Source: Tolypothrix carrinoi HA7290-LM1 (GTDB lineage Bacteria > Cyanobacteriota > Cyanobacteriia > Cyanobacteriales > Nostocaceae). Taken from it: a stretch of DNA of 21,863 nt. The translations under genes were made by a program, and so were the position numbers. Positions 1-21,863 of the stretch are shown in pieces. The notes under the pieces are model-generated. The model did not search any database. It was not told where the DNA came from and was given only the letters and a program-made list of their open reading frames with translations. The DNA is taken from positions 1 through 21,863 of the forward strand of contig JAHHIK010000128.1 of NCBI GenBank assembly GCA_019358935.1. The letters run 5' to 3'. The first letter of the stretch is position 1. The number at the start of each line of letters is the position of its first letter.

Positions 1-26
1 TCTCGCGGTGTGACATATCTAGTCAT
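1..26 (-). mobile_element. Probable 5' start of an IS607-family transposase/serine recombinase (TnpA) running off the window edge
   Basis: Minus-strand ATG at 26 reads M-T-R-Y-V-T-P-R-(E/D), resembling the MerR-like HTH N-terminus of IS607 TnpA. It is preceded by an extended -10 (TG-G-TACTAT, 59..51) and lies just beyond the abrupt truncation of trpB2. Only 8 full codons are visible. Confidence 0.45.
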
Positions 27-50
27 AAATGCCTGGTTAATTACTTTTTT

Positions 51-59
51 ATAGTACCA
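51..59 (-). promoter_or_regulatory. Extended -10 promoter element (TGnTACTAT) for the ORF starting at 26
   Basis: Minus strand reads GCGTGGTACTATAAAAAAG, about 25 nt upstream of the ATG. Confidence 0.4.
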
Positions 60-112
60 CGCACCTGAAGATAATTCCGGCTATTTCTATAAATTAGTAC
101 TTAATCTGTGTT

Positions 113-631
113 CTAGTTGTAGCGGTAGGGTTTTTGATGGTAGCTGACTTTTACCATGTAAACCACTACCTCTAAACCAAAAAAAGCACCAGCCAAGGAG
201 AGCGAAGAACCCCATTGTCCTGCACCAGTTTCAGTGGTTAGGCGTTTGACTCCGGCAATTTTATTGTAATAAGCTTGAGGAATAGCGGTGTTTGGTTTAT
301 GGCTGCCAGCAGGACTTACTCCCTCATATTTGTAGTAAATCTTGGCAGGAGTATCAAGAGCTTTTTCTAGGCGTCTGGCACGGTAGAGTGGAGTTGGTCG
401 CCACTGACGGTAGATTGATTGCACTTGGTCAGGAATCTCAATCCAACGTTGTTGGCTTACCTCCTGCTCAATTAGCTGTGTTGGAAAAAGGGGTTCTAAG
501 TCTTTTGCTGTAATCGGTTGACCTGTACCAGGGTGTAGCACTGGCGGCATGGGGACGGGCAAATCTGCCTGGATATTATACCAGGAGTCAGGCATCTGGT
601 CTTCTCTAAGCGTGTACTTGATAGTGTCCAT
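113..631 (-). pseudogene. trpB2: Tryptophan synthase beta-chain type 2 (TrpB2-like PLP enzyme), 5' fragment only
   Basis: Has TrpB2 motifs [36 protein letters not shown] (PLP lysine) and TETGAGQWG. It stops at QKPYRYN* after 172 aa, whereas the family is about 430-460 aa. Confidence 0.85.
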
Positions 632-791
632 CTGTCAAAAGCTACTGCTATCTTACTCTGGTTGCCTTGCTCACCTTGTTGGTCAGGAAAAATACTATGG
701 CAAGTGTATTCTCATTTTTAACAATTGTCTTAGTATTAAACAATGATTTTTTTTTGGAAACAACAGTCAAAACAACAAAAATGAATGAGAT

Positions 792-1490
792 ATGTCTCAA
801 CCAATAGATTTTGACAACAATCCACCTATTTCTGCCGATGAATACGATCAAGGTGCTCAGTTAGCGCTACCTGGGTATGAAGTCATGCATACAATGGTTC
901 TGGCGTGTTTGCAGGCTTATTTACCCGAAACTGCCGACTTACTTGTGGTAGGATCGGGTACGGGAATGGAACTAGCACGCTTAGGTAACGCTTGTCCGCA
1001 GTGGCATTTTCTGGGAATTGACCCCTCAGAAAAGATGCAAGCGATCGCAAAACAAAAAATGTCTGATCATCAACTTTCTCAGCGAGTGAAGTTGATCCAG
1101 GGCTACACACAGGATTTACCTACAGATATCCTGTATAATGCTGCAACCAGCATTCTAGTAATGCATTTTATTCCACCATCAGATAAATTACAATTTTTGC
1201 AAAGCATTGCTCAACGTCTTCATCCTTCTGCCCCGTTTGTACTTGTGGATGTATTCGGGGAAAAGCAAGGAAAGGAATTGAAACAATTAATGCCCATACT
1301 ACATGCCTATTGGAATGCAATGGGATTGCCACCGCAAAAGCAGCAAGAACTTTTAGCAGGATATCACCAAGGGGTATATCCCTTAGCGGAAACCAGCATT
1401 TTGAATTTACTTGAGCAAGCTGGTTTTGAGAAAACGATGCGTTTTTATACAGGACTTTGGGTTGGTGGTTGGCTAGCCTTCAAAAGATAA
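792..1490 (+). CDS. Class I SAM-dependent methyltransferase (CmoA-like/Methyltransf family)
   Basis: Motif I LLVVGSGTGME, acidic motif II GIDPSEKM, and ATSILVMHF; 232 aa. Confidence 0.85.
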   Translation: MSQPIDFDNNPPISADEYDQGAQLALPGYEVMHTMVLACLQAYLPETADLLVVGSGTGMELARLGNACPQWHFLGIDPSEKMQAIAKQKMSDHQLSQRVKLIQGYTQDLPTDILYNAATSILVMHFIPPSDKLQFLQSIAQRLHPSAPFVLVDVFGEKQGKELKQLMPILHAYWNAMGLPPQKQQELLAGYHQGVYPLAETSILNLLEQAGFEKTMRFYTGLWVGGWLAFKR

Positions 1491-1585
1491 AATTATAAAC
1501 AATGGTGCGATCGCACCCGCTCAAGCTTTTTTTGTTGACTTTTCAGTAATTATATGCTTATTCAGCAGAAGTCCGCAGTCGAGAC

Positions 1586-1753
1586 GCGATATTCCTCGCG
1601 TCTGTAGCGATATTCCTCGCGTCTGTAGCGATATTCCTCGCGTCTGTAGCGATGTTGGTCGCGTCTGTAGCGATGTTGGTCGCGTCTGTAGCGATGTTGG
1701 TCGCGTCTGTAGCGATGTTGGTCGCGTCTGTAGCGATGTTGGTCGCGTCTGTA
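1586..1753. repeat. 21-bp tandem array, 8 units (3x GCGATATTCCTCGCGTCTGTA + 5x GCGATGTTGGTCGCGTCTGTA)
   Basis: Read directly. The first unit completes the palindrome AGACGCGA-N6-TCGCGTCT. There are no unique spacers. Confidence 0.95.
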
Positions 1754-1789
1754 CAGGAGTCAGAAGGAAAATGGCTTTGTATGTAGCTT

Positions 1790-2052
1790 TTAGATATGGC
1801 TGCTGTATTTCCGCAACGTTGCAAACTGCTGTAAATCAATGCTAACTACTCTGCGGTTTCCGTTCTTGGGGAACTCATCTAAATATAGTTCAGTTGCTTC
1901 TTTGCTCATAGTGCGATCGCTTCTTCTATCGTCTCTCCTTGACTAGCAGTTCCCACCTCTGGACATTCAGCTACGTAAACATCTTCTTCCCAGTGCAGAA
2001 TTGCTGTAAAGGTTTGAGTTTTTTTGTCTTGAGCCTGTTTTAATGAACTCAT
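1790..2052 (-). pseudogene. hicB: HicB-family antitoxin, frameshifted/split
   Basis: ATG at 2052 gives MSSLKQAQDKKTQTFTAILHWEEDVYVAECPEVGTASQGETIEEAIAL* (stop 1908..1906). The expected continuation KEATELYLDEFP follows in another frame (to stop at 1792..1790). Not in the ORF track; no hicA seen. Confidence 0.8.
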
Positions 2053-2078
2053 AGAGTGTTTATCTAGCTATATTTCAT

Positions 2079-2203
2079 TAGACTTCTTGCATAAATCAAA
2101 ACGAAGAACCCCACCCCGCCTTTGACTTACGTCAAAGTCTCCCCTCCCCGCCTGCGGGGAGGGGTTGGGGGTGGGGTTTTGGAGGACTTTTGCAAGAGGT
2201 CTA
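2079..2203. mobile_element. MITE/REP-like element with terminal inverted repeats
   Basis: Ends TAGACTTCTTGCA ... TGCAAGAGGTCTA. Internal hairpins are CTTTGAC-TTAC-GTCAAAG, CCCCTCCCCGC-CT-GCGGGGAGGGG and AACCCCACCCC/GGGGTGGGGTT. Confidence 0.75.
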
Positions 2204-2218
2204 TTACTTTATTGTTGC

Positions 2219-4744
2219 TTAATCCCCTAGAACCAACAACATCCGCGCCTCAATTCCTTCCCAAGTTTTGGGTGACACCCGCACCGCTGCTTGTTTGCAC
2301 TGGATAATCAGGTAATTTGCATAGAGATAATTGTCCAGTGCCTTTGCTTCTTCCTCAGATAAATCGACCATTTCTGAGGTAAGCTTGAAAGCATTGAGCC
2401 AAGTCTGTATAATGCGGTCAGTAAATGCCCAATGTACTTGCTGAGGTTGTTTATCATCAGGAATTTGGGCTTTGAGTTCTTTGAGTCGGGCAATTAGCAC
2501 TGTAAAGTTTACAGATTGGAAAATTTTTATTTCATCCAATTCTGTAGCTAGGTTGATAAACTTGTCGATGGCGTTGGCGTTGGCGTTGGCGTTGGCTATG
2601 GCGTTGGCTATGGTGTCGGCTATGGCGTTGGCTATGGCTATGGCGTTGGCGTTGGCGTTGGCTATGGCTATGGCGTTGGCTATGGCGTTGGCGTCGGCTA
2701 TGGCGTTGGCTATGGCGTTGGCTATGGCTATGGCTATGGCTATGGCTATGGCTATGGCTATGGCTATGGCTATGGCGATCGCAATTGCACGTTTATCCAC
2801 GGGTTTATAATTACCTTCAGATCCATCTGTTACCTGTTCTGCCCAGCGCAGTAAGGTTTGTAATTTAGAAGTGCGGAATAGATTTGGGAATTTACGGGTT
2901 TTAATATACTTTTGTGCTTCCTTTTCCATCAATAACAGCAAGTTATCTGCACCACCGCGCATTAATCCAGCCACTAGCAAAAATACTTCTTTCCAGCGTT
3001 TATCAGTAAGGTGTTCTGCAACCAACTTTTCGATTAGTTGATGGTCGTCAATATATTGTGCTGTTAAATATTCCTGTAGCGTCAAATGGGAGAATGAATA
3101 AATATCCCGTTTTCGTTCTACTAAAATCCCCTGCTGAATAGCTATAGCATTCAAAACCGCCTCAGCCTCTAAATGCTTCGGTGCATTGTCATTACTTGCG
3201 AGGAACTCTTTTATTTGTCTCACTACTTCTTGGTGAGAAAAGAATAGTTTATCTGCTTCAAAGCCTAGATAAGCAATTTCCGAAAGCATGATTTTCTCTA
3301 AATCAACGCCGATTGTCTGATCGATACGGTCTTCTTGAATCCGTTTTTCGGCTCGCCATCTTCTCAGTAATATATCTAACGCATCACTGTATAGCGTAGA
3401 CCGATTTTTTGGCAAGTCCTGAGATTCGTCATATACTAAACAGATAAAAGTTAGTAACAGAGGAGTTTGGGCAAGTTCCTTAGTTGCTCTATATTCTGGT
3501 TGATTCAATAAGCGCCAGAACTTTTCAGCAGTTTCTACTTTCTTATCAACCTCTGAGGAAAACCAATTTTTAATAAACTGCTTAATTTGAGTATCATTAA
3601 ATTCGGCAATAGTAACTTTGGTAAAGTTATTAAAGTTACGACGATAGGCAGCGATACGGCAAGAGATAATAAACCGATTTTTCTGCCATTTCTCAACAAA
3701 ACTTTGAATTTGACTAATTGCCAAATCCATATTATCTGTTGGTACTTCATCCAAGCCATCGAGCACAATCAACAACTTGCCTTGCTCTAATGCTTTGGTT
3801 GTAAAATCTTCAGCAATTGGCAATTGACAATCACAAAATTCATTGAAAATCGTTTTTTTAATATGAATTTCTCTATCAGCAAATTGTTTCAAGTCAATAA
3901 AAACCGGAATACATTTATGCTGATATTCACTTTGATAATCCTTAAGTGCTTCAAGTCCTATTTTTCGTAAGAATGTAGACTTTCCCGCGCCAGGAGCGCC
4001 GAGTACCATCAAATATTGCTGCTGATTTGCTACTTTAATACCATCTTGTGTATTAGGCTTTTCATCTATAAATCCGCGTCTTCCTGCTTGGCGGTAAAGT
4101 TCCTGCAAGCCTTCGCCTGACTCAAATTTAGAAATATATGAATACTGTAAACATTGCACTGCTGTATAGATTGAATCCAAATCTACAGGTTTCTGCATTC
4201 CCAATATTTGCAGTTTATTGTGGCGTTTGTGGTAGTTAATAATGTATTGCTGAGATGCCCGATAAATTAATTTTTTTGTTTTCTCATCTAAAGGACGGTC
4301 AAGTATATTTATATAAAGGTCAGCGAAATGTTTAACTGCTTCATCTGGTGCAACTTCCGGCAGTGCAATCAGCTGATCTAGGCTGACATGATTAACTCCA
4401 GGCAATTCTAAAGAGCGTAAAATTGCATTCGCCGAACCTTCGACAACCACAACGCGGCTGAGTGTCCCTCCAATAGGTTTTAAAGAGAGATTTTGCAGTG
4501 CTTGGACAGTATCACCGACTGCCTCAGCAAGTTGATTTTTTCGCCGATCAATTAATGCCTGTCGATAAGCTTCATAAGATGAAAATTGGTTCGGTTCAAG
4601 CGGTGGATTGCTGGCATCTTTTTTGATTTTATTATCAGAACCCAAAGTGATAATTGCACGAATCTCTTCATTCCCCCGCGCATGTGTCAGAACTTCTTCT
4701 AGCAAAGGGTCGATTTTGGCAATCTGGCTTTCGTTAAGATTCAT
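2219..4744 (-). CDS. NACHT-domain STAND NTPase (bacterial NLR-like) with N-terminal I9/propeptide-like domain and C-terminal (Ala-X)n repeat
   Basis: Walker A GAPGAGKST, NACHT Walker B LLIVLDGLDE, IISCR sensor, TPLLL helical domain, FSHLTLQEY winged-helix motif, and the LGMQKPVDLDSIY pre-NACHT motif typical of cyanobacterial NACHTs; 841 aa. Confidence 0.92.
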   Translation of the reverse strand: MNLNESQIAKIDPLLEEVLTHARGNEEIRAIITLGSDNKIKKDASNPPLEPNQFSSYEAYRQALIDRRKNQLAEAVGDTVQALQNLSLKPIGGTLSRVVVVEGSANAILRSLELPGVNHVSLDQLIALPEVAPDEAVKHFADLYINILDRPLDEKTKKLIYRASQQYIINYHKRHNKLQILGMQKPVDLDSIYTAVQCLQYSYISKFESGEGLQELYRQAGRRGFIDEKPNTQDGIKVANQQQYLMVLGAPGAGKSTFLRKIGLEALKDYQSEYQHKCIPVFIDLKQFADREIHIKKTIFNEFCDCQLPIAEDFTTKALEQGKLLIVLDGLDEVPTDNMDLAISQIQSFVEKWQKNRFIISCRIAAYRRNFNNFTKVTIAEFNDTQIKQFIKNWFSSEVDKKVETAEKFWRLLNQPEYRATKELAQTPLLLTFICLVYDESQDLPKNRSTLYSDALDILLRRWRAEKRIQEDRIDQTIGVDLEKIMLSEIAYLGFEADKLFFSHQEVVRQIKEFLASNDNAPKHLEAEAVLNAIAIQQGILVERKRDIYSFSHLTLQEYLTAQYIDDHQLIEKLVAEHLTDKRWKEVFLLVAGLMRGGADNLLLLMEKEAQKYIKTRKFPNLFRTSKLQTLLRWAEQVTDGSEGNYKPVDKRAIAIAIAIAIAIAIAIAIAIAIANAIANAIADANAIANAIAIANANANAIAIANAIADTIANAIANANANANAIDKFINLATELDEIKIFQSVNFTVLIARLKELKAQIPDDKQPQQVHWAFTDRIIQTWLNAFKLTSEMVDLSEEEAKALDNYLYANYLIIQCKQAAVRVSPKTWEGIEARMLLVLGD
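2567..2788 (-). repeat. In-frame hexanucleotide repeat, 37 units (mainly GCCATA/GCCAAC), encoding (AI/AN)37
   Basis: Read directly: 11 consecutive AI, then mixed AN/AI/AD/TI. Confidence 0.95.
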
Positions 4745-4819
4745 ATAGCAATCCGAATTGAATCGTGAGAAAATACGTAGGTTGGATATTAAATATAAAC
4801 GTAAAATTTTATTCAGCCC

Positions 4820-4926
4820 TGGCGATTAGAAATCGCGGCTACACAGACAAAACCCGCCTGCGCGGGTTATTTTATTAAGTCCACGTAGGTGGACTTTGTT
4901 TGTGTAGTAGCGAATTCTATTCGCCC
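4820..4926. repeat. Multi-hairpin REP/MITE-like element between the protease and NACHT genes
   Basis: Terminal hairpins GCGATT-AGA-AATCGC and GCGAAT-TCT-ATTCGC. A long stem CTACACAGACAAA/TTTGTTTGTGTAG encloses ACCCGC..GCGGGT and AGTCCAC-GTAG-GTGGACT. Confidence 0.75.
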
Positions 4927-4945
4927 AATTGCTTTTCACTCTTAT

Positions 4946-6154
4946 TTAGGACTGGTATAGTGCCGCTGTCACCTGAATTAAACCTTGACCTTGGCGGTTC
5001 CGGTCGTGTCCCAAATCTAGACAAGTCGAAAGCAGTGCGTCAAACAAACGCCCTACCGTAATTTGTTTGTTGTACTTCTCTAATATTAAAGCTGCTACAC
5101 CAGAAACGATTGGGGTAGCCATCGAAGTTCCATCCCAAGCTTCGTAACCGCCACCTTGAACAGATGAATAAACTCCTTCACCAGGAGCAACTAAATAGGG
5201 TACGTTATAAAGATGATTATTGATAGATATCGTGCCACTGCCACTAAAATAGGCAACTTGACCGCCAAAGTTTGTAGCACCTACCGAAACCGCGCCTTTA
5301 CAATTTGCTGGCGCATCAGTTCTGTTAAATCCATCATTGCCAATAGCGCAAACCGGCAATATTCCTACTGCCAGCAAAGTATCAATTAAATCGCTAATTC
5401 CATCATAATATTGAGGAATGCCAGCGGAAATATTCACAATATTCACATCTACGCGAGTTCCCAGCCAGTCAAGCCATAAAAACAAGTCTGATAATTTGCC
5501 TGTACCGCGAGGAATGAGAACGCCATTGATCAGTTTGGTTTCTGGTGCTACCCCAATCTGTTGACCGCAAATCAATCCCGCAACGTGAGTACCATGACCA
5601 TCGGTATCTTGGCAAGGTGTTGACTGGATTTGCTGTGTTCTGTCATTAAAACTATAAGATTCAGTTACTTTGCCTTGCAATTGGGAGTGGCTGTTGTCGA
5701 TACCCGTGTCCAGAACAGCAACGGTGATGTTTCTGCCTGTGCCTTCAAATCCCTGTTGACGTGCTATGTTAAGGGCGATCGCATCCAAATGCCATAAATC
5801 TGCTGCTGTGATTTTATCTTTACTAGCTGTTACATTGCGTTCTGGCTGAATCAACTCAATCGGCTGGTCGCGTAATATCAAAGCGTTGGGCAACTCGCGA
5901 CGCATTTTTACAGCTTCTTCATCCGACATTTCTACAATAGCGGCTCCAGTAATTCCTGAGTAAGTAGGATGCTTTGAGACGTTTTCTGCATCTTCTAACC
6001 AGTGTTCAATTTCTCTGTGAACTGGATCTTCTTCCCAAAAACTAACCACTTCCGCAACTTGCCCTGGACGACTTTCTGAGGTGAATTTTCGGGATTGCAG
6101 TTTTAGCGATCGCGCTATTGATGTCGCCTTTGGTCGAATAATATAAATACTCAT
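4946..6154 (-). CDS. Subtilisin-family (S8) serine peptidase with N-terminal prodomain, no signal peptide
   Basis: Complete triad VAVLDTG (Asp), HGTHVAG (His), GTSMATP (Ser) and oxyanion Asn in AIGNDG. Start placed at MSIYIIRPK (6154) because the 24-codon upstream extension overlaps a hairpin. Confidence 0.92.
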   Translation of the reverse strand: MSIYIIRPKATSIARSLKLQSRKFTSESRPGQVAEVVSFWEEDPVHREIEHWLEDAENVSKHPTYSGITGAAIVEMSDEEAVKMRRELPNALILRDQPIELIQPERNVTASKDKITAADLWHLDAIALNIARQQGFEGTGRNITVAVLDTGIDNSHSQLQGKVTESYSFNDRTQQIQSTPCQDTDGHGTHVAGLICGQQIGVAPETKLINGVLIPRGTGKLSDLFLWLDWLGTRVDVNIVNISAGIPQYYDGISDLIDTLLAVGILPVCAIGNDGFNRTDAPANCKGAVSVGATNFGGQVAYFSGSGTISINNHLYNVPYLVAPGEGVYSSVQGGGYEAWDGTSMATPIVSGVAALILEKYNKQITVGRLFDALLSTCLDLGHDRNRQGQGLIQVTAALYQS

Positions 6155-6185
6155 CAAATACTCTGACCAACTTTTATCTAATAAA

Positions 6186-6218
6186 TTTATGGGGTAGGCG
6201 ACATACCTACCCCACAAA
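6186..6218. terminator. Hairpin downstream of ispH (terminator or REP-like stabiliser)
   Basis: TTTATGGGGTAGG-CGACATA-CCTACCCCACAAA; no clear U-tract on the minus strand. Confidence 0.45.
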
Positions 6219-6238
6219 TAGAGCATACCAGGTTCTTT

Positions 6239-7447
6239 TTAAACCACCGCTGCTGTAGCTTTCAATTCAAAAATCTTCTCAATCACATCTTCTACCACCT
6301 TATCGGGTGTAGAAGCACCAGAGGTAATTCCTACAACAATTTCATTATCTGGCAACCAGTTTTCTGTTATCTTCAACTCACCATTTAATAGTCGATGCTC
6401 AATCGCATTTCCTGATTTAATTCGCTCTACACAATCGATATGATAAGAAGGAATTTTCTGCTCCACGGCAATTTGTTGTAATTGAGTAGTATTCGAGGAA
6501 TTAAATCCACCAATTACCACCATTAAATTCAGCTTTTGTTCAACTAAACCCAACATCGCGTCTTGCCGTTCTTGGGTAGCATCGCAAATAGTATTAAAGC
6601 TTTGAAAGTGCTGATTTAAATCAATGGGACCATACTTTTTCAACATGGTACGCTCAAACAGTTTACCAAGTTGCTCGGTTTCGCCTTTGAGCATCGTTGT
6701 TTGATTGGCGATACCAACTCTTTCTAAATCTTTATCGGGGTCAAATCCGGCGCTAACTGCTTTGCTAAATTTTGCGAGAAATTCTTGACGATTCCCACCA
6801 TTAAGAATGTAGTCAGCAACATATTCAGCTTCTTGCATATTCAGCACAATTAGATATTTACCAGCAAAGGAACTAGTAGCAATCGTTTCTTCGTGCTTAT
6901 ATTTGCCGTGAATAATTGAAGTGTAATCGCCTTTTTTATGTTTTTCAACTGTGTTCCAAACTTTCGACACCCAAGGACAAGTAGTATCAACAATTTTGCA
7001 GCCTTTATCGTTAAGAATCTGCATTTCTTGGACGCTTGCGCCAAAAGCAGGTAATATAACTACATCACCAGTTTCTACCACAGAAAAGTCTTTTTTACCA
7101 GCATCAAAAGGGATAAATCCTACTTGCATTTCCAGCATTCGCTGATTTACAGAAGGATTGTGAATAATTTCATTAGTAATCCAAATTCTTTCTCTAGGGA
7201 AATGCTTGCGGGTTTCATACGCCATTGCCACAGCACGTTCGACACCCCAACAAAAGCCAAAAGCTTGCGCTAGTTGAATGGTTGTATTACCGCGTTTTAA
7301 AGTGTAATTGTTATCGCGGATTTGTTGAATTAAATTGCTTTGATATTCGGATTGCAACTGGGTGGCAACTTCGGCTTGATGACCAAACCCTTTGCGATGA
7401 TAGTTTTCTGAATGTTGGAGCGATCGCTTAAAAGCTTTTGTATCCAT
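6239..7447 (-). CDS. ispH: 4-hydroxy-3-methylbut-2-enyl diphosphate reductase
   Basis: [37 protein letters not shown] and GITSGASTP; cyanobacterial N-terminal extension. Confidence 0.97.
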
Positions 7448-7496
7448 CGTTTTTTCTTTAGAGACTCCTCTGTCTTATTGTAGGAGCGCAAAGACA

Positions 7497-8137
7497 CCAT
7501 TTAAGCGGGAGAGTGGGGAGTGGGAGAGTGGGGGAGGGGGAAGACAAGGGAGACAAGGGAGAGGGGGGAGACAAGGAAGACAAGGAGGCAAACTCCCCGT
7601 GCAAGAAAGCAAGAGTGCCCCTTGTCCCCTTGTCCCCTTGTCACCTTGTCACCTTGTCCCCCTTGTCCCCCTTGTCCCCCTTGTCACCTTGTCACCTTGT
7701 CCCCCTTGTCCCCCTTGTCCCCCTTGTCCCCCTTGTCCCCCTTGTCCCCCTTATCCCCCTTATCCAGTTCTATCTGAGTGTACATTTGCAAAGCGGAACG
7801 CCAGACAAGATAGCCTTGGGGACTTAGGTGTAAGCCATTTAAGCGGGAGAGTGGGGAGTGGGGGAGACAAGGGAGACAAGGGAGAGGGGGGAGACAAGGG
7901 AGAGGGGGGAGACAAGGAAGACGAGGAGGCAAACTCCCCCTGCAAGAAAGCAAGAGTGCCCCTTGTCCCCTTGTCCCCTTGTCACCTTGTCCCCCTTGTC
8001 CCCCTTGTCCCCCTTGTCCCCCTTGTCCCCCTTGTCCCCCTTGTCCCCCTTATCCCCCTTATCCAATTCAATCTGAGTGTACATTTGCAAAGCGGAACGC
8101 CAGACAAGATAGCCTTGGGGACTTAGGTGTAAGCCAT
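7497..8137. repeat. Tandem duplication (7497..7834 and 7835..8133, CCAT at all three junctions) rich in CCCCTTGTC/GACAAGGG repeats
   Basis: Both copies start CCATTTAAGCGGGAGAGTGGGGAGTGGG and end TCTGAGTGTACATTTGCAAAGCGGAACGCCAGACAAGATAGCCTTGGGGACTTAGGTGTAAG. Confidence 0.93.
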
Positions 8138-8894
8138 CGGTAGAGAATTCGGGACGAAGATTACCTTGCTTGTTGGTAAACAAAGGATGCAAGTTGAGAT
8201 ATTTGACATTTGCTTTTGTGGCTATATCTTGCAGCTGCTGATTCAGCTTGCGAATGCGACTGTTAGGAATAGCCAAGAGTTTCTCTCGTCTTTCCCAAGT
8301 TGCTTCTTCTCCTCCATGCGGCAAAATCGATTCAACAACAATTTGCGCTTTTGGATGCACCTTTCTCAGGTAAGTGATAATTTGTTGCTGATTCTCTAAA
8401 ATTGTCTCATCGCTTGCACCCCGAATCAGGTCATTAATGCCAATCATCACAAAAATCGTATGAGGCTGGGTGCGGTCAAATAAATTTAATCTTTTTAATA
8501 GTCCCTCGCTAGTTTCTCCAGAAATTCCCTGATTTAGCCAATTTCTGTCTTCAGGTAATAACTCTGTAGGAAACCACAATGAGAGAGAATCTCCCGCGAG
8601 GATATTTAAATTTTGGGGAGGTTTCTCAGCTTTGGCTTTGGCTTCTTTTTTGAGGACATCTACCCACTGCGGATAACTGAATTTATGGCGAGGTCCTAGT
8701 AATGGTGTAATTTTAGCAGGTGTGACTTGGGGTTGACTGTTGTGCTTGACTGGTGTCGCAGAATGTGCAGACCAAAAAAAAGCGGTCAAACCTTGCTGTC
8801 GTAAAAGTAGCAAGGCGATCGCTAACATCAGTATCCCGTTGGTTACTACGGAGAAAAATGCCCAGGTAGGAAAAATTTTTGCTGGAGTAGACAC
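7839..8894 (-). CDS. SGNH/GDSL hydrolase with N-terminal membrane anchor; repeat-derived C-terminal tail
   Basis: Blocks GDSL, NQGISGE, GIND and DGLH; hydrophobic N-terminal segment; GTG start; (DKG)n tail. Confidence 0.9.
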   Translation of the reverse strand: MSTPAKIFPTWAFFSVVTNGILMLAIALLLLRQQGLTAFFWSAHSATPVKHNSQPQVTPAKITPLLGPRHKFSYPQWVDVLKKEAKAKAEKPPQNLNILAGDSLSLWFPTELLPEDRNWLNQGISGETSEGLLKRLNLFDRTQPHTIFVMIGINDLIRGASDETILENQQQIITYLRKVHPKAQIVVESILPHGGEEATWERREKLLAIPNSRIRKLNQQLQDIATKANVKYLNLHPLFTNKQGNLRPEFSTDGLHLSPQGYLVWRSALQMYTQIELDKGDKGDKGDKGDKGDKGDKGDKGDKVTRGQGDKGHSCFLAGGVCLLVFLVSPLSLVSPLSLVSLVSPTPHSPA

Positions 8895-8990
8895 AAGGCG
8901 CGATATTTACTAATTCTTTGAATCAGATTTTAGATGATTTAAATCGAATTAGAGCAATACGAGCGCAGATTTATGAAAATATCGAGCTTC

Positions 8991-9024
8991 ATATCCCTGA
9001 CAAGTTTTACGAAGTCGGGGATAT
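8991..9024. repeat. REP-like inverted repeat downstream of amtB (possible terminator)
   Basis: ATATCCCTGAC-N12-GTCGGGGATAT. Confidence 0.5.
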
Positions 9025-9084
9025 TGTATGAACACGCTCTTGTAAACGGACTGCTCAAGATATCGTCAGCAGTCAGAAATCGCA

Positions 9085-10506
9085 TTACCTATTAGTAACA
9101 CTAATGCGCTCTCCGAATTCTTCGTTGTATCCTTCTTCGCCATGTTCGTTGATATCCATGCCTTGCAGTTCGGCTTCTTCTTTGATTCGCAACCCGACTG
9201 TGACATCTAGAATCTTCAAAATAATCCAGGTGCCGACAGCAGCAATGATATAGGCAACGACAATGGCGATAATTTGCGTTACCAGTTGACCGGGATTGCC
9301 AAATAACAAGCCATTTTTCCCTGCTGAGTTGACTGTAGTGGTGGCAAAGATTCCTGTGAGAATCGCTCCGATTGTCCCACCGACACCATGCACGGGAAAG
9401 GTATCTAAAGCATCGTCAATATTGACTTTGTGCTTGAAGCTGACGGCATAAAAGCAAGCAAACGCTGTAATACCGCCAATTAATATCGCAGCTAGAGGTG
9501 TGACAAATCCGGCGGCTGGGGTGATACCAACTAATCCGGCAACTGCACCTGTGGCTGCACCAACTGCTGTTGGTTTACCGCGCAAGACTTTTTCCAGGAT
9601 TAGCCACATTAAAGCTGCCGAAGCTGCACCTGTGTTGGTGGCGACAAATGCCGCTGTTGCCAAACCGCCAGAAGCTAAGGCACTACCTGCGTTGAAGCCG
9701 AACCAGCCAAACCACAGCAAGCCAGCACCCAACAAGATGAAGGGAACGTTGTGCGGAGGGCTAAGACGGTCGGGATAGGTTTTCCGGGGTCCGAGGTACA
9801 TGGCGGCGACGAGGGCAGAAACACCGGAACTAATATGCACGACTGTGCCCCCTGCAAAGTCTAGGGCGCCCAATCCACCAGCCAAGCCCAAAAATCCGCC
9901 TTTAGCCCATACCATGTGCGCTAGGGGAGAGTAAATAAACGTAGACCACAGCAGCACAAATAATGAGTAAGCGGTGAAGTTCATCCGCTCGGCGATCGCA
10001 CCACTAATCAACGCTGGGGTGATAATGGCAAACATTGCCTGATAAATCATGAATGCCTGGTGGGGAATTGTCGGCGCATAGGAAACTATTTCCGCCGGGT
10101 TTGTTCCTTTGAGATAATCGGTTGTCTCTAAGCCGACATTGTTCAACCCAAACCACTGTAATCCGCCGATGAAGGGATTACCTGGTGCAAAAGCGAGGCT
10201 GTAGCCCCACAAAATCCAGGTGACTCCAACAATCGCCATCAGCACGAAGCTCATCATCAATGTATTTAGGACGTTGCGCGATCGCACAAATCCACCATAG
10301 AAAAACGCTAGTCCAGGTGTCATCAACAATACGAGTGCTGCACAAATCAGCATAAATGCTGTATCGGCAGCCGTTTGAGCATTAGTAATTGCTGCGTTTA
10401 CATCTGTGGGTGCTGCGAAGGCATTACCCATCAACGGTCCACCTAGAAGCAATGAGGCGATCGCCCCTATTATCACAACTTTTTTCAACACTTCTTTTTT
10501 GTTCAT
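9085..10506 (-). CDS. amtB: Ammonium transporter, AmtB-type
   Basis: MTPGLAFFYGG, DFAGGTVVH, GWFGFNAGS, DDALDTFPVHG and HGEEGY; signal-peptide-like N-terminus. The start is uncertain (10560, 10506 or a slightly later GTG/TTG). Confidence 0.92.
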   Translation of the reverse strand: MNKKEVLKKVVIIGAIASLLLGGPLMGNAFAAPTDVNAAITNAQTAADTAFMLICAALVLLMTPGLAFFYGGFVRSRNVLNTLMMSFVLMAIVGVTWILWGYSLAFAPGNPFIGGLQWFGLNNVGLETTDYLKGTNPAEIVSYAPTIPHQAFMIYQAMFAIITPALISGAIAERMNFTAYSLFVLLWSTFIYSPLAHMVWAKGGFLGLAGGLGALDFAGGTVVHISSGVSALVAAMYLGPRKTYPDRLSPPHNVPFILLGAGLLWFGWFGFNAGSALASGGLATAAFVATNTGAASAALMWLILEKVLRGKPTAVGAATGAVAGLVGITPAAGFVTPLAAILIGGITAFACFYAVSFKHKVNIDDALDTFPVHGVGGTIGAILTGIFATTTVNSAGKNGLLFGNPGQLVTQIIAIVVAYIIAAVGTWIILKILDVTVGLRIKEEAELQGMDINEHGEEGYNEEFGERISVTNR

Positions 10507-11243
10507 GAGTACCAACAATTTTCTGTTTTTACCTGAATTTGAGTACTTTTTGATACTCATTTTTATCTTGGAAGTTACTCAAATTTCGTTCTAGGGAATC
10601 TACCTGAAATATACTCCTTTTTCTAGTTGCAAAATTTTAAATCAATGTGCATTTTAGGAGGATTTGGCAGCTTTTTTTGACAGCAATATTTAACCATACA
10701 ATTTTTAAAATTTCTTTGCATTTTTTCGAGAAAATGTTAATTTTTGTGTTGATGAAGTTTATAGTCAACTGTTTTTAACTCAAGGACAAAGAGCTTATCC
10801 CTTAGTTGTTGAAGTTAATAACAAGAGTGCTACCTCTCTAGATATTACGGATTTTCATCATAATTCATTATTATGTATTTTATATAACAGTCAAGTCTCC
10901 TTCATTGACTCTTTAAAAATTATTCTTTCAAAACATAATTTTCTCAAAGGGTAACTGAGCATAAACGATAAGATGTCCGTAATTTTATCTAGCCATTTTC
11001 AATTTTCAATGCTTCATTGGTCATATATTCTCAGAAAGATACGCTCTTATAAGGGCAATCAATTTCTGCAATACACTTTAACTATCGATTTCGGAAAAAT
11101 TACCTTTTTTAATATCAACACCTGAAATGCAACAATGCACAAACGCCTCTAAACAGAATTCATGAGCATGATTTCACAAGAAAACTTTTGGTGAATCCAC
11201 GAATAAAGTAGATTGATTTTCTATTACGCCAATCAGGAATTCT

Positions 11244-11257
11244 GTAGCCTTAAATAC
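11244..11257 (-). promoter_or_regulatory. NtcA-binding site (GTA-N8-TAC) upstream of amtB
   Basis: GTAGCCTTAAATAC is a perfect consensus match. On the minus strand a -10-like GAAAAT follows after 22 nt (class II NtcA spacing). Confidence 0.65.
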
Positions 11258-11417
11258 TATTTTTGGGTTTTTGTCTTTACCTGCACGTACCCAAAACGGT
11301 AAATAAAGTAACTGTATCCGTTACAGTGTCAGTATTTCCAGACATCGGGATATAAAAGTCAAGATATTATTAAATTTCGCTAAAAAAGTTTAATAAATTT
11401 TTACATACAGATAATAG

Positions 11418-11662
11418 GTAATTGGGCATGGGGAATGGTGAGTCCAGCGCTGCGGGAGGGTTTCCCTCCGCAGGCGACTGGCGAACCCGAAGGGGGCATG
11501 GGGCAATGGGCACGCTCGATTGGGGGCACGCTCGATTGGGGGCTGGGAATGAGAGATTTTTTCCATGCCCCATTCCCTATGCCCAATGCCCCATGCCCAT
11601 GCCCCATGACGGCAGGTGCTACAACGGAGGGGACCTCCGCAACGCACTGCCTCCCCCATGCC
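11418..11662. repeat. Convergent STRR heptamer tracts (TGGGCAT/ATGCCCC type) containing two SDR/NIS-like hairpin elements (11437..11494, 11609..11653) and a 16-bp duplication (11508..11539)
   Basis: Read directly; element 2 is ACGGCAGGTGCTACAACGGAGGGGACCTCCGCAACGCACTGCCTC. Confidence 0.85.
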
Positions 11663-11671
11663 ACCTCTTTT

Positions 11672-12187
11672 TCACATCTGTGACAAATATTGCTGATAGC
11701 CTAGTTGTTCTAACTTGGATTGCTTTGCCATTACCGATTCGCAGAGATTTTGGCGATATTTTTTGACTTTTTCGAGTAATTCGGGTTGCTGGGTAGCGAG
11801 AATTTGTACTGCCAAAAGACCTGCGTTTTTTGCATTACCTATTGCCACGGTCGCAACTGGGATACCCGCAGGCATCTGTACAATAGAATACAGTGAATCA
11901 AGCCCTTGTAAGTGACGGGTGGGGACGGGAACACCGATAACCGGAAGTGGAGTTAAAGATGCAACCATTCCGGGAAGATGAGCAGCACCGCCAGCACCGG
12001 CGATAATCACTTTTATGCCGCGTTGGTGTGCAAGTTGTGCGTATTCAACCATGCGTTCTGGGGTACGATGGGCGCTAACAATGGCAACTTCGGTTTGAAT
12101 GCCAAATTCTTCACAAATAGCGATCGCATCCTGCATGATGGGTAAATCGGAATCGCTGCCCATGATAATACCGATAAGGGGGGTCAT
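11672..12187 (-). CDS. purE: N5-carboxyaminoimidazole ribonucleotide mutase
   Basis: [27 protein letters not shown] and [14 protein letters not shown]. True start is MTPLIG at 12187; the longer ORF is translated repeat. Confidence 0.97.
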
Positions 12188-12191
12188 AAAA

Positions 12192-12373
12192 ATGGGGAAT
12201 CGGGAATCGGGAATCGGGAATCGGGAATGGGGAATCGGGAATCGGGAATCGGGAATCGGGAATCGGGAATAATTACCAATTACCAATTACCCCTTCGGGG
12301 TTCGCCAGGTGCTTCAAGTCGGGAGACCCGCCCAACGCACTGGCGAACCAATTACCAATTACCAATTACCAAT
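12192..12373. repeat. STRR heptamer arrays (GGGAATC)n and (TTACCAA)n with an embedded SDR-like hairpin element (12291..12349)
   Basis: Read directly; these fill nearly the whole purE-nagA divergent spacer. Confidence 0.92.
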
Positions 12374-12381
12374 CTATCGTG

Positions 12382-13581
12382 ATGAGCAAAGCAACACCCA
12401 TAGATATTATCAACGCAAGAGTGCCCGGTTACAAAGATTTGCAGATGCTCTTTGTTCGTGAGGGTATAATTGAGCGAATTTTACCAATGACTACAGTTTT
12501 CAAGCGCGTTGCACCTCAGGAAGTGGAATTGCTCGATCTTCGTGGTGATTGGGTTTCTTTGGGTGGTATTGATTTGCAGATTAACGGTGCTTTGGGGTTG
12601 GCATTTCCGGAATTAAAAGCGGAAAATTTGGACTTTCTCCAGAAAATCTGTGAATATCTTTGGGATGTGGGGGTAGATGGATTTTTACCGACGCTGGTGA
12701 CAACTTCGGTGGATAATATTCAGCGATCGCTTGCTATCATCGCTGATTTTATTTCTCGTCAAAAAACAGGTTCGCAAATTCTCGGCATCCATCTAGAGGG
12801 ACCATTTTTAAATTACCAAAAGCGCGGCGCACATCCAGCAGAATATCTGTTACCTTTGACAATTGAACAAGTAAAGCGAGTTTTAGGCGATTATGCCCAG
12901 ATTGTCAAAGTCATTACTCTAGCACCAGAGTTAGATCCTACTGGTGATGTCATTCCCTACTTACGCTCCAAGGGCATTACCGTTAGTTTAGGACATTCTC
13001 AAGCCACCGCATTGCAAGCCGAAGATGCCTTTAAACTGGGTGCAACGATGGTGACTCATGCTTTTAACGCCATGCCATTATTACATCATCGCGAACCGGG
13101 ATTATTAGGCGCAGCAATTCTTAATCCTGATGTCATGTGTGGTTTTATTGCCGACGGTGAACATGTTTCCCCGATTATGCTACAAATTCTTTTACGCGCT
13201 AGTTCTCAAAAAGGACTTTTTTTAGTCAGCGATGCCTTATCACCTCTGGGACTTCCTGATGGGGTGTATCCTTGGGATACTCGACAAATTGAAGTTAAAA
13301 ACGGCACTGCAAGACTGCCAGATGGAACTTTATCCGGGACGACTTTACCTTTATTAGTAGGAGTGCAAAACTTGGTAAAGTGGGGTTGTGATATAGAAAC
13401 TGCAATAATTATCGCAACCGAAGCACCAAGAAAGGCGATGCCGAGTACGGCAACCTTGCGGAACGCTTTAACCGGAATTTCCCCAAATCAACCCGCAAAC
13501 TTATTACGCTGGCATTTCGACGAACCGACAAAAGAACTAACTTGGCAGCGCTTAAACATCTTGCAAAAATCCTCATCTTAA
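12382..13581 (+). CDS. nagA: N-acetylglucosamine-6-phosphate deacetylase
   Basis: DLQING, HLEGPF, TLAPE, LGHS, THAFNAM, IADGEH and VSDA. Confidence 0.95.
   Translation: MSKATPIDIINARVPGYKDLQMLFVREGIIERILPMTTVFKRVAPQEVELLDLRGDWVSLGGIDLQINGALGLAFPELKAENLDFLQKICEYLWDVGVDGFLPTLVTTSVDNIQRSLAIIADFISRQKTGSQILGIHLEGPFLNYQKRGAHPAEYLLPLTIEQVKRVLGDYAQIVKVITLAPELDPTGDVIPYLRSKGITVSLGHSQATALQAEDAFKLGATMVTHAFNAMPLLHHREPGLLGAAILNPDVMCGFIADGEHVSPIMLQILLRASSQKGLFLVSDALSPLGLPDGVYPWDTRQIEVKNGTARLPDGTLSGTTLPLLVGVQNLVKWGCDIETAIIIATEAPRKAMPSTATLRNALTGISPNQPANLLRWHFDEPTKELTWQRLNILQKSSS
13440..13463 (+). mobile_element. 24-nt SDR5-like element inserted in a HIP1 site within nagA
   Basis: GCGAT[GCCGAGTACGGCAACCTTGCGGAA]CGC; hairpin GCCG-AGTA-CGGC. 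Confidence 0.75.
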
Positions 13582-13679
13582 ACTCTTTCTTTGCGTCTTT
13601 GCGACTTAGCGTGAGAAAAAATCCATATTTTCTGCATTAAATGATAACTTTAACGATTGGGAACCCTTAAAAATTCAAC

Positions 13680-14366
13680 ATGAACGCAACCGACGATAAA
13701 ACAATTGTTAAAAATTATTTCAATTCCACAGGCTTCGACCGCTGGAGACGTATTTATGGTGATGGCGAAGTCAACAAAGTTCAGCTAGACATCCGCAATG
13801 GACATCAGCAAACCGTCGATACAGTCCTTAGCTGGTTAAAAGCTGATAACAATTTAGCAGAAATATCAATCTGCGATGCTGGATGTGGTGTGGGTAGTCT
13901 TAGCATCCCCCTAGCGGCAGATAATGCGAAAGTTTATGCCAGCGATATTTCTGACAAAATGGTGCAGGAAGCAAAGGATAGAGCTTTAGAAACTTTAGGA
14001 CAAACAGAAAATCCGACTTTCGCCGTCCAAGATTTAGAAGCGTTGAGTGGTAGTTATCATACCGTCATTTGCTTGGATGTTCTCATCCACTATCCCCAAG
14101 AAAAAGCAGACGAGATGATTTCTCATCTATCTTCTTTAGCACAGTCGCGAGTAATTCTCAGCTTTGCACCGAAAACCTTCGCTCTGAGTATACTGAAAAA
14201 AATCGGCAGTTTTTTCCCAGGACCGAGTAAAGCAACTCGCGCTTACTTGCATCGGGAAGCTGATGTGGTGAAAATATTGGAAAAAAACGGTTTTAGTGTA
14301 GAAAGACAATCAATGACTCGGACTCGCTTTTACTTTTCGCGAATACTGGAAGCTACACGTAAGTGA
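13680..14366 (+). CDS. chlM: Magnesium-protoporphyrin IX O-methyltransferase
   Basis: YFNSTGFDRWRRIYG, CDAGCGVGSL, CLDVLIHYP, FFPGPSKATRAYLH and FYFSR. Confidence 0.96.
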   Translation: MNATDDKTIVKNYFNSTGFDRWRRIYGDGEVNKVQLDIRNGHQQTVDTVLSWLKADNNLAEISICDAGCGVGSLSIPLAADNAKVYASDISDKMVQEAKDRALETLGQTENPTFAVQDLEALSGSYHTVICLDVLIHYPQEKADEMISHLSSLAQSRVILSFAPKTFALSILKKIGSFFPGPSKATRAYLHREADVVKILEKNGFSVERQSMTRTRFYFSRILEATRK

Positions 14367-14409
14367 GGTTAAGATCGCGGCAATATAGCTTTTATATTTT
14401 GCAGCGATT

Positions 14410-14832
14410 ATGAAATTCCTCACCAAAGTAACTGCCGGGTTCTTGCTTATGAGCGGATTTATATGTTTGATGATGAGTGCTTCTGCCTTATTGCAGTTAG
14501 CAGATAAAGACCAGACTACCATAGAACAGCAAGAGGCGACAGATACTTTTTTTGCAGGAATAGCCTTGGGTGTGCCATTAGCAGCAGGGGGAGGATACAT
14601 GCTTTGGGGGTTGCGTAGAAGACATCAAAAATTGTTACGCGATCGCCTAGATTCTACTTTTTATCAAATGCTCAAAGCCGATAATGGTAGAATTACCGTC
14701 TTGCAGTTGGCGATGGAGACACAGATATCTGGGGAACAAGCTAAACAATATCTGGATCAAAAAGCTAAAGAATTCAACGCTACTTTTGAAGCCAGTGATA
14801 AAGGCAACATTAGTTACCTGTTTCATCTTTAA
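14410..14832 (+). CDS. Uncharacterised 2-TM membrane protein with small C-terminal cytoplasmic (wHTH-like) domain; paralog of 15615..16100
   Basis: Two hydrophobic segments; C-terminus DRLDSTFYQML..NGRITVL..YLDQKAKEFNA. Confidence 0.8.
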   Translation: MKFLTKVTAGFLLMSGFICLMMSASALLQLADKDQTTIEQQEATDTFFAGIALGVPLAAGGGYMLWGLRRRHQKLLRDRLDSTFYQMLKADNGRITVLQLAMETQISGEQAKQYLDQKAKEFNATFEASDKGNISYLFHL

Positions 14833-14965
14833 AATCTGATTTCCTATGCCCTTAAAAACCCCTCCTTAACAGATATGGTATAGGAAACTTCTCCCAAACT
14901 CCCCAAAGCTGCTGTGCTATGTTTGAAAACAGAATAATCTGCTGATGCCATAACTAAGTATTAAC

Positions 14966-15260
14966 ATGACAAAAGTCGAAGCAACTCAGGCACAAGAAAA
15001 GTTTTCAGAACTTCTCGCTCTTGTGGAAGAAGGACAGGAACGTATTGTCATTGAATCACAAGGACAGGTTATTGCAGCAGTTATCAGCTATGCGGACTTA
15101 AAGCGCTTGGAAGCATTGGAAGATGCAATAGATGTGGCAGATTTTCGACGTGCAGTAACTGAAAGTAACGCTCTCGTCTTATTCAGTAGAAGAAGTGATT
15201 GCTGACTACAACAAACTTCATAACACTGATTTTACAGTAGAAAATATTTTGAATGACTGA
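14966..15260 (+). pseudogene. Phd/YefM-family antitoxin, probably frameshifted near 15170-15180
   Basis: EATQAQEKFSELLALVEEGQERIVIESQGQVIAAVISYADLKRLEALED is Phd-like. The ORF stops at 15205, but an alternative frame continues SVEEVIADYNKLHNTDFTVENILND* to 15260, overlapping the toxin ATG. Confidence 0.7.
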
Positions 15261-15527
15261 ATCCGGTCCGCTTGCTCTACGTATTACCAAATCTGCTGTA
15301 AAGATTTAATAGATTTGCACCCCAAATTTTTTAAGCAGGTCATGACTAAAATTTTGCTGCTACCATCCGATCCTAGACCTCAAGATTATAAGCAACTCAA
15401 AGGATATTCAGGTGTTTATCGAGTCGATAGTGGTGAGTATCGCATTCTTTACACAATTTCAGAGGATGCAATCGAAGTTTTTCGAGTAGGCAAGCGCAAC
15501 GATGACGAGGTGTATGAAAATCTCTAA
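15253..15527 (+). pseudogene. RelE/ParE-family toxin, frameshifted at about 15300
   Basis: ATG at 15253 gives MTESGPLALRITKSAVKI*. The -1 frame continues KDLIDLHPKFFKQV..DPRPQDYKQLKG..YRVDSGEYRILY..VGKRNDDEVY. Confidence 0.8.
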
Positions 15528-15614
15528 CGTCATACAGTAGTACAAAGACTTAGTGGAAGCTTTTGGCAAGTGAGGCTAGAATCACAAACAAAGCTCATTC
15601 TTTGAAGTGGAACT

Positions 15615-16100
15615 ATGAAGACAGCTGGAAAATTAGCTTCTGGGTGGCTGCTTACACTCGGATTTATGTTTATGACGCTATCAGTTTCAGCGCTATTTAA
15701 CAAAATAGCTATAGAGAACGCATCTCGGCGATTACCCGTAGATTTTGAGCAAGAATTTGATGCTCCAAATGCTACCTATCCTGATGATAATACTGTTGTA
15801 GGCGGTTTAGTTTTTGGCGTTCCTACTTTAGTACTGGGGGGATGGCTAGCATTTGGATTGTACCGTGACAGTCAGCAAGAGAAAAAAATGATTAATCAAC
15901 AGGTGAGCGATCGCTTGCAATCTCTTTTTTATCAAATGCTGACTGAAAACAATGGACGTGTCACCGTTTTAAGCTTTGCAATGCAGTCACAGCTACCAGC
16001 TGCCGTCGCCAGAGAATATTTAGATGAAAAAGCGCAAGAATTTCATGCTAACTTTAAAGTAAGCGAGGATGGGGCAATCTCTTATCATTTTGATGTCTAA
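15615..16100 (+). CDS. Uncharacterised 2-TM membrane protein; paralog of 14410..14832
   Basis: Two hydrophobic segments; C-terminus DRLQSLFYQML..NGRVTVL..YLDEKAQEFHA. Confidence 0.8.
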   Translation: MKTAGKLASGWLLTLGFMFMTLSVSALFNKIAIENASRRLPVDFEQEFDAPNATYPDDNTVVGGLVFGVPTLVLGGWLAFGLYRDSQQEKKMINQQVSDRLQSLFYQMLTENNGRVTVLSFAMQSQLPAAVAREYLDEKAQEFHANFKVSEDGAISYHFDV

Positions 16101-16131
16101 ACCCTAAGAACAGCGAAAATGGGATAACTCC

Positions 16132-16515
16132 ATGACGCAAATTTTTTTGAGTATAGGTGCTATTTTCGGCGGTTTGTCGGTTGCGGGTGGTGCGTTTGCT
16201 TCCCATGCATTGCGCGATAAAATTAGCGATCGCTCGCTAGAAATTTTTGAAACCGCTGCTCGTTACCAAATGTACCACGCTCTGGCATTATTGTTAGTAG
16301 CACTACTATTGAGCATCTACCAACAATCTCCGCCACCGACTTTATTAGCAAGTGGGTGGCTGTTCATCATTGGGATTGCTTTGTTCTCAGGTAGCTTGTA
16401 TGCTCTGTCGTTAACAAATGTAAAAATATTGGGAGCGATCGCACCACTCGGAGGTGCTGCTTTTATTGCCGGTTGGGGTGCTTTGGCTTTTGCCGCTTGG
16501 AGTTTAAAGTACTGA
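16132..16515 (+). CDS. DUF423 (YgdD/TMEM256-like) membrane protein
   Basis: GAFASHAL, FETAARYQMYHAL, FSGSLY and APLGG. Confidence 0.9.
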   Translation: MTQIFLSIGAIFGGLSVAGGAFASHALRDKISDRSLEIFETAARYQMYHALALLLVALLLSIYQQSPPPTLLASGWLFIIGIALFSGSLYALSLTNVKILGAIAPLGGAAFIAGWGALAFAAWSLKY

Positions 16516-16520
16516 ATAAA

Positions 16521-16662
16521 GTTAGGAGTTAAAAGTTAGGAGTTAGGAGGCACGCTAGAGACGTTCCAATGGAACGTCTGTACGAGGAGTTAGGAATTAA
16601 GAGTTACTAAATTCTAACTCTTAACTTATCACTCATAACTCCTAATTATCATAACTCCTAAC
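16521..16662. repeat. Convergent STRR heptamers (GTTAGGA / TAACTCN) with embedded palindrome AGACGTTCCA-A-TGGAACGTCT (16556..16583)
   Basis: Read directly; lies between convergent genes and may act as a bidirectional terminator. Confidence 0.8.
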
Positions 16663-17403
16663 TCTCAAACGTATAAGTAAATCATCCAAAGCTGCTTTAC
16701 CCGAAGGTGCTTCAGGTAGTGTACTTGCTTGAGATGCAACTTCCAATTGCTCTGGCAAGCGATTATATTCTTGCTGATAAAAAGAAAAATCAGCATTTGG
16801 CAAAACTGATTTTTCTGCACCTGCAAGCTTCGCTGCGATTAAATCAGGAATATAAGGTAAATTAAAAACTTCATTCAGCTTAACTAAATTCGCTTCTACA
16901 ATTCCAGTTTGCATTAAGTAAATACCAGTCAACAGCACTCGATAAACATAAAGCAACGGTTTGACTCGACGCGGTTGTTCTTTCTCAAACAATTTCCATT
17001 GCGTTGCGGCAAAACCAAAATAATGGTAGCAGTGATGACGAGTAATGCAACCGTCAGCAATAACCTTTAATTCTTCATATTCCGGTGTAGTTTTTAAGAT
17101 TAAAGGTGAATATAATTGCTCTAGCACATAACCATTCTTTTTGAGAAGTAGCAAAAAGAACTTTTTGACATCATGAGTTACCAAATCAATCTCTAAAGAC
17201 TCGCGAATTTCCGACAACTCAATAGTTTCCTGTCCAGTATTTAATCCGACAACTTCGCGCACTGGTAAAATGTGAACACCGCGCAAATCATAATCAGAAT
17301 CAGGTGAGGGAAAACCATATAAATGGGAACCGCTAATAGTAGCGAATAAAAGCGGGTAAGGCTGTTGATAAATAATTGTATTAATTGAATTTGGAATATT
17401 CAT
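16642..17403 (-). CDS. Pol-beta superfamily nucleotidyltransferase (YcgL/RlaP-like)
   Basis: SGSHLYGFPSPDSDYDLRG (GS...DxD), NGYVLEQL and KPLLYVYRVLLTG. Confidence 0.85.
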   Translation of the reverse strand: MNIPNSINTIIYQQPYPLLFATISGSHLYGFPSPDSDYDLRGVHILPVREVVGLNTGQETIELSEIRESLEIDLVTHDVKKFFLLLLKKNGYVLEQLYSPLILKTTPEYEELKVIADGCITRHHCYHYFGFAATQWKLFEKEQPRRVKPLLYVYRVLLTGIYLMQTGIVEANLVKLNEVFNLPYIPDLIAAKLAGAEKSVLPNADFSFYQQEYNRLPEQLEVASQASTLPEAPSGKAALDDLLIRLRVRSYDN

Positions 17404-17445
17404 GTAATAAGCGCTGACTATAAACCTTAATTTATTAAGCTAAAA

Positions 17446-17793
17446 TTAGTAAATACTTTCTGCTTTACAATATATCTTCTTGGGCGCTTCAATAAAGTAT
17501 TTAAATAATGCCGGACATAGCCATCCTTCCATATTTGTTAGAGTCCAACAATACCAATGTCCATTATATTCTTCTTTTAACCAAGTCAATTCTGCTTGAT
17601 AACCAGGAAAAGGATTTGCAGAAAATAAAAGCTTAAACCCTTCATCAACATTGGGAATGTCTTGCACCAAAATGTCAATCATTTCCGGTACACCACTGAC
17701 AAAGGGTTCGTGAACTAATCCGACTCGTTCATCGTCAAACACCCATGTCGAATTATGTCGATAGGGAAAAATCACCATCATTGAATTAGTCAT
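17446..17793 (-). CDS. Conserved hypothetical protein (DUF6717-like)
   Basis: WVFDDERVGLVHEPFV, FSANPFPG and GWLCPALFKYF, recognised from memory of the family. Confidence 0.75.
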   Translation of the reverse strand: MTNSMMVIFPYRHNSTWVFDDERVGLVHEPFVSGVPEMIDILVQDIPNVDEGFKLLFSANPFPGYQAELTWLKEEYNGHWYCWTLTNMEGWLCPALFKYFIEAPKKIYCKAESIY

Positions 17794-17948
17794 AACCTCA
17801 CCATTACAGACAATAATTAATTTAAAAAAATGTTAACTTATGCAAAGAAATAGTAAGTAATTTCAGGAGAGCGATCGCATAGCACAAATAAATCAAATAT
17901 TCATTTAACTCTCAGTTACATAACTCAATTAAAGCAAATACTTAAATT

Positions 17949-18737
17949 ATGTGCCGATTACTTGGCTACCTTGGTTCACCTGTTTCTCTAGAACATCTAT
18001 TATACAAACCAGAACACTCGCTGATAGTCCAGAGTTACCAACCCCGCGAAATGATTTCAGGGGTAGTCAACGCTGATGGCTTTGGTGTTGGCTGGTATCA
18101 TCCGGAAAAAAATACTGAACCCTTTACCTACAAAAATACACTGCCGATTTGGAACGATATTAATCTACCGAGTCTCAGCCGTTTTGTTGAGTCTAAATGT
18201 GTAGTGGCTTACGATCGCAGTGCTACACAAGGTCAAGCATTGGATTTTGCTAATTGCCAACCGTTCAACTATCAAAATTTGCTATTCATTCACAATGGCA
18301 GAATAGAGAATTTCCGCAAAACATTACACAGAAAAATTCGTAGTATTCTAACACCTGAATTTTACGAACTAATCAATGGGAGTACTGATTCTGAGCATAT
18401 TTTTGCGCTAATGCTTTCTCTGTGGCAAGAAAATCAACATCTAACTTTAGAATCTGCTTTACGCAAGACATTATTAACGCTTTTGGATTTAGCCCAACGT
18501 GATGAAGTAGATGTTTCCGCAAATGTGATAATTAGCGATGGACATCGGTTAATTGCTTCACGCTTTGCTTCAAGTTCACCTGCTCCGTCTCTTTACTGGT
18601 TGCGGGACGATCCCATTTTCCCTAACTCGGTAATTATTGCATCTGAACCGCTATTTGCGAGTAATTGGACTGCTTTCCCGGAAAATAGCATTATGACTGT
18701 GGAAGAAGACTGTGATATCCAAATTGAGAAAATCTAA
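17949..18737 (+). CDS. egtC: Gamma-glutamyl-hercynylcysteine sulfoxide hydrolase (Ntn-hydrolase)
   Basis: N-terminal nucleophile MCRL, NADGFGVGWY, NCQPF, HNG, GSTDSE and IASEP; adjacent to egtB and egtD. Confidence 0.92.
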   Translation: MCRLLGYLGSPVSLEHLLYKPEHSLIVQSYQPREMISGVVNADGFGVGWYHPEKNTEPFTYKNTLPIWNDINLPSLSRFVESKCVVAYDRSATQGQALDFANCQPFNYQNLLFIHNGRIENFRKTLHRKIRSILTPEFYELINGSTDSEHIFALMLSLWQENQHLTLESALRKTLLTLLDLAQRDEVDVSANVIISDGHRLIASRFASSSPAPSLYWLRDDPIFPNSVIIASEPLFASNWTAFPENSIMTVEEDCDIQIEKI

Positions 18738-20073
18738 CTTACAACAAGCAATTTCTCTTGCTTTCTATCAATGTCGCGCTAACACTCTGGCTTTGTTCGC
18801 GGATATGGACGAAGCCACATTTCGCTGTCAGGTTCATCCCGATTTTAGCCCTGTAGGGTGGCACTTGGGACATATTGCCTACACCGAGTCTTTATGGCTA
18901 CTAGAACGCAGTGCAGGTAATGCTTGTTTATTTCCGCAATACCGCAAATTTTTTGCCGCTGATGGTTTACCCAAATCACAGCGAGTCCAATTACCAAACC
19001 TGGAAGAAATTTATTATTACTTAGACACAGTTAGAAAACAAGTCTTAGATTACCTAGAAGTAGCTGATTTACATCAGCAAGAGCGTCTTTGGCGCTTTTT
19101 GCTTCAGCACGAAAGCCAACATTGCGAAACGATCGCCTTTTTGTTGGAATTAGCCAAGAGGAATGAACAAGGAGGACAAGGGGACAAGGGGACAAGGGGA
19201 CAAGGAGGACAAGGAAGACAAGGAGGACAAGGAGGAATTTCTTCTTCATCTCCCCCATCCCCCTTATCTCCCCTATCCCCCTTGTCTCCCTCATCCCCAT
19301 CTCTCATCAAAATCCCAGCGGGTGAGTTTGAAATTGGTAGCAATTCGATTGATGCTCTTGATAACGAGCGTCCTGCACATAACGTATATTTAGACACTTA
19401 TTATATTGACCGCTACCCTGTGACTTGCGGGCAGTATCGCGTATTTATGGAAGCGGGAGGCTACGAAAATCCGGGTTTTTGGTCGAAGGCTGGCTGGGAA
19501 TGGTTGCAAATAGAGCAGGTAGGGGAACCGCTTTATTGGCACGATGTTTTATCTGCGGATAATCACCCAGTTTGTGGTGTCAGTTGGTACGAAGCAGAAG
19601 CTTATTGCCGATTTGTCGGTAAGAGATTACCCACAGAAGCGGAGTGGGAAAAAGCAGTTAGTTGGGATGCAGACATGAATTGTCGCCGCATCTATCCTTG
19701 GGGTGATGAAGAACCAACATCGCAACATTGTAATTGCGTTGATGTAGCATCTCCACATAAGAATCGCCTAACTATAAACACAACACCAGTAGATGCTTAC
19801 CCAGAAGGGCAAAGTGCTTATGGTTTGTATGATACTTTGGGTAACGTCTGGGAATGGACTGCATCTTGGTTTGATGGCTACGACGGTTTTGAGATGTATC
19901 CTTATATAGGTTACTCGCAAGTTTATTTTGACCAACAACACCGAGTTTTAAAAGGTGGTAGTTGGGCAACTAGTCCTTTTGCACTGCGTTCTAGTTTTCG
20001 CAACTGGTATCACCCCAGTGTGCGCCAGATTTTTGCGGGGTTTCGATGCGTTTTGGTAATGGGGAATGGGTAA
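18712..20073 (+). CDS. egtB: Ergothioneine sulfoxide synthase (DinB_2 + FGE-sulfatase domains)
   Basis: SPVGWHLGH, iron motif HESQHCE, NERPAH, RLPTEAEWEKA, GNVWEW and FAGFRC; GTG start overlapping egtC. Confidence 0.9.
   Translation: MISKLRKSNLQQAISLAFYQCRANTLALFADMDEATFRCQVHPDFSPVGWHLGHIAYTESLWLLERSAGNACLFPQYRKFFAADGLPKSQRVQLPNLEEIYYYLDTVRKQVLDYLEVADLHQQERLWRFLLQHESQHCETIAFLLELAKRNEQGGQGDKGTRGQGGQGRQGGQGGISSSSPPSPLSPLSPLSPSSPSLIKIPAGEFEIGSNSIDALDNERPAHNVYLDTYYIDRYPVTCGQYRVFMEAGGYENPGFWSKAGWEWLQIEQVGEPLYWHDVLSADNHPVCGVSWYEAEAYCRFVGKRLPTEAEWEKAVSWDADMNCRRIYPWGDEEPTSQHCNCVDVASPHKNRLTINTTPVDAYPEGQSAYGLYDTLGNVWEWTASWFDGYDGFEMYPYIGYSQVYFDQQHRVLKGGSWATSPFALRSSFRNWYHPSVRQIFAGFRCVLVMGNG
19167..19303 (+). 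repeat. In-frame GACAAGG(A/G) / TCCCC repeat tract in the egtB interdomain linker
   Basis: Encodes QGGQGDKGTRGQGGQGRQGGQGGISSSSPPSPLSPLSPLSPSSPS; the two halves are imperfectly complementary. Confidence 0.88.
19739..19762 (-). mobile_element. 24-nt SDR5-like element inserted in a HIP1 site within egtB
   Basis: Minus strand GCGAT[TCTTATGTGGAGATGCTACATCAA]CGC; hairpin GATG-CTA-CATC. Confidence 0.7.
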
Positions 20074-20208
20074 TGGGGAATAGGGAATAGGGAATGGGTA
20101 ATGGGTAATGGGTAATGGGTAATGGGAAAAAACGCACATCACTATTACCAATTCGCAATTCGCAATTCGCAATTACCTATTACCAATTCGCGATTCGCAA
20201 TTCGCAAT
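20055..20208. repeat. STRR heptamer arrays (GGGTAAT/GGGAATA)n and (TTCGCAA)n
   Basis: Read directly; the first array supplies the last codons and stop of egtB. Confidence 0.9.
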
Positions 20209-20369
20209 CCTGGCAAATTTAATGTAAAAACCACAAAACATAGCCTTCATGCTTCTGTAATCTAGCTCAAGCGTGATTTACTTTGATGTCGCTTCGTGTT
20301 TCACTAGCTTTGGTTGGAGGTTTGCACAAAAGACAATGCAACTCATCATACCAAGTCATCGGAGGTTTA

Positions 20370-21404
20370 ATGTCAATATCTAATGCTCTCGGCAGTAAGG
20401 TTACTTCCCAAAATACTATTGAAAAACGCTTAGAAATACAGCGTTTGCTAGAACCAACCTTGGTTGTTTCCTCTAGCGCTGGGAGTGATGTAGTTAAGGG
20501 GTTAACTCAAACACTCAAATCCCTACCCCCTCGTTACTTCTACGACGATCGCGGATCTGAGTTATTTGAGCAAATCTGCGAGTTACCAGAATATTACGTT
20601 ACGCGAACAGAAACGGCAATTTTACAAAAGTGTGCGGGTGAAATTGCCAAAATTACAGGGGATTGCGAACTGGTGGAACTTGGCAGCGGTAGCTCAACCA
20701 AAACCCGTATTATACTCGATGCGTACAAGCAGTTAGGCTATCCTTTGCGTTATCTGCCGATTGACGTGAGTGCAGGTATGTTAGAAACTAGTGCCAAGCA
20801 GCTATTAACAGATTATCCCTCATTGCAAGTTCATGCGATCGCCGGAACTTATGAAATGGCACTAGCGCAACTGATACCAAAGCAATTACCCAGCAGAATG
20901 ATTTGTTTCATCGGTAGCACGTTGGGTAATCTCAATCCTCAAGAGTGTGATGTGTTTTTATCGGAAATTAAAGATGCTTTGCAAGTGGGAGAGTATTTTT
21001 TATTAGGGGTAGACTTGCAAAAACCGAAACACATCTTAGAAGCAGCTTATGACGATAGCCAAGGTGTAACGGCAGCGTTTAACCTGAATATGTTGGATCA
21101 TTTAAATCGACGGTTTGAGGGCAATTTTGACACAACGCAGTTTGAACATTTAGCGTTTTATAATGAAACTGAAAATCAGATTGAGATGCATTTGAAAAGT
21201 ATGTGCGAGCAAACTGTGGAATTACGCGCTCTCAATCTCAATGTTCATTTTCAGCAAAATGAAACAATCCTCACGGAAATTTCCCGTAAATTCGACATCA
21301 ATATTATTAAGCAGCAACTTGCAGCAAAAGGTTTGATACCGCTTGATGTGTGGAAAGATGCAAATCAGTGGTTTGGTTTGTTACTTTGCCAATTGCAAGC
21401 ATAG
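20370..21404 (+). CDS. egtD: L-histidine N-alpha-methyltransferase
   Basis: KSLPPRYFYDDRGSELFEQICELPEYY, VELGSGSSTKT, GSTLGN, AYDDSQGVTAAFNLN and TEISRKF. Start placed at the ATG at 20370, after GGAGG (20361..20365). Confidence 0.95.
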   Translation: MSISNALGSKVTSQNTIEKRLEIQRLLEPTLVVSSSAGSDVVKGLTQTLKSLPPRYFYDDRGSELFEQICELPEYYVTRTETAILQKCAGEIAKITGDCELVELGSGSSTKTRIILDAYKQLGYPLRYLPIDVSAGMLETSAKQLLTDYPSLQVHAIAGTYEMALAQLIPKQLPSRMICFIGSTLGNLNPQECDVFLSEIKDALQVGEYFLLGVDLQKPKHILEAAYDDSQGVTAAFNLNMLDHLNRRFEGNFDTTQFEHLAFYNETENQIEMHLKSMCEQTVELRALNLNVHFQQNETILTEISRKFDINIIKQQLAAKGLIPLDVWKDANQWFGLLLCQLQA

Positions 21405-21420
21405 ATAACAGCTGAGGAGA

Positions 21421-21446
21421 GTAGAGACGTTACATGTAACGTCTCT
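21421..21446. repeat. REP-like palindrome AGAGACGTTAC-AT-GTAACGTCTCT after egtD (possible terminator)
   Basis: Perfect inverted repeat; same family as 16556..16583 and the seed of the 1586 array. Confidence 0.75.
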
Positions 21447-21532
21447 TTGTAATAGCATTAAATTAAGTGCAAATTTCATGCATAATAACTTCTATGCTAA
21501 ACATAAGTCGAGATATCCATTCACTCCGCTCA

Positions 21533-21713
21533 ACGCCAGGTCGCCCAAGTCGGGAGACCCGACGGCAGGTGCTACAACGGGGGGAACCCCAACGCCAGAT
21601 GCCTCAACGGAACGGCAGTCGCTACAACGCGGGGAACCCGCGCAACGCGCTGCCTCGGGAACCTCCGCACGGCACTGGCTCCGCAACGCACTGCCTCCCC
21701 AAGCGACTGGCTC
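21533..21713 (+). mobile_element. Four SDR/NIS-like ~45-nt hairpin elements nested inside one another
   Basis: Left ends at 21533, 21562, 21592 and 21612; matching right ends at 21713, 21697, 21681 and 21656; stems covary. Confidence 0.88.
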
Positions 21714-21863
21714 AACTTTTCGCAAAATCCAAAATGGTATTAACCCAAGTTGCGGGTTATCGATTGATACGGCTTGTGATCACTCAATTCATGCGATCGC
21801 GTACAACAAAGTGGCGTTGGTGCGTAGCGCCAACGTGCCGATGCCGTTGTTACCAGTATTCAG

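Follow-up and report, generated by a model that had tools for sequence, protein, structure and literature searches.

Why does a NACHT NTPase encoded directly behind a subtilase begin with a domain that resembles a subtilase propeptide? The window (the whole stretch of DNA analysed, 21,863 nucleotides) belongs to a Nostocales genome, its closest relatives being records from Hassallia, Tolypothrix and Scytonema at 91–95% identity, and its minus strand carries ispH (6239–7447), then the S8 protease gene and then the NACHT gene (Table 1). Because the domain has a propeptide-like predicted fold and its gene lies right behind that of a protease lacking an export signal, it may well keep the protease off until the receptor fires. 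We therefore tentatively propose, as a reading that falls just short of evenly balanced, a trans-acting and likely uncleavable propeptide-type inhibitor that is tethered to NACHT and gates a cytoplasmic protease. A search of sequencing runs turned up nothing beyond the probable source run and some small shares, and a promoter and terminator scan gave signal near shuffle levels.

Table 1. Features of the S8–NACHT locus, by position in the window
Feature	Position	Strand	Basis
NACHT protein, 841 aa: I9-like domain, NACHT NTPase, helical domains, low-complexity repeat, NCH2	2219–4744	−	ORF and Pfam
Propeptide-like (I9-fold, predicted) N-terminal domain, residues 1–129 of NACHT protein	4358–4744	−	AlphaFold, structure comparison, family profile
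Substrate-like tail Asp123–Glu130; Pro129 (4358–4360) is the predicted P1	4355–4378	−	Structure alignment, hhalign register, site counts
NACHT NTPase domain, residues 244–397, Walker A and B intact	3554–4015	−	PF05729, E 1e-16
Hypervariable Ala/Ile/Asn-rich low-complexity segment, about residues 651–730	2555–2794	−	Identity to 14 relatives
NCH2 C-terminal helical domain, residues 751–837	2234–2494	−	PF22727, E 9e-18
S8 subtilase, 402 aa	4946–6154	−	PF00082, E 3e-42
Complete prodomain of the protease itself, residues 1–102; predicted processing site Leu101-Ile102 / Gln103-Pro104	5849–6154	−	Model superposition, site counts
Dispersed palindromic repeat between NACHT and S8 genes	4745–4945		41 matches in own genome, this copy included

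The interval 4355–4744, singled out by an initial annotation of this DNA, corresponds exactly to residues 1–130 of the 841-residue reading frame. A Pfam scan of these residues finds no family at E values up to 1, Inhibitor_I9 (PF05922) included. An AlphaFold model of residues 1–129, built from 115 sequences, has a pLDDT of 92.8, and structure comparison against 48,161 chains gives the Tk-SP propeptide as best match (3afg_B, Z 11.0, RMSD 2.5, 86 aligned). Ranks 1–10 are all subtilase propeptides or pro-forms; those at ranks 2–10 score Z 7.8–6.3, values below 8 that alone mean little, so that the fold assignment rests on the clear lead of the top row and the coherence of the list. Foldseek places the same structures on top with weak E-values (best 0.011). 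No PDB sequence scored below E 0.5 when searched with profiles of the domain; a deeper profile brought up three Tk-subtilisin propeptide chains at E 1.3–1.4. Residues 1–129 are thus predicted to adopt the subtilisin propeptide (I9) fold, as the annotation had supposed. Compared with subtilisin propeptides and stand-alone I9 inhibitors (PF05922; Tk-SP, Tk-subtilisin, Pleurotus POIA1, CspB and PCSK9), the predicted fold, the strand order and the P1-aligned C-terminal tail are alike, whereas the domain here lacks a PF05922 match, has a long helical insert, is placed N-terminal to an NTPase and has a chain that runs on beyond P1 by way of a proline.

The annotation had aligned by eye NACHT residues 93–128 with protease residues 66–101 (counted from the ATG at 6154), both present as quoted. 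Pairwise BLASTP of domain against protease prodomain returns E 0.24, not beyond chance; the likeness is nonetheless real at family level and falls in the same register. Aligning profiles of 115 domain sequences and of columns 1–112 from 93 protease sequences with hhalign gives a probability of 74.8, a pairwise E of 2.6e-5 and a score of 32.9 over 65 columns, against at most 16.2 for 40 column shuffles, at most 16.1 for seven mature-domain windows and 12.9 for a reversed alignment. Both AlphaFold models show the early strand and long helical insert that had been noticed, followed by strand–helix–strand; two N-terminal helices in the I9-like domain have no counterpart in the neighbour's prodomain. 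The profile match over controls, together with the structure matches, rules out chance resemblance. The idea that the domain mirrors this particular neighbour's prodomain went too far, since a second subtilase family scores as well against it (prodomains 32.8 over 114 columns, partners 32.5), which rules out recent duplication of the neighbour's prodomain; the genome holds no second copy of the domain. Because these matches are equal, the domain is, as judged from sequence, best described as an old propeptide paralogue whose tail resembles the neighbour protease's site, not as a fresh copy. When complex prediction was run on the full-length protease and the domain, both entered as alignments, the scores were 0.00 and 0.11, below the mark of 0.32; the protease had kept its prodomain, which probably filled the site.

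The protease frame is counted from the ATG at 6154, which is common to relatives; another in-frame ATG, at 6226, would make it longer. Its catalytic triad (Asp149, His187 and Ser344, invariant in 93/93 aligned proteases) and oxyanion Asn273 are intact, and these residues in the sequence and the subtilisin fold of the model make it a Peptidase S8A enzyme. The model superposes over residues 1–402 on unprocessed pro-subtilisins (pro-Tk-subtilisin, Z 43.6). No signal-peptide-like segment is found, the hydropathy maximum within the first 40 residues being 0.64. At the predicted processing site, P1 is Ile in 92 of 93 sequences and P2' is Pro in all 93. Alignment rows for the B. clausii intracellular subtilisin (ISP) precursor agree, placing Leu101/Ile102 on ISP Leu6/Ile7 if the alignment is gapless there, residues assigned to P2 and P1 in that enzyme (PMC6220982). 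Named relatives of the protease also occur in Ardenticatenaceae, Caldilineaceae, TA06 and Kiloniellales.

The tail of the I9-like domain runs into the equivalent position. In five solved chains of propeptides or I9 proteins (4i0w_C, 4ne9_C, 9ues_A, 8c4x_B and 1v5i_B), the residue aligned with residue 129 is the last, which we take to be P1; two further rows (3bgo_P and 9fid_D) extend to residue 131. The hhalign register likewise sets Pro129 on Ile102 of the protease. Leu followed by Ile or Val at P2–P1 is found in 91/93 proteases, 49/109 stand-alone partners and 4/7 non-NACHT fusions, and in none of the NACHT fusions, diverse (0/27) or close (0/65). Proline at P1 runs the other way, from 0/93 proteases through 14/109 stand-alone partners and 1/7 other fusions to 14/27 diverse and 65/65 close NACHT fusions, and a hydrophobic P4 is kept in 26/27 and 65/65 of these two sets. 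These counts leave out 11 of 120 stand-alone proteins (tails shorter than 9 residues) and 2 of 67 close fusions not matched by the tail pattern, and five short members of the NACHT branch were counted apart. The suggestion that a proline right after IAL would disfavour cleavage is therefore sharpened, as the proline falls at P1 itself and the cleavable site is gone from every NACHT fusion counted (0/92). In B. clausii ISP a proline adjoining the scissile bond blocks cleavage, and cutting at a P1 proline is rated very improbable (PMC6220982). The tail of the NACHT-fused domains thus still looks built for the cleft and not for cutting, and with the cleavable tail lost the domain would not be severed from NACHT by the protease. 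Because the fusions share descent, mostly within one clade, loss of the site may amount to one or two changes, and Fisher values computed for the contrast overstate it.

The family of this domain, which carries no name, comprises 374 clusters at 50% identity in a profile search. Among the best 150 members, 115 have at most 170 residues (some being fragments), 11 have 171–400 and 24 are longer. Most are stand-alone proteins of about 135 residues (range about 130–145), homologues of the kind that the annotation had anticipated, and both of those examined in DNA (2/2 loci) sit directly behind the same S8 family. It had also foreseen other fusion partners: the 35 members longer than 170 residues divide into 22 with NACHT, two with TIR (one also with a weak EAD7 match), one with a helix–hairpin–helix and ten lacking a Pfam family at 1e-5, two of which are NACHT-fusion fragments by sequence. 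All source-named NACHT fusions are cyanobacterial. In a tree of 151 domains, 23 of 26 NACHT fusions share one branch (SH-aLRT 97) with five short members, set amid stand-alone forms, so there was probably one main fusion event. An inhibitor that came first and was later joined to NACHT fits this topology; the tree is a quick one with a midpoint root, and this order is not established by it. Relatives of the domain gave no match on viral contigs or plasmids and none were found in 401 genomes of the phylum of genome G464; one locus (L009) was a false match.

Linkage of domain and protease is close. Across 54 distinct loci of this S8 family (duplicates removed), the domain lies directly downstream in 49, NACHT-fused in 47 and stand-alone in two; two others end at a contig edge, one of them with a fusion on another contig, and three lack the domain. 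The loci were gathered by both domain and protease searches, and most are close kin rather than independent cases. Stop and start codons of protease and partner overlap or nearly abut in many of them. The S8–domain unit is patchily distributed (4/10 genomes of the genus, 38/389 of the taxonomic family, 9/101 relatives), the family search having returned 30 of its 38 matches as loci, with two more added; at phylum level 12 of 401 genomes had a match, one being a distant second-family match. It is set among housekeeping genes, which differ between lineages. We found no defence-island context, as PADLOC matches at 1e-15 were limited to 5 of 96 neighbour proteins from 22 loci, all generic (two methyltransferases, two kinases and one Fic), and no conserved substrate or downstream effector gene stands beside the pair in the loci compared.

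In the mechanism we favour, the protease would fold, cut itself at Leu101-Ile102/Gln103 and shed its own prodomain, as subtilase biology leads one to expect; the partner domain would then occupy the vacated active site, its uncleavable tail keeping the protease on the resting NACHT. Ligand sensing and ATP-driven NACHT oligomerization would withdraw this brake and free a broad cytoplasmic protease, whose action would probably kill the cell or arrest it in a setting of conflict. The parts of this scheme differ in strength: the domain probably binds in the protease catalytic cleft, control of the protease by NACHT is evenly poised, and a defence role for the pair is conceivable, if somewhat doubtful. 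The propeptide fold, the linkage in 49/54 loci, the mimicry of the tail and the ISP proline precedent (PMC6220982) argue for an inhibitory brake, and so do the order of decay, the altered partnerless protease, the intact NTPase motifs and the patchy distribution. Weighing against it, the protease already comes with a full prodomain, so that a second propeptide need not be an inhibitor; P1 is proline in only about half of the diverse fusions, the site having perhaps been lost once or twice; defence islands, a substrate gene and viral or plasmid carriage are all missing from the comparisons above; and known bacterial NLR-type proteins have an effector enzyme or adaptor, not an inhibitor, at their N terminus (bioRxiv 10.1101/2022.07.19.500537).

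Decaying copies bear on the same question. At five loci (L034, L060, L061, L063 and L112) a broken S8 gene stands beside an intact I9-like domain, and at L068 the S8 and NACHT genes are both wrecked; in all four lineages in which NACHT is visibly broken (L034, L060/L061, L068 and L112), S8 is broken too. Three genomes of one genus retain only the first codons of the partner, probably through a single loss, and keep an open S8 frame with an intact triad, which counts against a brake. These assemblies comprise 90–470 contigs, and for L071–L099 no more than 1.5 kb of NACHT was covered. The protease of the three genomes carries Met345Ile and Pro348Ser; of the 93 proteases in the alignment one has these changes, and its sequence starts as theirs does. 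Such alterations would fit a protease attenuated on losing its brake, or one drifting after losing an activator.

The second of these possibilities belongs to the alternative that the domain is an activating adaptor, which would dock the zymogen on a NACHT oligomer by pairing with or displacing its prodomain, clustering then leading to self-processing as in CARD–caspase or effector-associated-domain coupling. The domain does occupy the N-terminal effector or adaptor slot of NACHT, related domains on a core component and an adjacent enzyme form the effector-associated-domain pattern (PMC7159879), one family member is fused to TIR with a weak EAD7 match, an uncleavable tail would suit a reusable platform equally well, and partnerless S8 genes persist. 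The resemblance to effector-associated domains is confined to gene pattern, no EAD model (EAD1–11) matching the domain in the Pfam scan. We nevertheless consider an adaptor unlikely: most family members (the 115 short ones among the best 150) lack an oligomerizing module, the two seen in DNA adjoining the same protease family; and the tail, which looks like a substrate and keeps P4 and P2, speaks for docking in the catalytic cleft.

Alternatively the fusion could be a passenger, the domain serving as constitutive inhibitor or in-trans folding chaperone with NACHT joined by read-through and exerting no regulation. A single main fusion event, the housekeeping neighbourhoods and the N-terminal helices absent from the neighbour's prodomain, which fit a chaperone, are all compatible with this, as is the second S8 family (about 450 residues), whose partner is downstream, stand-alone and free of NACHT in 12/12 loci examined. 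We regard this too as unlikely, because the fusion has been kept over several cyanobacterial families with Walker motifs intact, the tail departs from the stand-alone consensus in 92/92 fusions counted, and protease and NACHT decay together in the four lineages above. That the domain is an integrated decoy or guard is quite improbable; NACHT would then sense the domain being displaced or attacked by a foreign protease, or by an inhibitor of proteases, and would signal via a partner encoded elsewhere. By analogy with plant NLR decoys a propeptide-like bait is plausible as a sensor of protease activity, and the protein has no catalytic effector domain in the Pfam scan, but few regions are as conserved as the I9-like domain, the C-terminal repeat is the most variable, as expected of a C-terminal sensor, and a conserved downstream effector gene is missing.

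In the rest of the protein, PF05729 scores 61.7 bits (cut-off 26.7) and NCH2 64.6 bits, and among 83 NACHT fusions longer than 500 residues Walker A is kept in 82 and Walker B in 81. The I9-like domain is 91% identical to its three closest relatives, compared with 80–82% for the NTPase. The low-complexity segment shares 24–76% identity with 14 relatives and is the least conserved of six regions in 12 of them, which makes it a candidate sensor region. This tripartite layout, with Walker motifs, is that of the bacterial NLR-related proteins of Kibby et al. (N-terminal domain, NACHT, variable C-terminal region), which are common and multi-copy in cyanobacteria (bioRxiv 10.1101/2022.07.19.500537). 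Their N-terminal peptidases are caspase, trypsin, transglutaminase-like and deSUMOylating, and the main text of that preprint never uses the string 'subtil'; here a propeptide-like domain fills the N-terminal slot and the protease is a separate gene.

Other systems share parts of this arrangement. PopD is small and stand-alone, and popD adjoins popC. In Myxococcus xanthus, the subtilisin-like protease PopC lacks a signal peptide and is bound by its small partner PopD, which blocks PopC secretion and is degraded on starvation (PMC6434023). The two systems are alike in encoding a partner beside a signal-less subtilisin-like protease; they differ in that the partner here is NACHT-fused, the sections of PMC6434023 drawn on mentioning no such fusion for PopD. 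The Atlas look-alike is a cluster with PopD (PF27478) in 85% of members (score 0.93; 163 of 256 features, below the 170 typical of one family), and querying with the second subtilase family's partner gave PopD at only 0.89, so neither family is anchored to PopD. Precomputed Pfam columns of relatives list no PF27478, in a release that may predate it, and no PopC or PopD entry appeared among the structure and sequence search results (Foldseek, structure comparison and PDB profile searches among them). The existence of PF27478 shows that a related stand-alone family is already curated.

STAND-fused protease-effector modules (PMC12642450) and fungal S8/NACHT/WD40 HET-Q2-like proteins (PMC8851545) also couple a STAND NTPase to a protease, in fungi S8 among others. 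In those systems it is the protease domain that is joined to the sensor, next to a gene for a substrate (MBL, hydrolase, Pepco or gasdermin), whereas here the joined part is the propeptide-like domain and no such gene is conserved. Intracellular subtilisins (ISP, LIPY/F pro-peptide) offer a cytoplasmic S8 enzyme with Leu-Ile at P2–P1 and an active-site peptide made uncleavable by proline (PMC6220982); theirs is a short cis peptide, and the proposal here is of a whole folded domain acting in trans. The IetAS anti-phage system is a two-gene pair of an AAA ATPase (a P-loop NTPase) and an S8 protease. The present locus has the same kind of pairing, its NTPase being a NACHT with an I9-like domain, and is not a member of that system, the protease scoring 23.1 bits against a cut-off of 900 (NF042956, IteS equivalog) and 25–30 bits on PADLOC IetS.

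The pairing of a protease with a stand-alone spare propeptide is known or recurring. What appears new is that the propeptide has been fused to an NLR-type NTPase and has lost the cleavage site, although the architecture tables of Kibby et al. may already list these proteins; in the literature searched, which takes in few subscription papers, we found no description of a propeptide-like domain fused to NACHT and no structural account of PopD. If true, a protease brake as receptor N-terminal domain would differ from the bacterial NLR-like proteins of the papers cited here, which switch on a fused enzyme or recruit one. It would also supply an output for one NACHT protein among the many in cyanobacteria without visible effector. 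A wider generalization, rather unlikely in our estimate, would be NLR-type signalling by de-repression, with an uncleavable inhibitor in the effector slot and a subtilase armed at rest and freed on firing, the domain being a portable coupling module, also on TIR and other partners, that links one protease family to different sensors. Even without an immune reading, an unnamed family of 374 clusters or more gains a predicted fold and a likely function from the analysis. Natural controls accompany the two-gene unit, which is small and is found in cultured Nostocales: stand-alone partners whose tail is cleavable, fusions in which P1 is Pro, and a lineage that has lost the partner. In two close relatives the intergenic palindromic repeat is replaced by overlapping stop and start codons.

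Beyond NACHT genes, the propeptide-like domain is fused to other partners in seven proteins (P0024, P0026, P0070, P0088, P0097, P0105 and P0162), which carry TIR, TIR with a weak EAD7 match, or unknown helical domains. Four of these seven fusions retain the cleavable tail, the stretch resembling the processing site of the S8 protease itself, and the protease might therefore free those partners by cutting. Nostocales commonly carry a second S8 family (about 450 aa; L100–L110 and L039) whose genes are followed by one for a stand-alone propeptide-like partner; Pro is frequent at P2 in the tails of these partners. At one locus (L100), S8 genes of both families adjoin each other in convergent orientation. 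At another (L113), an unrelated NACHT gene is located 6 bp upstream of a second-family S8 and partner pair, possibly an independent NACHT–S8 link; a NACHT gene lies upstream of such a pair at this locus alone among 12.

The order ispH then S8 gene is common to the window and to a genus of another family (L056–L058), and a GDSL-like gene likewise lies upstream of ispH in L057 and L058, which together suggest an old shared site. Downstream of S8 in L057 come a remnant of the beginning of the partner gene, then repeats, then the truncated start of a NACHT whose N terminus is of another kind.

The S8 stop overlaps the NACHT start in the related loci L001 and L002, whereas in the window a dispersed palindromic repeat intervenes; a third relative (L003) carries a different insert at this junction. 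The palindromic repeat contains terminator-like hairpins and may uncouple the S8 gene from the NACHT gene. Within the NACHT gene itself, an Ala/Ile/Asn-rich segment encoded by hexanucleotide-type repeats varies in length and wording across all relatives compared, and is a candidate fast-evolving sensor.

Elsewhere in the window, short tandem repeats give rise to spurious ORFs and lengthen two genes, one at its C terminus and the other in its middle part. The PLP-enzyme ORF, far shorter than its L002 counterpart, is broken or frameshifted. Three genes with EgtC-, EgtB- and EgtD-like sequence features have the appearance of an ergothioneine pathway cluster.

Coordinates of the features discussed (window unless a locus is named)
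Feature	Position	Detail
PLP-enzyme ORF	113–631	172 aa; 453 aa in L002
Short tandem repeats	1558–1839, 7500–8100, 11390–11770, 19030–19400	
Ala/Ile/Asn-rich NACHT segment	2555–2794	
Palindromic repeat	4745–4945	41 genome matches
ispH and its upstream stretch	6239–10560	
Gene with lengthened C terminus	7839–8894	
Egt-like genes	17949–21404	
Gene with lengthened middle part	18712–20073	
Partner and NACHT remnants	L057:61–560	
Unrelated NACHT gene	L113:5262–8102	946 aa
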